A stretch of DNA of 64,000 nucleotides from a virus (Duplodnaviria > Heunggongvirae > Uroviricota > Caudoviricetes > Herelleviridae), in the IMG/VR virus record IMGVR_UViG_3300030514_000001, positions 1 through 64,000 of that record, one strand, 5' to 3'. Numbering within the stretch: position 1 is the first letter of the stretch; every line of letters starts with the position of its first letter. This document shows, piece after piece, positions 1 to 64,000 of the stretch. The notes below the pieces were generated by a model, which was given only the letters and a program-made list of their open reading frames with translations, did no database searches and had not been told where the DNA came from. The position numbers were made by a program, and so were the translations under genes.

Positions 1-30
1 CTATTCTCTCATTACCCACTTAACGCGAAA

Positions 31-237
31 ATGTTAGAAGTAGCGCAAAGCCAAACAGACATGCAAGCGAACATTCATGGTCACGTACACAGTATGACAC
101 AAGGGTTAGATAGAGGAGTTCATTTCTGTGTTTGCACAGAACATACGCATTATACGCCTGTTCCGTTCTGGGAGATTAAAGATTACTATAATGCGGGTAT
201 CTACCTAGAGCGAGGTGAAACTAAATTTGCGTACTAA
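31..237 (+). CDS. hypothetical protein at the window edge
   Basis: 68-aa ORF, His/Cys-rich, no clear RBS; overlaps the start of the next gene. Confidence 0.3.
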   Translation: MLEVAQSQTDMQANIHGHVHSMTQGLDRGVHFCVCTEHTHYTPVPFWEIKDYYNAGIYLERGETKFAY

Positions 238-1309
238 GTTCATAGTATTCTCTGATTTCCATTGGCATAACTTCGAGAACTTTGCGAAGCCTGTAACATA
301 TACATACAAAGGTAAAGAGATTCAAATTACTGATAGATTACTAGCGCAATTAAATACAATTAATAGAGTATTTGAAATAGCTCACGAAAACGATGCAGAC
401 GTTCTGTTTGATGGGGATTACTTCCATGCAAGAAACCGCATTACGACTCTAGTATACAATCTAGGGTTTAATGCAATCTATGATAACATGATGAAGTACC
501 CGGATATCAAACTATACATGATTGTAGGTAACCATGACCAAGCAGATTCTAGTGACTTCCCGGAACATAGTTTAGAAAACTTTAAAGCGATTCCTCGTGT
601 AGTAGTTATGGATGATTTTCAACCTGCATATACAGGTTCCTGCATGCTATATCCTATTTCCTATTCTGATAACGTAGAGTTCATTAAAGGTAAGATTGAC
701 GAATTTGCTAGACATGCAAAAGATGAAGATGAACCTACAATTTTAATGGCGCATATAGGAGTAGACGGAAGTGAAACAGGACAGCATTCGCATCGGCTTG
801 GTGGAGCGTTTAATATTAGTGAACTGTACCCTAATGTATTCACTTATGTTACACTAGGTCACTACCATAAGCGACAGTTCTTAGGTGGGACTGATAATGT
901 GTTTTATGTAGGTAATACAATCCCAGAAAGCTTTTCTGATGAGGGACAAGACAAAGGTGTGTTCTTAATTGATTTAGCTAAAGGAGGTAAGCCGGAGTTC
1001 ATCCCAATCGAGAACAAGAAGTTTATCACGCTAAAAGGTGTAGACGAGAATACACAAGAGATTGTAGATAACAACTACATCCGGTTCATCATTCCACAGG
1101 AACTAGCGACAGAGATTGAAGTATTCAAAGAATCGTCAGACACCATTCGTGTAGAAGTACAAAAAGAATACAAAGCAGATTTACGTATCGACATTGAAGT
1201 GGGTTCCAGTGAAGCGGATATTGTCAAAGAATATACGAATAAGTTCTACACAAACGTACAAGATAAGGCTCTAGCAGTCTTACGAGAAGCACAAACATTA
1301 AATGTTTAG
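215..1309 (+). CDS. sbcD: SbcD/Mre11-like nuclease (calcineurin-like metallophosphoesterase)
   Basis: N-terminal IVFSDFHWH (D-x-H), GNHDQ, LGHYHKRQ phosphoesterase motifs; sits directly upstream of a Rad50/SbcC-like gene; GTG start, so the start is uncertain. Confidence 0.75.
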   Translation: MKLNLRTKFIVFSDFHWHNFENFAKPVTYTYKGKEIQITDRLLAQLNTINRVFEIAHENDADVLFDGDYFHARNRITTLVYNLGFNAIYDNMMKYPDIKLYMIVGNHDQADSSDFPEHSLENFKAIPRVVVMDDFQPAYTGSCMLYPISYSDNVEFIKGKIDEFARHAKDEDEPTILMAHIGVDGSETGQHSHRLGGAFNISELYPNVFTYVTLGHYHKRQFLGGTDNVFYVGNTIPESFSDEGQDKGVFLIDLAKGGKPEFIPIENKKFITLKGVDENTQEIVDNNYIRFIIPQELATEIEVFKESSDTIRVEVQKEYKADLRIDIEVGSSEADIVKEYTNKFYTNVQDKALAVLREAQTLNV

Positions 1310-1336
1310 GAGACTAGTAATAGTCTCTTTTTTTAT
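1309..1336 (+). terminator. rho-independent terminator
   Basis: AGACTA-GTAA-TAGTCT hairpin plus T8 after sbcD. Confidence 0.6.
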
Positions 1337-1364
1337 TGACAAACTTATGGTATCATGGTAAGAT
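1336..1364 (+). promoter_or_regulatory. sigma-A-type promoter (TTGACA-17-TAAGAT)
   Basis: -35/-10 hexamers with a 17-bp spacer, directly after a terminator. Confidence 0.5.
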
Positions 1365-1393
1365 TTACTTATTACTATAAGAGGAGGAGAGAT

Positions 1394-1600
1394 GTGAGTA
1401 AAGTTAATGGGAAGTACAAACAGATTCTAAAAGACTTCATTGACACGTTTTACGGAAAAGAAACGGTTTTTTACATTGATTGCAATAAGAAATGGTACTC
1501 CAGACTTACAGGGGAATACCACAACCACGAATACATAGCGGGTTTAGTAAGAGAAATTCAAGAATACTACATGGAATGCGAGGAGGTACGCAATAAGTGA
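1394..1600 (+). CDS. hypothetical small protein
   Basis: GTG start 5 nt after AGGAGGAG; the track start at 1355 lies inside the promoter -10, so it was moved. Confidence 0.5.
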   Translation: MSKVNGKYKQILKDFIDTFYGKETVFYIDCNKKWYSRLTGEYHNHEYIAGLVREIQEYYMECEEVRNK

Positions 1601-3486
1601 AGTGGGACAAGTTAATAGTTCAGAACTTTCTGGCGATTAACGATGCGGAAATTGATTTAGATAATCAAGGTCTTATCTTAATCGAAGGAGAGAACACTAG
1701 TGATGAGAAGTTCGCTAGTAACGGAGCTGGTAAGTCATCCTTAATTCCGGAATCAATTACATGGTGTTTGTATAACAAGACATCTAAAGGACTTAAAGGT
1801 GATGCAGTAGTTAATAATAAAACGAAAAAGAATACAATGGTTGCCTTAATTGGTGAACTAGATGGAGATACATACAGAATTGAACGATATCGTAAGCATG
1901 CTTTACACGACAATAAAGTTCGATTGTTCAGAAATGATATAGATATTACCGCTAAATCGAATGATGATACGAACGCGGAAATTGAAAAACTGTTAAAAAT
2001 ATCACACTTAACATTCATCAACAGTATCTTATTTGCTCAAGGTGAAGGGTTAGGTGCTTTTGCATCTTTAACAGATGCTAGAAAGAAAGAAATTCTAGAT
2101 AGTTTACTAAACTTAGACATCTACTCTACAGCACAGGAGATAGCGAAGAAGAAAGTAAAAGAAGCTATTGAAAGAATCGAAGCGAAGAAACGTGAGATTG
2201 AACGTTTAGAGTGGGACTTAGAACAAGTAGACAAGCTAGAGGAACAAGACATCAAGAACTATGAAACTACGAAGGATATGTTAAAAGAGGAACAAAAGCA
2301 ACTAGCAGACGTTATTAAGTTGCAAAATGATTACCCGGCTAAGTACTTCGGTTTTGTAGAACAGAAGAGGGATAACATTGTAGCTCTGAATAAGAAGCTA
2401 GATGAGCTTTCTAATATCGACATGTCTATAGAAGAAGCAGATTTTAATAGAGCGCACCGAGCGCTAAATGAAATTGAAAATCAACAACGCGATTTAGAAC
2501 GACAGAAAACAGACTTAGTTAAGAGATACAAGAGCTTAAGTTTTAGTGATAACTGTCCAGTATGCGGAACTCCTATGGATAACAGTCATAAGATTGCAGA
2601 GCAAGAGAATATAAAAAATGAATTACGACCTGTTATGTTGGGTATCCAGCAAATAGAACAAACGAAACAACCATACATAGATGCTGTTAACGAAGCGAGA
2701 GCGCGCTACGATGAGAAATTAGTAGAGCAGAAAACAGTCGTTCAAAGACAGCGTGAAATCACAACAGAGATTAACAGAGATGAAGATTATATTCGTACAT
2801 ATGAAATTAACCTTAGACAACTCAAGAGTAATGTAGAAGTCGTTAAAGAGACAATTAAGAAGCTCCAAAACGTCCCTGAGCCTGTTTCAAGAGATAAGGA
2901 AAGGGAAACTATTAACAAGGCAATTAACGTCGCTAAGAAGGAGCTAGTAGCCTTAGAATTAGCGAAGAAAGAAGATGAAGATGTAGTTAAGGTTTACTCG
3001 AACGAAGGAGTTAAATCTCACGTATTAGACTTCATTACACCAGAGCTTAACCAAAGAGGTAACAAGTACTTAAAACAATTAGCCGGAGAGAACATGGAGC
3101 TAGTGTTTAGTACGAGAACGAAGAAGAAAGATGGTACATACTCTGACAAATTCGATGTGCAGATTATCAATACGGTAGGTGGAGATGATTACAAAGCACA
3201 ATCGGGAGGAGAAAAGAAACGAGCAGACTTATCTATCTCTCTTGCGTTACAAGATTTAATCTTAGAAAATACGAACTTCATTGTATATGATGAGGTATTC
3301 GATGCATTAGATGAGGTTGGTGTAGAAAGTACGATTGAGTTGTTAAAAGAACGAGTGAAAACCATACCAACTATATTCGTTATAACTCAAAACGCGCACT
3401 TCAAAGCGCTATTCGAGAAAGTTATTACAATTACAAAAGACAAACAAGGAATTTCAACAATCAAAAGGGGGAAACAAATTGCATGA
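1597..3486 (+). CDS. sbcC: SbcC/Rad50-like SMC ATPase
   Basis: Walker A SNGAGKSS, long coiled-coil, CPVCG zinc hook, signature QSGGEKKRADLSISLA, Walker B IVYDEVFDALD. Confidence 0.85.
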   Translation: MKWDKLIVQNFLAINDAEIDLDNQGLILIEGENTSDEKFASNGAGKSSLIPESITWCLYNKTSKGLKGDAVVNNKTKKNTMVALIGELDGDTYRIERYRKHALHDNKVRLFRNDIDITAKSNDDTNAEIEKLLKISHLTFINSILFAQGEGLGAFASLTDARKKEILDSLLNLDIYSTAQEIAKKKVKEAIERIEAKKREIERLEWDLEQVDKLEEQDIKNYETTKDMLKEEQKQLADVIKLQNDYPAKYFGFVEQKRDNIVALNKKLDELSNIDMSIEEADFNRAHRALNEIENQQRDLERQKTDLVKRYKSLSFSDNCPVCGTPMDNSHKIAEQENIKNELRPVMLGIQQIEQTKQPYIDAVNEARARYDEKLVEQKTVVQRQREITTEINRDEDYIRTYEINLRQLKSNVEVVKETIKKLQNVPEPVSRDKERETINKAINVAKKELVALELAKKEDEDVVKVYSNEGVKSHVLDFITPELNQRGNKYLKQLAGENMELVFSTRTKKKDGTYSDKFDVQIINTVGGDDYKAQSGGEKKRADLSISLALQDLILENTNFIVYDEVFDALDEVGVESTIELLKERVKTIPTIFVITQNAHFKALFEKVITITKDKQGISTIKRGKQIA

Positions 3487-4082
3487 AAGTAGTGAAATTT
3501 AGTGAGGAAGAGGTTCTAGTCATCTTAGAGACTACTTCACAGGACAAAGAAGAAACAAAGGAAATCTTATTACCATACCGGGAGCTATTAAAGTGGTACC
3601 CACTCAATATTAATTATACATACAAGTATTCAACATCTAAAGATATTATGTATCTAGTAAAAGACGGTACATACAAACGAGACTTATACGATGTAAAATC
3701 AACGAAGCAAGCGAAAGCGCTTCCATTAAAGAAAGGCGTTCCATATAACAAGACAGTACATAACCGTAACATGAAGATTGTAAAGTGGGCGGAAGAGAAT
3801 AACTTAATCGAGGTGAGCGAAGAGAAAGTACTATTAACAGACCCGAAGGTTGGTATCTGTCGTGTACTGGAAACGATTGAGTCCATTAAGCAGCACCTAG
3901 TTAAAAAATACATATTTGAAGAAGGAAAGAATACTGACTTTGATATCGATGTGAACTTAGGATTTCCGAAGTTTACGGACGAACTAATTTATAAATATGC
4001 TACGGAAACAGAATTATACCAACTTGAACTATTAGGAGAGGTTTACACTCTACTTAACCTATACAGACGATTAGAAGAGTGA
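3483..4082 (+). CDS. hypothetical protein
   Basis: 199-aa ORF with RBS AAAGGGGGA; overlaps the upstream stop (ATGA). Confidence 0.55.
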   Translation: MKVVKFSEEEVLVILETTSQDKEETKEILLPYRELLKWYPLNINYTYKYSTSKDIMYLVKDGTYKRDLYDVKSTKQAKALPLKKGVPYNKTVHNRNMKIVKWAEENNLIEVSEEKVLLTDPKVGICRVLETIESIKQHLVKKYIFEEGKNTDFDIDVNLGFPKFTDELIYKYATETELYQLELLGEVYTLLNLYRRLEE

Positions 4083-4091
4083 GGGATTTAA

Positions 4092-5162
4092 ATGTTTCTA
4101 GATTTACTTTATCAGGAGCTAGGAGATAACAAACCAGCATCCGGAGGAGAGACACGATTTAATTGTCAGTTTTGTGGTAATACCAAATATAAGTTTTATG
4201 TACATGATGAAACAGGTTTATGGCAATGTAAAGTGTGCGGGGAGAAAGGTAACCCAGTATCATTCGTAATGAAGCATTTCCAAGTTACATTCCCGGAAGC
4301 GAAAGACATACTGGAAACATATGACTATGAGGTTGGAGAATATAATCGTCAATCCTTATCACATCAAAAGTATGGAGCGCATTTAACAGAAGAAGAGCAG
4401 TTATATATGTACATCATGAATCAAGGGGACGTTCCAGAGGATGAGGTAAAGGTGAAATATACTTGCCCTTATCCACCTTCTAATTGTAAGTCACTCATAG
4501 AGAACTTTAATAATCCAGAAGCGTTCCCTTTCTTTGTTTACTTAAATGGTCGCGGTATTACGTTAGAGCAAATTAAACAACATAATATCTCCTACGTTGT
4601 AGATGGGATAGCTAGATTGTCAGATGATAAAGAACTACGATTAATCAACCATTTAGTGTTCTTTGCGTTTGACCCACATAGAAAGGCGATATACTGGAAC
4701 ACGAGGTCTATAGACCCTAAACCATTCATAAAGAGTTTAAACGCTCCAGCGAAGCCGACAGAGTACTCAAAATCGACGGTAGTTATGAATCTCAACAACG
4801 CATGGAAAGAAGATAAGATTGTCATCGTGGAAGGATTCTTTAATATGACCACAATCGGGAACTGTGCAGTTGTTACATATGGTAAGCAGGTATCGAATCA
4901 ACAAATTAAAACGATACTGGAAGCGACCAAGAAAAAGAAACAACCTATCTACATTTACTTGGATAGAGATGGTTGGGGAGAATCGATTAAAGTAGCTGCG
5001 AAGATTCATAGTTTCGAACCGGATAGAGCTGTCTACTATGTGTACAGTGAAGACGACAAGGATGCGAATGATTTAGGTTACGAAGAAGCTTGGAACAGAA
5101 TTAACAACGCGATTCCGGCTGACACAGAAGGGGAAACTATTTTTAGAATGTTACATTTATAA
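4092..5162 (+). CDS. DNA primase (DnaG-type zinc-binding + TOPRIM)
   Basis: CQFCGN...CKVCGEKGN zinc ribbon; TOPRIM-like IVIVEGFFN and YLDRDGWG acidic motifs. Confidence 0.75.
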   Translation: MFLDLLYQELGDNKPASGGETRFNCQFCGNTKYKFYVHDETGLWQCKVCGEKGNPVSFVMKHFQVTFPEAKDILETYDYEVGEYNRQSLSHQKYGAHLTEEEQLYMYIMNQGDVPEDEVKVKYTCPYPPSNCKSLIENFNNPEAFPFFVYLNGRGITLEQIKQHNISYVVDGIARLSDDKELRLINHLVFFAFDPHRKAIYWNTRSIDPKPFIKSLNAPAKPTEYSKSTVVMNLNNAWKEDKIVIVEGFFNMTTIGNCAVVTYGKQVSNQQIKTILEATKKKKQPIYIYLDRDGWGESIKVAAKIHSFEPDRAVYYVYSEDDKDANDLGYEEAWNRINNAIPADTEGETIFRMLHL

Positions 5163-5176
5163 GGAGGAATAAGGAA

Positions 5177-5431
5177 ATGGAATTAACGGTTTATAACAAT
5201 GCAATGTACGACGATGTAGAAAAAGCTTTGGTTCGTGATGATACTGGAGAAGTATTACTTAAAGGTGATGACTACCACGATAAAATTTCTTATCAGATTC
5301 AAGGAATTATCTTTATTTTACATCACTTAGGTTTAATAACATACGATGACTACGCGTACATCGAAACAGATATTACTAGCGAAGACCAGCTATTTGATGA
5401 ACTAGGATTCTATAACCCGGAGGAATATTAA
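5177..5431 (+). CDS. hypothetical acidic protein
   Basis: 84-aa ORF, RBS AAGGAGGAATAAGGAA. Confidence 0.55.
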   Translation: MELTVYNNAMYDDVEKALVRDDTGEVLLKGDDYHDKISYQIQGIIFILHHLGLITYDDYAYIETDITSEDQLFDELGFYNPEEY

Positions 5432-5444
5432 TTATAAAATCTAG

Positions 5445-5473
5445 TTGACATGTAGTAAAGTTAATGATATATT
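5445..5473 (+). promoter_or_regulatory. sigma-A-type promoter (TTGACA-17-TATATT)
   Basis: Consensus hexamers with a 17-bp spacer, upstream of the dUTPase-like gene. Confidence 0.55.
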
Positions 5474-5511
5474 AATAGATGTAGAAAAGAGAAAGAGGAG
5501 GAAAATACATA

Positions 5512-6342
5512 ATGACAGATTCATTGCAATTATCAGAAGTGGATGGGTTAACAATTCACCCACACACAATTAATGTAGATATCGTTATTGGAGATGGTTA
5601 CTTACCGGAGAATGCTCATGGTAACGACTTCTGTGATGACATACGTGCAGCAGAAGGTCGATTAGTTCCGCCTAGCACATTCGCATCAGTTTTAATTCCT
5701 ACAGGTCTTAAGACAGCGTTTGCAGATAGATACGGGATGAAAGCTAACACACGAAGTGGTTCTGCATATCATACGCCTATCATTCTATCGAATTGTACAG
5801 GCATTATCGAAGGTACATACCGTGGGTACTTAGGTATCCTATTACGAAATACATTTGTAGATTCGTCAGTAGTAGACTTCGTTTTCGACGCAAAAGGTAA
5901 ACGAATTCCGTTATCAGAAGTACCGAAAGAAGTACTAGATAATGCTCGTGAGTTCTACGAAGAAGATTCTGTTACTTTAGGGTACGACAAACCTAAGACG
6001 ATGGAAGACTTTAATAAAGAATTACTAGCTTGGAAGAAGCGTAAAGATGCAGGTGAGTTCGCTATTTCTCGACTTACAGCTATCCGTAAAAAGATTGAAG
6101 CGAATCAACAACTAACAATTCGAGAAAACGACGCATGGCTAGACCAAAAAGCTCCGCAGCCATCAGCACAACAACGTCTATTCGTAGACTTAGTACCTCG
6201 TGGAACTATCTATGTAGCGAAAGGTGAACGAATTGCACAGATTCACTACCAAGACAGAATTAAGGCTAACTACAACGTGGTGGACGAGTTAGATGAAACA
6301 AAACGTGGAGATAGTTCATACGGCGGGACAGGTCTTAAGTAA
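5512..6342 (+). CDS. dUTPase-family protein with a large internal insertion (dUTP diphosphatase or dCTP deaminase-like)
   Basis: Motifs NTRSGSA (II), GIIEGTYRG (III), ERIAQIHYQ (IV), KRGDSSYGGTG (V); about 110 aa inserted between motifs III and IV; strong RBS AAGAGGAGGAAAA. Confidence 0.55.
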   Translation: MTDSLQLSEVDGLTIHPHTINVDIVIGDGYLPENAHGNDFCDDIRAAEGRLVPPSTFASVLIPTGLKTAFADRYGMKANTRSGSAYHTPIILSNCTGIIEGTYRGYLGILLRNTFVDSSVVDFVFDAKGKRIPLSEVPKEVLDNAREFYEEDSVTLGYDKPKTMEDFNKELLAWKKRKDAGEFAISRLTAIRKKIEANQQLTIRENDAWLDQKAPQPSAQQRLFVDLVPRGTIYVAKGERIAQIHYQDRIKANYNVVDELDETKRGDSSYGGTGLK

Positions 6343-6599
6343 TGATTACACTTGGGATTATAGTTTACGTTATAATTTCAATAAGGATTTATTACGCCTA
6401 CAAGAAAGATAACACTAATGAGTACACAGGTGAGTGGAAAAGAGGAGAGTCTAAGAAAATAGGTATGCTATTCGGATTCTCCTTCATACCTGTACTGATT
6501 GTATTTGTACTTCTTCTCGTAGGATGTCTATACTTACTCATGAAGATTGTAATGGGTATGCTATGGATTGTTGGTTGGATTGCTGTTAACATGCCGTAA
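6342..6599 (+). CDS. small membrane protein
   Basis: 85 aa with 2-3 hydrophobic helices. Confidence 0.5.
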   Translation: MITLGIIVYVIISIRIYYAYKKDNTNEYTGEWKRGESKKIGMLFGFSFIPVLIVFVLLLVGCLYLLMKIVMGMLWIVGWIAVNMP

Positions 6600-6611
6600 A
6601 GGGGAGATGTT

Positions 6612-6911
6612 ATGCAAAGTAAGGTTACAGAGTACATAGAACAAATTATTACAGCTAAATTAAATCATGATGGTGAGATGATTCTTCGTCTTCAAGAAGA
6701 TGCTACAGACGAGATAGTAGACTTGAAAGATGTAGGTAACGCTATCATCGATGCAATGGATGATTTAATTTTACATATAGATACATCACAAGCAATGACG
6801 GACGCTAGACTACGAGCTATCGTAGAAAAGTTACCGGAGGAAATACAAAATAACATATACGACGACTTCAATGCACATGAAGACGACTTATTTAAAATAA
6901 AAGGAGACTAA
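6612..6911 (+). CDS. hypothetical acidic protein
   Basis: RBS AAAGGGGAGATG; 99 aa. Confidence 0.55.
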   Translation: MQSKVTEYIEQIITAKLNHDGEMILRLQEDATDEIVDLKDVGNAIIDAMDDLILHIDTSQAMTDARLRAIVEKLPEEIQNNIYDDFNAHEDDLFKIKGD

Positions 6912-6917
6912 ATACAT

Positions 6918-7343
6918 ATGGCAACGAAAACAAAGAAAGAGTTACAAGAAGCTATTGAAAATTTACAAACGTTGGTATCACACATCATGACACAAGGCGC
7001 ATTACCTATTGAGGAAATGCAAGTATATATGGAATACTTATTAACAGGACAAGTTAAAAGCGAAGAGCATGCAGAGCAAATTAATGAACTAGCACAACGA
7101 AGCGCTACAATTTCTGATGCTACTATTCTAGCTCGACTATCATTCACTCAAATTATGCAAGAGATTGACGAAAAGTTAACTCACGTAATGCGAGAAGTGC
7201 AGCTTCAAAAGACTGTACTAGAAAAACTAGGTGCTACAGCAGAAATGTATGAAGAAGCCGCAGAATCTCACGATAAAAAAGTAAAAGAAATGATTGAAGC
7301 TCACACAACTAAAAAGGAGGAAGTTGATGAGACTCAAGTGTGA
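6918..7343 (+). CDS. hypothetical coiled-coil protein
   Basis: RBS AAAAGGAGA; 141 aa. Confidence 0.55.
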   Translation: MATKTKKELQEAIENLQTLVSHIMTQGALPIEEMQVYMEYLLTGQVKSEEHAEQINELAQRSATISDATILARLSFTQIMQEIDEKLTHVMREVQLQKTVLEKLGATAEMYEEAAESHDKKVKEMIEAHTTKKEEVDETQV

Positions 7344-7536
7344 AGTGTATCAAGACACTGATTACGGGGTAATAGAGAAAGCCGGAAATGGTTCTGTATT
7401 TATCGAAATAACTAATAATTGTGAAGAGTACGGGAGAGAGACAGCTAGTTTAAGCTTAAAACCGGAAACATTATACAAATGGTTAACGACAGAGTACGAC
7501 ATTAAAACGTTACAAGGAGAAGCAGAGGAGAAATAA
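7327..7536 (+). CDS. hypothetical protein
   Basis: ATG preceded by AAAAAGGAGGAAG; the track start at 7294 was moved to the RBS-supported ATG. Confidence 0.45.
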   Translation: MRLKCEVYQDTDYGVIEKAGNGSVFIEITNNCEEYGRETASLSLKPETLYKWLTTEYDIKTLQGEAEEK

Positions 7537-7567
7537 TTCTCTGCTCTTTCTTCATAAGGAGGATAAT

Positions 7568-7801
7568 ATGGTAGAGTTACAGTTTGAAATCACACCTAAA
7601 AAAGATATTTATAACTTGCATGAGTTAGTAGCTAAAAAAGGTGTCACGTACAAAGGTAAGATTGAAAGTAGGTATGAGTTCATGTTTTATGGGGAGTACA
7701 TCGACATTTTAGGAGAAAATCTACAATCCTATGTCTACGTAGCCCATGACGACACCGACTATACCATCGTAGGAAAAGGAGTGAAGCGTATTGGCAAGTA
7801 G
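7568..7801 (+). CDS. hypothetical protein
   Basis: RBS TAAGGAGGAT; 77 aa. Confidence 0.5.
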   Translation: MVELQFEITPKKDIYNLHELVAKKGVTYKGKIESRYEFMFYGEYIDILGENLQSYVYVAHDDTDYTIVGKGVKRIGK

Positions 7802-8354
7802 TGGTCGAGGAAGTAAGATTAAAGGTAGTACGTATGAACTGAAAATAGCAAAAGAACTATCGGAGTGGTCAGGAGAAAACGTACACAGAGTACCGCAATC
7901 AGGTGCTGGGGGTTATTCGTGGGGTGCAGATTCCCGGATGAATGGTGATATTGTATTCCCAGTAGGAAGTAAAAATCCGTTTGTATATGAGTTAAAGAAA
8001 AGAGAAGGATGGGATTTATCTCACCTATTCAAGAATATCGGACAAATAAAAGAATGGTTTTCTCAAGTCGTAACTGATTCTAGACGAATGAAATCTCATG
8101 GTATGAGTCCGTGCCTAATCTTTTCTAAAAATAGAGATATAAGTTATGTAGTCATTCCGTACAGTGATGACGTTTACGAGAAGTTAAACAAGCATTTTCC
8201 TGTTTCTAGGCAAACTATATCATTTAAAAACATTAGAGAAGAAGATGAATATTTCGATACACTGTTAACAACATTAGATGGGTTTAAATCTTTTGATAAA
8301 GTATGGTTATTTGAACACTATCAAGATTTTGAGTGGGATATACAAAACGGATGA
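7791..8354 (+). CDS. hypothetical protein
   Basis: TTG start with AAAGGAG 9 nt upstream; 187 aa. Confidence 0.5.
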   Translation: MASSGRGSKIKGSTYELKIAKELSEWSGENVHRVPQSGAGGYSWGADSRMNGDIVFPVGSKNPFVYELKKREGWDLSHLFKNIGQIKEWFSQVVTDSRRMKSHGMSPCLIFSKNRDISYVVIPYSDDVYEKLNKHFPVSRQTISFKNIREEDEYFDTLLTTLDGFKSFDKVWLFEHYQDFEWDIQNG

Positions 8355-8905
8355 TAACTTTCGAAAAAGGTACTAGATGTAAAGACCCTTTGTACAAAAG
8401 GTTAAAAAGTGTACATAGGAGTATGATTAATAGATGTTATAACCCTAACTCTTTTGGTTATAAATGGTACAGAGCTAAAGGTGTCACAGTTTGTGATGAA
8501 TGGTTGAAATTAAACGGTTTTATAGAAACAATACACACTGTAGAAGGTTTCGACCTAGATAAATTTTCTAATGGTGAGTTAGAGCTAGATAAAGATAGTA
8601 AAGATTCTAAAAACAAAGTGTATTCACCGGAAACGTGTATTTTTCTTAGTAAGCTCGAAAACAAACAGTATAAACCATCCTACCAGAAAGAGATGATAGC
8701 TTTATCTCCTACAGATGAAGTATACGTATTTAATAACCAGAAGAAATTTTCTTTGGAACATGGTGTATCGGATGCTAGTATTCGAGATGGTTTAAAAGGG
8801 AAAAACAAACTCCCTCTCGGATGGTTATTCGTCTACAGTAAAGGAAAACAGATTACGAAAGAAGAGTTGATTAGTATTAGAGAAGACTTAAAGAAAAAGA
8901 AATAG
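8351..8905 (+). CDS. conserved phage protein, '...RC-NPN...Y-W-Y...G-V-VCDEW' motif family (paralog of the 31287 gene)
   Basis: ATGA start/stop overlap with the upstream gene; shares the RCxNPN...(I/V)CDEWL motif with ORF 31287-31943. Confidence 0.5.
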   Translation: MITFEKGTRCKDPLYKRLKSVHRSMINRCYNPNSFGYKWYRAKGVTVCDEWLKLNGFIETIHTVEGFDLDKFSNGELELDKDSKDSKNKVYSPETCIFLSKLENKQYKPSYQKEMIALSPTDEVYVFNNQKKFSLEHGVSDASIRDGLKGKNKLPLGWLFVYSKGKQITKEELISIREDLKKKK

Positions 8906-8964
8906 TTTTGATATATTATAACTTGTATACATTTAACACATGAGGGAAGAGGGGATTTAAAAGC

Positions 8965-11286
8965 ATGACATTAATTACAAAAGATAGAGGCACCTACACA
9001 CAGGAAATTAGATTCGTTCGAGAACGGTTTAATTACTTTGTAGATAGCATCTTAGAAGAAACAAACAATAAAGAAGCAATTGAACCATCAGATATTGAAG
9101 AAATTAAGAATGCCGTAATCAGTATGGTAGAAGCGAAGAAAGCAGTAGAAGCGGACAAGCTATTTACCTTCTTAATTCGAGAAACACAATCTCGTATTAA
9201 ACTATCGAACCTACCATTAGCTAATTTTGCATCTGCGGTATACTTACGACAGCTATACAAACAAGCTAGTAAACTACGTGGATTCGATTACAAAGAAGGA
9301 TACGGAGACTACGCTTCACACGTAACAGCAATGGTAGAACGTGGAAAGTATTCAGAAATTCTACTAGATGTCTACACACGAGAAGAGCTGCAAGAAGCAG
9401 GTAAGTTAATCAATAAAGATAGTGACCGTAAGTTTAGCTATAGCGGACTTCAAACTCTAACAAAAACATACTTAGCTAAGAATGATAAAGGACTAGTAAT
9501 GGAGCTTCCCCAAGAGCGATTCCTTACAGTAGCTTTATACCTAATGAGTATTGAGAAGAGAAAGAACCGTATGGAATATGTTAAGAAAGCATATTGGGCT
9601 TTATTCAACCACTATATCGGATTAGCAACACCAACACTTAAAAATGCGGGTGCGCCACATGGCTCGTTATCTTCTTGTCATATCTTAACAATGGATGACA
9701 CGATTGATAGTATCTTCGATGTAGCGAAACAAGTAGCTTTATTCTCGAAGAATGGTTCTGGTATTGGTATCTTCGCTGGATTCTTACGCGCTCGTGGTTC
9801 TCGTATCCGTGGAGTGAAAGTACAGAATAACGGTGTTATCCACCCAGCACGATTACTATCTGTATTAGCGGAGTATGTAGACCAGACAGGAACACGTAAA
9901 GCTGGTATTTCCGTTTACTTACCTGTATGGCATGCAGACATTAAAGACTTCTTGGAACTACGATTAAAAACAGGTTCACAAGAGAAGCGCGCTCATTCTA
10001 TTACAACAGCCGTAACTATCCCGGATGAGTTTATGAGACGATTACAAAACAAGGAATTGTTCACTATCTTTGACCCAACAGAGGTTAAGAAAAAACTAGG
10101 CGTAGACTTAAACATGCAATACGATAAGAAACGTCTACAAGATGGTGAAGAGCCTAATGAGAAAGACCATGCATTTACATACTGGTACCGCAAAGCAGAA
10201 GAACTAGACTTAGAGATTAAAGAAGTCGTAAAAGCTACTGACATCTACAAATCTATCTTCATTAGCCGTAAAACAGGCGGTACACCTTACATGTACTGGA
10301 GTGATACATCAGCACGTCAGAATCCAAATGGACACGTTGGTATGCCGTTCGCATCAAACTTATGTACAGAAATTATCCAGAATATGGAATACGATGAAAT
10401 CATCGAGAATGGTCTAGACGAGAATGGATATGTTGTACTAAAACTTAAAGGTGAAGGGTTAGTAACTTGCAACTTAAGTTCTCTAGTTGGTCACAATACA
10501 CACGACCTAGATGATGAGACATACCAAGAAGTAGTAGACATCCAGTTCCGTATGCTAGATAACGTAATCTCGATGGGACGACTATCGGTTCATCAGGCAA
10601 AACAAACCAACGACTTATATCGAGCTGTAGGTGCAGGATACTTAGGTATGGCAACACTGATGGCTGATAAAGGAATTAAGTGGGAATCAAATGAAGCGAC
10701 TGAGTTTATTGGAGAAGAGTTTAAACGCTACTTAAAAGCACAAATTAAAGCTTCTCATAAGTTATCTTTAGAAAAAGGTTCTTATCCACTGTATGAAGGC
10801 TCTGATTGGGCGACAGGAGAGTTCTTCGATAAGAGGGGTCTAGTTGGGTCTGAATGGGAAGAACTACGCTCTATGGCTGCGTTAGGTATGCGAAACGGGT
10901 ACAATGGTGCAGTTGCTCCAACAGCATCTAACAGTATCATCATGAATGGTTCACCATCTATGGATGCGTTATACGATGTAGCGTACACAGAAAATAAATC
11001 TGGTATGAACGTTCTAATTGTTCCACCGAACTACAATAACAAAACAAAATGGTTCTATAAATCTGGTTTCGAGATGGATGAGATGTGGTCTATCAATCAC
11101 GTAGCAGAAGCACAGAAATATGTTGACCAAGCGATTTCACATAACATGCACGTATCATCGAACATCAAAGGTTCAGAGCTATTACGACTGGACATGGCTG
11201 CATGGGATAAAGGAATGAAAACAATATACTATACTCATACAGAGGATAGAGAGAAACCAGAAGATTGCATTATGTGTGCAGGTTAA
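8965..11286 (+). CDS. nrdE: ribonucleotide reductase large subunit (class I, NrdE-like)
   Basis: 773 aa; active-site SNLCTEI motif; C-terminal redox pair CIMCAG; nrdF lies downstream. Confidence 0.9.
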   Translation: MTLITKDRGTYTQEIRFVRERFNYFVDSILEETNNKEAIEPSDIEEIKNAVISMVEAKKAVEADKLFTFLIRETQSRIKLSNLPLANFASAVYLRQLYKQASKLRGFDYKEGYGDYASHVTAMVERGKYSEILLDVYTREELQEAGKLINKDSDRKFSYSGLQTLTKTYLAKNDKGLVMELPQERFLTVALYLMSIEKRKNRMEYVKKAYWALFNHYIGLATPTLKNAGAPHGSLSSCHILTMDDTIDSIFDVAKQVALFSKNGSGIGIFAGFLRARGSRIRGVKVQNNGVIHPARLLSVLAEYVDQTGTRKAGISVYLPVWHADIKDFLELRLKTGSQEKRAHSITTAVTIPDEFMRRLQNKELFTIFDPTEVKKKLGVDLNMQYDKKRLQDGEEPNEKDHAFTYWYRKAEELDLEIKEVVKATDIYKSIFISRKTGGTPYMYWSDTSARQNPNGHVGMPFASNLCTEIIQNMEYDEIIENGLDENGYVVLKLKGEGLVTCNLSSLVGHNTHDLDDETYQEVVDIQFRMLDNVISMGRLSVHQAKQTNDLYRAVGAGYLGMATLMADKGIKWESNEATEFIGEEFKRYLKAQIKASHKLSLEKGSYPLYEGSDWATGEFFDKRGLVGSEWEELRSMAALGMRNGYNGAVAPTASNSIIMNGSPSMDALYDVAYTENKSGMNVLIVPPNYNNKTKWFYKSGFEMDEMWSINHVAEAQKYVDQAISHNMHVSSNIKGSELLRLDMAAWDKGMKTIYYTHTEDREKPEDCIMCAG

Positions 11287-11404
11287 TATGAAACACTTAC
11301 TAGTCTCTGTATACTTCTTTTTAGATGAGTTACATCATAGGTTTCATAAGTGGATGAGAGAGAAAGTATTTAAAGGTTGGTATTAAAAATCTAGTAAAAT
11401 CTAA

Positions 11405-11433
11405 TTGACAAAAAATACAGAATAGTGTATAGT
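11405..11433 (+). promoter_or_regulatory. sigma-A-type promoter (TTGACA-17-TATAGT)
   Basis: Consensus hexamers with a 17-bp spacer, downstream of nrdE. Confidence 0.55.
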
Positions 11434-11501
11434 ATTACTTGTAAGAGTGAGTCCTTTATAGTAATATCTTACACTATTTTTATTTATAAGGAGGAAAATG
11501 G

Positions 11502-11747
11502 TTGGAAGAGAAAGTAAAGTTGACAGGTAAGTTTATTGTATTAGAAGTTTTAAAGAAAACTAGTGCCAAAGGTTTCAAAGACGTAAAGGTAGACGATGTA
11601 CTTTATTTTGAATGGGACTTAGATGGACACTACAGAGGAGCGCCATATGTAGATTGCTATGTTCGCGGAGAATTTGTAGATAGTAAAAATGGGATGACAG
11701 TTAAAACTCTACTTCATGAGAACTTCTTAGTAGAGGAGACAAGCTAA
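11502..11747 (+). CDS. hypothetical protein
   Basis: TTG start after AAGGAGGAAAA; 81 aa. Confidence 0.45.
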   Translation: MEEKVKLTGKFIVLEVLKKTSAKGFKDVKVDDVLYFEWDLDGHYRGAPYVDCYVRGEFVDSKNGMTVKTLLHENFLVEETS

Positions 11748-11959
11748 TGGTACATAACAGAAAAGATGTAAAAGATGTTATAGAAGCATTAGAGGTTTCT
11801 GACCACTTGGATATTGTAAAGTACATAGATGTCTGGTCTAACGGTGTTACGATTCGTCGTTGGCAAGGACAAGGTAAAGGGAATAATAGAAGTCCAGAAA
11901 ATGGATATAAAAAGATGGTAGCTATTTTAGTAGAGGTAGAAGAAGAGGGTTTATTTTAA
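11747..11959 (+). CDS. hypothetical protein
   Basis: RBS GGAGACAAGC; 70 aa. Confidence 0.5.
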   Translation: MVHNRKDVKDVIEALEVSDHLDIVKYIDVWSNGVTIRRWQGQGKGNNRSPENGYKKMVAILVEVEEEGLF

Positions 11960-11980
11960 AACAAACTGAGGAGGAATAAT

Positions 11981-12388
11981 ATGTATTCATGGAACAATGA
12001 AGATTTTGAATTTGAAGAGTTAGTAGGTAAAACGTTTACACGTATTAAAAACGAAGGGTCGGACGAGCTAGTATTCTACGATACAGACGGAGAGATTTAT
12101 GTAATGTATCATCAACAAGACTGCTGCGAGTCTGTTTACATCGAAGATATTGATGGAGATTTAGACGATTTATTAAATAGTCCGATTTTAATGGCGGAAG
12201 CGGTATCAGAGTCAGGTAACGATACTGGTTATGGTACTTCGACTTGGACGTTCTACAAAATCGCAACAATCAAAGGCACAGTAACACTACGTTGGTTAGG
12301 TGAATCTAATGGTTACTATTCAGAATCAGTAGATTTCATCCGTTTAACAGATGAAGAGGACAAGCGTAGTTACCAAGAAAATAATTAA
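11981..12388 (+). CDS. hypothetical acidic protein
   Basis: RBS GAGGAGGAATAAT; 135 aa. Confidence 0.55.
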   Translation: MYSWNNEDFEFEELVGKTFTRIKNEGSDELVFYDTDGEIYVMYHQQDCCESVYIEDIDGDLDDLLNSPILMAEAVSESGNDTGYGTSTWTFYKIATIKGTVTLRWLGESNGYYSESVDFIRLTDEEDKRSYQENN

Positions 12389-12406
12389 AAAGGAGACAAG
12401 CTATAT

Positions 12407-13513
12407 ATGTTCAATAAAGTAACAACAGAAAAACCATTCCGCATCTATAATGCGATGCATCCTAATCGCGCTACTAAGTTATTCGGTGGCGTGGCTAGTG
12501 GGATTCGTAACTGGGATGACCAACTAGTAGATACATGGTTAGACTACCAGAAAGCTCTATTCGCGGAGTACTGGGTTCCAGAAGAAGTTAGAATGGGTAA
12601 AGACATCGAACAATACAAACAAGAATTAACACCAGCAGAACGAGTAACATACGAACGTGTATCAGGTGCATTAAATTGGCTAGACTCAATGGCTAGTGAT
12701 ATCGTAACAATGCTATTCATGTCTACATCAGACCCAGCATTACGAACACTATTAACAATCATTGCCTCATTCGAAACGATGCATAACGTGTCATATGAAC
12801 ACATGACATCGACTGTAATCGGTTTTGAAGAGAAGCAGAAAGAGTTCGCTAAAGTACGTGAGTTGCCGTTACTAGCAAAGCGTAATGATTTCATCTTAAA
12901 AGAGCTAGAAGAAATGGTAGACATGTTACGAGGTAAACTAGTGCAAGGTAGTGCCATCACATTTACAGAGGATGAAATTACAATTCTATTTAAAGGCTTA
13001 GTAGCTTACCAGATTCTAGAAGGTGAATACTTCTCTGGTGGATTCGTATACTTCCACTCATTAGCTCGTGACAATAAGATGATTGAGTCCAACAACCTAA
13101 TCAACTTAATCAAAGCAGATGAGAACCAGCACTCTGAAATCTTTGGATTAATCATTAAAGTGTTAGTAACAGAGAATCCGCATTTAAACAACCCTGAGTT
13201 AATGGATTGGGCTATGAACTACATTCGTAAAGCAGTAGAGCTAGAGAAAGAGTGGACAGCTTGGTTGTATCAAGATATCGATACATTATCAGTTGCAGAG
13301 TATCACGATTACGCTGAGTACCTAGCTAACTTAATTTGCCGTAATGCTGGATTAAAAGAACCATTCCCTAGCAATACAGAGCTTAAGTCTAAATGGATTG
13401 TTACATACGGTAGTAAGTCTAAAGGTTCTGGAGAAATCGCCCCTAAATCAGACTTCTTACAAGGAAATGCAATTAACTACAAACACGAGGATGGGGACGA
13501 CTTTGACCTCTAA
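12407..13513 (+). CDS. nrdF: ribonucleotide reductase small subunit (ferritin-like, NrdF)
   Basis: 368 aa; ferritin-like di-iron E..H motifs (SFETMHNVSYEHM, ENQHSEIFG); adjacent to nrdE. Confidence 0.85.
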   Translation: MFNKVTTEKPFRIYNAMHPNRATKLFGGVASGIRNWDDQLVDTWLDYQKALFAEYWVPEEVRMGKDIEQYKQELTPAERVTYERVSGALNWLDSMASDIVTMLFMSTSDPALRTLLTIIASFETMHNVSYEHMTSTVIGFEEKQKEFAKVRELPLLAKRNDFILKELEEMVDMLRGKLVQGSAITFTEDEITILFKGLVAYQILEGEYFSGGFVYFHSLARDNKMIESNNLINLIKADENQHSEIFGLIIKVLVTENPHLNNPELMDWAMNYIRKAVELEKEWTAWLYQDIDTLSVAEYHDYAEYLANLICRNAGLKEPFPSNTELKSKWIVTYGSKSKGSGEIAPKSDFLQGNAINYKHEDGDDFDL

Positions 13514-13526
13514 AAAGAAAGCAACC

Positions 13527-13961
13527 ATGTTTGTATATTCTAGGAAGGGGAATACCACAGGTATTCTCGAACTCCTAGATGAGAGTTATTTTGAGTACAT
13601 ATTTGAAGTGGATAACAAAACAATTCCAGCAGAAGTAGAACGAGCATTTTCCGACAGTGACGTACTTTTCATAGGGGTTCCTACTTATTTCCCTACATAC
13701 CAGAAAGAACCTAACTACCCGGCTTATTTACATGCTTTTGAGTATGTAATCAAACACCTAGAAGGTAAAGAGATTGTAGTATTCGGTAGTGGTAGAAGTG
13801 AGTACGAGCTATTCTGTGGAGCTGTAGACTATTTAGGTGACTATCTAAGTGTAAAGAATAAAGTACATAAGTTTAAGTTCGAGGGATTCCCAAAAGTCTC
13901 TGAACAAAAATACTTTAAATGGATGGTGAACGAACTTTTATATGGAAGACAATATATTTGA
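13527..13961 (+). CDS. nrdI: NrdI-like flavodoxin
   Basis: N-terminal VYSRKGNTTG flavodoxin/NrdI phosphate-loop-like motif; sits directly after nrdF; the start is uncertain (the track ORF began at 13398 inside nrdF). Confidence 0.5.
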   Translation: MFVYSRKGNTTGILELLDESYFEYIFEVDNKTIPAEVERAFSDSDVLFIGVPTYFPTYQKEPNYPAYLHAFEYVIKHLEGKEIVVFGSGRSEYELFCGAVDYLGDYLSVKNKVHKFKFEGFPKVSEQKYFKWMVNELLYGRQYI

Positions 13962-14244
13962 TAAAGCGTATATCCAGTCACTAGGGGTTAGTATGGCTCG
14001 AACGATTCTAGAGAAATTGGAGCCGTTCGAGGGAATGACACCAGAAGAACGAGAAGACCACAACACCAAGATGTACCTAGAGCTATACTTCGATTTCTTC
14101 AAAGATGTTTATGGAGAGAATCCGAAGTACGATTACACGAGAGATGGTAATACAATAAATGTAACATTGTACCCAGACTTCTCGTTAGAATCTATCGACG
14201 TATATGTAAAATTAAAGGAGAATGAAGATGAAGAAATTAGTTAA
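13942..14244 (+). CDS. hypothetical protein
   Basis: 100-aa ORF, weak RBS; alternative ATG at 13993. Confidence 0.4.
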   Translation: MEDNIFDKAYIQSLGVSMARTILEKLEPFEGMTPEEREDHNTKMYLELYFDFFKDVYGENPKYDYTRDGNTINVTLYPDFSLESIDVYVKLKENEDEEIS

Positions 14245-14497
14245 ATTTGAACAGCCGGGTTGCACTCCTTGTGCAATGGTAAGCAATTATTTAAAAGAAG
14301 AGTTAAATGTACCACATGAAGCTGTAGACGTTACAGTACATCCAGAGTTCGCAGCGCATTACGAACTAGCTTCTGTTCCAACAGTACTACTATTAGAAGT
14401 AGAAAAGCAGGAAGACGTAATCGGAGAAGAATTAGGACGCTCTATTAAATTCAACCCAGAAGAACTAGATGAATTAGCAGAGAAGTTGCGTAGTTAA
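14222..14497 (+). CDS. thioredoxin-fold redoxin (NrdH/glutaredoxin-like)
   Basis: N-terminal FEQPGCTPCAMV CxxC motif, about 90 aa, within the nrd cluster. Confidence 0.65.
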   Translation: MKMKKLVKFEQPGCTPCAMVSNYLKEELNVPHEAVDVTVHPEFAAHYELASVPTVLLLEVEKQEDVIGEELGRSIKFNPEELDELAEKLRS

Positions 14498-14498
14498 T

Positions 14499-14795
14499 AT
14501 GTACACCTTAAGTAGCATAGCTGACACAGTTATGAAAGAGTTTAATGTTAAATACATAAGTGTTATAGAAGACGGGTTTAAGATAACATTCCGCTTCAAG
14601 AGAAGAGATTATAAAAAGATTACAGATGAAAAGATTACGAAATTTGAATACAAATGTAGACCGATGGGGGTTTGCTTTGCATATGAGGAGGAAAGTAGAT
14701 GGAATGTAATAACAAGTACTGCGTTTGGAACATGTTTGACCAATGTTGCCCGGACAGTGAAGAGCGGTTTAATGAAGCTACTCCGAATGAACTAG
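14499..14795 (+). CDS. hypothetical protein
   Basis: 98 aa; its 3' end overlaps a well-supported start at 14699, so its length is uncertain. Confidence 0.4.
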   Translation: MYTLSSIADTVMKEFNVKYISVIEDGFKITFRFKRRDYKKITDEKITKFEYKCRPMGVCFAYEEESRWNVITSTAFGTCLTNVARTVKSGLMKLLRMN

Positions 14796-15184
14796 ATTGT
14801 CCATCATCATTGCGAGAGGACTTACAGGAAGGACTTTACATAACGCGAGATGAGATTTTAGATGCTGTTGATAATTTAGGTGAACATTCTAGAGTCTATT
14901 TTCTAAACCACATTCTAAGCCAAAGAGATGAAGGAATAAATTTAGAAGAGGCTTTACAGGCATTAACACCAAAAACTCTAATTTATATGATGTTAGACAG
15001 AAGAAATTTACGAGAGTTACTAGAACTAAAACGGAGTGTTAACCTTCTTGGAATTAAACGTCCGTGGCACATTACTATCCTACCTGATGATGACTCTAAC
15101 CTTAAGAGTGTATCTGGCGCACGACCTAGCTTAAGCGAAATAACAGAGGAGGACATGCAGAAATGGAAATCAAAACAAAAGTAG
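14699..15184 (+). CDS. hypothetical Cys-containing protein
   Basis: ATG 7 nt after GAGGAGGA; 161 aa. Confidence 0.5.
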   Translation: MECNNKYCVWNMFDQCCPDSEERFNEATPNELDCPSSLREDLQEGLYITRDEILDAVDNLGEHSRVYFLNHILSQRDEGINLEEALQALTPKTLIYMMLDRRNLRELLELKRSVNLLGIKRPWHITILPDDDSNLKSVSGARPSLSEITEEDMQKWKSKQK

Positions 15185-15381
15185 ACGGAGACTTGTTTAT
15201 CTGTTACTGTGATGATGCAGGAGCCGAGTTCAACATCTATATTGACATTAATACAGCGAAAGTAGATTCAGTAGGTGTAGGTGACCTAACAATAGCGAAT
15301 CTAATAGCTGCAACAAAGAAAGCTAAGAAACTATTTGTAAACTATCTTATCGATACAAAGAGCGAGAGCTTTTTCGATTAA
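15163..15381 (+). CDS. hypothetical protein
   Basis: RBS AGAGGAGGAC; 72 aa. Confidence 0.5.
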   Translation: MEIKTKVDGDLFICYCDDAGAEFNIYIDINTAKVDSVGVGDLTIANLIAATKKAKKLFVNYLIDTKSESFFD

Positions 15382-15396
15382 TATAAAACCACACTA

Positions 15397-15428
15397 AGTA
15401 GAGGAGCATTTAGCCTCTACTTTTTTGT
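15397..15428 (+). terminator. rho-independent terminator
   Basis: GTAGAGG...CCTCTAC stem plus T6. Confidence 0.65.
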
Positions 15429-15440
15429 TTATGGTATAAT
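15411..15440 (+). promoter_or_regulatory. extended -10 promoter (TGgTATAAT)
   Basis: TGGTATAAT immediately after a terminator; no clear -35. Confidence 0.4.
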
Positions 15441-15476
15441 TAAGATAGAGGAAATAAAATATAAGGAGTTAAATAA

Positions 15477-16235
15477 ATGTCTAGAAAAAGAATTTTGAAT
15501 GTTTACAATACTGACCGCTCTAAAAATGTAAACTTAACAACAGTACAAGCCGAGGGAGACGCAATTAAAGTCACACGATTAAACGAAGAAGAGTTAGAAT
15601 CTGCTATGGAAAAACTGGAAAGCCAATCAGAACTATTCCCAGTACGCGACGACAATAAGTATCTAGTATTTAAACAGAAGTACGGAAATGACACATTACA
15701 AGATAAGATTTTTAAACACGGCGGATTCGTACAATACTATAGCGCAGGTAGAGCGCCTGTACCTGTTATTACTTCTCTAGCGCAAGTACCACAATCAGAA
15801 ATCATTTACGCTTGTCAAAAGGAGCATACATTAGAAGATGTAAAGAATGTGCAGCTATCATCAATGGCGACTAGTGTTGTAATCGATGTACCAATTGTGT
15901 TACCGGATATCAATGTATACGACTACCTATTCTCTTTATATCCATTACGTTACCATGTAGATAAGGTTCGTGTATCATTTCCTGCATTAGCGAAAGAGGA
16001 GATTCAAGCACGTCATAAGAAGTACTATAGACTTCGTAACGGTAAGTATTACATGAAGCCGGAATACAAGTACGAATGCTTCTGTCATCTTCAAGACCCA
16101 CTATCGACATGGAAGATGAATATCTGGTTAGTATGTGACGACGAGAAAGATAAAAAGAAAGTAGATGAACTAATAGAGAAAGATAATAAGAAGTTTAAAT
16201 ATACAAACCATGTGTCGCTCATGGAGGGTTGCTAA
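15477..16235 (+). CDS. hypothetical protein
   Basis: RBS TAAGGAG; 252 aa; follows a terminator and an extended -10 promoter. Confidence 0.55.
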   Translation: MSRKRILNVYNTDRSKNVNLTTVQAEGDAIKVTRLNEEELESAMEKLESQSELFPVRDDNKYLVFKQKYGNDTLQDKIFKHGGFVQYYSAGRAPVPVITSLAQVPQSEIIYACQKEHTLEDVKNVQLSSMATSVVIDVPIVLPDINVYDYLFSLYPLRYHVDKVRVSFPALAKEEIQARHKKYYRLRNGKYYMKPEYKYECFCHLQDPLSTWKMNIWLVCDDEKDKKKVDELIEKDNKKFKYTNHVSLMEGC

Positions 16236-16546
16236 TGGATAAGTTAGTAAACCGGGAAGAGATTGCTAGACGTGTAGCGATTAGAGGAGGTTACACGAAA
16301 GGTGAAATGGAGGAAGTTATCAAAACGATAGAAGATGTTATCGAAGAAGCGATAACGGATGGCGATGTCGTTAAGTTTGGGAAGCTCTACAAGCTCTTCC
16401 TGCACGATTTACCCTATAAGAAGTGTTGGGATAACCTTAACCAAAGATACGTAGACAGACACGCTAAGAGAGTCCCTAAATTCGAACTATTATCGCGGTT
16501 AAAGAAAATAGAGATTCCTATTAAAAAGGAGGAACAGAATGATTAG
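16235..16546 (+). CDS. HU/IHF-family DNA-binding protein (TF1-like)
   Basis: About 103 aa; N-terminal helix, GDVVKFGKL beta-arm region and the spacing typical of HU; TAATG overlap with the upstream gene. Confidence 0.55.
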   Translation: MDKLVNREEIARRVAIRGGYTKGEMEEVIKTIEDVIEEAITDGDVVKFGKLYKLFLHDLPYKKCWDNLNQRYVDRHAKRVPKFELLSRLKKIEIPIKKEEQND

Positions 16547-16709
16547 CTGTGCATGCCTCTGTCCCCGGTGTAAACACAACTTAACTAGAAATGGTAGTTT
16601 TAAATCTGATACTGACGAAGGTGTGAGATATACGTGTACGACCTGTGGTTTAAATACCTTATGGTACTTCGATGCACCCGTTCCGATACTAGTAAAAGAA
16701 GAGAAATAA
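16539..16709 (+). CDS. small zinc-ribbon protein
   Basis: 56 aa, CPRC...CTTC; ATG overlaps the upstream stop; not in the ORF track (under 60 aa). Confidence 0.4.
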   Translation: MISCACLCPRCKHNLTRNGSFKSDTDEGVRYTCTTCGLNTLWYFDAPVPILVKEEK

Positions 16710-16730
16710 AAAATCTCTTCTTTTTTTATT
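16698..16730 (+). terminator. rho-independent terminator
   Basis: GAAGAGA...TCTCTTC stem plus T7. Confidence 0.65.
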
Positions 16731-16737
16731 TTTATTG

Positions 16738-16766
16738 TTGACTTTTAGAATAGTAGAGTGTAATAT
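16738..16766 (+). promoter_or_regulatory. sigma-A-type promoter (TTGACT-17-TAATAT)
   Basis: Consensus hexamers with a 17-bp spacer, after a terminator. Confidence 0.6.
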
Positions 16767-16807
16767 AAAGACATAAGATAACAACACAAAAACAAGGAGG
16801 TGCAAAA

Positions 16808-17128
16808 ATGAAGCAATTCGAATACAAATTCGTAGAACCGGGTTTCAAAACATTCTTCAAAAGGGGCGATGACCGACTAACAGAAGAATACGGAAAACAA
16901 GGATGGGAATTTGTTACGGTAGCTGGAGGTAAGTTGGTTTTCCAAAGGGAGATTGTAGAAGATGAAGTGTTTATAACTATCATCGAGAATCCGTTTGGTA
17001 ATGATGCAATAGTAGGAGTACATAGAAACAAAGGAGACGCAATCAGTAGGATGGAATCGAAAGATAACATATGTAAAGAGGAAGATTTCCCTTATAGTCA
17101 CAGGGTAGAAAGATATGATGTAAAATAA
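16808..17128 (+). CDS. hypothetical protein
   Basis: RBS CAAGGAGGTG; follows an early-type promoter. Confidence 0.55.
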   Translation: MKQFEYKFVEPGFKTFFKRGDDRLTEEYGKQGWEFVTVAGGKLVFQREIVEDEVFITIIENPFGNDAIVGVHRNKGDAISRMESKDNICKEEDFPYSHRVERYDVK

Positions 17129-17141
17129 GAGGAGGTTCAGA

Positions 17142-17384
17142 ATGGCTAAAGTACATAAAGTAACATTATACATTGTAGACGCTAATGGTGATTACGATTG
17201 GCATAGCAATGAAGGTATGATAAATGAAGTTGAAGATTGTTTGGATACAAAGATGGATGTAATGACTCGTGTAACATCTGTACAGTCATCAGAGGAGTTT
17301 TACTGGGATGACGACTTAGCAGTAAACAAAACAAACGCAACAGCAAAATATTTCGAAGACCAGCTTAAAAAGGAGGATGAATAA
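17142..17384 (+). CDS. hypothetical acidic protein
   Basis: RBS AGAGGAGG. Confidence 0.55.
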   Translation: MAKVHKVTLYIVDANGDYDWHSNEGMINEVEDCLDTKMDVMTRVTSVQSSEEFYWDDDLAVNKTNATAKYFEDQLKKEDE

Positions 17385-17773
17385 TGAAAAAAGTAAGTAT
17401 TAATTTAACTTTAGAGGATAACGACTTATTTGAAAAGAGTATCAAGGATGCACTAATTTCTCAAGCGAAACAAATTTCTAGAGAAGAAATCGATAAAGCT
17501 CTAGCGTATGAAATACAAAGAGTGACGACAGCTAGAATTAACGAATTAAAGAACGGAAGTTATTGGAGCTACACACAATCAGAAATCACAAAAAATATCG
17601 CAAAACGATTAGAAAAAGAAATAAAAATCGATAAAGACGCACTAACGGCTCTTCTAGAGGAAAAAGTAAATAAGTATTTAGACGACAAAATCCATCAGTT
17701 CGGTGGAATAGACAAGTATGTGCAAAACTATATCAACAATGCTATCGCTGATTTATTAACAAATAAACGGTAG
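17384..17773 (+). CDS. hypothetical protein
   Basis: RBS AAAAAGGAGGA. Confidence 0.55.
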   Translation: MKKVSINLTLEDNDLFEKSIKDALISQAKQISREEIDKALAYEIQRVTTARINELKNGSYWSYTQSEITKNIAKRLEKEIKIDKDALTALLEEKVNKYLDDKIHQFGGIDKYVQNYINNAIADLLTNKR

Positions 17774-17793
17774 ATTTTAGAGGAGGGAGAATA

Positions 17794-17928
17794 ATGTACT
17801 CTCTATTAGTAGGAATTATAATGTTATTAATCTTATTAGCTGGTCTTTGGGCGTTAGCAGGTAAGAAAGGTATTTTCGAATACATTGGCGGTTTAGTAGA
17901 AAAATTTATTAATCTATTTAAAAATTAG
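17794..17928 (+). CDS. small hydrophobic membrane peptide
   Basis: 44 aa, single TM, RBS AGAGGAGGGAGA; immediately upstream of the SPFH gene. Confidence 0.4.
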   Translation: MYSLLVGIIMLLILLAGLWALAGKKGIFEYIGGLVEKFINLFKN

Positions 17929-17940
17929 GAGGAAAATAAT

Positions 17941-18768
17941 ATGAATTTATCAAAAAGCAAATGGAATATGAAAAAGGTAGTAGGAGCATCAGTATTAGGA
18001 GCAATGATTTTAGGTGGCGGTATTTTTACTGCGATGAGTGTTACAAGTATTGAACAAGGTCATGTAGGCGTAGTTTACAACCGTGGATATGGTATCGAGA
18101 AAGAAACATTAGGTCAAGGTTGGCATTGGGTGGCACCGTGGAAACGAGTAACTGCATACCCGATTTCTACAGCAACAGTAAAAGTGGACAAGTTCAATGT
18201 ACAAACGAAAGATGGTAAACCATTAACAGTTAGCTTATCTTACGACTATGCAAACGATGTGGACAAGTTACCAGCAATCTACAATAAATTTAAAGGACAA
18301 GCTCCTGATGTAACAGAGAATGGTTGGTTACAAACTCGTATTAAGAAAGCTACATTAAATGTATTCTCTAACTATTCAGTACTAGAAGTTTTTCAACATC
18401 AAGGAGACATCAACGCTAAGATTGAAAAAGAGTTTAAATCAATGGTAACTAATACAGGATTCCTAGTTGACTCTGTAACGTTAGAAGCACCTAAACCGGA
18501 TGCAAATACAGCTAAAGCGATTCAAGGCGTAGTAGATGCTCAACAGAACTTAGAGAAAGCAGAAATCGAGAAGAAACAAGCTAAAATTACTGCTGATAAG
18601 TTAATCGAAGAGGCGCGCGGTAAAGCCGAAGCTAACCGTGTAGTTCAAGAATCTTTAACACCAGAACTTCTTGAATCGAAGAAAATTGAGAAATGGAATG
18701 GAGAGCTTTCAAAAGTACAAGGTAGCGGAGGTAACATGCTACAACTACCTTCTGACATCTTAAAATAA
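17941..18768 (+). CDS. SPFH/band-7 (prohibitin/HflK-like) membrane protein
   Basis: N-terminal TM, then a band-7 core (IEQGHVGVVYNRGYG...), then a C-terminal coiled coil. Confidence 0.75.
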   Translation: MNLSKSKWNMKKVVGASVLGAMILGGGIFTAMSVTSIEQGHVGVVYNRGYGIEKETLGQGWHWVAPWKRVTAYPISTATVKVDKFNVQTKDGKPLTVSLSYDYANDVDKLPAIYNKFKGQAPDVTENGWLQTRIKKATLNVFSNYSVLEVFQHQGDINAKIEKEFKSMVTNTGFLVDSVTLEAPKPDANTAKAIQGVVDAQQNLEKAEIEKKQAKITADKLIEEARGKAEANRVVQESLTPELLESKKIEKWNGELSKVQGSGGNMLQLPSDILK

Positions 18769-18782
18769 TCTAGTATAACATA

Positions 18783-18810
18783 AGAGAGGCATATTTGTCT
18801 CTCTTTTTTA
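18783..18810 (+). terminator. rho-independent terminator
   Basis: AGAGAGGC...GTCTCTCT stem plus T6, after the SPFH gene. Confidence 0.65.
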
Positions 18811-18839
18811 TTGTTTACTAGTAGAGTTTGTGATATAAT
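18811..18839 (+). promoter_or_regulatory. sigma-A-type promoter (TTGTTT-17-TATAAT) for the DNA polymerase
   Basis: Perfect -10 with a 17-bp spacer after a terminator. Confidence 0.55.
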
Positions 18840-18861
18840 AGAAAGAGAAGGAGGAGATAGG

Positions 18862-21312
18862 TTGAAGATATTATTCGCACAGGAATACCTAAGGGAAAAC
18901 CACATGAAGAAGATGGAAGATGGAAGTCTTAAAAATGTGTTTCTCTCTACTAGAGGCGGTAAGTTATTAAAAAATCTTATTACAGATGGGTTAGAACTAA
19001 CAAACAAAGATTTTTATATTGATTACGCCTACTACGAAGTACCACAAGTTATTGGTAGGGATAAGAGTGGACGAGCCGTGAAGTATAAGCAGCCCGCCCA
19101 GAAAGACGCGAATCCATTGCATGAAGAGTTTAGAGCGCGTATCGTAAAAGAAAGACCAGACATTATCGTTCCTTCTGGTAATCTAGGTTGTAAAGCTCTT
19201 TTGGGAAAAGCATCTATTTCTACGATGCGGGGGGTTCCGCAAAAAGTAAGGATTGTACATAAGACAACTAAGACAGCAGATGCTCCAGACAACATTGTAG
19301 AAGAGTACAGACTATCAAAGGTTTTAAGAGATTTAGAAAACGATTTAAAAATAGCTATGCGAAAACTTGAAAATATCGATAACGGTATTGTCGGTGTCCG
19401 TGACCCGTATCATGAGTTAGTATTACGATATCCGCAAGTTCAACAAGAACGAGATGACGCAGCAGCTATCGTTGAAGGTCTAGAAATAGAAATAGCTGGA
19501 CTGAGACAGTCAGGTATAACACCAGACTTCGAATTACCTACTACTGAGATAGAAGAGAGCCATACTTGTTGGGTTCTACCGATGTACTCAATGGAGTATA
19601 TGCTAGTAAATCCGAAAATTCAGAATTTAGTAGAAGCAGATTTTGGTACACTTAAGAAATTCGTAGACGAAGGTGAAGATGCATTCGTAGCTAAGAAAGT
19701 TAAATACGAAGATGTAACTACTATCGAACGTGTACGAGAGATATTTACGAAGATTGTAAAAGAAGCTCCAGTAGTCGCATGGGATTTAGAGACAAACACT
19801 TTAAGCCCAGAACGAATAGGTGCAAAACCGCTAGTAATCTCTTTATCTTGGAAGGAAGGTACAGGTGCTACAATTCCACTGGAACACAAGGATTTTATGT
19901 GGCTCCCGGGACATCTAGCGGAGATTTATAAATACATAGAAGAGTTTGTAGGCGACGAAAATATAGTAAAGGTCGCGCATAATGGGAAATATGACCAAAA
20001 GTTCTTGAGGTTAACTAGAAATATTACACGATTCAAGAACCATCGAGATACAAAGACAATGTACTACTTACTTGTCAATCAGGATGTTAAAGGGTCATTA
20101 CGATTATCAGACCTAACATATGAATTTACAGATATGGGTGGATATGATAAAGCGTTAGAAGATTACAAGAAACAATACATAGAGGATTATAAAGCGAAAG
20201 AAAAAGCTCGTATCGACCAAGAGAAACTTGATTGGAAGTTAAAATGCGATGCAGAGCGAGAGCAAGCTAGTAACAAGATTAAAGAAATGAAAGCGGATAT
20301 CAATGCTGCAATCAAGGAGTTACGTTCTGAGCTAAAGGTTGTTAATAAGACAATCAAGAAGCTAGAGAAAGATGGACAGCCTCTTACAGAGTTCTTAGCA
20401 GGTAGACCGGAGTACTTAACAAACAGGATTGAAGAGCTTAAACAACAGCGTGATAGGCAAGCGCAAGAGTGGAAGTATGAGAAACCACCTACACCTAAAT
20501 GGGACGAAGTAAAAGCTCCTGTTAACGAGATAGATGGCGGAGACTTCAACTATGAATGGATTCCTTTATGGGAAATGCTTTCTCCATATGCTTCTGGTGA
20601 CGTTGATGTGTGTTTACGTATCTACAACCAATTAGCAGAGAGATGTACGAAGAAAGGTCTTAAGAAGATTGAAGACCTCTATAAAGGGCATTATCCGGAG
20701 CTTGTGAACGTTCTAGCTAAGATTGAGGCTACAGGTATCAAAACGGATATTCCGTACATCAAGAGCCTTGTAGAAGCTTATACGAAGGAAGAAAACAGAC
20801 TTATCGCTCTTATGCGTAAGTTCCCAGAGATTAAGCAACTAGAACAAGAAAAAGAAGAACTATATCGTATGGGGCTAGAAGAGAAGATGAAGCCTGTTAA
20901 ATTCCGTGATACGGAGATAGCGAAGTTACGTGACAAGTATAAGGATGAAGAGGATAGAAGGTTTAATCCGAACTCATCCGATGATAAGCAAAAAGTCATG
21001 TTCAAGTACACAGGTATTAAACTTCCATTCAACCGTGAGCATCTAGTGGATTCTGCTGTAGAGAACAATCTAGAAGAACATGAAATTGAGTGGTACCATT
21101 ACAAGTCTAACTCTGCGAATATGAAGTTCATAGCGAAAAACTACCCAGAGATGAAAGAACTAGCAGAGCTACTAGTAGAGTTCTCATTAGTTAAGACTCG
21201 TAAACAGAACTTCACATACAAGTTCTTAAGTATGGTAGACCATAATGATATCCTGCATGGCTCATTCAACAGTGAAGGTACAGAGACAAGCCGTTTATCA
21301 TCAGCGAACCCT
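18862..21312 (+). CDS. DNA polymerase, family A with 3'-5' exonuclease (exon 1)
   Basis: TTG start after AAGGAGGAG; Exo I VVAWDLETNTL, Exo II HNGKYDQKF, Exo III YASGDVDV; ends in ...ETSRLSSANP just before the intron; the 3' boundary is approximate. Confidence 0.75.
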
Positions 21313-22225
21313 AAAGTCATGTTGGGGTTCTAAAATCCTGTGAATTGACTGGAAACCCCTTAGAGCCTTACACACTCCTTTACACGGTGACGTAGTAAAT
21401 ATAGTAAAAGAGGTAAGGATTGGGCAATCAGCAGCCAAGCTACTTAGGGATAAGTAGAAGGTTCAACGACTAACGCATACGGGCTAGACCAGCCTATGAA
21501 GCGACACGAGCGCAGGAGAATCTAGTAATGTGGTGTTACTAGGAGGTAAAAATGTTTAAAGAAGAATGGAAACCGATAGAAGGTTTCGAAGGTAGATATG
21601 AAATTAGTAACAAAGGTAGGGTGTGGAGTAATCTACGTGGTAAAGAGCTAAGTCAGTGGAAAATCAACAGCGGGTATATGTCCGTTAGGCTCTTTATTGA
21701 TGGCAAACAGAAGAGTAAAACAGTACATAGGCTAGTAGCTAAAGCATTTTGTAGCGGTTATCGAGAAGGTCTAGAAGTGAATCACAAAGACACAGATAGG
21801 ACGAATAACAATTTCGACAACCTAGAGTGGGTTACTAGACTAGAAAATATCCGCGATATCGTAGAACGAGGTACTTTAAATACGCATACCGCAAGAGAAA
21901 AACTGGCTGCCGTATCTAGAAAGAAAGTAGATATGTATACAAAAGATGGTTCAGAATACATACGAACATACAATTCTATCAAAGAAGCTTGTGAAGAAAC
22001 CGGAGCGCAACAAGCGCATATATCTCGTGTCTGTCACGGTAAGCGACAAAGTGCCGGAGGTTATCACTGGAAATTTAACGATTCTGTAGATAAGAACAGA
22101 AGCGTATCAACTAAATGGAAAAAATAAAACAAACACCACATTACTGATTCAAGATATAGTCTATTCTTATATGAAAGTGTAAGAAGTAGTATTTAAAAGG
22201 TACTACGATAATATAAAAAAACATG
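21313..22225 (+). mobile_element. group I self-splicing intron interrupting the DNA polymerase gene (carries a homing endonuclease ORF)
   Basis: Pol reading frame stops shortly after the conserved ...SSANP; the downstream in-frame ORF resumes with QNMPRK (conserved PolA 'QNIP' motif); exon 1 ends in U and the intron ends in G; the 5' part is GC-rich and structured; an HNH ORF lies inside. Boundaries +/- a few nt. Confidence 0.6.
21552..22127 (+). CDS. intron-encoded HNH homing endonuclease (I-HmuI-like)
   Basis: N-terminal EWKPIEGFEGRYEISNKGRVWS, HNH core VNHKDTDRTNNNFDNLEWVT, C-terminal helix-turn-helix; strong RBS AGGAGGTAAAA. Confidence 0.8.
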   Translation: MFKEEWKPIEGFEGRYEISNKGRVWSNLRGKELSQWKINSGYMSVRLFIDGKQKSKTVHRLVAKAFCSGYREGLEVNHKDTDRTNNNFDNLEWVTRLENIRDIVERGTLNTHTAREKLAAVSRKKVDMYTKDGSEYIRTYNSIKEACEETGAQQAHISRVCHGKRQSAGGYHWKFNDSVDKNRSVSTKWKK

Positions 22226-23212
22226 CAAAATATGCCTCGTAAATCCGGGGACGTATATCGATTCGACTATAAACATCCAATCAAGCGTATGTTCATTTCA
22301 AGATTCGAAGGTGGAGCATTAATCCAGCTCGATTATAGCTCGTTAGAGTCTCGTGTAATGGCTTTAGACGCAATGGATATGGATATGATTAAATCGTTCT
22401 TCGATGGCGAGGATATCCACAGACAGACAGCAGCCTTAACGTTCCGTAAGCCACCGGAGGACGTTACAGACGATGAACGTACAAAAGCAAAAGCCGTATC
22501 GTTCGGTCTAGCGTATGGTGAGGTTCCGTTCTCATTCGCACCTAAACATAATATGACTGTAGAGGAAGCAGAAAAACTATTCGAAGACTTCTTCGCTGGG
22601 AAGCCGCGATTGAAAGAGTACATAGAAGAGAATAAAGAAATCGCAATGAAAGCTGGTAGTATCTCATGTCTACAAGGATACACTCGTAATCTACGAGATG
22701 TGTATTCCCAAGATAAGCAGAAACGTAACGGCGCATTACGTCAGGCTACCAACACACGTATACAGGGTTCTGGTGCATTCTTAACGAACAACTCATTAAT
22801 CTACATCAATAACCTAATTGAGAAAATGAACTTACGTTCTCGTATTGTACTAACAGTACACGATAGTATTGTAATCGATTGTCCACCAGAAGAGATTAAG
22901 TTAATGGCTCACATTGGTAAAACAGTCATGGAGAACTTACCTATCGATTGGTTGTGGATTGACTGGGAAGGGGAAAGAAGAAGATTCCCTATCACGGCTG
23001 ATGTCGAGATTGGTGTTACATACAATGATATGGTAGATTACAATCCAGACGATTTAGACACATTCGCGTCTGTAGCAGGTTACTGTAAATACCACGGAGA
23101 CTTAAAGAACGTTAAGAACTATAAGAACTCTAAGGCGATTACAGAAGAGAAGTACGATGAACTAGTAGCAGTAATTAAGTCAAATAAACCGCAATACCAA
23201 AAAATAGCTTAA
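22226..23212 (+). CDS. DNA polymerase, family A (exon 2)
   Basis: Starts QNMPRK...; contains motif C VHDSIVIDCP; no independent RBS. Confidence 0.75.
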   Translation, partial: QNMPRKSGDVYRFDYKHPIKRMFISRFEGGALIQLDYSSLESRVMALDAMDMDMIKSFFDGEDIHRQTAALTFRKPPEDVTDDERTKAKAVSFGLAYGEVPFSFAPKHNMTVEEAEKLFEDFFAGKPRLKEYIEENKEIAMKAGSISCLQGYTRNLRDVYSQDKQKRNGALRQATNTRIQGSGAFLTNNSLIYINNLIEKMNLRSRIVLTVHDSIVIDCPPEEIKLMAHIGKTVMENLPIDWLWIDWEGERRRFPITADVEIGVTYNDMVDYNPDDLDTFASVAGYCKYHGDLKNVKNYKNSKAITEEKYDELVAVIKSNKPQYQKIA

Positions 23213-23221
23213 GGAGGGATT

Positions 23222-23350
23222 ATGGTGGGTATAAAGATATTTACAGAAGAAGAATTAGATGCGATGGACTGGAACGACTTGCTAGAATTGTATCTGATTC
23301 TGTCAGAAAACCTAGACAAAGTAAACATGGAAATTGACAATAGAATTTAA
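23222..23350 (+). CDS. hypothetical small protein
   Basis: 42 aa, RBS TAAGGAGGGAT; not in the track. Confidence 0.35.
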   Translation: MVGIKIFTEEELDAMDWNDLLELYLILSENLDKVNMEIDNRI

Positions 23351-23368
23351 TAAAAAGGAGAGATTTTA

Positions 23369-23623
23369 ATGGAGAAAAAAGCAAAATGGGTTTTTATTGG
23401 AGAGTCTGACGAGTTCTTTACAAAGAGTAAGTTTTACCCGGAGATTGATAGAGCATCTACCGAGTGGGGCGGGATTTCCGAAGAAGCATTTATCGACATT
23501 ATCAATAACGAGTTCGAAGTAGAATATCCAATCGATGAAAATTACAAATTCTTTATCGATAATGATGGAGAGCCACACCTACTAGACAAAGAATTTTGGC
23601 AAATTAATTTCTATAGATTATAA
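23369..23623 (+). CDS. hypothetical protein
   Basis: RBS AAAAGGAGAGA. Confidence 0.5.
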   Translation: MEKKAKWVFIGESDEFFTKSKFYPEIDRASTEWGGISEEAFIDIINNEFEVEYPIDENYKFFIDNDGEPHLLDKEFWQINFYRL

Positions 23624-23637
23624 GGAGGAAAATACAT

Positions 23638-23895
23638 ATGACTATTAACGAGTTAGGTTACGAAGATAACGATTGGTTAGGAAGAGAATGCTATTTACCA
23701 AACTATTTACTAGAGATAGAAATAGAAGGTTCGATGTATACGCTTTGTCGAGTTGCTTATATCGATGAAATTACTGAGACTGTCTATGTTCTATATACAC
23801 ATCCGGACGATGTAGGAGGGGAGGAAGGTACCGCAACACAGCGATACGCATACATACCTAAAGCCGATTTTGCCCAAAATGCGATGTGGACATAA
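23638..23895 (+). CDS. hypothetical protein
   Basis: RBS TAAGGAGGAAAA. Confidence 0.55.
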   Translation: MTINELGYEDNDWLGRECYLPNYLLEIEIEGSMYTLCRVAYIDEITETVYVLYTHPDDVGGEEGTATQRYAYIPKADFAQNAMWT

Positions 23896-23913
23896 AAAAA
23901 TAAAAAAGTTTAG

Positions 23914-23941
23914 GAGAAGGGGTTGACCCTTCTCTTTTTTG
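23914..23941 (+). terminator. rho-independent terminator
   Basis: GAGAAGGG-GTTGA-CCCTTCTC perfect 8-bp stem plus T6. Confidence 0.7.
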
Positions 23942-23986
23942 ATGGTATTCTTTACTTACAGGCAACAACAAATAGGAGGAGATAAC

Positions 23987-24235
23987 ATGATTAAGGTACA
24001 CACGATATGGGATTGGGACAATGGACAACCATTAACAATGGTGTACGACGAAGACGGGCATAAGATTTTACAGATTAATGAAAAGTTTGAAGCGGATTTC
24101 GATACTGTTTACGTGTTTGGTAATGGGCTTTACACACTGGAAAGTATAAAAGATGAGGGTAAGTACTTTATATTCGACGAGTACAACAAAGGAATGAAAG
24201 GGTTGATAACTAAAATGGAGGTGGATTTTAAATGA
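23987..24235 (+). CDS. hypothetical protein
   Basis: ATG after ATAGGAGGAGATAAC; the track start at 23939 overlaps the terminator. Confidence 0.5.
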   Translation: MIKVHTIWDWDNGQPLTMVYDEDGHKILQINEKFEADFDTVYVFGNGLYTLESIKDEGKYFIFDEYNKGMKGLITKMEVDFK

Positions 24236-24588
24236 ACTATAACATGTTTTATAAAGGAACTTACATAGGTTATGTATCAGATAAAGATGTGTTTTTGGAA
24301 TCAGAAGGTGTTACATTTAAAGAACGAGTAGAAAAAGAGGAACCACCATTTAGTATAGCTGTAGAAGTATTCGGTATTGATAAACCTAGTTGGCAAGTAG
24401 TTGATATGGACGATGTTATATTAGAATCAGGTATGGGTGACCCGGACTACGATTACGGGAAAACTTACGAATATAAAGGATGTACCTATGTATTAGAAGA
24501 CCATGGTTATAGCTTCGGTCATTCTAGGTTTGACCTTGTTAAACTAGTAGATGAAAACAGAAGAAGTTTATTACCGGGAGGGGAATAG
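24232..24588 (+). CDS. hypothetical protein
   Basis: ATGA overlap; 118 aa. Confidence 0.55.
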   Translation: MNYNMFYKGTYIGYVSDKDVFLESEGVTFKERVEKEEPPFSIAVEVFGIDKPSWQVVDMDDVILESGMGDPDYDYGKTYEYKGCTYVLEDHGYSFGHSRFDLVKLVDENRRSLLPGGE

Positions 24589-24590
24589 TA

Positions 24591-24875
24591 ATGATTAGTA
24601 AAAAAGATTTTAAGAGATTCAATGATGCGTTCGATGCAGCTTTCGATGACTTGGTGACAGCTATAAAATCTATAGAGAACAAGCCTTTTCAATTCCCTTT
24701 ATACGAATTAACTGGAGAAGAGGGTAGTGAGGGTGTTATGGTTACGTGTCGTGTAACATACTATGACCTAGAAGCTTTTATAGCGGAGGTAGGATTCCGT
24801 GACCCACTAAACGATAACATGATTGACAGAAGATACATAACGTTCAATGAAATCGCTGAGAAAGGAGAATGGTAA
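24591..24875 (+). CDS. hypothetical protein
   Basis: RBS GGGAGGGGAATAG. Confidence 0.55.
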   Translation: MISKKDFKRFNDAFDAAFDDLVTAIKSIENKPFQFPLYELTGEEGSEGVMVTCRVTYYDLEAFIAEVGFRDPLNDNMIDRRYITFNEIAEKGEW

Positions 24876-25183
24876 TGGGTAAAGTTAATATAGGTAAGTT
24901 AAAAAAAGAAGCGGACAAGCTTAAGTTAGTATGTGAAGGATTAAAAGGTCACTATTGTACACTATCATCAATCGTACTAGGCATGTCATGGTTAGGTTTA
25001 TTCCCGGTACATTGTAAGATTAGAGAGGTAGATGTGTTCGAAGGATATGTAGGAGTAGAATTTATAGACCCCGACCCAGACCCGGGAGAGGAACCGATAG
25101 AGCTAATCGAATACGTAAGCATTGAAGAGTTTCAATCGGATGTAAGATGGGGTTGGTTAAAAGAGAGTGATTGGTTAAAATAG
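24869..25183 (+). CDS. hypothetical protein
   Basis: ATG near AAAGGAGA; alternative ATG at 24875. Confidence 0.5.
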   Translation: MVMGKVNIGKLKKEADKLKLVCEGLKGHYCTLSSIVLGMSWLGLFPVHCKIREVDVFEGYVGVEFIDPDPDPGEEPIELIEYVSIEEFQSDVRWGWLKESDWLK

Positions 25184-25198
25184 AGGAGGAATGGTAAT

Positions 25199-25402
25199 AT
25201 GGCAGCAGCATCTCTAACAGTTAGTACAAACGTAGGCGGATACAAAGAGTGGCGCGTTTATGGTGGTAACAGATTAGATGTAAGATGGATGAAAAGCGTT
25301 TACGAGAAAGCAGATTTTGAATGGATTAAAACAAAACATCCTAAGATGACACTAGAAGAATGGAAAACTTTAGACTTGTATTTAAATTTAAATAAGGGGT
25401 GA
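25199..25402 (+). CDS. hypothetical protein
   Basis: RBS AGAGGAGGAATGG. Confidence 0.5.
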   Translation: MAAASLTVSTNVGGYKEWRVYGGNRLDVRWMKSVYEKADFEWIKTKHPKMTLEEWKTLDLYLNLNKG

Positions 25403-25408
25403 ATTTAA

Positions 25409-25582
25409 ATGGAGACAAATAGAGTTTATTACGAGGGGGATTTTGAATATAAGTGGAACGGACTCTTCTATGTGTACCGTCATAAAAGTGAGTTCGATTG
25501 GAGCCTAGTTAAAACTACTAGTTTCCATATGGAAGTTGTTAAACAGTTAGAACACGATTATTTTGAGGAGGGAATCTATTGA
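25409..25582 (+). CDS. hypothetical small protein
   Basis: 57 aa, RBS AAGGGGTGAA; not in the track. Confidence 0.4.
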   Translation: METNRVYYEGDFEYKWNGLFYVYRHKSEFDWSLVKTTSFHMEVVKQLEHDYFEEGIY

Positions 25583-25779
25583 TTAAGTATTTTAAGAAGA
25601 TTTTTTGTAGGCATGATTATGATGCTAAATACGCTTCTATCGCATCAGTTCGTGATGGAGACGATAATTTAGTAATCCAAACAACCATGTACAAGTGTAC
25701 AAAATGTGAAGATGTAATACATAAGGAAGAAGTAACAAAAGTAGAAAAAGATTGGTATATAAAAGAGGAGGAAAATTAA
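25579..25779 (+). CDS. hypothetical small Cys protein
   Basis: TTG start; CRH...CTKCED zinc-ribbon-like. Confidence 0.45.
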   Translation: MIKYFKKIFCRHDYDAKYASIASVRDGDDNLVIQTTMYKCTKCEDVIHKEEVTKVEKDWYIKEEEN

Positions 25780-25780
25780 A

Positions 25781-26047
25781 ATGAAAATTATTTTAGATGA
25801 GCAGGTAGCAGAAACGAGATACGATGTAGGGGATATCATTGTATTAAAAAGCGGTACATATTTTATTCATAAACAGCCGGGAGGTAATGACTATTTCCTT
25901 CTTAGTGAAACTATGGAACATTATGCTAATGGCGCATGGACAAGCATTGAAAAGATGATTAATAGCGTTAAAGGTAACCCGTACTTCAAGCATTATCCTA
26001 AGAAGTCGTTCCAACTAAAAATTGTTAAAAATATTAATAAACTTTAA
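25781..26047 (+). CDS. hypothetical protein
   Basis: RBS AGAGGAGGAAAA. Confidence 0.55.
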   Translation: MKIILDEQVAETRYDVGDIIVLKSGTYFIHKQPGGNDYFLLSETMEHYANGAWTSIEKMINSVKGNPYFKHYPKKSFQLKIVKNINKL

Positions 26048-26055
26048 AAAAGTAC

Positions 26056-26084
26056 TTGCATTATTAATAGAATAGTGGTATTAT
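26056..26084 (+). promoter_or_regulatory. sigma-A-type promoter (TTGCAT-17-TATTAT/TATAAT)
   Basis: Hexamers with a 17-bp spacer. Confidence 0.5.
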
Positions 26085-26141
26085 AATTAGAGAAGATGAT
26101 AGTTGTCTTCTCTATTCTATTTAAAAGGAGGAGAATGCCGT

Positions 26142-26693
26142 TTGATAGACGTAAACGTGGACACGTTAGATTTTCAGAATTTACGCATAAAAGATGAGTC
26201 TGGACAAGAACTAATATACGACATGCGTAATGAATTAAAAATTAACGAGTCTATTTTGCAGCAGGAGATGTTAGAACAACCGTCGAAGTATATATACTGG
26301 TCTTCTTTGTTAGAGAAGCTACGATATTATCAAGAGATGGAAGAACTAAACTTAGAAGTTGTATGGTCGAAGTTAGATGGAGAAGCACGAACGCATATCA
26401 CCGCGCAAGGCGGGAAAGCAACGAAAGACCAAGTGGAAGCATACATAAAGCAACAAGAAGCGTATTTAAAACAGAAAAAGGTTTGCGTACACTATACGCA
26501 TGTTATTGGTCGTTTGCAACGTATTGTGAAAGCGTTTGAGCAACGTAAAGACATGTTACAGTCGTACGGGAAACAAGTAGCAAATGACCTGTCATACGGT
26601 CACGGAGCAGGTAGTAAGTTCATGCAAGACGAACAAGCTTATTTAAACTATGCTCAACAACAAGTCAATCCACAGATAGGTAGAGGCTACTAA
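26142..26693 (+). CDS. hypothetical coiled-coil protein
   Basis: TTG 6 nt after AAAGGAGGAG; the track start at 26103 overlaps the promoter. Confidence 0.5.
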   Translation: MIDVNVDTLDFQNLRIKDESGQELIYDMRNELKINESILQQEMLEQPSKYIYWSSLLEKLRYYQEMEELNLEVVWSKLDGEARTHITAQGGKATKDQVEAYIKQQEAYLKQKKVCVHYTHVIGRLQRIVKAFEQRKDMLQSYGKQVANDLSYGHGAGSKFMQDEQAYLNYAQQQVNPQIGRGY

Positions 26694-26875
26694 TGAAGAC
26701 TCGTGAAGAAATCATGGAAGTATTTAACGAGACTTTAGAGACAGATAAAGAAGTAAGAGAAGCGTGGCACAATAGAGAAATTGGCTACGAGGATTACAAA
26801 AGCTATCTCACTCAAAATAGATGCTATCGATTAGCCCTACAGTGGGTTCTAGGAGAGGCAGATAGATTTGACTAA
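26693..26875 (+). CDS. hypothetical protein
   Basis: TAATG overlap; 60 aa. Confidence 0.5.
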   Translation: MKTREEIMEVFNETLETDKEVREAWHNREIGYEDYKSYLTQNRCYRLALQWVLGEADRFD

Positions 26876-26903
26876 TAAATTTTCGGAAAATTCAGAAAAT
26901 TAG

Positions 26904-26932
26904 TTGACATCCTATTCATAACATGGTATTAT
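26904..26932 (+). promoter_or_regulatory. sigma-A-type promoter (TTGACA-17-TATTAT)
   Basis: Consensus -35; TATAAT overlaps. Confidence 0.6.
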
Positions 26933-27052
26933 AATAGAGTACCAGTTAAGAGAGGAGGGTAAATAAAGTGAAAGGTAACAACGCCACTTAGTTTTTGGGT
27001 AGTACATAGAATACATAAGAAAATTTAAAATAATTAGGAGGAAAATACATAT

Positions 27053-28324
27053 ATGAATTTTGCTGATATCATTGCTAACGAACAGAAGAACTTAGAACAA
27101 CAAGGAGGCGGTGACCATCCGAAGGTAGTTTACCCGGAAACAAAACACCAACGCCTGTTCTTCGAGAAAGGGCAAACGGAATTAATGATTCAATTATTAC
27201 CATCCGGTGATTTAGTAAGCCCGTTCTTCGCACATACTCGTAAGATTTTCCTAAGTGCTAAAACATCTAAAGGTAAAGAGTTAAATGTTAACTTCACTTT
27301 AGATAGCCAAGTAAACGAAGGTTCATTACTAGATAACAAGATTGCAGAGTGGACAGATAAAGGAATGATTCCTACTCCATTCGGTGGACAACAAAAACCT
27401 AAAAATCTTTACCTAGTTAACGTGGTTCGTGTATTCCCACATCCACAGAATCCACAACAATTATACCAAGAGCGCGATGAGCATGGCAACCTAGTAGTTC
27501 GATTATTCGAAATGCCACAAACAGCGTTCAAAACGATTCTTAAGAATCTACAAGACCCGTTCTTATCTGGTGGACGTGAATTATCATTCATCGACCCGAA
27601 TGGTGCGTACCCTATTAAAATCTCAAAACCAGCTAAAGGTCAAATGGAGTATCCAGTAACAGTTTACCAAACAAACTTACCACCATTAGGACAAGGTTGG
27701 GAAACACAGTTAGAGAACTTACCAGCACATGCGGTACCAACTGAGCGTTTAGAGAATGGTTACCAATGGGTAGAAACATTCATCAGCATTAAAGAAGGTA
27801 AACCACAAGGACAGGCTCAACAACAGCCACAAGGACAAGCTCCACAGCAAAATCCTTACGGACAACAAGCTAACCCTTATGGACAAGCTCCAGCTTTAGG
27901 ACAGAATCCTTACGGACAAACAGCTAATACATATCAAGCACCACAAAATACATATGCACCACCAGCTCAAACTGCATACCAAGCACCGCCAGCACCGAGT
28001 TACGGTCAACAAGCAGCTACAGGTTACCAAGCGCCACCAGCGTACCAACCACCTGCATACCAACCGCCAGCGGAGCCTAACATTCAATTACCATCCGGTA
28101 TGAATGAGCCAGACCCGTTTGACATTGGAGTATCGACTGACTTATCTCGAAATGGTGGAGTGGGTGCACCAGTAACGACAGCACCTCCAGTACCGCCAGC
28201 TCAACAACCAGTAAATACAGTACAACAGACAGCGCCACAAACGCAACCTGATTTAACTAAAGTAGCTACAAACGATAACGGGTTCCCTGATATCGATGCT
28301 ATGATTGCGGAAGAGCTTCAATAA
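27053..28324 (+). CDS. putative ssDNA-binding protein with a low-complexity Q/P/Y/G linker and an acidic C-terminal tip
   Basis: N-terminal globular domain of about 250 aa; then NPYGQ/YQAPP repeats; then a C-terminal DIDAMIAEELQ tip like SSB acidic tails; strong RBS; directly downstream of an early promoter and upstream of the recA-like gene. Confidence 0.4.
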   Translation: MNFADIIANEQKNLEQQGGGDHPKVVYPETKHQRLFFEKGQTELMIQLLPSGDLVSPFFAHTRKIFLSAKTSKGKELNVNFTLDSQVNEGSLLDNKIAEWTDKGMIPTPFGGQQKPKNLYLVNVVRVFPHPQNPQQLYQERDEHGNLVVRLFEMPQTAFKTILKNLQDPFLSGGRELSFIDPNGAYPIKISKPAKGQMEYPVTVYQTNLPPLGQGWETQLENLPAHAVPTERLENGYQWVETFISIKEGKPQGQAQQQPQGQAPQQNPYGQQANPYGQAPALGQNPYGQTANTYQAPQNTYAPPAQTAYQAPPAPSYGQQAATGYQAPPAYQPPAYQPPAEPNIQLPSGMNEPDPFDIGVSTDLSRNGGVGAPVTTAPPVPPAQQPVNTVQQTAPQTQPDLTKVATNDNGFPDIDAMIAEELQ

Positions 28325-28333
28325 GATGTAAGT

Positions 28334-28360
28334 CCTAGCCTTTTGGCTAGGCTATCTTTA
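28334..28360 (+). terminator. rho-independent terminator (weaker U-tract)
   Basis: CCTAGCC-TTTT-GGCTAGG stem after the SSB-like gene. Confidence 0.5.
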
Positions 28361-28380
28361 TTAAAAATAGGAGGTAAACA

Positions 28381-28752
28381 ATGACAAACTATATGAAATT
28401 AGAACATGAATTACTAGATGGTGAGTATACAGAGGTATGGTGCGACGAGCCAAAACAAAACTATGTCCATCATGCTCCGCATAAGTTCCAAGTAGTTGCT
28501 ACAGAAGACCGTGATACATTAGCTCTTATCCGATTCCAAGAAGGGGCAATTAAAGAACACGGTGTAAACGGTGTCACAAACGAAGATTTAATCCTTATGA
28601 TTATGAAACGTTTAGAATGTTTCCAAGAAACGAAGTTTGCTTGCCGTGATAATGAAGAGGCTTTAAATGGATTACACAAAGCATTGTACCATTTAACGAA
28701 CCGTACACGCGAACGTAAAGCTCGTGGGGTAGAAGGAACGCACAAAGTATGA
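28381..28752 (+). CDS. hypothetical protein
   Basis: RBS ATAGGAGGTAAAC. Confidence 0.55.
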   Translation: MTNYMKLEHELLDGEYTEVWCDEPKQNYVHHAPHKFQVVATEDRDTLALIRFQEGAIKEHGVNGVTNEDLILMIMKRLECFQETKFACRDNEEALNGLHKALYHLTNRTRERKARGVEGTHKV

Positions 28753-29018
28753 GAAACGAAATCAAAACCGTCGGAGAGTTAATAGACTTTTTGGGTGATT
28801 TTGATAGGGACAAAGAAGTACTTATAGGTCTTAATGAGTTCTTTGCAGACCATATCCGTCTTTATCATGGTTTAGGTGTAACTGGAGGTAGTCCGTTACT
28901 ATTCGGTATGACAGATAAGTTCGCAAAATACATACATGAAACAGATAGAGAGTTAAAAGATTCGATGGAGTATCCAGAGTTAGCGTACATAAATCGAACA
29001 TCAGCATCAAACAAGTAG
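28749..29018 (+). CDS. hypothetical protein
   Basis: ATGA overlap. Confidence 0.55.
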   Translation: MRNEIKTVGELIDFLGDFDRDKEVLIGLNEFFADHIRLYHGLGVTGGSPLLFGMTDKFAKYIHETDRELKDSMEYPELAYINRTSASNK

Positions 29019-29041
29019 TACATAGGAGGAATTATTAATAT

Positions 29042-30244
29042 ATGGCAAAAAAACAAAATAAAGTATCAGCAGCTCCACTAGATATTGATTTATCTATCTT
29101 AGCAGACGAGAGTATGGGATTAGTACTTTTACAAGATTCTGATTATGCAGAAGTATTAGACAGATTACCGTTATTCTTGCCTCGTATCGATAAAATTCTA
29201 GGTGGGGGATTACCTTTTGGACGTATGATTGAGGTTGCAGGGGTACCATCTGGTGGTAAATCTACTTTCACTCATCACGTATTACGCGTAGCTTCTCGAT
29301 TAGGTTGTATCTGCGTACTGATTGACGTAGAGGGTACGAGTGACAAGCAACGTCTAGCATCACTAGGTATTGATATTTCTAAAGTACTAGTTAAACAGCC
29401 GGACTTAAGTAAAGGTCGCGCATTAACAGTTGAAGAAGTAGGTTCTACTATCGAACAAACTTTAGAAATCTTCAAAGCGAAATACCCTAATGCACCAGTT
29501 GTATACGTTTGGGACTCTGTAGGACAAACTCCTTCTGATGTAGAGTTGGATAAAGACTTTGGTGAACAGAACGTAGGCGCGAGAGCGAAAGCGATTACAC
29601 AGTTCGTAACAAAAGTAACACCAATGATTTCTCAATCTAAATCTTTATTCGTAGGAATTAACCAAGTCCGCGACGATATCGGTGGAAATCCAATGTTCAA
29701 ACAGTACAAAGTACCGGGTGGTAAAGCTTGGGAGCATGCTGCAACATTACGATTAGAGATTAAAAAGAAATCAGCTATCAAAAAAGGTTCGGGAGCTACA
29801 GCAGAACACTTAGGACATACTATGGGTGTTAAAACTCGTAAGTCTAAAGTATCTCCACCATTACAAGAAGCAGAAGCAGCGCTACTATCACTTACTGGTA
29901 TTGACTACGAATACAACATCGCTAAGATGGCGGAAGATGAAAAGATTCTAGGAACTACCGGACAAAGTTATGAGTACACAGATGCTACAGGTGAACACCA
30001 CAAAATGAAGAAAGATAACTTTATCGAATGGTTACGAGACGAAGGTTGCTATGTTCGTCAAGAACTATTAAACAAGTTAATCGTAGCTTCTTATGGTGAT
30101 GCTCCGTACCCAGCATTAAATAACGCAACACTACCGATTACTGGTTGGATTGACCAAGTAGAAGAGGTAACCACAGAAATCGACTTACATAAGGAACCGG
30201 AGAAAAGCCAAGACGACTTAGTAGAAGAGATTTTAAAAGGTTAG
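29042..30244 (+). CDS. RecA-family recombinase (UvsX/RecA-like)
   Basis: GGLPFGRMIEVAGVPSGGKST (RecA Walker A context); 400 aa; RBS ATAGGAGGAAT. Confidence 0.8.
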   Translation: MAKKQNKVSAAPLDIDLSILADESMGLVLLQDSDYAEVLDRLPLFLPRIDKILGGGLPFGRMIEVAGVPSGGKSTFTHHVLRVASRLGCICVLIDVEGTSDKQRLASLGIDISKVLVKQPDLSKGRALTVEEVGSTIEQTLEIFKAKYPNAPVVYVWDSVGQTPSDVELDKDFGEQNVGARAKAITQFVTKVTPMISQSKSLFVGINQVRDDIGGNPMFKQYKVPGGKAWEHAATLRLEIKKKSAIKKGSGATAEHLGHTMGVKTRKSKVSPPLQEAEAALLSLTGIDYEYNIAKMAEDEKILGTTGQSYEYTDATGEHHKMKKDNFIEWLRDEGCYVRQELLNKLIVASYGDAPYPALNNATLPITGWIDQVEEVTTEIDLHKEPEKSQDDLVEEILKG

Positions 30245-30300
30245 GGTAATCCCCTTTCCTTTTTCTCTATTACTATCGTACATCAGAGGGAGGAATTTGT

Positions 30301-30657
30301 TTGACACAATGGAAAGAGACTAGAACGGATATTATTTCCGGAACACTAGATTGTTATAGAGAGAGAACGGTAACTGATGATAACTCTACACCCCTATCAT
30401 ATGCTTTAATCCGTGAGAAGATTCGAAATATTATCAAACAAGATAAGAAAGTCCTATTAGAGATTAAAGACTCTTATAGCACACAAACAGTTATTATCCA
30501 GTTTGAGAAAGCATATGACCGCTGGGCAATGGGTACCTCTATTTGTTACTTCGAGGGAGAGGAGTTACGCGTCCCTTATACAGTCCACTATTCCGATATC
30601 CTCTGTAAAAAGATTGGTGTAAAAACCATATTGGAGGGGATGAACCCTATTGGCTAG
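30301..30657 (+). CDS. hypothetical protein (possible late-transcription accessory factor, gp33-like by position)
   Basis: TTG after GAGGGAGGAA; sits immediately upstream of, and overlapping, a sigma-like gene. Confidence 0.45.
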   Translation: MTQWKETRTDIISGTLDCYRERTVTDDNSTPLSYALIREKIRNIIKQDKKVLLEIKDSYSTQTVIIQFEKAYDRWAMGTSICYFEGEELRVPYTVHYSDILCKKIGVKTILEGMNPIG

Positions 30658-31285
30658 AAACGTAGAAAAAGAAAAAGAGCTTATGTTAAATGGAAATAGG
30701 TTTTTAACGAACACAGACGCTCATACGGGCGTTTTCTCACGAGATGTAGATAAACTATTTGTACAATACAAAAACCTCCGTATGAGCGTGTATAACCAGT
30801 ATAAAGGGTATTTATCTGATGCTGCTACTCGCGCAGAGTTATGGAGCTATATTTCCGAACAGTTTGTAAGGCTTGTAAAAGAGTACGAGATTAATGGTGC
30901 TGTAGACTTTCCGGGCTATGTCCAGAATAAGCTCACACTACGAGTAAAGAACAGCTTCATCAAAGGTAACTATCGCGATAGAAATCGCGTATTCGTTACA
31001 AAGAATGAGGTTGACGTTACGAACCTTCTAGAACGTGTGGAAGTGGCTGATACAGAATTAGATTACTATGAGACACTAGAGTACGTTTTACAAGGCGTAT
31101 CCTTCGATGAGATGGAGAAAGATATCTTGTACTTACTAATGCAAGAGCATAAGGATACATACATAGAACAAACGTTACGAGCGAAGTACCAGAAACAAGG
31201 GGTAACAGTAACAGTTATCCGAGAGAAAATAGCAGATGTACAGGAGTTTGTCAAATTCAAGCTAGAAGCAGCATTGGAGGGTTAG
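30650..31285 (+). CDS. putative phage sigma factor (region-2-like; gp34/gp28-like)
   Basis: VDFPGYVQNKLTLRVKNSFIKG resembles sigma region 2.3/2.4; about 210 aa like the small SPO1 sigma factors. Confidence 0.45.
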   Translation: MARNVEKEKELMLNGNRFLTNTDAHTGVFSRDVDKLFVQYKNLRMSVYNQYKGYLSDAATRAELWSYISEQFVRLVKEYEINGAVDFPGYVQNKLTLRVKNSFIKGNYRDRNRVFVTKNEVDVTNLLERVEVADTELDYYETLEYVLQGVSFDEMEKDILYLLMQEHKDTYIEQTLRAKYQKQGVTVTVIREKIADVQEFVKFKLEAALEG

Positions 31286-31286
31286 T

Positions 31287-31943
31287 ATGCGTAATGGGGG
31301 TAGAAAGAGGGAAGACTTGACAGGACATACTAACGAACGCCTCACTGTAGTACAATACAAGGGCAAGGACGACAGAGGTGTGCATCGCTGGGAGTGTTCT
31401 TGCTCATGCGGTACAGTTAGAGTATTATCCGCTAAACATGCGAAAAGTTATAAGAGCTGTGGTTGCCTTAATAGAGGGACAAAGAAACATGGGTACACAG
31501 GAACAAAGTTATATCAAGTTTGGAGTAACATGAGAACACGTATACTTAACCCTAACCACCCCCAGTACAAAGATTACGGAGGTAGAGGGATAAAAATATG
31601 TGATGAATGGTTAAATGAAGCTACAGGCTCTACTAATTTCTTTGAGTGGGCTAATAATAATGGTTACGAAGAAGGACTTACACTTGATAGAATAGAAGTC
31701 GATGGGGACTATGAACCATCTAACTGCAAATGGAGTACGATGCAGGAACAATGTTTCAATAGGCGTAGTAATGTGAACTACACGTTAAATGGTGAAACCA
31801 AGACTGCTACAGAGTGGTCACTATCATTAGGTGGTTCTAGGTCGTTAGTCCGTGAAAGAATTAGACATGGGTGGTCAGTAGAACGCGCATTAACCGAACC
31901 TGTACATATTGAGAACCAACATAGAACTCCCACTAAAAAGTGA
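31287..31943 (+). CDS. conserved phage protein, 'NPN...YGGRGI-ICDEW' motif family with an N-terminal Cys cluster (paralog of the 8351 gene)
   Basis: CSCSCG...CGC zinc cluster, then YQVWSNMRTRILNPNHPQYKDYGGRGIKICDEWL. Confidence 0.5.
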   Translation: MRNGGRKREDLTGHTNERLTVVQYKGKDDRGVHRWECSCSCGTVRVLSAKHAKSYKSCGCLNRGTKKHGYTGTKLYQVWSNMRTRILNPNHPQYKDYGGRGIKICDEWLNEATGSTNFFEWANNNGYEEGLTLDRIEVDGDYEPSNCKWSTMQEQCFNRRSNVNYTLNGETKTATEWSLSLGGSRSLVRERIRHGWSVERALTEPVHIENQHRTPTKK

Positions 31944-31991
31944 GACTAAGTGTTATATTATAGTAGATAACTAAGGAGAGGTGAATAGTAA

Positions 31992-32291
31992 ATGGAAAAT
32001 CACGAAAAACACGAAATATTTATCCCGCAGGAGGCACCACCAATTTCCCCGGGTACTATTGTCCGTTTTGTTGTGTTCTTAGTAGCTTTAGTAAACGCTG
32101 TAGCTTCTTTACTAGGTCATGAGTTAGGATGGCAAGTAGACCAAAGTGTATTGTATGATGTATTATCTGCATTATTCTTAATGGGTTCCAGCTTACACAT
32201 GGCGTGGAAGAATAACAACATCACGAAACAAGCTCGTATCAAAGCACACGCTACCGAGCAAATTACAATTGAGAAAAAAGGAGACAAGTAA
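31992..32291 (+). CDS. small membrane protein (2 TM)
   Basis: Hydrophobic helices VRFVVFLVALVNAVASLL and VLSALFLMGSSL. Confidence 0.5.
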   Translation: MENHEKHEIFIPQEAPPISPGTIVRFVVFLVALVNAVASLLGHELGWQVDQSVLYDVLSALFLMGSSLHMAWKNNNITKQARIKAHATEQITIEKKGDK

Positions 32292-32293
32292 TT

Positions 32294-32770
32294 ATGGCAA
32301 AGAAATTAGCAGACGTTTTAAAATTAGCAACAGTTAAATTGAATCCGGGAGACTTCTTCGCAACAGTATCACGTTCAGAAGGGTACTTACCATCTCGTGA
32401 GGATACTATCTCATTAGCATTAGGTAAATACTTATTCAAAGTAGTTGACAAAGACGGTGCGCGTTTAGTTGTTCCGATGAAACTAGCTGCGGATAATAAG
32501 AGTCTAGTAGAAGTGTTAGACCGACCAGTTATCGTAGCAAAAGGCACAGAACTTACATACACAGTAGGACGTAACCACCCAACATTCCGTGACGGTTATC
32601 AAGGTCGTGGATTCGAAAAGGTTAAAGGTATCGCTGCTGACAAAATGGATAAAGAAATCGTACTTGCATTCCTTGAGTTCGCTAATACAGAGTTCTCATT
32701 AGGTGTAAACGACTTCCGATTAGGTGGAGACGAATTACTAGATTTAGGTACTCCTCCAGTAACACCATAA
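32294..32770 (+). CDS. hypothetical protein
   Basis: RBS AAAGGAGACAAG; followed by a strong terminator. Confidence 0.55.
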   Translation: MAKKLADVLKLATVKLNPGDFFATVSRSEGYLPSREDTISLALGKYLFKVVDKDGARLVVPMKLAADNKSLVEVLDRPVIVAKGTELTYTVGRNHPTFRDGYQGRGFEKVKGIAADKMDKEIVLAFLEFANTEFSLGVNDFRLGGDELLDLGTPPVTP

Positions 32771-32788
32771 GTGAATAAATAACAAAGA

Positions 32789-32819
32789 GTAGAAGGTGTA
32801 AAAACCTTCTATTTTTTTA
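32789..32819 (+). terminator. rho-independent terminator
   Basis: TAGAAGGT...ACCTTCTA stem plus T7. Confidence 0.7.
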
Positions 32820-32831
32820 TGCATAAAACTA

Positions 32832-32860
32832 TTGACTTTTGGTAGATTAGTTGGTAGAAT
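32832..32860 (+). promoter_or_regulatory. sigma-A-type promoter (TTGACT-17-TAGAAT)
   Basis: After a strong terminator. Confidence 0.6.
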
Positions 32861-32890
32861 ATTCTTATGATGAAGAAAGGAGGAGTATGT

Positions 32891-33835
32891 TTGGAGAAAG
32901 AAATCTTAAAAGTGTTTGTTCCACCATCGTTTGAAGGAGTCACAGGTGTAGCGGTTCTAGAAGAATTATTTCTGAACAGCAATATCGATGTGGAGGTGGA
33001 ATATACAAAAACTCTCGATTTCCGAGATGTTAGTAGATTTAAAGGATACAACAACATCATTGTACTAGGTATTGCGTATATGGGTGGGAACTTACCAGTA
33101 GAATTTACTATTGAACTAAACAACCCGTTTACGAACTTCATTCATGTAGCTACATATGGTGAAGAATTACCGGGTGAACATATTATATCTAGAGTGGTAG
33201 AAGATAAAGACCCAATTATAGATGTGTATGATATCCTACAGAGAAGCAATATGTTCCCGTACATCCAGTATGAAGGTGACTGGGAATCAGGAAAAGCAAA
33301 ACAATTAGCGGTAGTAGCTAATAAATATCGTACTTGGACATGGTATGATGATAAGTTAACGAAATACTTACTAGCTATGTACAATGCGATGGGTAAGTAT
33401 ATGCCTACTGCACTAGCAGGTAAGACAATACAACAAGCAGTAACAGATAACAAGTGCGTAATAGCCGGGCAAATGATGGCTATGTCAGAATACATAAAAG
33501 ATAAAATTGAACAAACAAAGACAGCAGATATCGTAATTAACGATGTGCCGTGTAAGTTAAAGGTTGTCTTTGCAGATAGATACATAAATGAGATTGCAAA
33601 TAGATTACTAGAAGTTGGTTATCAAGAGGCACCTACAGTTGTATGTGTAGGACGAGCTACGAAAGGTAACGATATGTTCTCTGTCCGCACTAAAGGTGTA
33701 GACGCGAGAGAGTTTATCAAAGGTGTTAGTGGACGAGCTACAGGTAAAGAGAATGTAGGAAGTCTATTTGTACAAATTAGCTACGCAGAATTGATGAAAA
33801 ATTCGATGGTTACATTACTTAGCGGCGATATTTAA
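32891..33835 (+). CDS. hypothetical protein
   Basis: TTG 6 nt after AAAGGAGGA; the track ATG at 32867 coincides with the predicted transcription start of the upstream promoter. Confidence 0.5.
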   Translation: MEKEILKVFVPPSFEGVTGVAVLEELFLNSNIDVEVEYTKTLDFRDVSRFKGYNNIIVLGIAYMGGNLPVEFTIELNNPFTNFIHVATYGEELPGEHIISRVVEDKDPIIDVYDILQRSNMFPYIQYEGDWESGKAKQLAVVANKYRTWTWYDDKLTKYLLAMYNAMGKYMPTALAGKTIQQAVTDNKCVIAGQMMAMSEYIKDKIEQTKTADIVINDVPCKLKVVFADRYINEIANRLLEVGYQEAPTVVCVGRATKGNDMFSVRTKGVDAREFIKGVSGRATGKENVGSLFVQISYAELMKNSMVTLLSGDI

Positions 33836-33848
33836 AGGAGGAAACAAT

Positions 33849-35153
33849 TTGACGAACAAGAAAGACACAAGAGTAGAAGGTTACTTAGGTACTTCTGCTG
33901 TCATCATGGGTTACTTAAAACGAGAGCGAGGTCATGTACCTTTATCCATTTTCAATAAACTATTTAAAGAAGTAGGATATGAAAGTGTAACGCTTAAAGA
34001 CTTGCAGGAGATAGCTAATCACGTTAACGACGCGGATACACTAACTATGCTATACGAGTTAGCTGTAAAGGGTGAAATCACTTTAGATAACATCCCGGGA
34101 TTAAAAGTTGACGAAGAAGAAAGTGAACCTAAGTTAACTGAGAAAGATGTATTTCCGATGGTAACACCATACATAACTGAAAAAGAGAATAACATGGCGA
34201 ACCTTCGTGAGTTCCGTAAGATGCAACGTGATGGTACCGCGATGAAGTTGCTCTTCGAGAGCCTTAAAAAAGAGCTGATTGAGGAGCTTAAAGACCTTCC
34301 TAGAGCTAAATACATTACCACGGAGAGAAAACCGCCACAGCAGGGCGACAAGAGCCTTATTCTGTGTTTTAGCGATTGGCATGTAGGAATGTATGTCATT
34401 AACGAAACGACAGGCGGTTACAACTTCGATATGTTGACAAGTTATGCAGATAATATCGTAGAAGAAACATTGCGATTAGTAAAAGAGCAGGACATCAAAC
34501 ATCTATACGTGTACAACTTAGGGGATATTACAGAACACATTAATATGCGTAATGTAAACCAAGCGTTTGATGCAGAGATGCACTTGTCACAACAAATCGC
34601 AACTGCTACACGATTAACAGTAGATATCTTAAGTAAGTTGTCGAAACACTTACACGTTACCTATACTCAAATTGCTGGTAACCATGATAGAATGCAAACT
34701 TCTAAGAATGACGTAATCAGTGGAGATAGTACAGCATATATCTTACTCTCTACTTTAATCATGCTGCAAGAGGATTTAGGACAACTTCCTAATGTTACTG
34801 TAGTAGATAATCGTGAATCTATGTACGCGCATACACAGGAGATTGCGGGATTAACAGTAAAAGCAGTACATGGTGACAAAGAGAAGAAAGGTTTACATAA
34901 CATTATCGGAAAGCACGTTAAAACGAAGCTTATTGATTTAATTATTATGGGTCACTTCCATTCTACTTTAATCCAACAAGAGGATTACGCACGATACAAA
35001 GTGGTAGTAGGTAGCCCGCAAGGAGAAAATGACTTCTCTAAAGATAACAACATGTCTTCAAGTTTTGGCTCCCAGATGATTATTATCCTAGAAGAAGGTC
35101 GTAAGTCTCCAGTATTTTACCCAATTATGTTAAAAGAAGGAGAGATTATTTAG
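33849..35153 (+). CDS. metallophosphoesterase (calcineurin-like), second copy
   Basis: LILCFSDWHVG (D-x-H), LGDITEH, IAGNHDRM, MGHFHS motifs; 434 aa. Confidence 0.6.
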   Translation: MTNKKDTRVEGYLGTSAVIMGYLKRERGHVPLSIFNKLFKEVGYESVTLKDLQEIANHVNDADTLTMLYELAVKGEITLDNIPGLKVDEEESEPKLTEKDVFPMVTPYITEKENNMANLREFRKMQRDGTAMKLLFESLKKELIEELKDLPRAKYITTERKPPQQGDKSLILCFSDWHVGMYVINETTGGYNFDMLTSYADNIVEETLRLVKEQDIKHLYVYNLGDITEHINMRNVNQAFDAEMHLSQQIATATRLTVDILSKLSKHLHVTYTQIAGNHDRMQTSKNDVISGDSTAYILLSTLIMLQEDLGQLPNVTVVDNRESMYAHTQEIAGLTVKAVHGDKEKKGLHNIIGKHVKTKLIDLIIMGHFHSTLIQQEDYARYKVVVGSPQGENDFSKDNNMSSSFGSQMIIILEEGRKSPVFYPIMLKEGEII

Positions 35154-35462
35154 ATGGGTATGTTAAAAGATGGAATTTCAATAAGAGAGATAGGTTCTGT
35201 TAAAGGGGAAAGTAAAAAAACATCTTACATACTGACACTAAACACAGCTAAAGGTGTGAAAGATATCCCGTGCGGAGAGAAACCAAGCAATGATTTAATC
35301 AAAAGTCTAATAAAACTATCCGAAGCTTACAAAGCTACATTGACAGAGGTTACGTCTGTAACTACAGAGTATCAAGGTAAAGAGCCGCATACGATGTACT
35401 TTAATAGTAATGATTGGAAGCATGTCGGATTGATGGTAGACACAAAAAGAGGAGGACTTTAA
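35154..35462 (+). CDS. hypothetical protein
   Basis: RBS AAGAAGGAGAG. Confidence 0.55.
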   Translation: MGMLKDGISIREIGSVKGESKKTSYILTLNTAKGVKDIPCGEKPSNDLIKSLIKLSEAYKATLTEVTSVTTEYQGKEPHTMYFNSNDWKHVGLMVDTKRGGL

Positions 35463-35463
35463 A

Positions 35464-35853
35464 ATGGGAAAACAAGTACAAATCGGTAGCATCATGCCAA
35501 AGACTTTAGAAGAGTTAAGAGGAGAGGCACCCGTGTTAGCAAAATGGTATAAAACACTTACGGTTACGCAAGAGTTAGTCATTCAACTAGGTGGAACGTC
35601 TACACTAGTTATTCCGTTGAAGAAATACCCTACAGATGAAGAAGTAGCGACAGTAGTAAAGATAGCAGGAGGGTACGGAGCTAAAATAGTAACTACTTCT
35701 GTAGAAACAAAACCTTACGATTTAATTGATGCGGAAGACGTTGACATGCATTACGGCTGCCACGAGGAGTTGCGAGATTCACCAGTACACATTTTTAACA
35801 CTGAGGAGATTCGAAAAGCTGTTCGTGAACGTATAAAGGAGGGCATGGAGTGA
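35464..35853 (+). CDS. hypothetical protein
   Basis: RBS AAAAGAGGAGGAC. Confidence 0.55.
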   Translation: MGKQVQIGSIMPKTLEELRGEAPVLAKWYKTLTVTQELVIQLGGTSTLVIPLKKYPTDEEVATVVKIAGGYGAKIVTTSVETKPYDLIDAEDVDMHYGCHEELRDSPVHIFNTEEIRKAVRERIKEGME

Positions 35854-36239
35854 CATTATCAACTACCTATCTAGTACTTCTAGCTTGTCTAGGAGCTAGT
35901 ATTGTAATCAAATACACCGAAAACATTCTTGGTTTAATCCAAGAGGTTAAGGCGATTAAAGCAAAGGGAGAAACACCGCTAACTGGTCAAACAGTAGGTT
36001 GCATCGCTGTAGGGTTTGCAGTTGAACTAGGAACCTCTACACTTCTAGTAATGCTATTGAACGATAGATGGGATTTACCTGCTAACTTGTGGGCGCTAGT
36101 ATTATTCATCGGTATTTACGTGATTCGTAATATAGCTGCTTATCTAGTTGTATGGGGTTACTGGTCTGTTGTCGTTAAACTAGGTACGAAGAAAGTGAAA
36201 CAAGAATTACTAGAGGAAATTGGAGAAGAGGGGAAATAA
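35850..36239 (+). CDS. membrane protein (3-4 TM)
   Basis: GTG after AAGGAGGG; hydrophobic helices throughout. Confidence 0.5.
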   Translation: MTLSTTYLVLLACLGASIVIKYTENILGLIQEVKAIKAKGETPLTGQTVGCIAVGFAVELGTSTLLVMLLNDRWDLPANLWALVLFIGIYVIRNIAAYLVVWGYWSVVVKLGTKKVKQELLEEIGEEGK

Positions 36240-36251
36240 CCTCTTCTTTTT
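36224..36251 (+). terminator. rho-independent terminator
   Basis: AGAAGAGG...CCTCTTCT stem plus T-run. Confidence 0.65.
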
Positions 36252-36255
36252 CTTG

Positions 36256-36284
36256 TTGACAAGCAGTAAATAGAATGCTAGTAT
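36256..36284 (+). promoter_or_regulatory. sigma-A-type promoter (TTGACA-17-TAGTAT)
   Basis: After a terminator. Confidence 0.55.
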
Positions 36285-36315
36285 TACATTATAATATGAG
36301 AGGAGGAATTATAGT

Positions 36316-36555
36316 ATGAGTAAAGTAGTAAGAGCAAATAGTAGTGTGCAAAGTACATATGAAGTCATCGTAGGTAATGATTATGCAGAGGTAGCGGTAA
36401 ATGAGTCGAGAAATAAAACGATATCGGTAAAAGGGGAACCAACAACAGAACAACTACAGCATATCCTTGAAATGACCGGGTGTGAGTTGGTTAAAGTTAT
36501 CGAAAATACTACAGCAATTACAATGTACAAGTATAAAGATGGGTGGGCTTTATAA
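36316..36555 (+). CDS. hypothetical protein
   Basis: RBS GAGAGGAGGAAT. Confidence 0.55.
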   Translation: MSKVVRANSSVQSTYEVIVGNDYAEVAVNESRNKTISVKGEPTTEQLQHILEMTGCELVKVIENTTAITMYKYKDGWAL

Positions 36556-36556
36556 T

Positions 36557-36892
36557 ATGTTTGAATTTTTTAAAAGGAAGCGATGCCCTCAATGCGGAGA
36601 AGAATTACGGATGTTCAAAGAGGTAGATTATTGTTCGTTAAATTGTGCAGCTATAGCTAAGTCTCATGAACTGGACGCAACCCAATACATAACAAACCCT
36701 GCAATAGATGTAATATATGATGCAACATGCGAGGTAAAAGGATTTAAACCAGATGCAGCAGAGGTAGTCAGAATATATAGAAGAATACCAGAACGCATAC
36801 ATAATGAAGCTAGAATATGGGGATGGCAAGATACACTAGTACGAGAGAGTGTATATGAATTTTTGGAAGGAGAGTTGAAGTGTGAAGAATGA
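36557..36892 (+). CDS. hypothetical zinc-binding protein
   Basis: CPQCGEE...CSLNC motif; start set just after the upstream stop. Confidence 0.45.
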   Translation: MFEFFKRKRCPQCGEELRMFKEVDYCSLNCAAIAKSHELDATQYITNPAIDVIYDATCEVKGFKPDAAEVVRIYRRIPERIHNEARIWGWQDTLVRESVYEFLEGELKCEE

Positions 36893-37502
36893 CCAAGATA
36901 TATTCGCACTGTCGAATAAGCATTTAACGTATTACAAGCGTGGTGCCTTAACAGTTAATGGAGCGCCGCTTTATATTGTCGAACTGGTGAAAGAACCGGG
37001 AACAGCTTTATACGCAGTTGTATACGATGTACATACGCCTCATCCAGTAGGACAAGGTATTAAACCGAAAAAGAAAGCTAGAAAAGTATCAACTAAGATT
37101 AACACATTTAGTACAAAGACAGTACTAGGTAGACTTGCAAATAGCGTGATTCCATCTAAGAAGCAAGAGTCATGGGTAGAGGAACCGCCTCTGTTTATTG
37201 CCCCAATCGTACCGAATGGTATATCTACTTTAACAGGTAAGCGTGAAGATGGATTCTTTGAACGAGAAAGAGACACACAACGTAGTATTGGTGGAGAATT
37301 AAAATGGGAACGCGGAGAAAATACAGGCGTATTCATTGGACTTTCTTCTATTACATGGTTTGAAGACCTATCTATCCCGGTAGAATCTATCGTAAAAGCT
37401 CTTATTAGAGAACAGCAAGAGCAGAGTGATTTCTTCGACCTTACAGGTAACAATGAAGATAGCTCTAATCCGCTATCAAGATACTACAAAAGTTTAGAAT
37501 AA
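36882..37502 (+). CDS. hypothetical protein
   Basis: GTG after GGAAGGAGAG. Confidence 0.5.
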   Translation: MKNDQDIFALSNKHLTYYKRGALTVNGAPLYIVELVKEPGTALYAVVYDVHTPHPVGQGIKPKKKARKVSTKINTFSTKTVLGRLANSVIPSKKQESWVEEPPLFIAPIVPNGISTLTGKREDGFFERERDTQRSIGGELKWERGENTGVFIGLSSITWFEDLSIPVESIVKALIREQQEQSDFFDLTGNNEDSSNPLSRYYKSLE

Positions 37503-37507
37503 AGTTG

Positions 37508-37536
37508 TTGACTTTTAGGAAATGATAGTTTACTAT
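37508..37536 (+). promoter_or_regulatory. sigma-A-type promoter (TTGACT-17-TACTAT), member of the conserved GTTGTTGACTTT family
   Basis: AAGTTGTTGACTTTTAG upstream context shared with other copies. Confidence 0.6.
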
Positions 37537-37567
37537 AAATATATAAGATATTAAAGGGGGAACCGAA

Positions 37568-37975
37568 ATGGATTTACTAGGATTTTTAAAGAAGAAGTTG
37601 TACCGTAAGGAATGCTGGGCGGAAGTACCGTTCAGAGGATTCGTATTCTTACCGGAAGGTAACTATCCAGCAGATATCTATACGGTAGCAGTTAGAGAGA
37701 AAAAGAAGTTATTTGGTAAAGAGGAGTATTATTTAGAGTATGAAATTTTCTTGGACGAGCCTATTCCAGTACCTTCACCAAAAGATGGTAGCGTTCCGAT
37801 GAACTTGTTCCAGCAGAAGGTAAGAGGAGCTACGGGGTATAAACAAGCCTTAAGTTGGTTAGCGAACAACATTGAGTGGAGAAGAATGTTTGAAAGTGAA
37901 GAAGGATGGGACAAGAACGTTACATACAAGAATGTAGAATTTGATAAGCCGCTATTCGGAGCGGACACGGAGTGA
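37568..37975 (+). CDS. hypothetical protein
   Basis: RBS AAAGGGGGAAC; follows an early-type promoter. Confidence 0.55.
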   Translation: MDLLGFLKKKLYRKECWAEVPFRGFVFLPEGNYPADIYTVAVREKKKLFGKEEYYLEYEIFLDEPIPVPSPKDGSVPMNLFQQKVRGATGYKQALSWLANNIEWRRMFESEEGWDKNVTYKNVEFDKPLFGADTE

Positions 37976-37979
37976 TTAA

Positions 37980-38696
37980 ATGGCAAAGAAGAAGTTCTAT
38001 GAGCAAGATATTAAGGAGTTAATCCTAAATAAAAGGCATGTGTTCATCAAGGACAAGTCTACAAAGTCAATTGTGTTATTTGAAAAAGCAATAGATATTG
38101 GTAGCTGTATCGCGGATTGTCTTATCTTCACTGAGAATGAGTTAATTGGTGTAGAGATTAAAACCGAGAGAGACAGTACGAAGCGACTAAATAACCAGCT
38201 AAAGAGTTACAGTACAATTTGTGATAGAGTTTACGTTCTAGTACATGATAAACATGTAGAGAAGACAGAAGAGATTCTAGAACGAAATGGTCACGGTCAT
38301 GTAGGTATTGTGAGCTACACCGAGTTCCGTGAAGAGCCTGTAGTCGGTATCTACAAGGAAAGCTATAAGTCGCCTAAGAAGAACGTATACACGATGTATC
38401 ACTCGTTACTATGGAAGGATGAAGTTAATCAGCTTTTAGGCTCTATGAAGCGACAGGTGGCTACTCTAGAAGAGTTTGGATTAAATGTATCTACAGCAGA
38501 TAGTCGTAACGAGAAAGGGCTTAACGGTCTTCTAGTGAAATCTATGGCTAGTAAACGTCTTCGCAAAGGTGACATGATTAAAATGATTATAGGTAGATTA
38601 GGAGAAACGAAATCCAATTCGCTCCTATGCAATATATACATAAACAAGAAGTTACACATTGAGAAAAATCTAAGGTATTATCACTTTAAAAACTAA
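37980..38696 (+). CDS. putative PD-(D/E)xK-family nuclease
   Basis: IADCLIF...ELIGVEIKTERD fits the D-x(n)-E-x-K core; 238 aa. Confidence 0.4.
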   Translation: MAKKKFYEQDIKELILNKRHVFIKDKSTKSIVLFEKAIDIGSCIADCLIFTENELIGVEIKTERDSTKRLNNQLKSYSTICDRVYVLVHDKHVEKTEEILERNGHGHVGIVSYTEFREEPVVGIYKESYKSPKKNVYTMYHSLLWKDEVNQLLGSMKRQVATLEEFGLNVSTADSRNEKGLNGLLVKSMASKRLRKGDMIKMIIGRLGETKSNSLLCNIYINKKLHIEKNLRYYHFKN

Positions 38697-38708
38697 GGGG
38701 GAATTACA

Positions 38709-38864
38709 ATGGCAATATCAGAAAAGTTAGAAACGTTATTACGATTAAAGGAAGTAGCGGAGAACACGGATTTAGATTTTCATGAGGTTGTAACATCTAT
38801 TACAGAGTGGGAACGCCTGTCAGAGCGAGATAAATCAGCGAAGGAGGTAGAACCAAAATGTTAG
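38709..38864 (+). CDS. hypothetical small protein
   Basis: 51 aa, RBS AAGGGGGAATTAC; not in the track. Confidence 0.35.
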   Translation: MAISEKLETLLRLKEVAENTDLDFHEVVTSITEWERLSERDKSAKEVEPKC

Positions 38865-39169
38865 GTGTATTCAAAATGAATGACTATGATTGGGTTTGCG
38901 CTCCTACAGAAAGACAAGCGAAACGATTTTACATCGAAGACGTAGGGATTAGTAGAGAAGACATGGAAGAAGACTACTTTGGTGAAGTACCTTTAACAGA
39001 TACAATGTTATTCCACGAGGAAGATGTACCAGAGTTAGATGAAAAGATGTACAATTTCACTAAAGAGTTTTGGTATGGGGAAGAGTATTATCGTGTACCT
39101 TTCTGGTACGTCATATTACAGATGGGTACTGGAGAACCATACCTCATAGCTAGTACGGAAGCAATGTAA
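38858..39169 (+). CDS. hypothetical acidic protein
   Basis: RBS AAGGAGGTAG. Confidence 0.5.
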   Translation: MLGVFKMNDYDWVCAPTERQAKRFYIEDVGISREDMEEDYFGEVPLTDTMLFHEEDVPELDEKMYNFTKEFWYGEEYYRVPFWYVILQMGTGEPYLIASTEAM

Positions 39170-39171
39170 TT

Positions 39172-39291
39172 ATGAAGAAGCTATGTAACAAACACGCAAA
39201 AGAATACATGAAAGAGAATGAACTTATAACTCTATTATATTATAGAGCAGAAAAAGAAGAATGTGATAAATGCAAGGAGGAGAAACAATGA
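39172..39291 (+). CDS. hypothetical small Cys protein
   Basis: 39 aa; fills the gap between genes; weak. Confidence 0.25.
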   Translation: MKKLCNKHAKEYMKENELITLLYYRAEKEECDKCKEEKQ

Positions 39292-39971
39292 CAAGTATCA
39301 CGATTACATACGATTATAATAATGATGCAGATATTAACGAGACATTAGAAGTATTAGTAGCATTAGGGGAGCTTAACTACTGTGTAGAGAGCAGACCGAG
39401 TAAAGGTTCATTACAACTAAAGAAAGTTCATCAAGAAGTAATATCTATGGATTTATTAGATAGAATTGCAGCAGCAGAACAAAAGATTACAGATGATAGT
39501 ATTCTATTAACTAAAACCGAAGTAGAGTTTGAAGGTTTAACTAAATCTCCTGTTCTATCTCGCCCAGCGCCTCGGGTATTTTGTATCGGCGGTGAGTACA
39601 TAGTAGCATACAGTAAAAACGATGCTGTTAACTTCCTTGTAAAAAGAGATAGACTACCGCATAAGGACATATATGCTAAATTCTCACACGAAAGTCAAAT
39701 AGACCAAAGTAGCGCTCTGATGTCATCTTACACGGTAAAAGGTAAATTTAAAGAAGAACTTACCTTAGACTTCCCTTCTGGTGTCCGTGCAGAGTGGATT
39801 AACGGAGATTGCTACTACGACTTGATGTTTGACTACGTAATAAATATGGTTGACTTCATGGAGCCTTTTAAACTAGCTAGTATCGAAACCATCTACGGAG
39901 AAACTAAAGTTGTGTATACAAACATTATACCTAATGTAGTAGAGGGACATCTAAGTGAGAAAGGAGAATAG
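39288..39971 (+). CDS. hypothetical protein
   Basis: ATG after CAAGGAGGAGAAAC; the track start at 39270 includes the RBS. Confidence 0.55.
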   Translation: MTSITITYDYNNDADINETLEVLVALGELNYCVESRPSKGSLQLKKVHQEVISMDLLDRIAAAEQKITDDSILLTKTEVEFEGLTKSPVLSRPAPRVFCIGGEYIVAYSKNDAVNFLVKRDRLPHKDIYAKFSHESQIDQSSALMSSYTVKGKFKEELTLDFPSGVRAEWINGDCYYDLMFDYVINMVDFMEPFKLASIETIYGETKVVYTNIIPNVVEGHLSEKGE

Positions 39972-40470
39972 CGCTCGTAGAAGTATAGCGCGCGGTGTTA
40001 ACGCTAGAACGTTTAATACAGGACTAAATGACAACGGCGCAGAAGCTTATAATAATGCTCTAAAGAAGAAAGAGGGTAAGTACAAGCCCTCTTTTGTAGA
40101 GCCTTATGACAATCTGACAGAGCGTGAAGTTGCTTTAAAACTAGAATATGCCAAAGACTTACTTTCTAAGCATCTGGGAGTCACCAGAGAGCTAATTAAA
40201 CTAGAAACAAAGCGTAGTAAGAAGGTAACTACACTAACCAGTCTTGATGAAGTATACTATGTTAAAGTCGGTACAAGTATTCTAGGTAAGATATCTATCC
40301 GTACACAGCGCACATGGAAATCTACAAGCCTACTATTCGTGTATCAAGAGAAGCAAGTAATGGCGCAAGAAGGTAAAGGTGCATTCAGTAAAACGAATGT
40401 GAAAAAGAAATCGAAAGGTGTGCAAGCACATGGAAAACGAAAATCATACAACAAAAACAACCGTAAATGA
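39955..40470 (+). CDS. hypothetical basic (K/R-rich) protein
   Basis: 171 aa, highly basic. Confidence 0.5.
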   Translation: MRKENSARRSIARGVNARTFNTGLNDNGAEAYNNALKKKEGKYKPSFVEPYDNLTEREVALKLEYAKDLLSKHLGVTRELIKLETKRSKKVTTLTSLDEVYYVKVGTSILGKISIRTQRTWKSTSLLFVYQEKQVMAQEGKGAFSKTNVKKKSKGVQAHGKRKSYNKNNRK

Positions 40471-41308
40471 GGGATTAGTAAGATTAAAAGAATTGCTAGA
40501 AGATAAGACAAAGAAGGTACATGGTATTTCCTATTTTAATGACTTCTTTTCAAAACCGCATCTAGTACGTTCTCATATTTTGAAGGATGAAGTATTACTA
40601 GAAGAAGACGAACTCCGTATTGGATTCTTTATGCGAGTTGATTACAATTCATTTGTAGAGCTAGAGAATACATTAGAGTGGTTAGTAATGAACGAAGCTG
40701 GAGATATTCCGGGATACATTACAGAAGGAGACGTACTGGATAAACCACATCTAGAAGAGCGTGTATCAGAAGGATTAAGCTTGTTCACAGCAGATGTTAT
40801 TCTAAACATGAAATCTCCTAAAGTATCGTTTGAGAATGTAGAGATTGCAGGTCAAACGTTTGTCATCGCTAGAGTATACAATGTTATGCCTTTAGGTGAC
40901 GATGATTCTGTAGAGCAGCAAGTTAATCTATTATTCGGTTCTGCTGGTAAGTTTAGCTTCCTATCTCATTTCGTTGGTAAAAAGCTAACAAACGAAGACG
41001 GGTTAAAGGTACTAGACCTTATTGAAGAAGACAACTTACTAGGTAAAGCGATTCAAGGTGCAGGATTCCGTGATAGTAATAAAGGTCACAGTACTTTCAT
41101 TGGTTCTCATTCTGAGATGATTCAAGTAACTAGATTATTCAGTGGCGGATACTTCTTCCGTTCAGAGGTATCTACTTTAGAGCTTCGTAAGGAATTACTA
41201 GAAACATTAAGTTTTTCAGTAGAAGCAGAGGTAACGTCTCAATCACATAGATTAAACTTCTTTAACAAAAGAAAAGGGATTGAGCTATCTATTTACTTAG
41301 AAATCTAA
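40418..41308 (+). CDS. hypothetical protein
   Basis: 296 aa; alternative ATG at 40430; followed by tandem terminators. Confidence 0.55.
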   Translation: MCKHMENENHTTKTTVNEGLVRLKELLEDKTKKVHGISYFNDFFSKPHLVRSHILKDEVLLEEDELRIGFFMRVDYNSFVELENTLEWLVMNEAGDIPGYITEGDVLDKPHLEERVSEGLSLFTADVILNMKSPKVSFENVEIAGQTFVIARVYNVMPLGDDDSVEQQVNLLFGSAGKFSFLSHFVGKKLTNEDGLKVLDLIEEDNLLGKAIQGAGFRDSNKGHSTFIGSHSEMIQVTRLFSGGYFFRSEVSTLELRKELLETLSFSVEAEVTSQSHRLNFFNKRKGIELSIYLEI

Positions 41309-41326
41309 TAGTTTATAATAACAAAA

Positions 41327-41352
41327 GTCTCACTACTTAGTGGGGCTTTTTA
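41327..41352 (+). terminator. rho-independent terminator (first of a tandem pair)
   Basis: GTCTCACTAC-TT-AGTGGGGC stem plus T5. Confidence 0.55.
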
Positions 41353-41437
41353 GTTTGCTCTAAACAAGATTCTGTTGACTAATCGTAAACAAAATGTTTC
41401 TGTACAAGATACTAAATATTCTGTAAAATAAAAAGTA

Positions 41438-41460
41438 ACACTACCTAGTGAGGTTTTTTC
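41438..41460 (+). terminator. rho-independent terminator (second of the pair, similar in sequence to the first)
   Basis: ACACTACC-TAGTGAGG stem plus T6. Confidence 0.45.
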
Positions 41461-41626
41461 ACTTTTTTGTTTAATTTAGGAAATTGCTAATAGATTTATT
41501 ATATTATAGATAGAGTGCAAAAAAAGCCTATGACAACCGCATTCTTAGGAGGTAACTACCTCATTTAATATATAGCAATAGTCAAAAGGGTTAGAAAATA
41601 AAACGATGAAAAGGTGGAAAAATTCA

Positions 41627-42321
41627 TGTCAAAAGATAAAAAAACTTTAAACTCTGGTAGTGTATTAGTTCAATTATACAAGGATAAGAAGCTCTGCACA
41701 AAAGTAGACAACATGTTAGATGAAGGGAAAACATATGACTACATTATAGAGTTCTGTAAGGAACAAGGTTTAAGTATCTCTAAAGCCTCCCTGACGAACT
41801 ATAAAAAGAAAAGAGAAGAATCTATTGAGACAGGCGTACCATTGCTCCAGCTCTTAGATAAGCGCTCTAAAGACAACGTAACGTACATATCTGAGAAACG
41901 TGTAGAAATGTTTAACGAACAGGAGAAAGAAAGTTACAATCCAATAGGAGCAATCGATAAAGTAGAGAAAGTATTTAACGATATTGAGTTCCTTGATGAA
42001 GTTATCCATAAAGGATTTAAAGGGTTAGCTTCATTTGATATCGTGGACATTCCTTTAGCAATGAAAGCAATGGAAATTAAAGCGAAGATTACCAATAACG
42101 CATTAGGCGGGTTGAGTGTATCAGCATTAAAAGAAATGGCAATCAAAGTACGTTGTAAGGAATCTGCTCTTACAGAAGTAGTCATGAAATATGTACCTGT
42201 AGAACAACACGAACAACTATTTGAAGACTTAGCAGCAGCAGAGCAAGAGTTCTATGACAACTTAGATTTAACTGAGATGGATAGAAAGACTCGTGAGGCA
42301 ATGCAAGCCTTTGGTTTGTGA
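41627..42321 (+). CDS. hypothetical protein
   Basis: ATG 9 nt after AAAGGTGG. Confidence 0.55.
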
Positions 42322-42339
42322 TAATAAGGAGGGATTAAA

Positions 42340-42828
42340 TTGACGATACCGATTACAGAAGTAGCGGACTGGAAAGAGTTGAAATACGAAGTGTATCAAA
42401 CGCTGGAAGATAAAGTTCTGGCGTTACTACGCGGAGAGATTATCTATATCAAAAACTATGAGAAGAATACAGGTACAAGTGTATTAGCTAGGTTAGTAGT
42501 AGAAAGAGGTTTTACGATACCGCAGATTACATACGACATATACGATTCTACAGAGGAAGATAGATATTGGTTACGATTCAATATCGGTTTAACCGACTTA
42601 TCTCTGTTAGATGTATATAAAGTATATGACACTAGTATTTTCCTTAAACCGAATAAATTCAAAGTAGGTGACAACGTAAGTTACACTTCTACAGATGGCA
42701 CATTTGATGCAGCTTATGTTATAGCAGTCTATGAAAGAAATGAAAATGAATTTGCCTATAAACTATCACGAGAGCCGAACGTATTATACGAAGAAAGCCT
42801 ATTAGTATCAAGTAAATTCAATCTTTAG
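42340..42828 (+). CDS. hypothetical protein
   Basis: TTG after TAAGGAGGGAT; followed by a strong terminator. Confidence 0.55.
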   Translation: MTIPITEVADWKELKYEVYQTLEDKVLALLRGEIIYIKNYEKNTGTSVLARLVVERGFTIPQITYDIYDSTEEDRYWLRFNIGLTDLSLLDVYKVYDTSIFLKPNKFKVGDNVSYTSTDGTFDAAYVIAVYERNENEFAYKLSREPNVLYEESLLVSSKFNL

Positions 42829-42860
42829 AACAAGATGAAAAATTCTTGTTCTTTTTTTAT
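42827..42860 (+). terminator. rho-independent terminator
   Basis: AGAACAAGA...TCTTGTTCT 9-bp stem plus T7. Confidence 0.7.
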
Positions 42861-42869
42861 GGAATAGTG

Positions 42870-42898
42870 TTGACTTAAAGTGAATACAATGATAAGCT
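42870..42898 (+). promoter_or_regulatory. sigma-A-type promoter (TTGACT-17-TAAGCT), GTTGACTTAAAGT family
   Basis: Conserved family context; weak -10. Confidence 0.5.
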
Positions 42899-42929
42899 GT
42901 AATCAAGATAACGAAAGGGAGTTGAAGAA

Positions 42930-43121
42930 ATGGAAAACACTACTAAAAAAGTATCAGTTGTAATGGTATCTGATGGGTTTGATTTACCTTATCCAGTTAA
43001 AGTATTTGAAAAGGAACTAGATGCAAAAGAATACATAGAAGAAAAGAAAGTAGAAGGTTCTGGTCTTTACCCGCATCGATACATAGTTGACGCTGTTTTC
43101 GTACCAAAAGAAATATGGTAA
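42930..43121 (+). CDS. hypothetical protein
   Basis: RBS GAAAGGGAG; follows a promoter. Confidence 0.5.
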   Translation: MENTTKKVSVVMVSDGFDLPYPVKVFEKELDAKEYIEEKKVEGSGLYPHRYIVDAVFVPKEIW

Positions 43122-43141
43122 ATTAAAAGGAGGAAAATATA

Positions 43142-43696
43142 ATGATTGATTTAAAGAATGATTTAGTAGAGGACAAGCTAGTAGTTGTAGAGGAGAAAGT
43201 GAAAGCACCAAAAGGTTCTAAGAATCCATTAACACCGGAGCAAGAAGCTGGAGTAGCTAGAATGTACTTACGAGGAGAAAAAGTAGTAGACATCATTGCT
43301 AAGTATAAAATTGCCGCAGGACGTATCTACCGTATCTTAGCTCGTAACGGTATTGAAAAACGCGCACCGGAATACAACCGAGCAGGTAAAGCGAGAATGC
43401 TATCACTTAGCAAATACGAGAAAGATAGAATCGTAGATGATTACATACGGAAAGTACCTGTACGAGAAATCCTAGAAAAGTACGGATTAAACAAATACGC
43501 ACTATACACGGTACTAGATGAGAGAAAGGTTACTCGTCAAACTGAGAAAGATGAAGAAACGAAAACAACAAAGAAAGTACATAAGGATACAAAACAGAAA
43601 CTTCCAGTGGAAGCATACATACAAGATAGAGTCGCATATGTTAAAATTTCACAAGGTACGAACAAAATTGAACAAATCCGCATTGACTATATTTAG
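43142..43696 (+). CDS. putative DNA-binding protein with two helix-turn-helix-like repeats
   Basis: Repeated motif (...EKVVDIIAKYKIAAGRIYRIL.. and ..VPVREILEKYGLNKYALYTVL..); RBS AAAAGGAGGAAAA. Confidence 0.45.
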   Translation: MIDLKNDLVEDKLVVVEEKVKAPKGSKNPLTPEQEAGVARMYLRGEKVVDIIAKYKIAAGRIYRILARNGIEKRAPEYNRAGKARMLSLSKYEKDRIVDDYIRKVPVREILEKYGLNKYALYTVLDERKVTRQTEKDEETKTTKKVHKDTKQKLPVEAYIQDRVAYVKISQGTNKIEQIRIDYI

Positions 43697-43724
43697 TCGT
43701 GCGGGTTCCTAAGGAGGAGTTGTA

Positions 43725-43973
43725 ATGGAAAGAACAGGATGGGAACATTATGATTTAGAAAAAGAGATGAGAGACGCTAGTGTAGCTAAATTACTAGGTA
43801 TGTACAAATGTGAAAAACAAAAGGCTTTGGATACATGCGGAGAGTTCCTAAAGTTAACTGGTAGTTTAACAGATAAAGGCGCGAAAGAGTTCGATGATAA
43901 GTGTCAGTTGCTAGTAGAAGGTGCTAAAAAGATAGCGGAGCGTATTGCAGATAAATTAACGGAGGATGAGTAA
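43725..43973 (+). CDS. hypothetical protein
   Basis: RBS TAAGGAGGAG. Confidence 0.5.
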   Translation: MERTGWEHYDLEKEMRDASVAKLLGMYKCEKQKALDTCGEFLKLTGSLTDKGAKEFDDKCQLLVEGAKKIAERIADKLTEDE

Positions 43974-43974
43974 T

Positions 43975-44235
43975 ATGAACTTATACCGAGAAGTTTCAAT
44001 TGATGAGCTTGAAACAATTCGAGAAGCGTTTATGGAAAGGTACTTTGGAGGATGGCACAAAGCTACATGTGAGTTCCATCAATCACTTGTAGAAGGTAGA
44101 AGAGGCGCAGCTAAGAGGATACTGGACTTAGAATGTAATGGGTTTAACATGATGCGGGAGTTTAAGGATATAGACCGTATCTACAAAGCTATTAAGTTAA
44201 TCGATAGCGGTCAAAAAGTATACACAGATTTATAA
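43975..44235 (+). CDS. hypothetical protein
   Basis: ATG 9 nt after ACGGAGGA. Confidence 0.5.
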   Translation: MNLYREVSIDELETIREAFMERYFGGWHKATCEFHQSLVEGRRGAAKRILDLECNGFNMMREFKDIDRIYKAIKLIDSGQKVYTDL

Positions 44236-44252
44236 AAAGTTTTTAAAAGTTG

Positions 44253-44281
44253 TTGACTTAAAGTAAACAAGATGATAATAT
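44253..44281 (+). promoter_or_regulatory. sigma-A-type promoter (TTGACT-17-TAATAT), AGTTGTTGACTTAAAGTAAA family
   Basis: Near-identical to the 61629 copy over about 38 bp. Confidence 0.65.
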
Positions 44282-44306
44282 AAAGGTAGAGAAAGGGGAT
44301 GAGAAA

Positions 44307-44642
44307 GTGGTAAACAAAATAGAAGAACTAAGAAACTTTGTAGAAGAAAAAGCAGAAGGGTTTAGGAACTTAAATGACTCATCTGATGTAATCGTAATGA
44401 TAGTGCTAAATGACATCCTAGATAAGATTGAAGAACTACAAAATGGGAAGCCAATGTACGTGGTTCAATACCAAGATTTAAAAGGTGAAAGTACATACGA
44501 AGACTACTCACGATATAAATCAGCATCAGAAATCTACTATTACCAGATTAAATCAGTAGCGAAGAACGTGAAACTGTTTATGGAAGTTGATGGAATTAGA
44601 GTAACTATTCTAGATGCGGAGGGTGACAACGATGAGAGTTAA
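44307..44642 (+). CDS. hypothetical acidic protein
   Basis: GTG after AAAGGGGATGAG; follows a promoter. Confidence 0.5.
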   Translation: MVNKIEELRNFVEEKAEGFRNLNDSSDVIVMIVLNDILDKIEELQNGKPMYVVQYQDLKGESTYEDYSRYKSASEIYYYQIKSVAKNVKLFMEVDGIRVTILDAEGDNDES

Positions 44643-44850
44643 ACGTTGGATTTATGAAGTGAAGTATACATTAAAAGATTGCCTGATGCTTACGCGTACA
44701 CTACCAGATTTATATGAAGAAGAGCGCGATGCAGAACTAGAAGCGGAGAAGTTAAAGTTAGAGCTAGGAGACACATATGCAGTTGTCAAAGTGGTTCCGA
44801 GACATCTAGTATCTAACAAGTATAATGTAGAATACAGAAATGGATGGTGA
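44632..44850 (+). CDS. hypothetical protein
   Basis: ATG 9 nt after GCGGAGGG. Confidence 0.5.
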   Translation: MRVKRWIYEVKYTLKDCLMLTRTLPDLYEEERDAELEAEKLKLELGDTYAVVKVVPRHLVSNKYNVEYRNGW

Positions 44851-44856
44851 TTGATT

Positions 44857-45102
44857 ATGAACCTAGAAGAATTAGAAAACAAAATCAAACAGCAAAACGA
44901 ACTTGAGGATAAAATAGCAGCTTTACAAGACGTGTCATACGATTTAGGTAGAGAGATATTCAAGGAGTTCAGAGAGCTTCCATTAGATAAGGTCTTAAAA
45001 TACTACGACATGATGAATAGAGAGAATGATAGTATTGTACGGTATGACATATTCAGAGAAATCATCTTACCTAACAAAGAGAAATTAAAGGAGTTGCTTT
45101 AA
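44857..45102 (+). CDS. hypothetical protein
   Basis: 83-aa frame; weak RBS. Confidence 0.45.
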   Translation: MNLEELENKIKQQNELEDKIAALQDVSYDLGREIFKEFRELPLDKVLKYYDMMNRENDSIVRYDIFREIILPNKEKLKELL

Positions 45103-45552
45103 ATGAAACTAGACTATGGTTCGGGAAGACAACCAAAAGAAGGTTTCATGTCTTCCGACTTCATTGGAACACCAAATTACGATTTCTACATTAAAGACTA
45201 TAAAGTACTTGATACAGAAGACCATATGTTTGATGCGATTCACTGTCGTAATGTAATCCATCATATTCCGGAGAAAGACTTACATATCTTATTTGCAGAG
45301 TTTAATAGATTGCTAAAACCAGATGGAGAGCTTATCATTTCAGAACCACGAGAAGAGTTCCATGAGCAGAATAAGTTCTTAGACTGGATATGGTATCGCT
45401 GGATTACGAACGATACAAACATCATGATTCCAGATGAGTATGTAGATTACAAGAAGTATTTAGTTGATTTCGACATTATTAGCACCGTAGACCATTACAA
45501 TAATGAAGTTCTTACGTTAAAGAAAAAACAAATAATGGCACAAGCCGTATAA
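45103..45552 (+). CDS. small class-I SAM-dependent methyltransferase-like protein
   Basis: LDYGSG (motif I-like), FDAIHCRNVIHHI (motif II), LKPDGELIIS (motif III); only 149 aa. Confidence 0.4.
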   Translation: MKLDYGSGRQPKEGFMSSDFIGTPNYDFYIKDYKVLDTEDHMFDAIHCRNVIHHIPEKDLHILFAEFNRLLKPDGELIISEPREEFHEQNKFLDWIWYRWITNDTNIMIPDEYVDYKKYLVDFDIISTVDHYNNEVLTLKKKQIMAQAV

Positions 45553-45565
45553 GGAGAGTTTAATT

Positions 45566-45769
45566 ATGATGACAATGGTACAAGCACCAACACCAGATAG
45601 ACCGGAAGATAAGTTAGTGGAGTTTATGACAGCAAACAATTTTTCGAAAACAGATATATACGCTGCATTACAGAACATCGAAGAAGCAAACATGGTACTG
45701 TACAGCAAAGAGTGGGACATTAAGTGTAAAAACAATTATGTATGGGTGAAAGGGGAGTTAACACAATGA
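45566..45769 (+). CDS. hypothetical protein
   Basis: RBS TAAGGAGAG. Confidence 0.5.
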   Translation: MMTMVQAPTPDRPEDKLVEFMTANNFSKTDIYAALQNIEEANMVLYSKEWDIKCKNNYVWVKGELTQ

Positions 45770-46074
45770 ACAATGCAGAAGAGATTCTAAGATTACAAGC
45801 GCAGATTAGGAAATTAGAGAACGAACAAGCAGCATTTGACGCTCTATCAGAGGACAAGCAGTTAGCCATAACACTTCATGAACTAATGTGTAACTGGAAT
45901 CATGTAGATGGTTGTGGATGGGAATATGAAATTAGTAAAGGTACACATAACTGGAATGGGTACGCACATAAAAAATGGGTAGAGAATGCACAAAAACTCA
46001 TTAAACTGTGTGCTTGGGATAATGTAGAGTTATCAACAGCAATAGAAATATTAAAAATGGGGAGAGGATTTTAA
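45766..46074 (+). CDS. hypothetical protein
   Basis: ATGA overlap; RBS GAAAGGGGAG. Confidence 0.5.
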   Translation: MNNAEEILRLQAQIRKLENEQAAFDALSEDKQLAITLHELMCNWNHVDGCGWEYEISKGTHNWNGYAHKKWVENAQKLIKLCAWDNVELSTAIEILKMGRGF

Positions 46075-46076
46075 TT

Positions 46077-46289
46077 ATGACAAACCAAAAAATTTACATT
46101 ATTGAGACGGGTATTTGTGACGAGGGAGAGCCATACCAACTTTGTAGAGAGGTACCGGAATGGTGGACTATGCAGGACATTGATGATGATATTCAAGATG
46201 ATGAAGATACAAACATCGGAGCTGAGTTTAAGGAGTGGTCATTCCGTTTATCGACAACACCAGTAGAAGAATATGGGTTATGGATGTAA
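46077..46289 (+). CDS. hypothetical acidic protein
   Basis: RBS GAGAGGAT. Confidence 0.5.
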   Translation: MTNQKIYIIETGICDEGEPYQLCREVPEWWTMQDIDDDIQDDEDTNIGAEFKEWSFRLSTTPVEEYGLWM

Positions 46290-46307
46290 AAAAGTTTAAA
46301 AAAGATG

Positions 46308-46336
46308 TTTACTTTTAGTAAAAGATAGGCTATAAT
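46308..46336 (+). promoter_or_regulatory. sigma-A-type promoter (TTTACT-17-TATAAT)
   Basis: Perfect -10 with a 17-bp spacer. Confidence 0.55.
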
Positions 46337-46367
46337 AAACTTAACAAATAACAAGGGGGAAACAAAA

Positions 46368-47177
46368 ATGACAAAAACACGTAAAGCTACAGGTAAGAGA
46401 GAACCAAAAGGCGCAATGGAGAAAGCGTTTGTAGCATCTGAACGAGTAGAAAAACAATTATTCGAAAATGAAAAGGGAGCGGTTAAAATGACGAAAGCAA
46501 TGCTAATTAACGCTGTATCAAATGAAGAGGTATTTGTTGAAATCAATAAGGACGACCTAGTAGTAGTTACTCGTGAAGGAGTAGGCTCTACAGTTTATAA
46601 TAAACGTTACACAGTTGAGAAGGTAGTTGACCAATTCACATCAGAAGGATGGATTGATGTAACGGAACAAAATAAAGTAATGAAATCAGAAGCGTTAGAC
46701 ACAGTACCGGATTTAGCGATTATTACAGAAATCAAACCATTAGCACCTGTTGAAGAAGAAGTTGACGAGAAAACAGCTATGGTGGCGGAAGTAGATGCAT
46801 ACACAGAGTTACATGCGGAAATCGCAGCACTTAATAAAGAATTAGAGAAGAAGAAAAAAGCGATTCGTACATACATGGATGAAAACAAATTGAAAGTATT
46901 AACTGGTACAAAAGGTAAAGAAGTATATCTTCAAACGAATAAGGCTTCTAATTCTTCTGCTGAGTACACGACTTACGATGTGAATATGATTAAAGATATC
47001 TTAAATGTAGAGCAATACAGCGAAGTTACAGAAGTACGTGTATCCGCTTCATTACTTAAGAAGAAAATTACAGACGGTGAGTTTTCTGAGGGTGAGTTAA
47101 AAGCTATTGAACGTGCTGAGAACTACAAGCTTGGAACGCCTAAATTCACATTACGTAAAGTAAAGGAAGAAAAATAA
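46368..47177 (+). CDS. hypothetical protein
   Basis: RBS CAAGGGGGAAAC; follows a promoter. Confidence 0.55.
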   Translation: MTKTRKATGKREPKGAMEKAFVASERVEKQLFENEKGAVKMTKAMLINAVSNEEVFVEINKDDLVVVTREGVGSTVYNKRYTVEKVVDQFTSEGWIDVTEQNKVMKSEALDTVPDLAIITEIKPLAPVEEEVDEKTAMVAEVDAYTELHAEIAALNKELEKKKKAIRTYMDENKLKVLTGTKGKEVYLQTNKASNSSAEYTTYDVNMIKDILNVEQYSEVTEVRVSASLLKKKITDGEFSEGELKAIERAENYKLGTPKFTLRKVKEEK

Positions 47178-47653
47178 TGACAGAGTTAACAAGAGTAGAA
47201 ATAGAAGCTAAGGTTTTAGCTGATATCATTAAAAAAGAGGAGAGCGCTAATCCGCATAAGGTTATCGCCTCCAAGCTAACTGATTTAGATTGTGAACAAA
47301 TCTTAGCAGCGTCTAGAGGAGCCAAGTTTATTGAAGAGGTAATTAACCGATACGGAGACACAGCGGACGAGCAAGACCCAACTCATTGCGTGTGGCAAGA
47401 TGTAGAATCTCTAGACTATGGTTGGATGTGGTTAAACTATCGAGAAGAGCATATGAAAGAGGTAATGATTGCCCACATCACAACGAGTGTTCGAGCTTTA
47501 CAGAAACGTATGGACGATGGGGAGGAGTTCACATTGGTTAAAACCGTACAAGACGAGTATGGAGACACAGTATCGTTCCACATACTTGATGTTGTAGAGA
47601 ACGGGGATTCTACAGTTTGGACATTCTCTAATGAAGACACCTTTTTAGCATAG
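47177..47653 (+). CDS. hypothetical protein
   Basis: TAATG overlap; followed by a terminator. Confidence 0.55.
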   Translation: MTELTRVEIEAKVLADIIKKEESANPHKVIASKLTDLDCEQILAASRGAKFIEEVINRYGDTADEQDPTHCVWQDVESLDYGWMWLNYREEHMKEVMIAHITTSVRALQKRMDDGEEFTLVKTVQDEYGDTVSFHILDVVENGDSTVWTFSNEDTFLA

Positions 47654-47678
47654 AGCGACATTGTTCGCTCTTTTTTTA
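47652..47678 (+). terminator. rho-independent terminator
   Basis: GAGCGA...TCGCTC stem plus T7. Confidence 0.65.
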
Positions 47679-47687
47679 ATTTTATTG

Positions 47688-47716
47688 TTGACTTTCGGTA
47701 CAGCACATGTTAAGAT
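47688..47716 (+). promoter_or_regulatory. sigma-A-type promoter (TTGACT-17-TAAGAT) for the sigma-factor gene
   Basis: ATTGTTGACTTT family; after a terminator. Confidence 0.6.
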
Positions 47717-47748
47717 ATTAATAGATAAACAAAGAGGAGGAGTTAAAA

Positions 47749-48666
47749 GTGAGTGCAGTAGCAGAAAAGAAAATTAAAAATTACGATTTAATTGTACAAG
47801 CTAAAGAAGGTTCCGAAGATGCAATGGGGAAACTGTTGAAGGAATACCATAAAATGATTTATAGAGAGGTTTGTAGATTTACAAAAGATAAAGATAAACA
47901 AGATGACTTATATCAAATCGGGGCGTTAGCTCTTATAGAAGCGGTAGACCGATTCGATTTATCCACAGGAAATGAGTTTAGTACATACGTATTTATGCAG
48001 ATTAAAGGGAGAATCATGGTGAATATGCGTGATAATCGTACACTCAAGTTCCCTCGACCTATGGTTGAGCTAGGTTTGAAGATTAAGAAGTACGACTTAG
48101 CTAAAAAGGACATAGAGTACATTTGCGAGTACTTAAATGAAACAGAAGATAAAGTTATGGATGCTTTACTATTCATAGATAGAGAGTATGCATTAAGTAC
48201 ATCAGCTACTATAGACTCTGGTAAAAGCAACAATAAAGACACTATAACAATAGGAGACTCGCTTATTAAGGATGCAAATGGAGAACAGTGGGAAAACGCC
48301 ATTATGCTTAGAAGTTATATTGAACGATTACCAAAGGAAGAGCGTGCAGTAATCAATGCAATGTACATAGAAGACAAACAACGGATTGATGTTAGTAAAG
48401 AAATGGGTACTAACCCTACAAACATAAGTAGAATCGAACAGCGCGCCCTAGCTAACTTACGTAGACTGATAAATGGGGAAGAAGTCGTATATAAGAAAGA
48501 AACTAGAGGAGCTAGTGCAAATAACGCTAAAGGGAACCAAACTCTAGCGAAAGAATTGGTTCGTAAAGGTGAGCTAAAACAAATAGAAATTGCTAATTTA
48601 ACGGGGGTTTCAACAGGTACAATTGGGTACTGGGCTAGAAAGATTCGAAATGGTAAAAAAATTTAA
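47749..48666 (+). CDS. sigma-70 family sigma factor (phage-encoded)
   Basis: Region 2 (DLYQIGALALIEAVDRFD...FSTYVFMQIKGRI) and region 4 (ISRIEQRALANLRRL), plus an extra C-terminal HTH; GTG after AAGAGGAGGAG. Confidence 0.65.
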   Translation: MSAVAEKKIKNYDLIVQAKEGSEDAMGKLLKEYHKMIYREVCRFTKDKDKQDDLYQIGALALIEAVDRFDLSTGNEFSTYVFMQIKGRIMVNMRDNRTLKFPRPMVELGLKIKKYDLAKKDIEYICEYLNETEDKVMDALLFIDREYALSTSATIDSGKSNNKDTITIGDSLIKDANGEQWENAIMLRSYIERLPKEERAVINAMYIEDKQRIDVSKEMGTNPTNISRIEQRALANLRRLINGEEVVYKKETRGASANNAKGNQTLAKELVRKGELKQIEIANLTGVSTGTIGYWARKIRNGKKI

Positions 48667-48675
48667 TAAAACTTG

Positions 48676-48704
48676 TTGACTTTAAGTGAAACGTGGTATA
48701 TACT
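48676..48704 (+). promoter_or_regulatory. sigma-A-type promoter (TTGACT-17-TATACT), CTTGTTGACTTTAAGT family
   Basis: Conserved family context. Confidence 0.6.
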
Positions 48705-48728
48705 GGTAAGTACAAGGAGGTGAGACAA

Positions 48729-48920
48729 GTGAAAGCGAAGGAACTAACAGTAACGGTATTAGCCATTATCGGTATGCTATCGATATTGAACTACGTCATC
48801 TTAGTAGCCCCGGGCATCATCAACTTACTGTTCTACGTTGTACTTATCATTGTAGGTGTCACGTCTTATAATCACTTTGCCAACAAGAAGAAAAATAAAG
48901 ACAAAGATGCAGGTAAATAA
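48729..48920 (+). CDS. small membrane protein
   Basis: GTG after CAAGGAGGTGAG; 2 TM. Confidence 0.5.
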   Translation: MKAKELTVTVLAIIGMLSILNYVILVAPGIINLLFYVVLIIVGVTSYNHFANKKKNKDKDAGK

Positions 48921-49023
48921 GAGTACCTATTTTAAGGAGGTGAATACGAAATGTCAGTAGAAAATAACGTTTACGAAATCACTAAATTATTAGCAGAGTA
49001 CAAAGAAGGAAAGGGTAAGTAAG

Positions 49024-49221
49024 TTGAACGAGACAGCACTAGAGAAAATCAGAAATGCAAAAGAATACCTAGAGAGAGCCGAGAGAGCGTTATTAGAGAA
49101 GGATATACAGCTTTCTCTAGGTAATCTAGACAGTGTAGAATTTGAAGTAGAAGCAGCCAAGTGTCTGCTAAGAGATGACCTAAAACAGAGGAGGAATTAT
49201 AATGAGTGGTTTTCTAGATAG
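49024..49221 (+). CDS. hypothetical protein
   Basis: TTG start. Confidence 0.4.
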   Translation: MNETALEKIRNAKEYLERAERALLEKDIQLSLGNLDSVEFEVEAAKCLLRDDLKQRRNYNEWFSR

Positions 49222-49552
49222 AATGTTTAAGAATATGGAGAAGGAATTTATTTTCAAAGGAGAAACACTTACATACAACAAGTTAAAAGAAGAGTTACAT
49301 AGAGATAATGTACTAAAGGTTTATACTGACACATCTCGATTCGAACGTAAATTAATGAAGTCACCAGAAGGGCAAATGTTCTTATATGAGTATCACGAAG
49401 AGATGGGGTTCCCGGACGACAGAATCACTGAATTGTTTGTACTTGTTTCTTCTGAGGAAGATGCGGACAAGCTTAACCAAGACCATTTTATTGCATCAGG
49501 TAGACCTCATATTTACGTAGGTGAAGCTTGCGCTGTAAGTGTACGAGGTTAA
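49202..49552 (+). CDS. hypothetical protein
   Basis: RBS AGAGGAGGAAT. Confidence 0.5.
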   Translation: MSGFLDRMFKNMEKEFIFKGETLTYNKLKEELHRDNVLKVYTDTSRFERKLMKSPEGQMFLYEYHEEMGFPDDRITELFVLVSSEEDADKLNQDHFIASGRPHIYVGEACAVSVRG

Positions 49553-49556
49553 TAGG

Positions 49557-49673
49557 ATGCACATCGAGTTTACAATACCAGAATGGTTAGTAGGAGTTCT
49601 AGGGGTTGTAGTGGCTGCACCGTTACTATTCATACTGTCTGTATACATATACTTCGTACTACGATATAAATAA
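49557..49673 (+). CDS. small TM peptide
   Basis: 38 aa, hydrophobic; not in the track. Confidence 0.3.
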   Translation: MHIEFTIPEWLVGVLGVVVAAPLLFILSVYIYFVLRYK

Positions 49674-49685
49674 GGGGGAACTTAA

Positions 49686-49892
49686 ATGTTAAGAACATCG
49701 AATTTACTGTCACTATTCTTTTTAAGTCTATGGACATTCTTCTGTCTAGGTGCTTTTTACCAGACGGAGTTCGGAGCTTTATCTAGCTCAAATGATTACG
49801 AAAACTTAGGAAGATATTTAGGTATTCTAGGGCTTGCTCAATTGGTTGTCACAGTAGTAAACTTAGTTGATTTATGGAAAGAAAAATACTAA
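49686..49892 (+). CDS. small membrane protein
   Basis: RBS TAAGGGGGAAC; 2 TM. Confidence 0.5.
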   Translation: MLRTSNLLSLFFLSLWTFFCLGAFYQTEFGALSSSNDYENLGRYLGILGLAQLVVTVVNLVDLWKEKY

Positions 49893-49907
49893 TAAGGAGG
49901 ACAAGCT

Positions 49908-50624
49908 TTGTTACAATTTATAGGACGCGGAAGCGCATTTAACACATTAGAAGGTAACAACAGCGCATATTGCATTCACGAAGGAGAACTATTCCTGATT
50001 GACTGCGGTAGCAACGTATTCGAACGATTAGACCATGCAGGTGTTCTAGGAGTCGTAAAGAATATTAAAGTACTAATCACACATACTCACGATGACCATA
50101 TCGGTTCATTAGGAGGACTCATCTTCCACTCATACTTCAATATGGGTACAATGGGAGAGAAGAATATTACGGTATACGCACCGTACACACTTAAGGTTCC
50201 TAAGATTCTAGATTTAATGGGAGTAACCAGCAAGTATTATCATATTAAACAGTTCGAATCACATATCGAATTAGAGTACGCAAATGACCCTGTATTTGTA
50301 CAAGCTGTACCTAATCATCACGTAGAAGAATTACTATCTTATGGGTACTTACTAGACATTAAAGGTAAGTGCGTATACTACAGTGGAGACTCGAACAATA
50401 TCCATCCATACATATTAGGACGATTAGAAAGTGGAATAATCGATTACTTTTATCAAGACACATGCAAAGCTGATTATGAAGGTAATGTACACTTATCCAT
50501 AAATAAGTTGTGTGAACTAGTAGGAAAGAATCGAGATAAGGTTTACTGCATGCACTTAGATAAAGGATTCCCGGTACAGTGGGTGAAAACATTAGGGTTT
50601 AATGTGGTAGAATCAGTTTTCTAG
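49908..50624 (+). CDS. metallo-beta-lactamase-fold hydrolase
   Basis: ITHTHDDHIGSLG (HxHxDH) motif; TTG after TAAGGAGGAC. Confidence 0.6.
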   Translation: MLQFIGRGSAFNTLEGNNSAYCIHEGELFLIDCGSNVFERLDHAGVLGVVKNIKVLITHTHDDHIGSLGGLIFHSYFNMGTMGEKNITVYAPYTLKVPKILDLMGVTSKYYHIKQFESHIELEYANDPVFVQAVPNHHVEELLSYGYLLDIKGKCVYYSGDSNNIHPYILGRLESGIIDYFYQDTCKADYEGNVHLSINKLCELVGKNRDKVYCMHLDKGFPVQWVKTLGFNVVESVF

Positions 50625-50645
50625 ATACATAGAAGGAGCAATAGA

Positions 50646-50816
50646 ATGGAAGAATATCGTTATGCTGTGGTATATCGCAGTAACCCAAAAGTAAGACTAT
50701 CCAAGACGTTTACACGAAAAGGTGATGCGAAAGCATTTCGAAAGAAACGATTCAATGGGGATAAGGAAACATATAAGATAGCGAAATATAAACTTACATT
50801 AGTTGAGGAGGATTAA
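50646..50816 (+). CDS. hypothetical small basic protein
   Basis: 56 aa; not in the track. Confidence 0.4.
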   Translation: MEEYRYAVVYRSNPKVRLSKTFTRKGDAKAFRKKRFNGDKETYKIAKYKLTLVEED

Positions 50817-50817
50817 G

Positions 50818-51129
50818 TTGTCAAAACCTAAATACGAATATAAACACCCGGTCACACTTGATGTGAAAGTATTCGACCCTGTACTATTCAGTGTAGGCTC
50901 TCCGGTTGTTATGCAGATAGAGACAAGTGACTGGGAACGAATGTACTGGAGAGAAGAATACGGTATTGTAGAAGCCTACAATGAAACTGAGTTACATATC
51001 CTTATGGTAGATTACAACGGACAACCAGAAACAAAAGTTGTACAGATTAGGTTCTTGGATGATAGGTTTAATATCATCCCATTAAAAGAATTAATTAAAG
51101 GATTACAGGAGGAACTAGATGCAAAGTAA
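50818..51129 (+). CDS. hypothetical protein
   Basis: TTG after GAGGAGGAT. Confidence 0.5.
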   Translation: MSKPKYEYKHPVTLDVKVFDPVLFSVGSPVVMQIETSDWERMYWREEYGIVEAYNETELHILMVDYNGQPETKVVQIRFLDDRFNIIPLKELIKGLQEELDAK

Positions 51130-52315
51130 ATTATTCATGCCAAAAACATTAAATGTAGGGTATCAAAATAGACAAGGGACTTACACTGGTAGCCTAGCTT
51201 ACGTCATTTATTACGATGAAACGGGTAAACTACGAAAAGAGACATCATGGGAAAGCTGGAGAGATACGAAGATTCCTAATCAAGAATTTGAAAACGTACC
51301 AACAGAAGGATTCGTGTTCAATAAGACAGGCGGAGGGCGACCATCATGGAGTGACCGTAAAGCATTCTGTCGCGTATACGACCCACGAGGATTCGAATTT
51401 GAGATTGATATGGCTAACTTAATGCACATTCTAGAGTGCTGCGATGTAATGAAGGGTAAAGGTATTGTAGGTGAACTGGTATACGCATGGGAAGGTACAG
51501 AGCTTGTTTTAGTACCTGTAAACTCTGCTACATATGAAGAGTCTAAGAGATACACAGATATCTTAATGAATAAGGAACAAATTAAAGCCAAAGACTTAAA
51601 GGTCGGGTATACATACATCGATAAAGATGAATCGAAGTACATTTACTTAGGTAAGTTTCATGAGTACGATTATAGAACAGATTACAACGACTCGTATAGA
51701 AGACAAAAGGTTACGAAATCTAAAGCTAAGAAATTCTTCTTCGCAGAGGAATGTCGCTGGTCTAGTAATAAGGACTGCCCGTGGATGATTAAAACAGTTA
51801 GCTCTTTAGGTAAGAAGTTCATCAAAGAGTTAGAGGTAGGATGCGTCCAAGACTTCACGCCATTCCAAAACATGTTAGAACATTCTCAATACTATTCACC
51901 AGTTGATTCGAGTAAAGATGAGTTGTATCCAATAGACCCAAAGTTCATTATCGAAAGAGTTCTAGATAAAGAAAAACATACATGGGATAGACGAGTAGGA
52001 TTCTACACGAAAGCTCACGGCGATACGCGTGAATACGATATCGTAATGGAGTCGGTGTATGATAAGCCGTATAGTTGGACTGGAAACAGAGATAGAAAAG
52101 TTATCGGCGTAGAAGCAGTAGTTACACATAGATACGGAGAATACGGTAGAGATAGCGAAGCGTATCGCGGTTCATTAGAAGGCTTCTTTACACGATTCAC
52201 TGGAGACATGGAGCCTTGCTTCATTAAGAGATATTTAGAGAACGATAAGTTCTACTCATTTAAAGGTTCAGTACCAGAACACCAAATAAATAAAGATGAT
52301 AAGGAGCAAAAATAA
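51119..52315 (+). CDS. hypothetical protein
   Basis: RBS CAGGAGGAAC; 398 aa. Confidence 0.55.
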   Translation: MQSKLFMPKTLNVGYQNRQGTYTGSLAYVIYYDETGKLRKETSWESWRDTKIPNQEFENVPTEGFVFNKTGGGRPSWSDRKAFCRVYDPRGFEFEIDMANLMHILECCDVMKGKGIVGELVYAWEGTELVLVPVNSATYEESKRYTDILMNKEQIKAKDLKVGYTYIDKDESKYIYLGKFHEYDYRTDYNDSYRRQKVTKSKAKKFFFAEECRWSSNKDCPWMIKTVSSLGKKFIKELEVGCVQDFTPFQNMLEHSQYYSPVDSSKDELYPIDPKFIIERVLDKEKHTWDRRVGFYTKAHGDTREYDIVMESVYDKPYSWTGNRDRKVIGVEAVVTHRYGEYGRDSEAYRGSLEGFFTRFTGDMEPCFIKRYLENDKFYSFKGSVPEHQINKDDKEQK

Positions 52316-52737
52316 TGACAAACTCAAATGATGCAGTAGTATTACAATTACAAGGTAAGGTTGAAGAGAAGAAAAAGAAATTAGCAGCTTTAAAGAAGAA
52401 CCGTCACACATCTACAACAAAGTGTATTCTTGAATGGGAAGGTAAAAACATTAACTTTAACGTAGCTGGGAAGGACGAGCTTACCCTCTTATTAGTTAAA
52501 ATCCATACATTGTTTGTAGCTGCGGATGACTTACTATTAGAAGACTTCGGAGATACAAAGGTACAAGGTCATACACTAGATGAATGGATTCAAGACATCA
52601 AAGGTAAAATCAAGGAGAAAGATATTGCAATCCAAGAAAAAGAACTTAAGATGATTGAAGCACAACTTGATAAGATGTTGTCAGAAGATAAGAAAACAGA
52701 ATTAAAGTTAAAAGAAATTGCAGACCTATTAAACTAG
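52315..52737 (+). CDS. hypothetical coiled-coil protein
   Basis: RBS TAAGGAGCAAAA. Confidence 0.55.
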   Translation: MTNSNDAVVLQLQGKVEEKKKKLAALKKNRHTSTTKCILEWEGKNINFNVAGKDELTLLLVKIHTLFVAADDLLLEDFGDTKVQGHTLDEWIQDIKGKIKEKDIAIQEKELKMIEAQLDKMLSEDKKTELKLKEIADLLN

Positions 52738-52744
52738 TACAACA

Positions 52745-52774
52745 GGCACGGGATACGCTCTCGTGTCTTTCTTT
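52745..52774 (+). terminator. rho-independent terminator (moderate)
   Basis: GGCACGGG...CTCGTGTC stem with G-U pairs plus TTTCTTT. Confidence 0.45.
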
Positions 52775-52788
52775 ATGTGTAAAAGTAA

Positions 52789-52828
52789 TACTTTTTAAAC
52801 TTTTTTATAACTTTTTACGATTTTGTGG
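52789..52828. repeat. phased CTTTTT(T)A repeats (about 10-bp period) upstream of the actin-like gene
   Basis: ACTTTTTAAA / CTTTTTTATAA / CTTTTTACGA / TTTTGTGG, units starting at 52791, 52800, 52811. Confidence 0.4.
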
Positions 52829-52887
52829 TATCAAATAGGCGAATGCTCCATATGATGTATTAAGAAATCACAAAGGGGGAAAACAAA

Positions 52888-53979
52888 ATGACAAAGAAAT
52901 GGCAAGGAACTAGCGTAGGTTTATCTGTAGGTGCAGTAGATGATGGGTTCGGAGATGTAAAATGTGACAACAACGGTCATCCATTCTTAATTCCTTCATT
53001 CGTAACAAACTTTAAAGAGAAACCATCTACAGAGTTTGTAGTAGAAGGTAAGCAGTTAGAATACATCGCTTGTGAAATTGATGGTAAGAAATATGTAGTC
53101 GGAGATTATGCTACAAAGTTAGACCCGGATATTGAATGGACTGGAGGAGAAAATAAACATAATGATAATAAGTTTCCGATTATTATGAAAACTGTTTTAG
53201 GTCTTATGAGCAAGGGTACAAATGAAACCATCTACACACTTATGATGAACTTACCAATTAAGAACGATACACCAGAACGTAGAGAACAACTTACACAACT
53301 TGTAAAAGGTACACATGAGATGAAAATCTCATACGACGGTATCAACTGGATAGAAAGAACAGTCACAGTTGAAGATGTATGTATCAAGAAACAACCGTTC
53401 GGCTCTTTATGTGACCTAATGCTAGACAACAACGGAGAAATCGTTGACCATAACATTGCAAAAGGATTTAACGTATTAGCGGATATTGGAGCAAGAACTT
53501 TGAATGTTCTGACATTGGATTCATTAGAAGAACAACCGGAGCTAACGACTCATACGAACATGGGTATGTTTAGTAGCTACCTACAAATCGGTAAGTACTT
53601 AGAGAATCAACTAGGAGCTACGATTCCAGATGGAAAGTTACCAATGATTATCAAGAATAAAGAAATAAAAGGTATGGACATCACACCAGTCATCAATCAA
53701 GCTTATGAAAATCATGCGAATACCATCCTTAATACACTGGACAGAATACTTATTAATAGCTGGGCTTTTGTAGATACAATCATCTTTACTGGTGGAGGCT
53801 CTGAACTACTCAAACAATACTTATCAGAAAGATTCGCTAACAGAGGAGTTAAGGTGTTGTTCCTAGATAGATACGCAAATGTGCGCGGTTTAAGGAAGTA
53901 CGGGGCACGTATGGCATCGAAAGCGAAGAAGAGTACAGTTACTATTAAAGTCGGCACACAGCCGTATATTAGTAAATGA
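52888..53979 (+). CDS. actin-like ATPase (ParM/StbA/Alp-type)
   Basis: Phosphate-1-like LSVGAVDDGFGDVK, phosphate-2-like ADIGARTLNV, adenosine motif IIFTGGGSELL; 363 aa; RBS AAAGGGGGAAAAC. Confidence 0.6.
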   Translation: MTKKWQGTSVGLSVGAVDDGFGDVKCDNNGHPFLIPSFVTNFKEKPSTEFVVEGKQLEYIACEIDGKKYVVGDYATKLDPDIEWTGGENKHNDNKFPIIMKTVLGLMSKGTNETIYTLMMNLPIKNDTPERREQLTQLVKGTHEMKISYDGINWIERTVTVEDVCIKKQPFGSLCDLMLDNNGEIVDHNIAKGFNVLADIGARTLNVLTLDSLEEQPELTTHTNMGMFSSYLQIGKYLENQLGATIPDGKLPMIIKNKEIKGMDITPVINQAYENHANTILNTLDRILINSWAFVDTIIFTGGGSELLKQYLSERFANRGVKVLFLDRYANVRGLRKYGARMASKAKKSTVTIKVGTQPYISK

Positions 53980-53989
53980 GGTGACTTAA

Positions 53990-54256
53990 ATGCGAAAGTC
54001 AGTCTACCTTCGAGATAAGATGGATGATGACATACTAGAAGTCATTAAGCCATTACTAAAGAACCATAGCTTTGCACATGTAATGAGGGAACTAGCTAGA
54101 GATGGAATCAAGTATAGAAAAGGGGAAGGAGGTGTCGTGTATCCTAAAGTCATACAAAGTGTGACACCTGTAGAATCGGCTCCAATACAAGATGTAAAAT
54201 TAGTCAAAAAAGAAGCATCTGACAAGGATATCGAAAGCAGATTAGATAGTTTCTAA
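53990..54256 (+). CDS. small putative DNA-binding protein (ribbon-helix-helix-like; ParR-like adaptor candidate)
   Basis: N-terminal KSVYLRDKMDDDILEVI beta-strand/helix pattern; 88 aa directly downstream of the actin-like gene. Confidence 0.4.
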   Translation: MRKSVYLRDKMDDDILEVIKPLLKNHSFAHVMRELARDGIKYRKGEGGVVYPKVIQSVTPVESAPIQDVKLVKKEASDKDIESRLDSF

Positions 54257-54261
54257 CAAAA

Positions 54262-54298
54262 CAAAAAGCACATCAGACGACATGCTTCCAAGTTTTAT
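54262..54298. terminator. bidirectional terminator between convergent genes
   Basis: Imperfect palindrome AAGCACAT...ATGTGCTT flanked by T-tracts on both strands; contains the stop codon of the minus-strand HNH gene. Confidence 0.5.
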
Positions 54299-55006
54299 AA
54301 TTTACAATCTGAGATATGTTCTTTCTTACCACATTAAACATATCACCTAATTGTTGATGGGTGTATTGACCTGTACTATGTAATCTTCTGATTTCTCTAA
54401 CTTTATCTTCTGTAAGTTTAGCTGCGTTGGAAGATGTAGGCTGTTTAGAGATAACTGGCTCGTCAACTAAATTAAGATGTTTCCATGTCCTTCCTTTAAT
54501 CACAGCGTCCACCGTACTATCCGTAACATCAAACTGAGCGCTTATTTGTGCTACAGAGAATCTACCTGATTTATACATTTCGACTATCTTATGTACTTTG
54601 TCTTCACTTAACTTACGATTGTGACTCGATTCACCTAAACCCACACTAAGCAACCCGGTATTTACTGCATGTTGTGTGTTTTCCGAAGGTGTGACCCACT
54701 CTAAGTTTGATAGTTCGAAGTTCCGCTTATTACCGTCCTTATGGTTTATGTGCGGCTTATTTAAAGGGTTAGGGATAAAGACGATTGCTAGTAATCTGTG
54801 TAAGAGATAACTTTTAGACACTTTGTTGTGTGTTAGTGTCACTTTAGGATATCTCTTGTCGCTTTAGGATATCTCTTGTCGCTTACGGGGTTTGAAACGC
54901 TAATCATTTTACCTTTACTAATATTCTTAACCTTACCTGTGTTACTTATTTCGTAGTTGTCTCCACATTCAACGACACCCTCTAACGGTTTCCATACTTC
55001 TGTCAT
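54273..55006 (-). pseudogene. free-standing HNH homing endonuclease (NUMOD-like N-terminus + HNH core + HTH), frame-disrupted by a 20-bp tandem duplication
   Basis: Minus strand: ATG at 55006 with GAGGGA RBS encodes MTEVWKPLEGVVECGDNYEISNTGKV...; that frame stops inside the duplicated 20-mer. Removing one copy joins it in-frame to the HNH body (ORF 54273-54842: HKDGNKRNF...NLEWVT). Confidence 0.65.
54842..54881. repeat. perfect 20-bp tandem duplication (CTTTAGGATATCTCTTGTCG x2) inside the HNH endonuclease gene
   Basis: Two identical adjacent 20-mers read directly from the sequence. Confidence 0.9.
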
Positions 55007-55082
55007 AATATTGATTCCCTCTTTCTTATGGTATATCTCTATTATAACATACTTCGAAAATAAATCGGGGGAGGCTACTTTT

Positions 55083-55196
55083 GAAATTCCCTTGCGAGAA
55101 AAACAGAAATGTTCGGGAAAAACAAAACGTTGATTTAACGCTATTTTCCCGATATTAGATAGGGAAAAACGTTAATTCCCTGCGTAATTCCCGCAT
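55083..55196. promoter_or_regulatory. cluster of GGGAAAAAC / AATTCCC direct and inverted repeats in a non-coding region (candidate operator / recognition locus)
   Basis: CGGGAAAAAC (55113), inverted TTTTCCCG (55145), GGGAAAAACGTTAATTCCC partial palindrome (55162), AATTCCCTTGCG / AATTCCCTGCG / AATTCCCGCA repeats; six GGGAA/TTCCC cores in about 110 bp with no ORF. Confidence 0.45.
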
Positions 55197-55216
55197 TTAT
55201 AATAGGGTTATAACGG

Positions 55217-55378
55217 TTAATTCACTATCCCGTAATCATGTAAAACTTTTAAAATCTGCTCTAATTCTTCCATACTAATATCCACGTCTCTATCCTTGTT
55301 GATGTCGTGAAGAACTAAATGATTTACTTTCTGCATTTGTCTCTCATACTGAGCTAAAGAATCTGTGAACCAAGACAT
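55217..55378 (-). CDS. hypothetical small protein (minus strand)
   Basis: 53-aa ORF, one of only two minus-strand coding regions; weak RBS. Confidence 0.3.
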   Translation of the reverse strand: MSWFTDSLAQYERQMQKVNHLVLHDINKDRDVDISMEELEQILKVLHDYGIVN

Positions 55379-55456
55379 ATAATCATCGTCCTCTCTTGTT
55401 TGATATTTCTATCGTTACCAAAAATAAAAAACTTATACATGAAGGAGGAAAAAATT

Positions 55457-55648
55457 ATGGGTATCGTAGCTGTAGGTGCTGGAATCGCGTTAGTTTGTAC
55501 AACTGGAATGGCATTATCAACGGTGTTTAAGTTTCTTCATTCATTCGAAATGGAAGTTGGGGTGAAAAAGGAGAAGCGCGGAAGAGGTAGAGATGTTAAT
55601 GAGGAACGTTTTGAGAACATGGCTAATCGTGCAAGATTAAACAAATAA
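55457..55648 (+). CDS. small membrane protein with a basic C-terminal tail
   Basis: ATG after GAAGGAGGAAAAAATT; N-terminal TM GIVAVGAGIALVCTTGMAL, then KKEKRGRGR. Confidence 0.5.
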   Translation: MGIVAVGAGIALVCTTGMALSTVFKFLHSFEMEVGVKKEKRGRGRDVNEERFENMANRARLNK

Positions 55649-55662
55649 AGGAGATGTTAACG

Positions 55663-56190
55663 ATGATTATTAATTACGATGCGAAAAATAAAGCTGCTTG
55701 GGTTGAGTACACTCCATTCACAAAAGCTCCAATGGTAGATGAGTCGGTTTTTATGTACCAAAATATAAAGGAGGAGATAATGAGCGCAAAGGGTATGCAG
55801 AAGCTCAAAAAAATAAAGAAAGCAAAAAAGATAATCAAAATGTCACTATCAATATTAGGAGCAAGCGCGGGTCTTTCGACGAGAGCATTTGCGAGTGGGG
55901 TAACAGGGAAAACACCTCTACTGGCTCCATTCACACCGAGCGTAATGGTGGAGTACGGGTTGCAAGTAGCCTTTCTAGCGGTGGGTGTAGCAGTAGCATT
56001 AAGTATCGTCCTACTAGTCATAGCGGGAGTACTGAGAATGTTCAGAAAGAGCCAAGAAGCGAACGTATGGACGCAAGACATCATCAAAGGGATAACGCAA
56101 GTACTGATAAGCGTTCCAAGCATTTACATCATCTATCGGGTCGCAAGTTACTTATTCAGAAATTTAAACTTCTTAAGTCTAGGCTTCTAA
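55663..56190 (+). CDS. membrane protein with an internal signal-peptide-like segment and TM
   Basis: ATG 9 nt after AAAGGAG; a strong internal RBS (AAGGAGGAG) precedes the ATG at 55780, which would yield a 136-aa protein with a K-rich n-region, h-region, AFA|S and a TM. Confidence 0.45.
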   Translation: MIINYDAKNKAAWVEYTPFTKAPMVDESVFMYQNIKEEIMSAKGMQKLKKIKKAKKIIKMSLSILGASAGLSTRAFASGVTGKTPLLAPFTPSVMVEYGLQVAFLAVGVAVALSIVLLVIAGVLRMFRKSQEANVWTQDIIKGITQVLISVPSIYIIYRVASYLFRNLNFLSLGF

Positions 56191-57293
56191 AGATTGGAGC
56201 GATACCAGCAGCAACTATCTCTACATTCTTCTTTACTTCTATAGGAGATAAAGCATACGCGGAAACGATTAGTAATGATTCATTCTTTGATAAAGGTAAG
56301 AGCATGTTCTCTGGGTTCATCAAAGATACATTAATACCTACAGGAACACCAAACCCTATAAAAGAAGTAATGGATTGGTTCGGGGAGTTCGTCACTCTTA
56401 TTAAAGACTTACCGCACAATGTAGCGAAGATGTCCGCAGAGCTGTTGTCTTGGATATACGACTTATGCGCTGGACTTATCTTAAAGACTCCTCTGTTCTT
56501 ATTCGATAATGAATGGTTTACAACAATGAGTTTAGGATTTAGCGGAGTATCTATAGGGATTGTAGTTGTTCTTACTGTTGTAGAATGCATTAAAAGAATG
56601 TTATCTGGAGCAAATAAGAAGCTAAGACCGATGGAGTTTTCTACAATTATGAAACGCTGGTCACTTATGGCGGGTGTCACATCGGTAACGCCTTTCTTGT
56701 TCAAGTCCGCATTCAAATTATTAAATCTCATCTCTGGCAAACTTACAAGTATGGGTAGCGAAATTATGACAGCTAGTGCCTTGACTATTACATTTAGTAC
56801 GATTGATGTTATCACATTGTTAGTATTCGATGCGATACTGATTTCTACAGTTATTCCGATGTTATGGACGAATGGAAGAAGATTTTTTGACCTATTGGTA
56901 TTAGGCGTAGTAGCTCCTGTCGCATTAGTATGTTGGGTATTTGATTCACATAGGCATTTCTTCAATCAATGGTTCAATAATGTCAAACATCTATCTCTTG
57001 TGCAAGTCTATCACTCTCTATTCCTACTAATTATCGGGTTATTCATCTTCGGTATCCCGTTCCCAGCCGACTTCACAGGTACAATCGTTAAGTTGCTCGT
57101 TGTAATCGGAGGCTTTGCTCGTATGCAGAACCCACCTAAAATCATTGCAAACAAATTAGATAATGGGAAGGGATTAGATGAAGTAATGAAGAGTAATGTA
57201 AAAGAGACATCTAAAAAGTTAATTAAGAACTTTGCAATGTCAAAAGCTACAATTTTAAGTCCGTTAGCGTTATTTAAGAAAATTAAAAAATAA
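56067..57293 (+). CDS. polytopic integral membrane protein (>=7 TM)
   Basis: 408 aa; K/R-rich segment then hydrophobic core ending AYA (signal-peptide-like), then about 7 TM helices; overlaps the upstream gene by 124 nt in another frame, so the start is uncertain. Confidence 0.5.
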   Translation: MDARHHQRDNASTDKRSKHLHHLSGRKLLIQKFKLLKSRLLKIGAIPAATISTFFFTSIGDKAYAETISNDSFFDKGKSMFSGFIKDTLIPTGTPNPIKEVMDWFGEFVTLIKDLPHNVAKMSAELLSWIYDLCAGLILKTPLFLFDNEWFTTMSLGFSGVSIGIVVVLTVVECIKRMLSGANKKLRPMEFSTIMKRWSLMAGVTSVTPFLFKSAFKLLNLISGKLTSMGSEIMTASALTITFSTIDVITLLVFDAILISTVIPMLWTNGRRFFDLLVLGVVAPVALVCWVFDSHRHFFNQWFNNVKHLSLVQVYHSLFLLIIGLFIFGIPFPADFTGTIVKLLVVIGGFARMQNPPKIIANKLDNGKGLDEVMKSNVKETSKKLIKNFAMSKATILSPLALFKKIKK

Positions 57294-57305
57294 GGAGAGG
57301 TTCTT

Positions 57306-57419
57306 ATGAGTATCACAACACTGATTTTACTGAATACAACGATGTTATTGGCGACTGCTGCTGTGAATGCTGTGCAATGTGTAATCATTATGAAGGAGTT
57401 GAAGCATCGTGAAGAGTAA
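57306..57419 (+). CDS. small hydrophobic peptide
   Basis: 37 aa, RBS TAAGGAGAGG; not in the track. Confidence 0.3.
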   Translation: MSITTLILLNTTMLLATAAVNAVQCVIIMKELKHREE

Positions 57420-59664
57420 AGGATACAAGAACATATCGAACTACTTCTCGCAGATTGAGGATGTATCAGGAGCCTTTAAAACCATCTTAGAACAAGAGAC
57501 AGACGGTGTATTCGGTATAGAGCTGGAGATGTATAAAGGAGGGCGTAATATTACAGTGGTTACGCCCCCACATATCCGTTTTAATGAAACGAACGTTCTA
57601 CCTTATCGTTTAACGTTAGTAGCGCGTCATACAGACGACTTACATGCTTATGAAGGTTATCTATCTAAACCCTCGTTCTTACCGTTGTACGAGGGCATGA
57701 GAGGCTTATTATTACGTGAATTACTGGAGATACAAGTAGGAGAGGATGAAGCACTAGAAATCCAGTGGCTATTCAAGAGATATGTAGATAATTGGCTCCT
57801 AACTTCTATAGAAAGGTATAAGAGTTACTTGAGTGGGAATGAATACCCTGCTGGTTCTAAAATAGGAAGAACATTTCAAGATAAAATCCTTCACGCTATC
57901 AATAAGTTATCATCATTTGATATGGCTCGAACATATAGTGAGAAAGTGGAACAGAAGATTGTTGGTAAAGTGTATAAATTCAAACTAGGAATCACCATTC
58001 GTTCTAAGGAACCTACGGCGCTCGTACAGCAGATTGAAACTATACTACGTAAATACGATTCGCATAATACGGTAAGCTTGTACAAGAGGAAGTTAAAGGG
58101 CTTAAAAGATGAATGTGAGGAAAGACTAGTTATGAACGGGGAGAATGTACTGAGTGATACAGAGATTGTATCCTTATTCGGTGGAACAGTAGTAGCTCCC
58201 CAAGAAGTTGAACACGCTCAATCTGTTACTACTGCACCGAATAAAGTTAGAACACCTAGAAAGGATATCGGAGGTCTAGTCTCGTTGTTGCCTACATATC
58301 CAAGAGAAGAAGTGAAAGTGGATGAAAATATTGTGAGCTACCTAGCCGAAGCCATGAAGCGTGTAGGTCTGATTCCAACAGCGAGACTAGCGAATAGTAC
58401 TGTCACAGCGGGTGCGCGGTTGACTGTTATTCAATGTGATATACCTAAGAAGAAGAACTTAAGTCATCTTATTTCAAAGGCTTCCGATATCCAAGCAGCA
58501 CTAGGAGTCCCTTCTCTTAGTATAGAACAAGGTGAGGAACCTGATACTGCCAAATTTACCCTACCAAACGAAGAAGCAGCCGTTATCAGCCTTAGAGAGC
58601 TTATAGAGAGTCCAGACTTCCAAGAGTACGCGAGTAATCATGCGTTACCATTTATAGTAGGTGTTGATGAAGTAGATACACCAATCTATCTAGACTTGAC
58701 AAAGCTCGTACATCTTATGATTGCAGGTACAACGGGTTCTGGTAAATCTGTATTTATGAATACACTAATCATTTGTCTCATGGCTACGAACTCACCAGAG
58801 ATGTTACGGTTTGTCATGATTGACCCTAAAATAGTAGAACTGGCTCAATACGAAGGGATGGCGCACGTAGATAAGATTGTAACGGATATGGAGAAAGCAG
58901 GGGAAGCACTCAATAAGCTAGTAGAAGAAATGGAGAAGCGATATGAAACGTTTAAGGATGCAGGAGTTAAAAATATAAAGGTCTACAATGAAGTAGCAGA
59001 CTGTAAAATGCCTTATATCGTATGTGTGATTGATGAATACGCAGACCTACATGATACAAACCCACATGTAGAAGAGTATGTCACACGACTAGGACAGAAA
59101 GCCCGTGCTGCTGGAATCCATTTAGTTATCGCTACACAAAGACCGGATGCAAAGGTAATCAGTGGACGTATCAAAGCAAATGTGCAGAATGCAATCAGTT
59201 TCAATTTAAACAGTAATGTAGATTATAAAACAGTATTCGGTAAAGGTATAGGAAATACGACTCTGCTGGGTCGTGGAGATGGTGTCATGAGAATAGTAGC
59301 TCACCCTAAAGAGTTCCAGAGATTCCAGAGCGCTATTGTATCTCCTAATGAAGTGGAAGAAGGTAAAGTGTATCAAAAGATTAGGGATTACTTTGGTGGA
59401 GAGTTAGTCGAAGAGGAGATAGAAGAAACAGAAGAAGTTGATACAGAGGAACCGTTAGTGAAGCTTAAAAAGATTATCGCTCGTACTAGGGAGACGAAGG
59501 TAGGTAGGCTTAGAGAACTCATGGGAATCAAAGCAGAAGTATTAACAGACCTCATGGGTAAGTTAGTGGAAGAAGGTTGGCTCATCAAACACGCTTCTAA
59601 GACAAAAGGATATGAGCTAATCATTCCAGAAGAGATGTTAAACGAATATAAAGGTGATTGGTAA
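57409..59664 (+). CDS. FtsK/SpoIIIE-family DNA translocase-like ATPase (soluble N-domain + motor + gamma-like wHTH)
   Basis: Walker A MIAGTTGSGKS, Walker B VCVIDEYADL, RAAGIHLVIATQRPD motif, C-terminal ETKVGRLRELMGIKAEVLTDLMGKLVEEGWL winged-helix; no TM in the 751 aa. Confidence 0.8.
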   Translation: MKSKGYKNISNYFSQIEDVSGAFKTILEQETDGVFGIELEMYKGGRNITVVTPPHIRFNETNVLPYRLTLVARHTDDLHAYEGYLSKPSFLPLYEGMRGLLLRELLEIQVGEDEALEIQWLFKRYVDNWLLTSIERYKSYLSGNEYPAGSKIGRTFQDKILHAINKLSSFDMARTYSEKVEQKIVGKVYKFKLGITIRSKEPTALVQQIETILRKYDSHNTVSLYKRKLKGLKDECEERLVMNGENVLSDTEIVSLFGGTVVAPQEVEHAQSVTTAPNKVRTPRKDIGGLVSLLPTYPREEVKVDENIVSYLAEAMKRVGLIPTARLANSTVTAGARLTVIQCDIPKKKNLSHLISKASDIQAALGVPSLSIEQGEEPDTAKFTLPNEEAAVISLRELIESPDFQEYASNHALPFIVGVDEVDTPIYLDLTKLVHLMIAGTTGSGKSVFMNTLIICLMATNSPEMLRFVMIDPKIVELAQYEGMAHVDKIVTDMEKAGEALNKLVEEMEKRYETFKDAGVKNIKVYNEVADCKMPYIVCVIDEYADLHDTNPHVEEYVTRLGQKARAAGIHLVIATQRPDAKVISGRIKANVQNAISFNLNSNVDYKTVFGKGIGNTTLLGRGDGVMRIVAHPKEFQRFQSAIVSPNEVEEGKVYQKIRDYFGGELVEEEIEETEEVDTEEPLVKLKKIIARTRETKVGRLRELMGIKAEVLTDLMGKLVEEGWLIKHASKTKGYELIIPEEMLNEYKGDW

Positions 59665-59682
59665 AAAAAAATAAAAAAGTTG

Positions 59683-59711
59683 TTGACTAATAGTAAAGTG
59701 GGTAGTAAGAT
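59683..59711 (+). promoter_or_regulatory. sigma-A-type promoter (TTGACT-17-TAAGAT), AGTTGTTGACT family
   Basis: Directly after the FtsK-like gene, preceded by an A-rich UP-like tract. Confidence 0.6.
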
Positions 59712-59743
59712 AAGTGTATAAGATAAACAAGGAGATGAAGAAA

Positions 59744-60145
59744 ATGAAACGAGAATGGGTTAGAGGTTTTACGCATCAATTTAAGAACTTATTTGAAGAG
59801 GATGGCGTTGTTATTTACGAGGAGGATGTTTGTGAAAAGATGCAGGATATGTTTGATACACTACCTGTTAGGTACAAAATGGATATTGTGCGAGTCGAGA
59901 TATTTGATTGTGATTCATATTTCTTCCAACTAGTAGGTAACAATAATAAAGAAGAATTTTTAACATTAGCGGAACATGTAGAGTATTTACTTAAATACAA
60001 TATCTCAATTGTCAAGAGTTACGATGAGTATAATAACATTTGTAATTTTTTAGGTAGACTAGGAGTTAAACACAGTAGAGAAGTCGAAACCAATTTCGCT
60101 AAAGAGCGTATCTGGGTTATCGGAATAGACAGGGAGTGGAAATAG
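59744..60145 (+). CDS. hypothetical protein
   Basis: ATG after AAGGAGATGAAGAAA; follows a promoter. Confidence 0.5.
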   Translation: MKREWVRGFTHQFKNLFEEDGVVIYEEDVCEKMQDMFDTLPVRYKMDIVRVEIFDCDSYFFQLVGNNNKEEFLTLAEHVEYLLKYNISIVKSYDEYNNICNFLGRLGVKHSREVETNFAKERIWVIGIDREWK

Positions 60146-60391
60146 GTGTCGGTATCATCTTTATTGTACACAAATTATAGTAGTAACCCATACGCAAGGG
60201 AAATAGCAGAATGCAGGTGGTGGATTGAAAATCCTGACGCTAGGAAAAAGAGATTACAAGAAATATATAGTAAAGATTATTTTTGCCCTCATTGTAGAAA
60301 ATCTTTAGCGTGGCATAGTGACCATATGCGATTTATCTGGTTTGAGTGTATAACTGTTGATTGTAGCGGAGAACAAAAAGTATGGTTATAA
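60146..60391 (+). CDS. small zinc-finger protein
   Basis: CPHCRKS...CITVDC; GTG start. Confidence 0.45.
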   Translation: MSVSSLLYTNYSSNPYAREIAECRWWIENPDARKKRLQEIYSKDYFCPHCRKSLAWHSDHMRFIWFECITVDCSGEQKVWL

Positions 60392-60404
60392 GGAGAGGAT
60401 TAAT

Positions 60405-60587
60405 ATGAAAGTTAAAAAGAAATCAGGTAAACCGTTTAAATCAGGGAACAAGGTGAATACAGTTATAGGTATTATCCACCATCCAGAGGTTAAAGGGGAG
60501 AAAGCATACATCTTTAAAGAGGATGCTTCTTATGTGAGTGTAACAATGTGTGAAGAGGTGAAGGAGGGTGAAACAATTGAAGAATAG
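60405..60587 (+). CDS. hypothetical small protein
   Basis: ATG after TAAGGAGAGGAT. Confidence 0.5.
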   Translation: MKVKKKSGKPFKSGNKVNTVIGIIHHPEVKGEKAYIFKEDASYVSVTMCEEVKEGETIEE

Positions 60588-61080
60588 AAAACCGGCTATC
60601 ATCGGATTGGCTGTTGTGTGTCTGTTCACAGGATATCATACGTTTTTTGGGAAAGCGAAGACGGTTACAAATGTAGCTAGTCTTCCGTACACTGAGACAG
60701 ATAGACGAGCGAACCAGTATCAGATTGATGAGTTGAAGTACGAGAAGAATAAAGCGGACTTTATTGAAATTTTAGATTATTTAGTATCATTCGAAAATAT
60801 GGGTTACTTTAATATGAAGTGGGATATCCCAGATAAGTATACTGTAACTGTCTCTTTAGATATTGACAATGCAGCTAGAGTTCACGATGCTACTGCTGTA
60901 CAGGTTTATGATATCGTGAGAGCGAATAAGGATAGCTTCGGGTATTATTTACAAGCTTTTAATAATACATTCCATAATGGGAAAGCTAAAGAAGGCGACT
61001 TAACTCTCATCATAACAAATAAACAGGGTAAAGAGATTGCTCGTACACAGAAGTTATTAGAATCGAGCGCTCACCAGTAA
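60577..61080 (+). CDS. membrane-anchored protein (N-terminal TM)
   Basis: TTG 9 nt after AAGGAGG; N-terminal hydrophobic anchor AIIGLAVVCLFTGY. Confidence 0.5.
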   Translation: MKNRKPAIIGLAVVCLFTGYHTFFGKAKTVTNVASLPYTETDRRANQYQIDELKYEKNKADFIEILDYLVSFENMGYFNMKWDIPDKYTVTVSLDIDNAARVHDATAVQVYDIVRANKDSFGYYLQAFNNTFHNGKAKEGDLTLIITNKQGKEIARTQKLLESSAHQ

Positions 61081-61089
61081 GGAGACAGT

Positions 61090-61191
61090 ATGACTTTGTA
61101 TATGGATTCTCACACGGGTATGATTATAACGGCTGTAGGAGTCATTGCGATTGGTTATCTTATGTTCTGGTTCTTACATAAAATGAAATAA
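61090..61191 (+). CDS. small TM peptide
   Basis: 33 aa, RBS TAAGGAGACAG; not in the track. Confidence 0.3.
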   Translation: MTLYMDSHTGMIITAVGVIAIGYLMFWFLHKMK

Positions 61192-61217
61192 CGTGTGAGA
61201 TTTTTTAAAAATAGTTG

Positions 61218-61246
61218 TTGACTTTAAGTAAATAGTGTGATAAGAT
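61218..61246 (+). promoter_or_regulatory. sigma-A-type promoter (TTGACT-17-TAAGAT), AGTTGTTGACTTTAAGTAAA family
   Basis: Near-identical to other family members. Confidence 0.65.
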
Positions 61247-61287
61247 AAAGACAGTTAAGAAAAACAATTACTTAGGAGGAAATACAA

Positions 61288-61443
61288 ATGACTAAGAAAG
61301 CATGTAGCGAAGTAAAAGAGTGTATCCTTTGTTTTAACACAAATAAGGATGAAATCGAAAAGGTTCCAGTATTTACAGATAGAGATGGGAATGAAGGTGA
61401 GTTTGTAGAGTGGATGTGCAAAGAAGGAAAAGGATGTTGCTAA
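61288..61443 (+). CDS. small Cys-rich (zinc-binding) protein
   Basis: 51 aa, CSEVKECILC...WMCKEGKGCC; RBS TTAGGAGGAAAT; follows a promoter. Confidence 0.4.
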   Translation: MTKKACSEVKECILCFNTNKDEIEKVPVFTDRDGNEGEFVEWMCKEGKGCC

Positions 61444-61456
61444 AGGGGGAGATAAT

Positions 61457-61621
61457 ATGTACGAAGTAATATGGTGGCTAGAAGGGGATGACTTCTCTTC
61501 TAGTGTTCCAGCTAAGACTAGGACAGAAGCGATTGAACGCGCGCAACGGGCTTACGATAATGGGGCTATTAAGGTACAAGTTAAAGAAACAATATATACT
61601 ATAAAAAGAAAAGATGAATAA
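61457..61621 (+). CDS. hypothetical small protein
   Basis: 54 aa, RBS AAAGGGGGAGAT. Confidence 0.4.
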   Translation: MYEVIWWLEGDDFSSSVPAKTRTEAIERAQRAYDNGAIKVQVKETIYTIKRKDE

Positions 61622-61628
61622 AAAGTTG

Positions 61629-61657
61629 TTGACTTAAAGTAAAATAGATGATAATAT
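61629..61657 (+). promoter_or_regulatory. sigma-A-type promoter (TTGACT-17-TAATAT), AGTTGTTGACTTAAAGTAAA family
   Basis: Near-identical to the 44253 copy. Confidence 0.65.
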
Positions 61658-61683
61658 AAAGATAACGAAAGGAGGTGCTGTCT

Positions 61684-61869
61684 GTGGGAAGTGAAATAAC
61701 AGTGGTTTTAGGCGGGTTATCCTGCTTAAGAAGACATGGTTGGTGTAGAATCTTAAAAGACCATGCATCAGAGATTGAATTGATTACACATACTTTAGAT
61801 GAATGTTGCGTTAAGCATTCAAAACAAGAAGATGAAACTTGCGTAAGGATTTACGCTACCATTAAATAA
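61684..61869 (+). CDS. hypothetical small Cys protein
   Basis: GTG after AAAGGAGGTG; follows a promoter. Confidence 0.4.
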   Translation: MGSEITVVLGGLSCLRRHGWCRILKDHASEIELITHTLDECCVKHSKQEDETCVRIYATIK

Positions 61870-61884
61870 TTGGAGGAGATATCA

Positions 61885-62103
61885 ATGGAAAGAGAATTGT
61901 TCTTAAATCAAAGTTATCAAGTAGCGCCGGGTAAAACGAGTGTTACTTCCACACCACTAACATTTGTTAATTATGGTAGAGATGACGTGCTACCTCGAAT
62001 TGACAGGATTATGGAAGCTTATACAGCTAATAGTAAATGCTTTGGCTTTACAAACATTAAGTATTGGTTAACAGATTATAATGTAACGAGAGGGGAATAT
62101 TAA
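61885..62103 (+). CDS. hypothetical protein
   Basis: ATG 7 nt after TTGGAGGAG. Confidence 0.5.
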   Translation: MERELFLNQSYQVAPGKTSVTSTPLTFVNYGRDDVLPRIDRIMEAYTANSKCFGFTNIKYWLTDYNVTRGEY

Positions 62104-62104
62104 A

Positions 62105-62842
62105 ATGAAAACAACATTAAAAAGAGGACATTTAATTAGTAGTGTGTATCTACCAGACGGAAAGTATGTAATTACAGATGTATGGGAACAACAACCCCAG
62201 AACACAGTAGGGAACAGAAGGTCTAGTTATGAGAATAAGTTTAAGGCGGTAGAGGTTCATGATGACGGTTCCTACAAACAACCAATACATGAGATTGAAT
62301 TTAGCACATGCGCAGTTTATACAGGTAGTGTAGCAGAAATTAACATCACAATTCATGATGAGTTAGAAGAAGTATTTCTTTCTAAAGAGGCGAGAGAAAA
62401 ATTAAATGCTACCTCATTGAAGACAGCTAACGCTATGTACACAGTAAGCGCATCTCTAGAGTACAATAGCGGTGAAAGTACAACCCTATACGCAGGTTTC
62501 TCTAACGAAGAAGCAGATAAAGCGGTTAAAAATGCCCGAGGTGACTACGAAGATTTTTATAAAGAAATCTGGGTTGATGGCGTAAAAGTACGCTCGTATT
62601 ATAAGGCGTATAGTAACTCCGAGTGGAAATCAGAAGCAGGAGACATCAGTGATTTATCTGTAGAGACTTTAGCCGCATTAAACAACCTAGAGTTAGCGGT
62701 AGAGCGTATTAAGCGTACAAAAGAAATTAAGGATGTTTTACCAGAGGAAGAGCAAGATAAATTAGAAAAGCTCATCCGCGATACATTTGGACAAGCACAT
62801 GCAATGAGTAGTTTACTAGAAGGTATTCGAGTACCTAACTAA
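62105..62842 (+). CDS. hypothetical protein (shares a domain with the next gene)
   Basis: C-terminal TLYAGFSNEEADKAVK...FYKEIWVDGVKV and ...AALNNLELAV.. resemble ORF 62859. Confidence 0.55.
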   Translation: MKTTLKRGHLISSVYLPDGKYVITDVWEQQPQNTVGNRRSSYENKFKAVEVHDDGSYKQPIHEIEFSTCAVYTGSVAEINITIHDELEEVFLSKEAREKLNATSLKTANAMYTVSASLEYNSGESTTLYAGFSNEEADKAVKNARGDYEDFYKEIWVDGVKVRSYYKAYSNSEWKSEAGDISDLSVETLAALNNLELAVERIKRTKEIKDVLPEEEQDKLEKLIRDTFGQAHAMSSLLEGIRVPN

Positions 62843-62858
62843 GAGGAGGAATATTGAA

Positions 62859-63269
62859 ATGTCAAATAATAATGTAAATATCACTTATGTAGTAACTGGT
62901 TACGATGAGTTGAATGGGTCTACTCCTGTACTATACGCAGGTTTCGATGAGCAATTAGCCGATGATTCTGTTAAAGATTCTATCTTATGCGACTTTGAAA
63001 AAGAGGTGTGGTGCAATGGACAACGGGTACAGTTGTTTTCTAAATCACGAATCGGAGATAAATGGGGTTTAAGAGGGGACGAGCTTAAAAAAATGTTGGA
63101 TGCTGCACTAAACAATTCTTGTGAGTTGGTAAAACAATTAGATAAGTTTGAAAAGGTGAAACAGTTACTAGTCAATCAAGATAACCCGAACCATACCGCA
63201 GATAAGCTAAGAGACATCTCTAACAATGTAAATACAATCAAACACATCATGGAGGATTTATATGTGTAA
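62859..63269 (+). CDS. hypothetical protein (paralogous domain to the C-terminus of 62105-62842)
   Basis: PVLYAGFDEQLADDSVK...FEKEVWCNGQRV and ..AALNNSCELV..; RBS TAAGAGGAGGAAT. Confidence 0.55.
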   Translation: MSNNNVNITYVVTGYDELNGSTPVLYAGFDEQLADDSVKDSILCDFEKEVWCNGQRVQLFSKSRIGDKWGLRGDELKKMLDAALNNSCELVKQLDKFEKVKQLLVNQDNPNHTADKLRDISNNVNTIKHIMEDLYV

Positions 63270-63603
63270 GCGTGAGATGGCTAATAATGGGACAGGCGGT
63301 TGTATCACTTGTCCGTTCGCTTATACGGATGATTCTGAACAGGCACAGAACTACGGTTGCTTACCTTGCGAGTATGACATTATCAAGATGAAAGAGGATA
63401 CTGGGCATAACTGGGCTTGCCATTATGACGAGACGGTTATGTGTGGTGGATTCATCACAGAAGTTAAGCGACGTAGACCAGAATTGGACTTGACTAAAGG
63501 TGGACTAATATCATATGATACATGGTATAAAGAAGGACAAGAAGAAGCTATTAAAGAAGCGGAGGAGAAGTTAAATGAAAAGATATCTAATATTCGGGTT
63601 TGA
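63262..63603 (+). CDS. Cys-rich zinc-binding protein
   Basis: GGCITCPF...GCLPCEYD...WACHYD..MCGG. Confidence 0.5.
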   Translation: MCKREMANNGTGGCITCPFAYTDDSEQAQNYGCLPCEYDIIKMKEDTGHNWACHYDETVMCGGFITEVKRRRPELDLTKGGLISYDTWYKEGQEEAIKEAEEKLNEKISNIRV

Positions 63604-63841
63604 TAATTATTATCCTTGCGGTGGTTTTGATGATTTAGTAGCGGTCACGGATGATTTAACAAAAGGAATTGAATACATCAGAGAGCATCATGAAGACTTA
63701 TTAGAAGGGTTCAGCTCTGGTAGATTTGATAATTTCTATGTATTCGACAGTATAGAGAATCAATGGTATGTAGCTCGTGTAGAACTATCGACAGAGACAA
63801 TTTACTTAGAGGACGTAGAGTTAGACTATAAAGTACTATAG
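63575..63841 (+). CDS. hypothetical protein
   Basis: RBS GCGGAGGAGAAG. Confidence 0.5.
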   Translation: MKRYLIFGFDNYYPCGGFDDLVAVTDDLTKGIEYIREHHEDLLEGFSSGRFDNFYVFDSIENQWYVARVELSTETIYLEDVELDYKVL

Positions 63842-63852
63842 GAGGGTTTACG

Positions 63853-64000
63853 ATGATACAGTACATAAAAGATTATATTAGACTGTTCTGGCACATCAAT
63901 TTATGGGGCGGAGGGATTACACAAGCAGAACTAAGGAGTACACACGAGTTAGCGAAAGCAGCTAATCCCGCGTACAGAGTCAGTATAGGGGGTACGTGGG
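63853..64000 (+). CDS. hypothetical protein (3'-truncated by the window end)
   Basis: ATG 6 nt after GGAGGG; open to the end of the window. Confidence 0.4.
   Translation, partial: MIQYIKDYIRLFWHINLWGGGITQAELRSTHELAKAANPAYRVSIGGTW

What the first reader, a model, noticed from the sequence alone, without database searches (positions are those of the whole stretch)
54273..55006. Free-standing HNH homing endonuclease gene inactivated by a perfect 20-bp tandem duplication
On the minus strand an ATG at 55006, preceded by a GAGGGA RBS, opens a NUMOD-like homing-endonuclease N-terminus (MTEVWKPLEGVVECGDNYEISNTGKV...). That frame stops inside the second copy of a perfect 20-bp direct repeat (CTTTAGGATATCTCTTGTCG x2, 54842-54881). 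Removing one copy reconstitutes a single 237-aa ORF that continues straight into the HNH/HTH body called at 54273-54842. So the gene is a recent pseudogene, a microhomology-mediated duplication, or an assembly artefact. The downstream fragment has its own Met and might still be expressed as a truncated DNA-binding and nicking protein.
Basis: seen in the sequence. Interest (0 to 1): 0.6.

Follow-up and report, generated by a model that had tools for sequence, protein, structure and literature searches.

The report
Homing endonuclease gene broken by duplication
A selfish "homing" nuclease gene in a Bacillus phage has been knocked out of frame by an exact 20-base head-to-tail duplication; the duplication is real, but this is the ordinary decay expected for such mobile genes.

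Summary
CTTTAGGATATCTCTTGTCG occurs twice in perfect tandem at 54842-54881 and is followed by a 3-nt microhomology (CTT). About 3e-7 such repeats are expected by chance in this window.

On the minus strand the repeat splits one gene into two ORFs. The first is a 55-aa NUMOD4 ORF (55006-54839). The second is a 189-aa HNH_3 + two-HTH ORF (54842-54273). Deleting one copy gives a 237-aa protein that aligns collinearly with 20 homologues and with I-HmuI (PDB 1U3E).

The window is a Bequatrovirus (Bacillus phage B4 group). The gene sits in a ~905-bp cassette (54257-55161). B4, B5S, Spock, Flapjack and SWEP1 lack the cassette. vB_BcgM and two metagenomic phages carry intact orthologues at the same site. 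This is a free-standing homing endonuclease gene.

The two-copy allele is identical in at least seven fetched loci from JGI, ENA and Logan assemblies, so an assembler error is unlikely. All of them appear to be one phage lineage. No one-copy allele was found anywhere.

The downstream ORF starts at GTG with almost no Shine-Dalgarno pairing (-3.0 vs -13.6 kcal/mol). Nothing supports programmed frameshifting.

Verdict: a recent, single-lesion pseudogene of a known kind of mobile gene. Low interest.

The parts
54257..55161 (-). Homing endonuclease gene (HEG) cassette: about 905 bp present here and absent from the empty site of phages B4 and SWEP1, where about 39 bp stand instead.
   Evidence: blastn of the window against B4 (L002) and SWEP1 (L003): homology stops at 54255/54256 and resumes at 55162. 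The flanks are 92-98% identical.
54273..55006 (-). Disrupted free-standing HNH homing endonuclease gene, 734 nt as it stands. With one repeat copy removed it is 714 nt and 237 aa: NUMOD4 (3-51), HNH_3 (61-104), HTH (about 124-165) and a second HTH (about 190-231).
   Evidence: AlphaFold2 model with pLDDT 89. The only significant PDB fold match is I-HmuI 1u3e.
54842..54881 (.). Perfect tandem duplication, 2 x 20 bp (CTTTAGGATATCTCTTGTCG on the + strand). This is the frameshifting lesion (+20 nt, downstream part moved to the -1 frame).
54882..54884 (.). 3-nt microhomology (CTT on +, AAG on -) that repeats the first 3 nt of the unit. Likely slippage anchor.
   Evidence: The identical run at period 20 is 23 nt. 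Sequence read.
54839..55006 (-). ORF-A: 55-aa N-terminal fragment. Residues 1-48 are native NUMOD4 sequence; the last 7 (ATRDILK) are out-of-frame repeat sequence. The stop is TGA at 54841-54839.
   Evidence: NUMOD4 32.4 bits against a cut-off of 23.4.
54273..54842 (-). ORF-B: 189-aa C-terminal fragment (beta-hairpin + HNH beta-beta-alpha + two HTH). It opens at GTG 54842, the native Val49 codon, and overlaps the ORF-A stop as GTGA.
   Evidence: Anti-SD pairing is only -3.0 kcal/mol.
55016..55021 (-). Shine-Dalgarno sequence GAGGGA (within AAGAAAGAGGGAA) of the native start codon.
   Evidence: Duplex with the 16S 3' end is -13.6 kcal/mol. Conserved as AAGAAAGAAGG in the three same-site orthologues.
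55041..55049 (-). Extended -10 promoter-like box TGTTATAAT. The -35 is poor.
   Evidence: Read. The same box (TGTTATAAT, TGCTATAAT, TGGTATAAT) sits at the same distance in vB_BcgM, L008 and L010. The simple sigma-70 scan did not call it because the -35 is weak, so its function is inferred.
54264..54289 (-). Terminator-like hairpin with a T-run, overlapping the HEG stop codon.
   Evidence: 11 pairs, loop 4, T-rich tail. A similar sequence is present in vB_BcgM.

Best explanation
The locus is a free-standing I-HmuI-type HNH homing endonuclease gene (N-terminal NUMOD4 beta-strands, HNH beta-beta-alpha nuclease, two C-terminal helix-turn-helix DNA-binding modules). It lies in an intergenic site of a Bequatrovirus (Bacillus phage B4 group) genome.

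In this phage lineage a replication-slippage event between two AAG triplets 20 nt apart duplicated 20 bp inside codons 42-49. This shifts everything downstream into the -1 frame. Translation from the native ATG therefore ends after 55 residues. The nuclease and DNA-binding parts are left without an efficient start.

The gene is most likely a null or near-null pseudogene. This is the 'degeneration' step of the invasion, fixation, decay and loss cycle of homing endonuclease genes.

Shown here: the duplication, the frame consequences, the family assignment, the presence/absence polymorphism of the cassette, the intact same-site orthologues, and reproducibility across assemblies.

Inferred: the slippage mechanism, the loss of activity, and that the event is recent (only one lesion; all conserved residues retained).
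For: - Perfect 2 x 20 bp repeat plus 3-nt microhomology; chance expectation 3.4e-7.
- The one-copy reconstruction gives 237 aa with NUMOD4 30.9, HNH_3 34.1 and HTH_7 30.2 bits, all above the Pfam cut-offs.
- It aligns without a gap at the junction with 20 homologues. All 17 invariant columns are retained, including Y46, H63, N81, H82 and N103.
- phmmer hit to I-HmuI 1u3e, E 5.6e-13, collinear over residues 5-120. The AlphaFold2 model has pLDDT 89, and 1u3e is the only significant PDB fold match, E 2.3e-7.
- The cassette is absent from B4, B5S, Spock, Flapjack and SWEP1, with flanks 92-98% identical.
- Intact orthologues sit at exactly this site in vB_BcgM (187 aa), L008 (187 aa) and L009/L010. 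All read Y-P-K/R-V across the junction in single copy.
- The two-copy allele is present in seven fetched loci. L005, L006, L007 and L011 are 100% identical to the window. L012 differs only by 3 N positions and 1 mismatch about 100 nt from its contig end.
- The GTG of the downstream ORF has -3.0 kcal/mol anti-SD pairing, against -8 to -14 for 7 of 8 neighbouring gene starts.
Against: - No reads were available, so a minority one-copy subpopulation cannot be excluded.
- All assemblies seem to be the same phage stock or lineage. The only differences over 15 kb are Ns and one contig-end mismatch. Reproducibility therefore speaks against assembler error but says nothing about how long the allele has persisted.
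- No one-copy allele of this particular gene exists in any collection searched. The ancestral state is inferred from orthologues that are only 46-50% identical.
- The GTGA stop/start overlap and an A_AAG_UGA context leave room for a little reinitiation or -1 slippage. 'Null' is therefore not proven.
Confidence: 0.85

Rival explanations
1. Assembly or sequencing artefact: the phage DNA really carries one 20-mer and the second copy was created in silico.
For: Only consensus sequences were available and no reads were seen. All assemblies may derive from one phage stock.
Against: The same two-copy sequence appears in assemblies from three pipelines and several runs or samples: JGI 3300003850 and 3300003846 with three more not shown, ENA ERZ781244 (SPAdes node, k-mer coverage 5583), and Logan SRR4141180 and SRR4142418.

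From general knowledge of de Bruijn graph assemblers: they collapse repeats rather than invent them, and k-mers that span the copy-copy junction can only come from reads that contain it.
Confidence: 0.03
2. Leaky or recoded gene: some active enzyme is still made. One route is -1 slippage of tRNA-Lys on A_AAG just before the UGA, which would give a full-length protein with a 7-aa ATRDILK insertion. Another is termination-reinitiation at the GTGA overlap, giving the 189-aa fragment, possibly complemented in trans by the 55-aa NUMOD4 peptide.
For: - The only window for a frame change is the second repeat copy. It ends in C_CUA_AAG_UGA, and the required shift is -1.
- -1 shifting at CGA_AAG is documented for Bacillus subtilis cdd (Mejlhede et al. 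1999, as cited in PMC5009743).
- The stop and start overlap as GTGA.
- Native promoter-like and SD signals upstream are intact.
Against: - There is no X_XXY_YYZ heptamer.
- There is no significant downstream structure: MFE -8.8 kcal/mol, z = -1.07, with the hairpin starting 1 nt after the site.
- There is no SD-like stimulator upstream, and the GTG has -3.0 kcal/mol SD pairing.
- No relative has a split or frameshifted arrangement, so nothing is conserved.
- A shifted product would move the family-invariant Y46 seven residues away from strand 48-53.
- The 189-aa fragment lacks four N-terminal strands.
Confidence: 0.07
3. Heterogeneous or reversible allele: the tandem duplication comes and goes by slippage, so the phage population carries both ON (one-copy) and OFF (two-copy) forms. 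This would act as an unstable switch for a potentially costly nuclease. It is compatible with the main explanation.
For: From general knowledge, perfect short tandem duplications revert precisely at comparatively high rates. The JGI consensus L012 carries N at three positions elsewhere in the genome, which hints at some population polymorphism.
Against: Every consensus shows two copies. The exact one-copy protein is absent from a 15-billion-protein collection, and junction pattern scans of three contig collections found nothing. There is no evidence of selection for switching.
Confidence: 0.05

Closest known systems
I-HmuI (phage SPO1) and I-BasI (phage Bastille), HNH nicking homing endonucleases; structure PDB 1U3E
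   Same: Same domain order: N-terminal beta-strands (NUMOD4), HNH beta-beta-alpha, C-terminal HTH. Sequence match E 5.6e-13. It is the only significant PDB fold match. Both come from Bacillus myophages of Herelleviridae. These enzymes nick one strand of a roughly 24-bp site (PMC3017599).
   Different: [quoted passage not shown] This gene is free-standing in intergenic DNA, carries two HTH modules instead of one, is only about 26% identical over the structural alignment, and is frameshifted. The window does hold a separate intron-borne I-HmuI-like ORF in its polymerase gene, at 21552-22127.
Putative HNH endonuclease of Bacillus phage vB_BcgM (UNA01616.1, OM743306) and the unnamed orthologues P0003 and P0004
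   Same: Exactly the same insertion site, between the 88-aa gene next to the ParM/Alp7A-like gene and the 53-aa gene. Same orientation and the same upstream TG-n-TATAAT box and SD. 46-50% amino-acid identity. The last ~150 nt are 86% identical, in one alignment block with the flank.
   Different: Those genes are intact, are 171-187 aa long and have one HTH module. The gene here has an extra internal HTH module (237 aa when repaired) and the 20-bp duplication.
Homing endonuclease gene life cycle (invasion, fixation, degeneration, loss; Goddard and Burt 1999, cited from my own knowledge)
   Same: The cassette is polymorphic among sister genomes (empty, intact and broken sites all observed), as that model predicts.
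   Different: Nothing conceptually different. This is one more example. The lesion is a tandem duplication rather than the more usual point frameshift or deletion.
-1 ribosomal frameshifting at CGA_AAG in Bacillus subtilis cdd (Mejlhede et al. 1999, cited in PMC5009743)
   Same: An A_AAG lysine codon context in a Bacillus-type translation system, with a -1 shift needed.
   Different: The cdd shift depends on an upstream SD-like stimulator. None is present here, there is no significant downstream structure, and there is no conservation. This is a resemblance only.

Membership tests
I-HmuI-like HNH homing endonuclease (NUMOD4 + HNH_3) | N-terminal NUMOD4 motif | tested here: met
   30.9 bits (reconstruction) and 32.4 bits (55-aa ORF) against the Pfam cut-off of 23.4.
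I-HmuI-like HNH homing endonuclease (NUMOD4 + HNH_3) | HNH_3 beta-beta-alpha nuclease motif with the conserved His and Asn residues | tested here: met
   34.1 bits against a cut-off of 24.8. H63, N81, H82, N94 and N103 lie in columns invariant across 21 sequences. Collinear with I-HmuI residues 3-113.
I-HmuI-like HNH homing endonuclease (NUMOD4 + HNH_3) | C-terminal helix-turn-helix DNA-binding module | tested here: met
   HTH_7 30.2 bits against a cut-off of 23.8 at residues 124-159. A second three-helix module at 193-228 appears in the model.
I-HmuI-like HNH homing endonuclease (NUMOD4 + HNH_3) | Fold like the solved I-HmuI structure | tested here: met
   AlphaFold2 pLDDT 89. Foldseek top hit is 1u3e_M, E 2.3e-7, probability 1.00; the next hit has E 0.04.
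I-HmuI-like HNH homing endonuclease (NUMOD4 + HNH_3) | Uninterrupted reading frame | tested here: not met
   The 20-bp duplication splits the gene into 55-aa and 189-aa ORFs. The locus is therefore a pseudogene of this family, not a functional member.
I-HmuI-like HNH homing endonuclease (NUMOD4 + HNH_3) | Site-specific nicking or cleavage and homing into empty alleles | not testable with these tools
   Needs biochemistry and phage crosses.
Free-standing (non-intron, non-intein) mobile HEG | Intergenic cassette with its own expression signals, present or absent at a fixed site among close relatives | tested here: met
   Empty site in B4, B5S, Spock, Flapjack and SWEP1. Occupied site in vB_BcgM, L008 and L009/L010. 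No Rfam intron at this locus. Conserved SD and TG-n-TATAAT box.
Microhomology-mediated tandem duplication (slippage product) | Perfect head-to-tail copies bounded by a short direct repeat present once in the ancestral sequence | tested here: met
   2 x 20 bp plus a 3-nt CTT/AAG. The microhomology is short, at 3 nt. The orthologues carry a single copy.
Programmed -1 ribosomal frameshift site | Slippery X_XXY_YYZ heptamer in the overlap | tested here: not met
   The overlap reads GCG ACA AGA GAT ATC CTA AAG TGA. Only an A_AAG tetranucleotide is present.
Programmed -1 ribosomal frameshift site | Stimulatory downstream structure or upstream SD-like element | tested here: not met
   Downstream fold -8.8 kcal/mol, z = -1.07. 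The best anti-SD pairing upstream is -3.0 kcal/mol.
Programmed -1 ribosomal frameshift site | Two-frame arrangement conserved in relatives | tested here: not met
   All 20 homologues and the three same-site orthologues are single ORFs.

The most novel reading that the evidence does not exclude
The perfect 20-bp duplication may not be a dead end. It could be an unstable, precisely revertible OFF state of a selfish nuclease, or one leaking a little enzyme through -1 slippage at A_AAG_UGA or GTGA reinitiation. The phage lineage would then keep the homing endonuclease silent, avoiding self-nicking or cost. It could regain the enzyme by one-step slippage when an empty-site competitor phage is met.
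Probability: 0.06. Interest if true: 0.4.

Novelty: new member of a known kind. Interest (0 to 1): 0.15.

Why it matters
The practical value is mostly for annotation. The 55-aa 'NUMOD4' and 189-aa 'HNH' gene calls that several public pipelines make here are two halves of one broken gene and should be annotated as a single pseudogene.

The locus also gives a clean, datable snapshot of the homing endonuclease life cycle within one phage genus. Empty, intact and freshly broken versions of the same site are all on record. Because the lesion is a single, perfectly revertible event, the repaired 237-aa protein could be synthesised directly to find the target site in B4-type phages.

It does not open a new biological question.

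Tried and rejected
1. Search for an intact (one-copy) allele. Nothing was found by any route:
   - megablast and blastn against 50,697 phage records;
   - tblastn, best hit 50% identity;
   - the 5.8-billion-cluster protein search, next best 46-48% identity;
   - exact 31-nt junction scans of viral, genome and metagenome contig collections, 0 hits each;
   - exact look-up of the 237-aa reconstruction, not in the collection.
2. Programmed frameshift. No heptamer, no significant structure and no conservation. Rejected as a designed feature and kept only as possible low-level leak.
3. Independent expression of the 189-aa fragment. The GTG start has -3.0 kcal/mol SD pairing, so this is judged unlikely apart from weak coupling.
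4. Intron or intein context at this locus. No Rfam hit at gathering score anywhere in the window, and the cassette lies between genes. Rejected.
5. Independence of the assemblies. P0121 looked like a variant allele, but it differs only in how the GTG start is translated (V vs M). The JGI loci differ from the window only by Ns and one contig-end mismatch. All records are therefore one lineage and give no evidence of long persistence.
6. Literature search for the run accessions, to learn the sample origin: 0 papers.
7. Short repeats in the upstream intergenic DNA: only weak 9-16-nt matches, not pursued.

Full report
THE OBSERVATION

Read on the minus strand, 54881-54842 is CGACAAGAGATATCCTAAAG twice in perfect tandem. 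The 20-mer occurs nowhere else in the window on either strand. At period 20 the run of identical positions is 23 nt. The unit is therefore followed by a repeat of its first 3 nt: CTT at 54882-54884 on the + strand, AAG on the - strand.

Tandem Repeats Finder scores the array 89, the highest in the window; the next best is 59. With this base composition, 3.4e-7 perfect 20-nt tandem duplications are expected in 64 kb. In 100 shuffles only 8-9-nt periods ever duplicated. The repeat is real and not a chance match.

CONSEQUENCES FOR THE READING FRAMES

The ATG at 55006 follows AAGAAAGAGGGAA. Its duplex with the Bacillus 16S rRNA 3' end is -13.6 kcal/mol. It opens a 55-aa ORF that ends at the TGA at 54841-54839.

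A 189-aa ORF then runs from the GTG at 54842 to 54273 in the -1 frame. Its GTG overlaps the stop as GTGA. Deleting either copy yields a 714-nt, 237-aa ORF.

WHAT THE GENE IS

- Domains. The repaired protein passes the Pfam cut-offs for NUMOD4 (3-51), HNH_3 (61-104) and HTH_7 (124-159). It has a second HTH-like module near the C-terminus.
- Split products. The 55-aa ORF alone passes NUMOD4. The 189-aa ORF alone passes HNH_3 and HTH_7.
- Solved structures. phmmer against solved structures finds the nicking homing endonuclease I-HmuI (1u3e) at E 5.6e-13, collinear over residues 5-120 and therefore straight across the junction.
- Predicted structure. An AlphaFold2 model built on 21 aligned sequences has mean pLDDT 89. 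Its only significant PDB fold match is again 1u3e, at E 2.3e-7.
- Alignment. It reads SDKRYPKVTLTHNK against SRKYYPKVTLHYKG and SKKNYPKVTLSHKG. It keeps all 17 invariant residues, including Y46 beside the junction and the HNH residues H63, N81, H82 and N103.

The duplication is therefore the only visible lesion.

GENOMIC CONTEXT

The window belongs to a Bequatrovirus (Herelleviridae, Bastillevirinae; Bacillus cereus-group myophages such as B4). The flanks are 92-98% identical to B4, B5S, Spock, Flapjack and SWEP1.

Those five phages lack the gene. Homology stops at 54255/54256, the end of an 88-aa gene beside the ParM/Alp7A-like gene. It resumes at 55162, so a ~905-bp cassette (54257-55161) replaces about 39 bp of the empty site.

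Exactly the same site is occupied by intact orthologues of 46-50% identity:
- Bacillus phage vB_BcgM, 187 aa;
- the Logan contig L008, 187 aa;
- L009/L010, two ~155-161-kb contigs.

All three read Y-P-K/R-V once across the junction. All share the SD and a TG-n-TATAAT box upstream. A terminator-like hairpin overlaps the stop codon. No intron signal is found at this locus.

Together these are the hallmarks of a free-standing, mobile homing endonuclease gene. Here it is caught in three states within one genus: empty, intact and broken.

IS IT AN ARTEFACT?

The split gene is called as 55 aa plus 189 aa in assemblies from three pipelines:
- ENA ERZ781244 (SPAdes node of 161,131 bp, k-mer coverage 5583);
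- Logan SRR4141180 and SRR4142418;
- five JGI contigs, including samples 3300003850 and 3300003846.

All seven fetched loci contain both 20-mers. Different assemblers and runs agree, and junction-spanning k-mers cannot arise from single-copy DNA. An in-silico artefact is therefore unlikely.

These records are, however, essentially one genome. L005, L006, L007 and L011 are 100% identical to the window. L012 differs only by three Ns and one contig-end mismatch. The apparent protein variant P0121 differs only in V versus M at the GTG start. They show reproducibility, not evolutionary persistence.

No one-copy allele of this gene exists in any collection searched.

CAN ANYTHING STILL BE MADE?

- The GTG of the 189-aa ORF pairs with the anti-SD at only -3.0 kcal/mol. 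Seven of eight neighbouring gene starts pair at -8 to -14. Independent initiation is improbable in a Bacillus host, though GTGA coupling could allow a trickle.
- The fragment would lack the four N-terminal strands (5-7, 18-21, 26-28, 33-35) of the model.
- A -1 shift is what would restore the frame. It would have to occur inside the second copy, which ends in C_CUA_AAG_UGA.
- -1 shifting at CGA_AAG is known in Bacillus subtilis cdd (cited in PMC5009743). Here there is no heptamer, no SD-like stimulator and no significant downstream structure (z = -1.07). There is also no conservation in relatives.
- The shifted product would carry a 7-aa insertion that displaces the invariant Y46.

I treat leakiness as possible but minor.

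MECHANISM AND VERDICT

The most likely history has four steps:
1. An I-HmuI-type free-standing homing endonuclease gene invaded this intergenic site.
2. Its middle part is mosaic relative to the same-site orthologues. There is 86% nucleotide identity at the 3' end and 79% at the 5' end, but 67% in the middle, plus an extra HTH module.
3. Later, replication slippage between two AAG triplets 20 nt apart duplicated 20 bp.
4. That frameshift knocked the gene out.

One lesion with every conserved residue intact argues for a recent event. This is the ordinary degeneration phase of homing endonuclease genes. The finding is of low novelty: a new, broken member of a well-known kind.

Noticed in passing
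window 18811-23212 (+): A family-A DNA polymerase gene is split into two ORFs (18811-21333 and 22223-23212). The ~890-bp insert between them carries an intact 191-aa I-HmuI-like HNH ORF (21552-22127, 37% identical to the repaired HEG). Rfam Intron_gpI gives sub-threshold hits on both sides of the ORF: 21336-21517 at 42.3 bits and E 3.7e-9, and 22151-22181. This matches the known group I intron with I-HmuI/I-BasI in the SPO1 and Bastille polymerase genes (PMC3017599). The full-window Rfam gathering scan missed it.
   Followed up: partly
window 55085-55192: Six of the window's 36 GGGAAWW sites, on both strands, cluster in 108 bp of intergenic DNA between the HEG start and the 53-aa gene. The cluster straddles the right edge (55162) of the HEG cassette. 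The empty site of phage B4 has TAATTCCC four times in the equivalent place. This could be a protein-binding array or part of the homing site; it remains unexplained.
   Followed up: partly
window 54273-55006 vs L001, L004, L008, L010: The HEG is mosaic. Its last ~150 nt are 86% identical to the vB_BcgM orthologue, within a single alignment that also covers the flank. The 5' end and promoter are 79% identical and the middle 67%. It carries an extra internal HTH module (237 vs 187 aa). That module resembles the one in HEGs at other sites, such as Chotacabras gp217, which sits one gene away between ParM and the 88-aa gene. This suggests module shuffling among HEGs of this phage group.
   Followed up: partly
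window about 49908-50624 (+) (L011 14219-14935): A 238-aa metallo-beta-lactamase-fold protein carries a precomputed Pfam hit to Anti-Pycsar_Apyc1, a phage enzyme family annotated as degrading cyclic-nucleotide defence signals. Not examined further.
   Followed up: no
window 52888-53979 (+) and about 57409-59664 (+): The HEG neighbourhood contains an ALP_N/Alp7A-like actin-type partition protein (363 aa). The same protein is annotated as 'ParM' in some records, as 'Ig-like domain containing protein' in B4, and wrongly as 'HNH homing endonuclease' in SWEP1. A 751-aa FtsK/SpoIIIE-family ATPase lies nearby, after several membrane proteins. The annotation of the ParM-like gene is inconsistent between records.
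   Followed up: no

Follow-up and report, generated by a model that had tools for sequence, protein, structure and literature searches.

A conserved iteron array beside the parM-like gene of Bacillus phages: a candidate parC/parH-like site

About 200 bp of repeat-dense DNA (55020-55216) in the genome of a Bacillus phage raise the question of what its short direct and inverted repeats are for, and which protein would read them. The locus lies in a 64,000-nucleotide window, by which we mean the whole stretch of viral DNA analysed, and megablast places it in the Herelleviridae (Bastillevirinae, Bequatrovirus) at 96-98% identity to phages B4, B5S, Spock and Flapjack. A preliminary description had proposed operators, a replication origin or motor-guiding sequences, and had named two candidate binders, a small "RHH-like" protein encoded upstream and the C-terminal winged-helix domain of an FtsK-like translocase encoded downstream.

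Gene order and the native repeats

The flagged region is composite. Its left third, to 55076, belongs to a degenerate homing-endonuclease cassette, and the native repeat array starts at 55077, which corrects the annotation of the window. The features of the locus are as follows.

52888-53979, plus strand: ParM-like actin-family ATPase, 363 aa (Pfam, PDB, PHROG)
53990-54256, plus strand: R, an 88-aa ParR-like adaptor candidate, directly after parM
54273-55006, minus strand: NUMOD4-HNH_3-HTH homing endonuclease gene, inserted and frameshifted (Pfam)
55007-55076, minus strand: 5' untranslated and promoter-like region of the HNH cassette, outside the array (from reading the sequence; aligns only with vB_BcgM)
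55077-55216, plus strand: native iteron array, "long variant" (unit coordinates, density, homologous arrays in relatives)
55113-55152, unstranded: hairpin-capable inverted repeat, specific to the long variant
55217-55378, minus strand: conserved 53-aa ORF, function unassigned (PHROG 5065), its stop codon abutting the array
55457-59664, plus strand: operon for a DUF7394 protein, membrane proteins and an FtsK/SpoIIIE-like translocase (Pfam)
57409-59664, plus strand: the FtsK/SpoIIIE-like translocase gene itself (Pfam FtsK_SpoIIIE, 8e-50)

The HNH gene is absent from B4, B5S, Flapjack and most other relatives, and present in vB_BcgM. It is frameshifted by a 20-bp tandem duplication (54837-54876), and removing one copy in silico restored a 237-aa HNH ORF. 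Upstream of it on the minus strand lie a ribosome-binding site, AGAGGGAA, and an extended -10 element, TGTTATAAT, at 55049-55041; a promoter and terminator scan of 54200-55700 called a single terminator, the terminator-like hairpin of the HNH gene at 54264-54289. Segment 55007-55076 is missing from C30-1, which has the same long array and no HNH gene, and which shares the long spacer of the window from about 55080 onward. It is because of this insertion that R lies about 1 kb upstream of the array in the window; in most relatives the distance is within 100 bp.

The immediate surroundings also differ from those first described. The flagged region had been placed beside the membrane/FtsK operon and credited with a divergent promoter; in fact the 53-aa ORF intervenes, the operon starts at 55457 (its DUF7394 protein matches that Pfam family at 9e-13), and both flanking genes run on the minus strand, with the HNH start codon at 55006 and the 53-aa ORF stopping at 55217. 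The true divergent region for the FtsK operon is 55379-55456. The 53-aa ORF is convergent with parM and the R gene and occurs in B. cereus-group phages only, the B. subtilis-group phages having a plus-strand M23 metallopeptidase gene in that place. Nor is the flagged region free of ORFs on both strands, as had been stated: a mechanical 58-aa TTG ORF (54957-55133, plus strand) overlaps it; this ORF crosses the start of the HNH gene in antisense and has no support as a gene.

Within 55077-55216 we recognise seven units of the form WWWTTCC(C), or its complement GGGAAWWW, followed by two further stretches of sequence.

55084, direct: unit AAATTCCC
55096, inverted, degenerate: unit GAGAAAAAC
55115, inverted: unit GGGAAAAAC
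55143, direct: unit ATTTTCCC
55162, inverted: unit GGGAAAAAC
55173, direct: unit TAATTCCC
55185, direct: unit TAATTCCC
55194-55203, after the last unit: conserved CATTTATAAT
55204-55216, right end of the array: AGGGTTATAACGG

All of the motifs originally listed are present in the flagged region, with some corrections. The 10-mer CGGGAAAAAC, said to occur twice, occurs once, and it is the 9-mer GGGAAAAAC that is found twice. The inverted partner was correctly seen, as TTTTCCCG(A) at 55144, which pairs with 55113-55121 as a perfect inverted repeat of 9 bp across 22 nt, and so was the 19-bp partial palindrome, GGGAAAAACGTTAATTCCC, at 55162-55180. The three AATTCCC(T)GCG repeats hold for their AATTCCC core (55085, 55174, 55186), their tails reading TTGCG, TGCG and GC. 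The inverted repeat at 55113-55152, with arms TCGGGAAAA and TTTTCCCGA enclosing AACGTTGATTTAACGCT, could form a hairpin and is found only in the long variant of the array, that is, in the window, C30-1 and vB_BcgM. Units in the window are non-contiguous, two of them (55173 and 55185) being 12 bp apart.

Six WWWTTCC/GGAAWWW sites within 140 bp are more than in any other such stretch of the 64 kb, where the next best count is three. First-order Markov simulation reached six in one of 200 runs, for a pattern that was chosen after viewing the sequence, and independent support for a non-random array comes from its conservation in relatives. Over the same 64 kb TAATTCCC and GGGAAAAAC occur three times each, two of each inside the array locus. 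Words resembling CATTTATAA...AGGGTTWTAAC elsewhere in the window (5154, 8446-8466) lie in or beside coding sequence and were judged to be chance.

The array in related phages

Among related phages the position of the array is conserved in at least nine genera. We read 11 short-variant arrays from Bequatro- and Bastilleviruses, three long-variant arrays (the window included) and LBC2, and further loci from Caeruleo-, Tsarbomba-, Nituna-, Grisebachstrasse-, Agate-, Shala- and Moonbeamvirus together with two metagenomic contigs. With inserted genes disregarded, the first intergenic DNA after the R gene holds the array in all Bastillevirinae loci read, and an R homologue follows parM, directly or past an inserted HNH gene, in every genus read. 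The downstream neighbour of the array varies, being the minus-strand 53-aa ORF, the plus-strand M23 peptidase gene or an HNH gene. Across the Bastillevirinae loci read, inserted HNH genes or small ORFs flank the array on one side or the other and never interrupt it; the insertion falls between R and the array in the window, in vB_BcgM and in L038. By blastn there is one matching place per genome (42 places in 42 records).

In B4, B5S, Flapjack and most relatives only 84-93 bp separate the stop of the R gene from that of the 53-aa ORF, and this short-variant spacer consists almost wholly of repeats. The array of B5S, for example, reads GTTTTTCC GTAATTCC CTAATTCC ATAATTCC / CGGGAAAAAC GT TAATTCCC TGCG TAATTCCC GCATTTATAAG. 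Usually four to five direct units, set at exactly 8 (rarely 9) bp, are abutted by an inverted one and followed by two units at about 19 and 11-12 bp; box spacing (8, 8, 8, then 19 and 12 bp) is near-identical in 11 phages. At least four contiguous units are thus present in short-variant arrays and those of other genera (4-5), and absent from the long variant of the window. In the long variant (window, C30-1, vB_BcgM) the right half, GGGAAAAAC GT TAATTCCC TGCG TAATTCCC GCATTTATAAT, matches that of the short version, and the contiguous 8-bp units of the left block are replaced by spread-out direct and inverted units around the 55113/55144 inverted repeat.

Each unit consists of a 4-bp box and a 4-bp AT-rich spacer, and there are seven units in the window and six to nine in relatives. 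A logo built from 94 TTCC-core units in 14 arrays (77 direct, 17 inverted) reads N-W-W-W-T-T-C-C-(C), the three positions before TTCC being A or T in 280 of 282 cases. In an alignment of the 11 short-variant arrays, columns of the TTCC box are 92% identical versus 68% for other columns, a value reached by none of 10,000 random column sets, and orthologous spacers swap among TTTT, TAAT and AAAT by A-to-T drift in either direction. Fixed boxes with drifting spacers fit direct readout of the box and indirect readout of the spacer. Between genera the box sequence itself turns over and the layout is retained:

TTCC: Bequatro-, Bastille- and Tsarbombavirus
TACC, in the unit TTACC(C): Caeruleovirus
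TTTCC(C): Goe3, phiNIT1, phiAGATE, Shbh1 and contig L037 (B. subtilis phages)
AACC, in the units TAAAACC and GGGTTTTAA: LBC2
Five exact 8-bp units NGTNNTCC: Moonbeam

Motifs of this type also occur outside ParM loci. The most distant R homologue (L033) is without an obvious W+CC array, and tail genes flank a look-alike array on an unrelated, siphovirus-like contig (L136), which has no R gene within its 5.7 kb. Many unrelated phage contigs in IMG/VR carry 8-bp AATTCCNN arrays directly upstream of a ribosome-binding site, so ParM loci are not alone in having such motifs. An IMG/VR scan for AATTCC(N2)x3 returned 67 loci, B5S being the only relative among them, and no R-family protein was found in the flanks examined of these loci. 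A second scan, for TTCC(N4)x4, gave mostly simple tandem repeats among the matches listed.

ParM, R and a candidate partition site

The product of the motor gene matches the Pfam families ALP_N (2.3e-17), MreB-like_C (2.9e-23) and Alp7A_like_C (3.4e-07), its best PDB match is 3js6 ("Uncharacterized ParM protein", 2e-11) with other ParMs down to 1e-7, and it belongs to PHROG 691, "partition protein"; ParM is present in 177 phage records. By these matches the locus encodes the actin-fold ParM/Alp ATPase expected of a type II partition locus.

R is more elusive. In ParMRC systems DNA is bound by the N-terminal part of the adaptor, and its C-terminal tail serves the filament. R has a putatively ParR-like architecture, in which a conserved N-terminal domain (an extended N-terminus and two helices) is joined by a disordered, hypervariable linker of variable length to a conserved C-terminal helix ending ...DIESRLDSF. 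Searches of Pfam, of PDB (phmmer and profile) and of plasmids (tblastn) gave no matches, and hhalign gave none to CopG or R1 ParR, both of them approximate reference sequences; similarity in sequence or fold to ParR or any RHH protein was thus not detected in these searches. R is of "unknown function" in PHROGs and belongs to no Pfam family. Homologues found in IMG/VR are confined to the Bastillevirinae and Brevibacillus phage Jenst, and none was found in bacterial genomes. Of the two binders originally named, R is the better fit, while the RHH fold attributed to it finds no sequence or fold match.

One comparison concerns whether box and protein change together. LBC2 and the window have R N-terminal domains that are 87% identical and a putative strand that is identical, yet the box has changed from TTCC to AACC. 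The putative recognition part of the FtsK-like protein is likewise unchanged, so there is no simple protein-DNA co-variation, and a search for co-variation of R strand residues, or of the FtsK C-terminal domain, with the box gave no clean code.

Jenst provides an independent lineage. Its ParM has 31% identity, and its R homologue is clear (LRRNMYLR...FAHFIRELMRDGVRYR, profile E 1e-21). About ten direct TTT(T)CACC units at 10-11 bp, together with inverted GGTGAAA copies, lie upstream of parM, between it and a divergent replication-initiator gene, which is the canonical parC position; no comparable array follows the Jenst R gene, and no FtsK-like gene was found within 2.5 kb, in a locus of 6 kb. 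Taken with the R homologue, this array suggests that an iteron type of "A/T tract + NCC" travels with the R family despite the change in position. The downstream array is the only one of that type in the Bastillevirinae locus.

The anatomy of the array, its conservation and its linkage to the parM-R pair are direct observations. That it is a protein-binding iteron array of some kind seems to us very probable, and to this extent the original suggestion of an operator- or centromere-type repeat array is supported by repeat anatomy and by conservation in relatives. The best explanation that we can offer, at about an even chance and by sequence comparison and analogy, is that 55077-55216 is a parC/parH-like iteron array bound by the ParR-like protein R and serving the phage ParM system. 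Several R dimers would coat the array cooperatively, recognising the box directly and the AT spacer by indirect readout, and the nucleoprotein complex would present the conserved C-terminal helices of R to the ends of ParM-like filaments. Phage DNA coupled to a filament in this way could allow replicating phage genomes to be positioned or separated. Such centromere binders are usually also repressors, so the complex of R and the array may double as an operator or roadblock, controlling read-through or initiation into the downstream membrane/FtsK operon.

Judged from sequence, the locus has the cis-acting iterated repeat array expected of a type II partition locus, conserved as described. It also has, on the same footing, the mixed orientation, conserved boxes and variable spacers of arrays read by RHH proteins; the short box with AT-rich spacer at a period of 7-8 bp is seen in the relatives, the window keeping the motif only. 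The centromere of a type II locus lies upstream of parM and overlaps its promoter, an arrangement that we find in Jenst alone and in none of the Bastillevirinae. Counting against our reading, a second set of repeats, three copies of AACTTTTT spaced 10-11 bp apart (52790-52818), occupies this canonical place upstream of parM in the window, and these could be the true centromere. Also weighing against it are the changed box of LBC2 beside a nearly unchanged R, the remodelled left block of the long variant, the insertions between R and the array, the L033 homologue with no obvious array, the look-alike array of L136, and the searches in which R matched neither ParR nor any RHH protein. For a virulent myovirus, moreover, the part played by any partition system is putative, which we have likewise weighed against the reading.

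Several known systems invite comparison. The parH/OF sites of TP228 consist of 4-bp boxes with 4-bp AT-rich spacers, mostly direct with some inverted, with one RHH ParG dimer per box, and a high degree of elasticity towards rearrangement is described for parH (PMC3130281). Like the array described here, parH spans about 100 bp and has a degenerate 4-bp box, an 8-bp period, variable spacers and kept boxes, and the short and long variants and box turnover that we observe parallel its elasticity. It differs in its motor, the ParA-type ATPase ParF (type Ib), which is not actin-like, in its box (ACTC versus TTCC here), in the position of its arrays, which lie upstream of the operon and are autoregulatory, and in that ParG is a proven RHH protein whereas R is a putative one. 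The parS sites of pSM19035, bound by omega, need at least four contiguous 7-bp repeats in mixed orientation (PMC9499535), and these arrays double as operators (PMC4627068). That system is likewise from Firmicutes and likewise has contiguous, short, mixed-orientation repeats, the relatives here retaining four to five contiguous units; in contrast, its period is 7 bp rather than 8, several parS sites occur per plasmid, each in a promoter region, and its motor is of the ParA type.

Type II ParMRC systems (R1; pSK41; pLS32 AlfA/AlfB/parN, summarised in bioRxiv 10.1101/190744; pLS20 Alp7AR) share with this locus an actin-like ATPase gene, a small gene directly after it (here for a candidate adaptor) and a repeat array in cis. 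Their centromere precedes the motor gene, overlapping its promoter, and has repeats of about 10-11 or 20 bp, whereas here the array lies downstream of the candidate adaptor gene, has an 8-bp period and belongs to a virulent 160-kb myovirus; Jenst, with its upstream array and 10-11-bp period, matches ParMRC in these respects. In the Corynebacterium glutamicum prophage CGP3 the adaptor AlpA of the prophage actin AlpC binds 24 alpS sites (TTAAnnG), and AlpA, AlpC and alpS are needed for efficient viral DNA replication, not for classical plasmid partition (PMC4446434). As a functional precedent for a viral ParM system it is, by analogy, the closest, combining a phage-borne actin-like protein, an adjacent adaptor (putative in our case) and a cluster of short repeats. 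It differs in belonging to an actinobacterial prophage, in the position of its repeats, within the promoter region that precedes the operon, and in its unrelated motif, and we found no sequence relationship of its adaptor to R.

ParM is annotated in about 170 large Bacillus phages, and our search found no published study of the cis-site or adaptor in these phages, or of what their ParM acts on. A candidate adaptor and a candidate DNA site would make a role for an actin-like cytoskeleton in virulent Herelleviridae directly testable. If the preferred reading is true, an actin-type motor would here be paired with an array of boxes and AT-rich spacers, of which the cases documented so far involve RHH partners of ParA-type motors.

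Alternative readings of the array

The strongest alternative is that the array is an operator only, a set of sites for a transcription regulator (R or some other small phage protein) with ParM filaments uninvolved. Such a regulator would control a promoter in or beside the array leading into the downstream operon of M23 peptidase or DUF7394 protein, membrane proteins and FtsK-like translocase. We regard this as possible, if on balance unlikely. The B. subtilis-group arrays speak for it most clearly, filling the DNA immediately before the plus-strand M23 peptidase gene and having direct units on the left, inverted units on the right, and central -10-like words (GATATATG, TCCATATAAGG, GTATATC); B. 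cereus-group arrays retain a conserved CATTTATAAT/CATTTATAAG/CATTTATGAG word. The array of L038 stays beside the peptidase gene and is separated from R by two small ORFs, and the unrelated IMG/VR arrays directly upstream of ribosome-binding sites are of a similar kind. However, a sigma-70-type scan of 54200-55700 called no promoter, and the next gene in B. cereus-group phages is convergent, so that transcripts from such a promoter would begin as antisense RNA. The array of phiNIT1 and that of Moonbeam stay with R and are cut off from the operon by an HNH gene, and the analogous array of Jenst sits at parM. Nor are the two functions exclusive, since omega and ParG are both repressors as well as centromere binders.

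The FtsK-like translocase is the other candidate binder. KOPS (GGGNAGGG), SRS (GAGAAGGG) and TRS (GACCCGGA) are 8-mers read by winged-helix domains, and the units here are also 8 bp and G-rich on one strand (GGGAAWWW), which would suit a clt-like loading or recognition site read by the C-terminal winged-helix (gamma-like) domain of the translocase. Synteny of parM, R, the array and the FtsK-like operon holds throughout the subfamily, the C-terminal 78 aa of the translocase are conserved in 160 phage records, a set which also has ParM, and the window and LBC2 have a putative recognition segment, LVEEGWLIKHAS, conserved in common. Guidance by KOPS or SRS, however, relies on motifs dispersed and strand-skewed over the whole replicon, and here the motif forms a single cluster per genome, neither dispersed nor skewed. 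We therefore reject the KOPS-type role that had been put forward, given one place per genome in 42 records and a unique cluster in the 64 kb. The clt of Streptomyces TraB is, like our array, a local repeat cluster, but it lies at the traB gene itself, whereas this array sits by the end of the R gene, about 2.2 kb upstream of the FtsK gene with four to five genes between. Box-plus-AT-spacer units at 7-8 bp in mixed orientation are moreover the documented signature of small coating proteins of RHH type. Synteny cannot separate loading of the translocase from binding by R; the Jenst locus, which has an R homologue and a similar array and lacks an FtsK-like gene, would argue for R. We consider a clt-like site improbable.

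The two roles might also be combined, with R on the array, ParM filaments pushing the genome to the membrane, and the syntenic membrane proteins and translocase, whose winged-helix domain would read the same units, then pumping the DNA. This combined machine we think very improbable; if it were true, the DNA could for example be pumped into the forespore or across the septum, and a virulent phage would have a centromere and a clt site in one.

A replication origin, with the units as iterons for a phage initiator, is highly unlikely in our view. Iterated short repeats of mixed orientation beside AT-rich DNA are typical of origins, and the analogous Jenst array does lie between a replication-initiator gene and parM. 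In the Bastillevirinae, however, no initiator gene is adjacent, and we saw no distinct AT-rich unwinding element, the GC content of the array being 36-42% against 37% for the window overall.

We give equally little credence to a bidirectional terminator or other RNA structure between convergent genes, or to functionless repeats left by mobile DNA. The site does lie between convergent genes in B. cereus-group phages, a central palindrome, TTCCCGGGAA, and the 55113/55144 inverted repeat of the window can form hairpins, and in the window the RNA fold at this site scores z = -3.4 for the minus strand and z = -2.0 for the plus strand; but the two values are -1.4 and -0.07 in B5S and -2.0 and -0.7 in Bastille, whose array is without an inverted unit. 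With a fold that is significant only in the long variant of the window and not conserved (three phages, both strands), we reject the RNA or terminator reading. In BigBertha, moreover, GGGAATTTC replaces GGGAAAAAC and the partner arm has not changed to match, and there was no relevant Rfam match (E<=1) and no terminator call inside the array. A mobile-DNA remnant would accord with the HNH cassette inserted beside the array, but box-specific conservation across at least nine genera would be unexpected of junk repeats, and C30-1 carries the long array with no HNH gene.

Repeat arrays at parM loci

The TTCC-type iteron array proposed as a parC/parH-like site for R, the 88-aa ParR-like adaptor candidate, is not the only repeat cluster at this locus, and a site resembling a classical parC was found in Brevibacillus phage Jenst, which carries an R homologue.

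Window 52790-52818: three AACTTTTT units, 10-11 bp apart, upstream of parM
L031 (Jenst locus) 2240-2400: canonical-looking parC, with parM on one side and a divergent replication-initiator gene on the other

Relatives have 2-4 copies of the AACTTTTT unit. After the three in the window, at 52820-52870, comes TGTGGTATCAA ... CTCCATATGATG, a promoter-like pair that is conserved; the comparison drew on loci L004, L021 and L029. In other genera the region upstream of parM holds GTACAGACA-N(15-19)-GCCCATAT, after which the parM 5'UTR carries GTAATACAAAG-like repeats at 10-11 bp, 5-6 copies of them in Shbh1. These repeats upstream of parM are a candidate for a second protein-binding array, in the classical parC position. 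In Jenst, where the record carries no annotation of the site, it holds about 10 TTT(T)CACC iterons in direct orientation with a spacing of 10-11 bp, as well as inverted GGTGAAA/GAGTGAAA copies. In phage Riley (L006 1552-1594) the parM ribosome-binding site and start (ATGGCAAAGGGGGAAAACAAA) occur in three tandem copies, which explains the longer annotated ParM of that phage.

The Shbh1 array contains the exact reverse complement of a 20-mer of the LBC2 array, GTTATATCAAGGGTTTTAAC (L021 5175-5195; L029 4430-4450), despite the divergence of their ParM proteins, each of which is 63-70% identical to that of the window, and related words are present in Bc431v3 and BCP78 (CGTATCAAGGGTTTTAC, CTATCAAGGGGTTAAAAG).

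HNH insertions and the FtsK operon

Window 54273-55006, minus strand: NUMOD4-HNH_3-HTH homing-endonuclease gene, in two ORFs
Window 55457-59664, and in relatives: operon for a DUF7394 protein and an FtsK/SpoIIIE-like translocase, with genes for two or three membrane proteins and a 37-aa ORF

The endonuclease gene is split by a 20-bp tandem duplication (TGTCRCTTTAGGATATCTCT x2, 54837-54876), deletion of either copy restoring a 237-aa ORF, and in vB_BcgM the homologue at this position is intact and 187 aa long. Across the relatives' loci (L001-L028) the intergenic site of the HNH gene varies from phage to phage. In Flapjack it is upstream of parM; in Chotacabras and LBC2 the HNH gene separates parM from R, in the window and vB_BcgM it separates R from the array, and in phiNIT1 and Moonbeam the array from the peptidase gene. 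In none of these loci is the array itself interrupted by an HNH gene. The downstream operon, carried by virulent phage, is syntenic with parM-R in ~160 phage records; its translocase has a conserved C-terminal domain, and one membrane protein is annotated TrbL-like in phage Atlee.

Look-alike arrays in other viral contigs

L136 (IMGVR_UViG_3300002963_000018) 4026-4140: array of the same architecture, between the genes for the major tail protein and the tail chaperone

This siphovirus-like contig is unrelated, and no ParM or R gene was found in the 5.7 kb examined. Its array has five AATTCC(C) units with an 8-bp spacing and an abutting GGGAATTTT, then a central GATATATATG and an inverted GGAATTTGGGAATTT. 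Ahead of it stands GTATTACAAAGTATG, which the phiNIT1 parM 5'UTR also contains. The 14-mer TATATATGTAAAAC, set between AATTCCCC and GGGGAATT arms, is shared with L164, a contig that codes for a D5 primase-helicase-like protein. Viral contigs frequently carry tandem 8-bp AATTCCNN arrays (IMG/VR loci L160-L223), a pattern of sequence which suggests that small proteins reading TTCC boxes at an 8-bp period may be a widespread class. Several of these arrays lie at contig ends (L182, L197, L202, L205, L211). Among the 8-bp arrays, one recurrent group has GCAAATTCCAAAATTCCAAAATTCCAAGG upstream of a ribosome-binding site, and another consists of mirrored blocks, GAGGGATT...|...AATTCCT.

Follow-up and report, generated by a model that had tools for sequence, protein, structure and literature searches.

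The 64-kb window, as we term the whole stretch of DNA analyzed here, derives from a virulent Bacillus phage of the genus Bequatrovirus (Bastillevirinae, Herelleviridae) with ~97% identity to phages B4 and B5S. Positions 55457-59664, within a long run of small + strand genes, hold five packed + strand ORFs (g1 to g5), all of them found where the initial annotation had placed them. Four of the products are membrane proteins, three small and one polytopic, and the fifth is a 751-aa FtsK-type ATPase lacking TM segments. The spacing between g1 and g2 is 5-14 nt, depending on whether g2 starts at 55654 or 55663, g2 and g3 overlap by 124 nt if the ATG at 56067 is the start of g3, 12 nt separate g3 from g4, and g4 overlaps g5 by 11 nt. 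No terminator-like site was found within the five-gene block and no sigma-70-like promoter directly upstream of it, in agreement with the earlier description of an operon without an early promoter of its own. A promoter-like site (TTGACT-17-TAAGAT, 59683-59711) lies 3' of g5.

The neighbors of the ATPase gene had been proposed to encode membrane proteins, and hydrophobic segments are seen in all of g1 to g4. The product of g1 (55457-55648, +) is a 63-aa bitopic membrane protein (Pfam DUF7394, 9e-13; phrog_3796, 3.5e-29) in which a Gly-rich N-terminal TM segment at aa 1-27 is followed by the basic tail noted earlier; the gene has a strong RBS, GAAGGAGG, and is found in every copy of the module, including loci L008, L010, and L015. 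The g2 gene (55654/55663-56190, +; phrog_3528, 2.4e-80) encodes 175-178 aa and probably starts at the second ATG, 55663, to yield 175 aa. An alignment spanning seven lineages shows that the precursor has a long leader and a conserved AxA motif resembling a cleavage site, and then a pair of hydrophobic helices with a basic loop (RMxRK) between them. The predicted signal-like segment is thus present, but what follows it is this helix pair rather than the single TM first described. In a Pfam scan of seven homologues the lowest E-value was that of a single homologue to the TrbC/VirB2 pilin family (0.0028), the copy in the window matching T4SS_pilin with an E-value of only 2; as judged from sequence, the topology of g2 bears a weak resemblance to that of VirB2/TrbC pilins.

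The g3 gene (56067-57293, +; phrog_3750) encodes a polytopic protein of up to 408 aa from the first ATG, with about seven to eight hydrophobic segments including an N-terminal signal-like one, which agrees with the seven or more TM helices initially proposed. Its start is ambiguous between the ATG at 56067 and a later one given in some records, 3' of the conserved signal-peptide-like segment (aa 40-66 when the long ORF is read). The protein is TrbL/VirB6-like and would be a divergent channel subunit of that family. Between g3 and the ATPase gene, g4 (57306-57419, +; phrog_4802, 6e-22) encodes the expected 37-aa hydrophobic peptide with a single TM segment. Homologues of 37-45 aa are found directly 5' of the ATPase gene in all full-module loci, a position that may be analogous to that of VirB3 ahead of VirB4.

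The last gene of the block, g5 (57409-59664, +), encodes a 751-aa protein matching Pfam FtsK_SpoIIIE (8e-50) and phrog_3551. Its FtsK-type alpha/beta motor (aa ~300-650, 58306-59358) is supported by Pfam, PDB, and NCBIfam matches and contains the motifs quoted in the initial annotation, namely GTTGSGKS at aa 440 (Walker A, 58726-58749), VCVIDEYADL at aa 538 (Walker B, 59020-59049), and IHLVIATQRPD at aa 570 (ATQRP motif, 59116-59148); these catalytic motifs are invariant across 54 homologues. In the PDB, aa 346-650 match FtsK of E. coli and P. aeruginosa (8e-56), and among NCBIfam models the protein matches FtsK (9.5e-61), EssC (2e-33), and TraB (1.7e-14), with VirB4 matching the P-loop only. 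The PHROG FtsK family scores 1336 bits, while one terminase family is matched with an E-value of 7.6e-12; on these values and the PDB match a terminase identity was rejected. The PHROG, PDB, and NCBIfam profile matches agree with the original assignment of the motor to the FtsK/SpoIIIE type and outside the terminase clade, and by sequence we place it in the FtsK clade. In one GenBank record the gene carries the label sftA.

The regions flanking the motor were examined separately. No TM segment was found in g5 (maximum 19-residue Kyte-Doolittle mean, 1.44), consistent with the initial statement for its N-terminal domain. That domain (aa 1-260, 57409-58188) is soluble and of alpha/beta type, and its fold is that of the N-terminal domain of VirB4. 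In the R388 machine the VirB4 N-domain is part of an inner-membrane complex with VirB3, VirB6, and VirB8, according to PDB entry titles, and this placement fits the presumed docking of the g5 N-domain on the co-encoded membrane proteins. Together with the TrbL/VirB6-like g3, this fold bears out the conjugation-type partnership suspected at the outset. At the C-terminus, an acidic linker leads to a winged helix (aa ~683-751, 59455-59661) with an invariant LVEEGWL..K...KGY motif, located where the FtsK gamma domain or the TraB wHTH would be. Its assignment to the gamma family, proposed earlier, is weakly supported: no FtsK gamma family was among the Pfam matches at E<=10, a PDB profile search gave only DtxR/FadR/MarR-type wHTH matches (E 0.002-0.2), and an hhalign comparison with the gamma domain of a bacterial FtsK reached a probability of 65% across 68 columns. 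A distant g5 homologue has a faint precomputed MarR match.

To the left of the module lies a ParM/Alp7A-like actin-family partition ATPase of 363 aa (52888-53979, +; Pfam MreB-like_C 2.9e-23, ALP_N 2.3e-17, and Alp7A_like_C 3.4e-7; phrog_691 "partition protein", 3.4e-115). An actin-like partition gene holds the same position in Atlee, Spock, Bastille, Bc431v3, Goe3, and Moonbeam, and is replaced by a tubulin/TubZ-like gene in L008 and L010. The next gene (53990-54256, +; phrog_3536, 1.4e-36) encodes an 88-aa protein that is conserved in its N-terminal region and ends in an acidic tail, and that we infer to be a ParR-like partition adaptor. The gene is kept directly 3' of the actin-like gene in all ParM-linked loci and has no relation to the small gene that precedes TubZ in L008 and L010. 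An HNH/NUMOD-type homing endonuclease gene (54273-55006, -; Pfam HNH_3 1.4e-8; phrog_59 1.1e-40) follows, split into two ORFs with a 20-nt tandem duplication at their junction (54837-54876). It is missing from the corresponding site in Spock and Flapjack, and on these sequence comparisons we regard the HNH island as a lineage-specific insertion outside the system.

The repeat-rich locus reported next to the module was recovered, between the partition genes and g1, as a cluster of short iterons at about 55060-55216, composed of TAATTCCC and CGGGAAAAAC with inverted copies. In the window the best 8-mer has 4 copies, a number that 8 of 200 shuffles attained; of the eight loci tested, five had a best 8-mer count that no shuffle out of 200 attained. 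In seven loci, one of them the TubZ-linked L010, the motif TA[AT]TT[ATC]CC has its highest density in this intergenic stretch, and the iterons are candidates for a cis site resembling either a centromere or clt. A polar KOPS/SRS-like motif was looked for and none was found. A conserved 53-aa ORF divergent from g1 (55217-55378, -) is annotated at the matching site in Spock, Atlee, Flapjack, Bastille, and Bc431v3 and had no Pfam-type, NCBIfam, or PADLOC match. In Goe3, Moonbeam, L008, L010, and the Metabacillus locus L015, an M23 peptidase gene lies between the partition genes and g1 (Pfam E 5e-27 and 9e-27 for the copies scanned); no such gene is present in the 64-kb window.

Synteny of the module extends over at least six genera of Bastillevirinae and also covers metagenomic contigs of greater distance and two bacterial assemblies, with the order g1-g2-g3-g4-g5 and its translational overlaps kept down to 35% identity. 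The partition system is always to its left (ParM, or TubZ in distant relatives), with the iteron cluster in between. Because it is conserved across these genera and metagenomic relatives, the module does not occur sporadically and is not the accessory cassette that was first suggested. The FtsK pham was lacking in 5 of 26 Bastille-like phages surveyed (PMC4528723), and the module is therefore dispensable for lytic growth. The module had also been called undescribed, which holds for the gene set, as no paper describing the genes surrounding the phage FtsK/SpoIIIE gene was found, but not for that gene itself, which was reported in 2013-2015 (PMC3601020, PMC3853049, PMC4528723) and has been treated since as a sporulation-related curiosity with no role assigned. 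A table of non-regulatory sporulation genes possessed by phages lists spoIIIE (PMC10294663).

A comparison of the module with known DNA translocation systems shows both shared and missing parts. SftA is a soluble Bacillus translocase without a TM anchor; g5 is likewise soluble by itself, and it shares with FtsK, SpoIIIE, and SftA a genuine FtsK alpha/beta motor, after which come a linker and, in the place of gamma, a winged helix. As to differences from this group, g5 has no 4-TM anchor, no gamma domain detected by Pfam, and no KOPS/SRS-like motif to go with it, a 260-aa VirB4-NTD-like domain replaces the membrane or septum-targeting region, and it is encoded in a phage alongside dedicated T4SS-like membrane proteins. 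Gram-positive conjugative T4SSs, such as those of pCW3 (TcpA/TcpH/TcpF/TcpG) and ICEBs1 (ConQ/ConE/ConG/ConD/CwlT), share with the module an FtsK-like ATPase, a polytopic protein of the TrbL/VirB6 superfamily, small membrane proteins and, in many phage relatives, a peptidoglycan hydrolase; a classical example with TrbL, PrgI, TraC-like, and VirB4-type genes was recovered as L012. In contrast, the phage module lacks a separate VirB4-type ATPase, a VirB8-like protein, and a relaxase, and thus a complete T4SS is not present. It also has no oriT, g5 alone fuses a VirB4-type N-domain, an FtsK motor, and a wHTH, and the host element is a virulent myovirus.

The TraB/clt/Spd system of Streptomyces carries out dsDNA conjugation and intramycelial spreading, with the TraB wHTH reading 8-bp direct repeats next to its gene. 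The phage module resembles it in having a single FtsK-like motor with no relaxase, a C-terminal wHTH with a nearby cluster of 8-10-bp iterons, small membrane helper proteins and, presumably, transfer across septal cross-walls. It differs in that g5 scores 53 bits against the NCBIfam plasmid_TraB model, for which the cutoff is 800, and in belonging to a ParM- or TubZ-linked Bacillota phage; we know of no VirB4-NTD-like domain or VirB6-like partner for TraB. The crenarchaeal Ced system (CedA, CedA1/A2, CedB) imports chromosomal DNA, moving dsDNA across a single membrane by means of a polytopic protein, small TM proteins, and a VirB4/HerA-type ATPase. The likeness is one of parts list alone, in that each system pairs a single polytopic protein and a single ATPase of the FtsK-HerA/VirB4 superfamily with two or three TM proteins of very small size; Ced is an archaeal importer whose ATPase differs from g5 in type and domain architecture. 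Relative to the R388 inner-membrane complex and stalk (TrwM/VirB3-TrwK/VirB4-TrwI/VirB6; PDB 7o3v, 7o42, 8rtb, 8rtd), where identity is 8-9%, g5 has an FtsK motor in place of the VirB4 C-terminal ATPase, and the module is without an outer-membrane core, VirB5, VirB8, VirB10, or VirD4.

Building on this gene content, on the homologies and fold similarities, and on the conserved linkage, we propose, with about even confidence, that the five proteins make up one membrane-anchored dsDNA translocation complex for the phage genome, combining a T4SS inner-membrane platform with an FtsK/TraB-type motor. In such a complex g3 would serve as the polytopic channel or platform and g1, g2 (pilin-like), and g4 as small accessory membrane subunits, while g5 would dock on them through its VirB4-NTD-like domain and supply a hexameric FtsK alpha/beta motor. 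Its winged helix could select or orient the DNA substrate, plausibly via the iterons just upstream of the module, and the partition system (ParM or TubZ with an adaptor) may carry phage DNA toward the pole or septum; an M23 peptidoglycan hydrolase would also be available in many relatives. The likely task would be to pump the phage genome from the infected cytoplasm across a septal membrane, into either the forespore, forming a virospore, or the neighboring cell of a chain. Translocation of lytic Bacillus phage genomes into forespores, yielding "virospores", is already known (PMC12991052). If the proposal is correct, these phages may send DNA of their own through a membrane or septum with no virion involved.

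An unlikely, though not negligible, explanation is that g5 handles DNA within the cell in the manner of SftA or FtsK, clearing or segregating replicating phage (or host) DNA from closing septa together with ParM or TubZ, with the membrane proteins as a tether at the division site and no membrane crossing. The closeness of the motor to chromosomal FtsK, the absence of a TM anchor as in SftA, the constant linkage to a partition system, and the sftA label would all suit this role, but a tether leaves unexplained the conserved VirB6/TrbL-type polytopic protein, the secreted pilin-like protein with its cleavable leader, and the M23 hydrolase next to the module in many relatives, all of which are envelope-spanning or extracytoplasmic. 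Import of DNA is a very improbable option, in which the complex would reel in what remains of the phage genome once a first step of transfer is complete (T5 is the model), or take up exogenous or host-derived DNA. The Ced-like parts list of polytopic protein, small TM peptides, and FtsK-HerA superfamily ATPase and the location in a long series of small + strand genes, as is usual for regions of early or host-takeover function, would favor import; yet genome entry does not account for the conserved partition and iteron linkage, the myovirus tail is already an entry channel, and absence of the module from some Bastille-like phages (PMC4528723) is a poor fit to an essential entry step.

We consider it very improbable that the module exports phage proteins in the manner of a T7SS or T4SS, or that it is a superinfection control device that excludes or expels incoming foreign DNA at the membrane. 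The g5 protein has one ATPase domain rather than three, no FHA domain or TM segment, a DNA-binding-type wHTH, and a far better match to FtsK than to EssC; no WXG100-like substrate gene was noticed, and no partner protein had a PADLOC match. Least credible to us is membrane-associated genome packaging of the PRD1/Bam35 type, with an FtsK-HerA ATPase and small membrane proteins retained or borrowed by myoviruses or a satellite element. Bastillevirinae genome descriptions report a conventional terminase and portal (e.g., Grass, PMC3853049), the g5 motor is of the FtsK clade and not A32/P9-like, and the VirB4-NTD-like domain, wHTH, and partition linkage have no counterpart in tectivirus packaging. 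In favor of packaging are the PHROG terminase family match to the motor (7.6e-12) and a small contig (L011) in which a distant g3-like gene is directly followed by one for a 390-aa FtsK-only ATPase with weak Pox_A32-type matches.

The five plus-strand genes at 55457-59664, confirmed here as the initial annotation had them, make up a module that combines parts of both T4SS and FtsK/TraB systems and would work as they do, with a virulent phage as its carrier. The window shows ~97% DNA identity to Bacillus phages B4 and B5S and 95% to Spock and Flapjack. These last two and the more remote Atlee are classified in Bequatrovirus (Bastillevirinae, Herelleviridae), and at least 80% of the 4.3-kb block is present in 44 phage records. 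The first plus-strand gene, g1, encodes a 63-aa protein with a single N-terminal transmembrane (TM) segment, a basic tail, and a match to Pfam DUF7394, and is conserved throughout. It is followed by g2 (175 aa from the second ATG, 55663), g3 (408 aa from the ATG at 56067, with about 7-8 hydrophobic segments), the 37-aa hydrophobic peptide g4, and g5 (57409-59664), a TM-free protein of 751 aa with Walker A, Walker B, and ATQRP motifs. Packing is tight, with overlaps of 124 nt between g2 and g3 and 11 nt between g4 and g5, and good ribosome-binding sites precede g1, g2, and g4. No terminator was found inside the module, for which the initial annotation saw no early-promoter consensus; neither a sigma-70 scan nor an alignment of upstream regions gave a conserved promoter for it, and the sole promoter-like site of the region lies after g5. 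All five proteins are assigned to PHROG families, four of which have no assigned function.

The placement of the g5 motor in the FtsK clade is upheld. The alpha/beta motor (aa ~346-650) matches the sequences of the E. coli and P. aeruginosa FtsK crystal structures at E 8e-56, with Type VII EssC/EccC proteins at 1e-20 to 1e-33 in the PDB search. Pfam PF01580 (FtsK_SpoIIIE), the family of alpha/beta motors with Walker A, Walker B, and an arginine finger, matches at 8e-50, and the catalytic motifs are invariant across 54 homologs. NCBIfam models rank in the order FtsK (9.5e-61), EssC (2e-33), plasmid TraB (1.7e-14), and VirB4 (1e-4). The EssC model reaches 115 bits against a cutoff of 778, plasmid_TraB 53.2 bits against 800 and over the motor core only, and VirB4_CagE 20.6 bits against 643 (E 1e-4), on the P-loop alone. 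An FtsK-like PHROG scores 1336 bits, while the sole PHROG terminase family match has an E-value of 7.6e-12 (aa 434-609), and a Pfam scan of g5 returned no terminase family. These relative scores rule out a terminase or packaging ATPase, and the ATPase plus nuclease architecture of the terminase large subunit is likewise not seen in g5. A terminase or other non-FtsK affiliation, raised in the initial annotation as the reading that would count against it, is thus not borne out, since the FtsK scores far exceed those for terminase, EssC, TraB, and VirB4. A Type VII EssC identity is also ruled out: EssC/EccC proteins carry three tandem FtsK-like ATPase domains, N-terminal FHA domains, and TM segments, whereas g5 has one ATPase domain, no FHA or TM, and a low score. 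The N-terminal polytopic anchor (FtsK_4TM) is missing from g5, which has no hydrophobic segment at all; PF13491 is present in the bacterial FtsK matches P0163 and P0164 and in none of the phage homologs. PADLOC matches within the module fall on the motor domain alone (SspH, mad8, and HerA models), with no match on the partner proteins. The SspH (7e-57) and mad8 (3e-26) models cover aa 384-628, so FtsK-type motors related to that of g5 are also embedded in anti-phage defense proteins.

On either side of the motor, g5 carries domains that set it apart. The last ~70 residues are strongly conserved (LVEEGWL..K...KGY), and their profile matches DtxR, FadR, and MarR winged-helix regulators in the PDB at E 0.002-0.2. 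This C-terminus is collinear with the bacterial FtsK gamma domain at an hhalign probability of 65%, and the FtsK gamma family (PF09397) was not returned by a Pfam scan at E<=10. Of the gamma-type winged helix (wHTH) described initially, the winged helix at the gamma position therefore stands, as judged from sequence profiles, and membership in the gamma family is unproven. At the other end, an AlphaFold2 model of aa 1-345 built with 54 homologs is confident (pLDDT 85); aa 1-260 fold as an alpha/beta domain, and the linker after it (aa 262-286) is disordered. Foldseek searches with this N-domain returned R388 T4SS entries as eight of the nine top matches, four of them titled TrwK/VirB4; the TrwK/VirB4 probability reaches 0.93, with E-values of 0.016 and above that are not significant alone. 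Sequence-profile searches of Pfam, NCBIfam, and the PDB matched nothing, and a single-sequence scan of GTDB representative genomes gave no relative of the N-domain. The predicted resemblance to VirB4 is confined to the fold of this N-domain, the ATPase domain being FtsK-type, and the fold similarities in the module are remote.

The polytopic protein g3 links the module to conjugation systems. A word search found 77 homologs of at least 34% identity, all phage-like, one of which carries PF19597 (TrbL_4). A profile of 54 homologs gave 156 matches among 1.84 billion representative proteins; of 34 distant matches, seven carry TrbL_4 (best E 3e-8), two TrbL/VirB6 (3e-8), and one TrbL_5. For one distant match, P0299, the neighbors are PrgI, TraC-like, and VirB4-type genes, the setting of a classical conjugation locus of the Gram-positive type. 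The VirB6/TrbL polytopic inner-membrane subunit of T4SS is thereby represented in the module by g3, for which the structure model is of moderate confidence; a 2024 GenBank record (Atlee) calls it "conjugal transfer protein TrbL" without comment. A signal-peptide-like segment of g3 (..IPxAxxST....AYA|xT) is kept across genera and lies upstream of the start codon in some annotations. Each of the eight loci checked has a possible g3 start codon, ATG or GTG, at the same in-frame position inside g2, making the long, overlapping form of g3 the likely one. A distant 303-aa g3-like gene overlaps the following gene for a 390-aa FtsK-only ATPase on a 5.9-kb metagenomic contig (L011, 1292-3637). This ATPase has weak Pox_A32-type matches and lacks both N-domain and wHTH, and the pair could represent a minimal or ancestral version of the module's pairing, or else a packaging module of a membrane virus.

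An alignment of g2 from seven lineages shows a weakly conserved N-terminus, a Lys-rich n-region, a hydrophobic core, an AxA motif, TM1, a basic loop (RMxRK..EA..W..D[IV][IL]KG), and TM2. The signal-like segment reported initially is thus present, followed by two hydrophobic helices and not the single TM described. A long leader and a two-helix hairpin form the layout of VirB2/TrbC-type pilins, and the layout of g2 is suggestive of this type. Among seven g2 homologs, the lowest-E Pfam match is TrbC/VirB2 pilin, at 0.0028 in one homolog; g2 of the window reaches T4SS_pilin at E 2 only, and its profile gave only noise against the PDB. In all loci g4 encodes 37-45 aa with one TM and abuts or overlaps the ATPase start, a placement that matches, by analogy only, that of virB3 before virB4. 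Any likeness of g1 and g4 to VirB3-type subunits would be one of position and topology alone. At 60568-61080 the window encodes a 170-aa bitopic membrane protein with an N-terminal TM and a ~140-aa extracytoplasmic domain, which relatives also keep ~1 kb downstream of the module. A VirB8-like subunit would be compatible with this size and topology, and a phmmer search of PDB sequences gave no match for it as a VirB8 analog.

Full-length g5 homologs occur in 160 phage records, plus 85 protein clusters from large phage-like contigs. To the left of the module lie a ParM-like partition ATPase (52888-53979) and an 88-aa putative adaptor (53990-54256), and the order partition ATPase, adaptor, g1 to g5 is kept in Bequatrovirus, Bastillevirus, Caeruleovirus, Grisebachstrassevirus, and Moonbeamvirus. 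Among copies with a full module, the most distant ones (35% identity; metagenomic loci L008/L009 and L010) have, in place of ParM, a tubulin-family (TubZ-like) gene preceded by a small gene of its own, and the module is unchanged. These tubulin-family (TubZ/PhuZ-like) genes lie at 5246-6385 in L008 and 3615-4733 in L010, and the change from ParM is a non-orthologous swap of the cytoskeletal partition motor between phage loci whose synteny otherwise holds. Contig L013, more distant again, carries an actin-like gene, an adaptor, g2-like and g3-like genes, a 45-aa ORF, and a g5-like N-domain. Synteny across genera, held through the ParM/TubZ replacement, rules out the accessory cassette that the initial annotation had proposed; the module is a conserved, vertically maintained trait of the phage lineage and not a sporadic island. 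Because the linkage outlives replacement of the cytoskeletal protein, the gene order provides strong evidence for functional coupling between the module and the DNA-partition machinery. Goe3, Moonbeam, L008, L010, and Metabacillus arenae carry a gene for a genuine M23 peptidase (Pfam 5e-27, 9e-27), a candidate for the dedicated peptidoglycan hydrolase of conjugation systems, with the partition genes on one side and g1 on the other; the 64-kb window contains no M23 peptidase, coiled-coil neighbor, or Cro-like HTH homolog. A g3 alignment scan of bacterial genomes returned two Bacillaceae assemblies, Metabacillus arenae and Bacillus sp. EB600. The former (NZ_JACXAI010000002.1, 224250-241245, on a 309-kb contig) has the whole extended module, with ALP, adaptor, M23, Cro-like HTH, DUF7394, g2, g3, g4, and FtsK-like genes, followed by phage-type RecD2-like and helicase genes. 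In EB600, a 53-kb contig carries a g3 relative together with an HTH gene, a partition gene of the actin-like kind, and ORFs that match in size and order, the last of 767 aa. Either assembly may contain a resident large phage, a carrier-state genome, or a phage-plasmid.

Clustered short repeats (iterons) lie between the adaptor and the module in every lineage. In the window these are TAATTCCC and CGGGAAAAAC; Bc431v3 has eight copies of TAATTACCC, and in Moonbeam CGTAGTCC recurs with 16-nt spacing. In five of eight loci none of 200 shuffles reached the observed count, and the window is marginal (8/200). TA[AT]TT[ATC]CC is densest at the intergenic iteron position in seven loci, and iterons of the type TAATT[C/A]CC or CGTAAT..CC are found at 55060-55216 in the window and at L002:2725-2817, L004:3559-3721 (Bc431v3), L005:3092-3237, L006:2235-2274, and L010:4979-5184 in the comparison loci. 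The motif is shared by ParM-linked Bc431v3 and TubZ-linked L010, whose adaptors are unrelated; the two adaptor kinds among the loci are an RHH-like 88-aa protein and a TubR-like one. Because the motif recurs beside unrelated adaptors, its reader may be a protein common to all loci. The module has both a wHTH and a nearby iteron cluster, which may correspond to the C-terminal wHTH of Streptomyces TraB and the clustered 8-bp repeats (clt) that it binds close to its gene. There are hints, by analogy to the reading of clt by TraB, that the g5 wHTH and not the partition adaptor may read the iterons. A search of the window for a polar, skewed, over-represented 8-mer of the KOPS/SRS type gave none, picking up only the purine bias of the coding strand and ribosome-binding-site words.

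A comparison with described systems shows several disparities. The universal hallmark of T4SS and conjugation, a VirB4-family ATPase, is not found in g5, the annotations of seven relatives show no relaxase within 6-20 kb, and no VirB8 was seen; the module is therefore not a canonical T4SS. Having no TM anchor and an unproven gamma domain, g5 is not a canonical FtsK/SpoIIIE protein, and the scores are too low for TraB, whose family sequence signature g5 does not carry, or for EssC. Beyond the architecture of the module, we infer its function. We give roughly even chances to a membrane DNA-translocation complex, in which the VirB6-like platform and the small subunits would form a single membrane complex, the VirB4-type docking domain of g5 would bring the FtsK-type dsDNA pump to this platform, and the wHTH would pick the DNA substrate. 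FtsK, SpoIIIE, and TraB drive dsDNA away from the motor's own cytoplasm. Because of this outward push, the coupling to partition, and the frequent presence of a wall hydrolase, we favor a role in carrying the phage genome out across a septum. DNA import by the same parts is improbable. The partition system would take DNA to poles or septa, for export to a forespore or an adjacent chain cell, and no particular destination reaches an even chance.

A more specific form of the export model, which we offer tentatively, is a minimal, relaxase-free, conjugation-like dsDNA transfer machine of virulent Bastillevirinae myoviruses, in which a VirB6-like channel, a pilin-like subunit, and mini-TM subunits would join a VirB4-NTD::FtsK-motor::wHTH ATPase. 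Aimed by ParM or TubZ and the cis iterons, it would allow virion-free spread from mother cell to forespore, as programmed virospore formation, or between cells through the septa of Bacillus chains. The module could instead clear the septum with nothing transported, which appears unlikely. Protein secretion or exclusion is quite improbable, and membrane-type packaging extremely so.

The FtsK/SpoIIIE homolog and ParM have been noted in genome papers since 2013, including that of Bc431v3 (PMC3601020); Pham 473 is present in 21 of 26 Bastille-like phages (PMC4528723), and spoIIIE appears among the non-regulatory sporulation genes tabulated for phages (PMC10294663). Membrane partners of this gene are discussed in none of PMC3601020, PMC4528723, and PMC10294663. 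Full-text literature searches gave no paper that connects T4SS components with these phages, and no experiments on the module. We know of no precedent for a phage-encoded DNA conduit made of conjugation parts, and full-text searches likewise gave none. Such a conduit, if true, would blur the boundary between virus and conjugative element. It would also provide a concrete, testable mechanism for "virospores", the documented carrier state in which genomes of lytic Bacillus phages end in spores, so far attributed to host SpoIIIE, Spo0J/parS hitch-hiking, and Spo0A boxes (PMC12991052). A VirB4 N-domain joined to an FtsK motor and a wHTH would be a new domain architecture, bearing on module exchange between T4SS ATPases and FtsK-type pumps within the FtsK-HerA superfamily. 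Bastille-like phages are proposed for biocontrol of the B. cereus group, and a device hiding phage genomes in spores or moving DNA between cells matters for the safety and efficacy of that use; a safety concern was raised earlier from the SpoIIIE homolog alone (PMC4528723).

Several features of the surrounding genes were also observed. In two relatives, phage genes for sigma factors are located 2-7 kb upstream of the partition genes and module, namely a SigF-like gene in Flapjack (gp203, L007 12375-13271) and three sigma factor genes in Bc431v3 (orf107-109, L004 1-1757), two of which are related to host SigF/B and SigG (PMC3601020); these would fit forespore-linked expression. The conserved 226-aa gene after g5 (Atlee gp225, L001 11471-12151; Spock gp217; also Flapjack, Bastille, and Bc431v3) is labeled "peptidase M23" or "alpha-actinin-binding". 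The "peptidase M23" label in the Atlee GenBank record is wrong, the product being a coiled-coil protein without an M23 domain; in the window, other small genes (59714-60587) stand where relatives have this gene. Homing endonuclease genes seem to have targeted the module repeatedly. Among Bequatrovirus relatives, an HNH endonuclease gene is annotated where the match is split in two in Atlee, JarJar, Anthos, Phrodo, Taffo16, Riley, and AvesoBmore, and in Atlee (L001 7904-8629) it lies on the opposite strand between g3 and g4, breaking the operon. The window carries two minus-strand HNH ORFs (54273-54842 and 54839-55006), and the HNH gene is missing from the corresponding site in Spock and Flapjack. 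Where these ORFs meet, at 54837-54876, there is a near-exact 20-nt tandem duplication (TGTCACTTTAGGATATCTCT / TGTCGCTTTAGGATATCTCT); because it shifts the frame, one NUMOD/HNH homing endonuclease has apparently been split, and may be a pseudogene.
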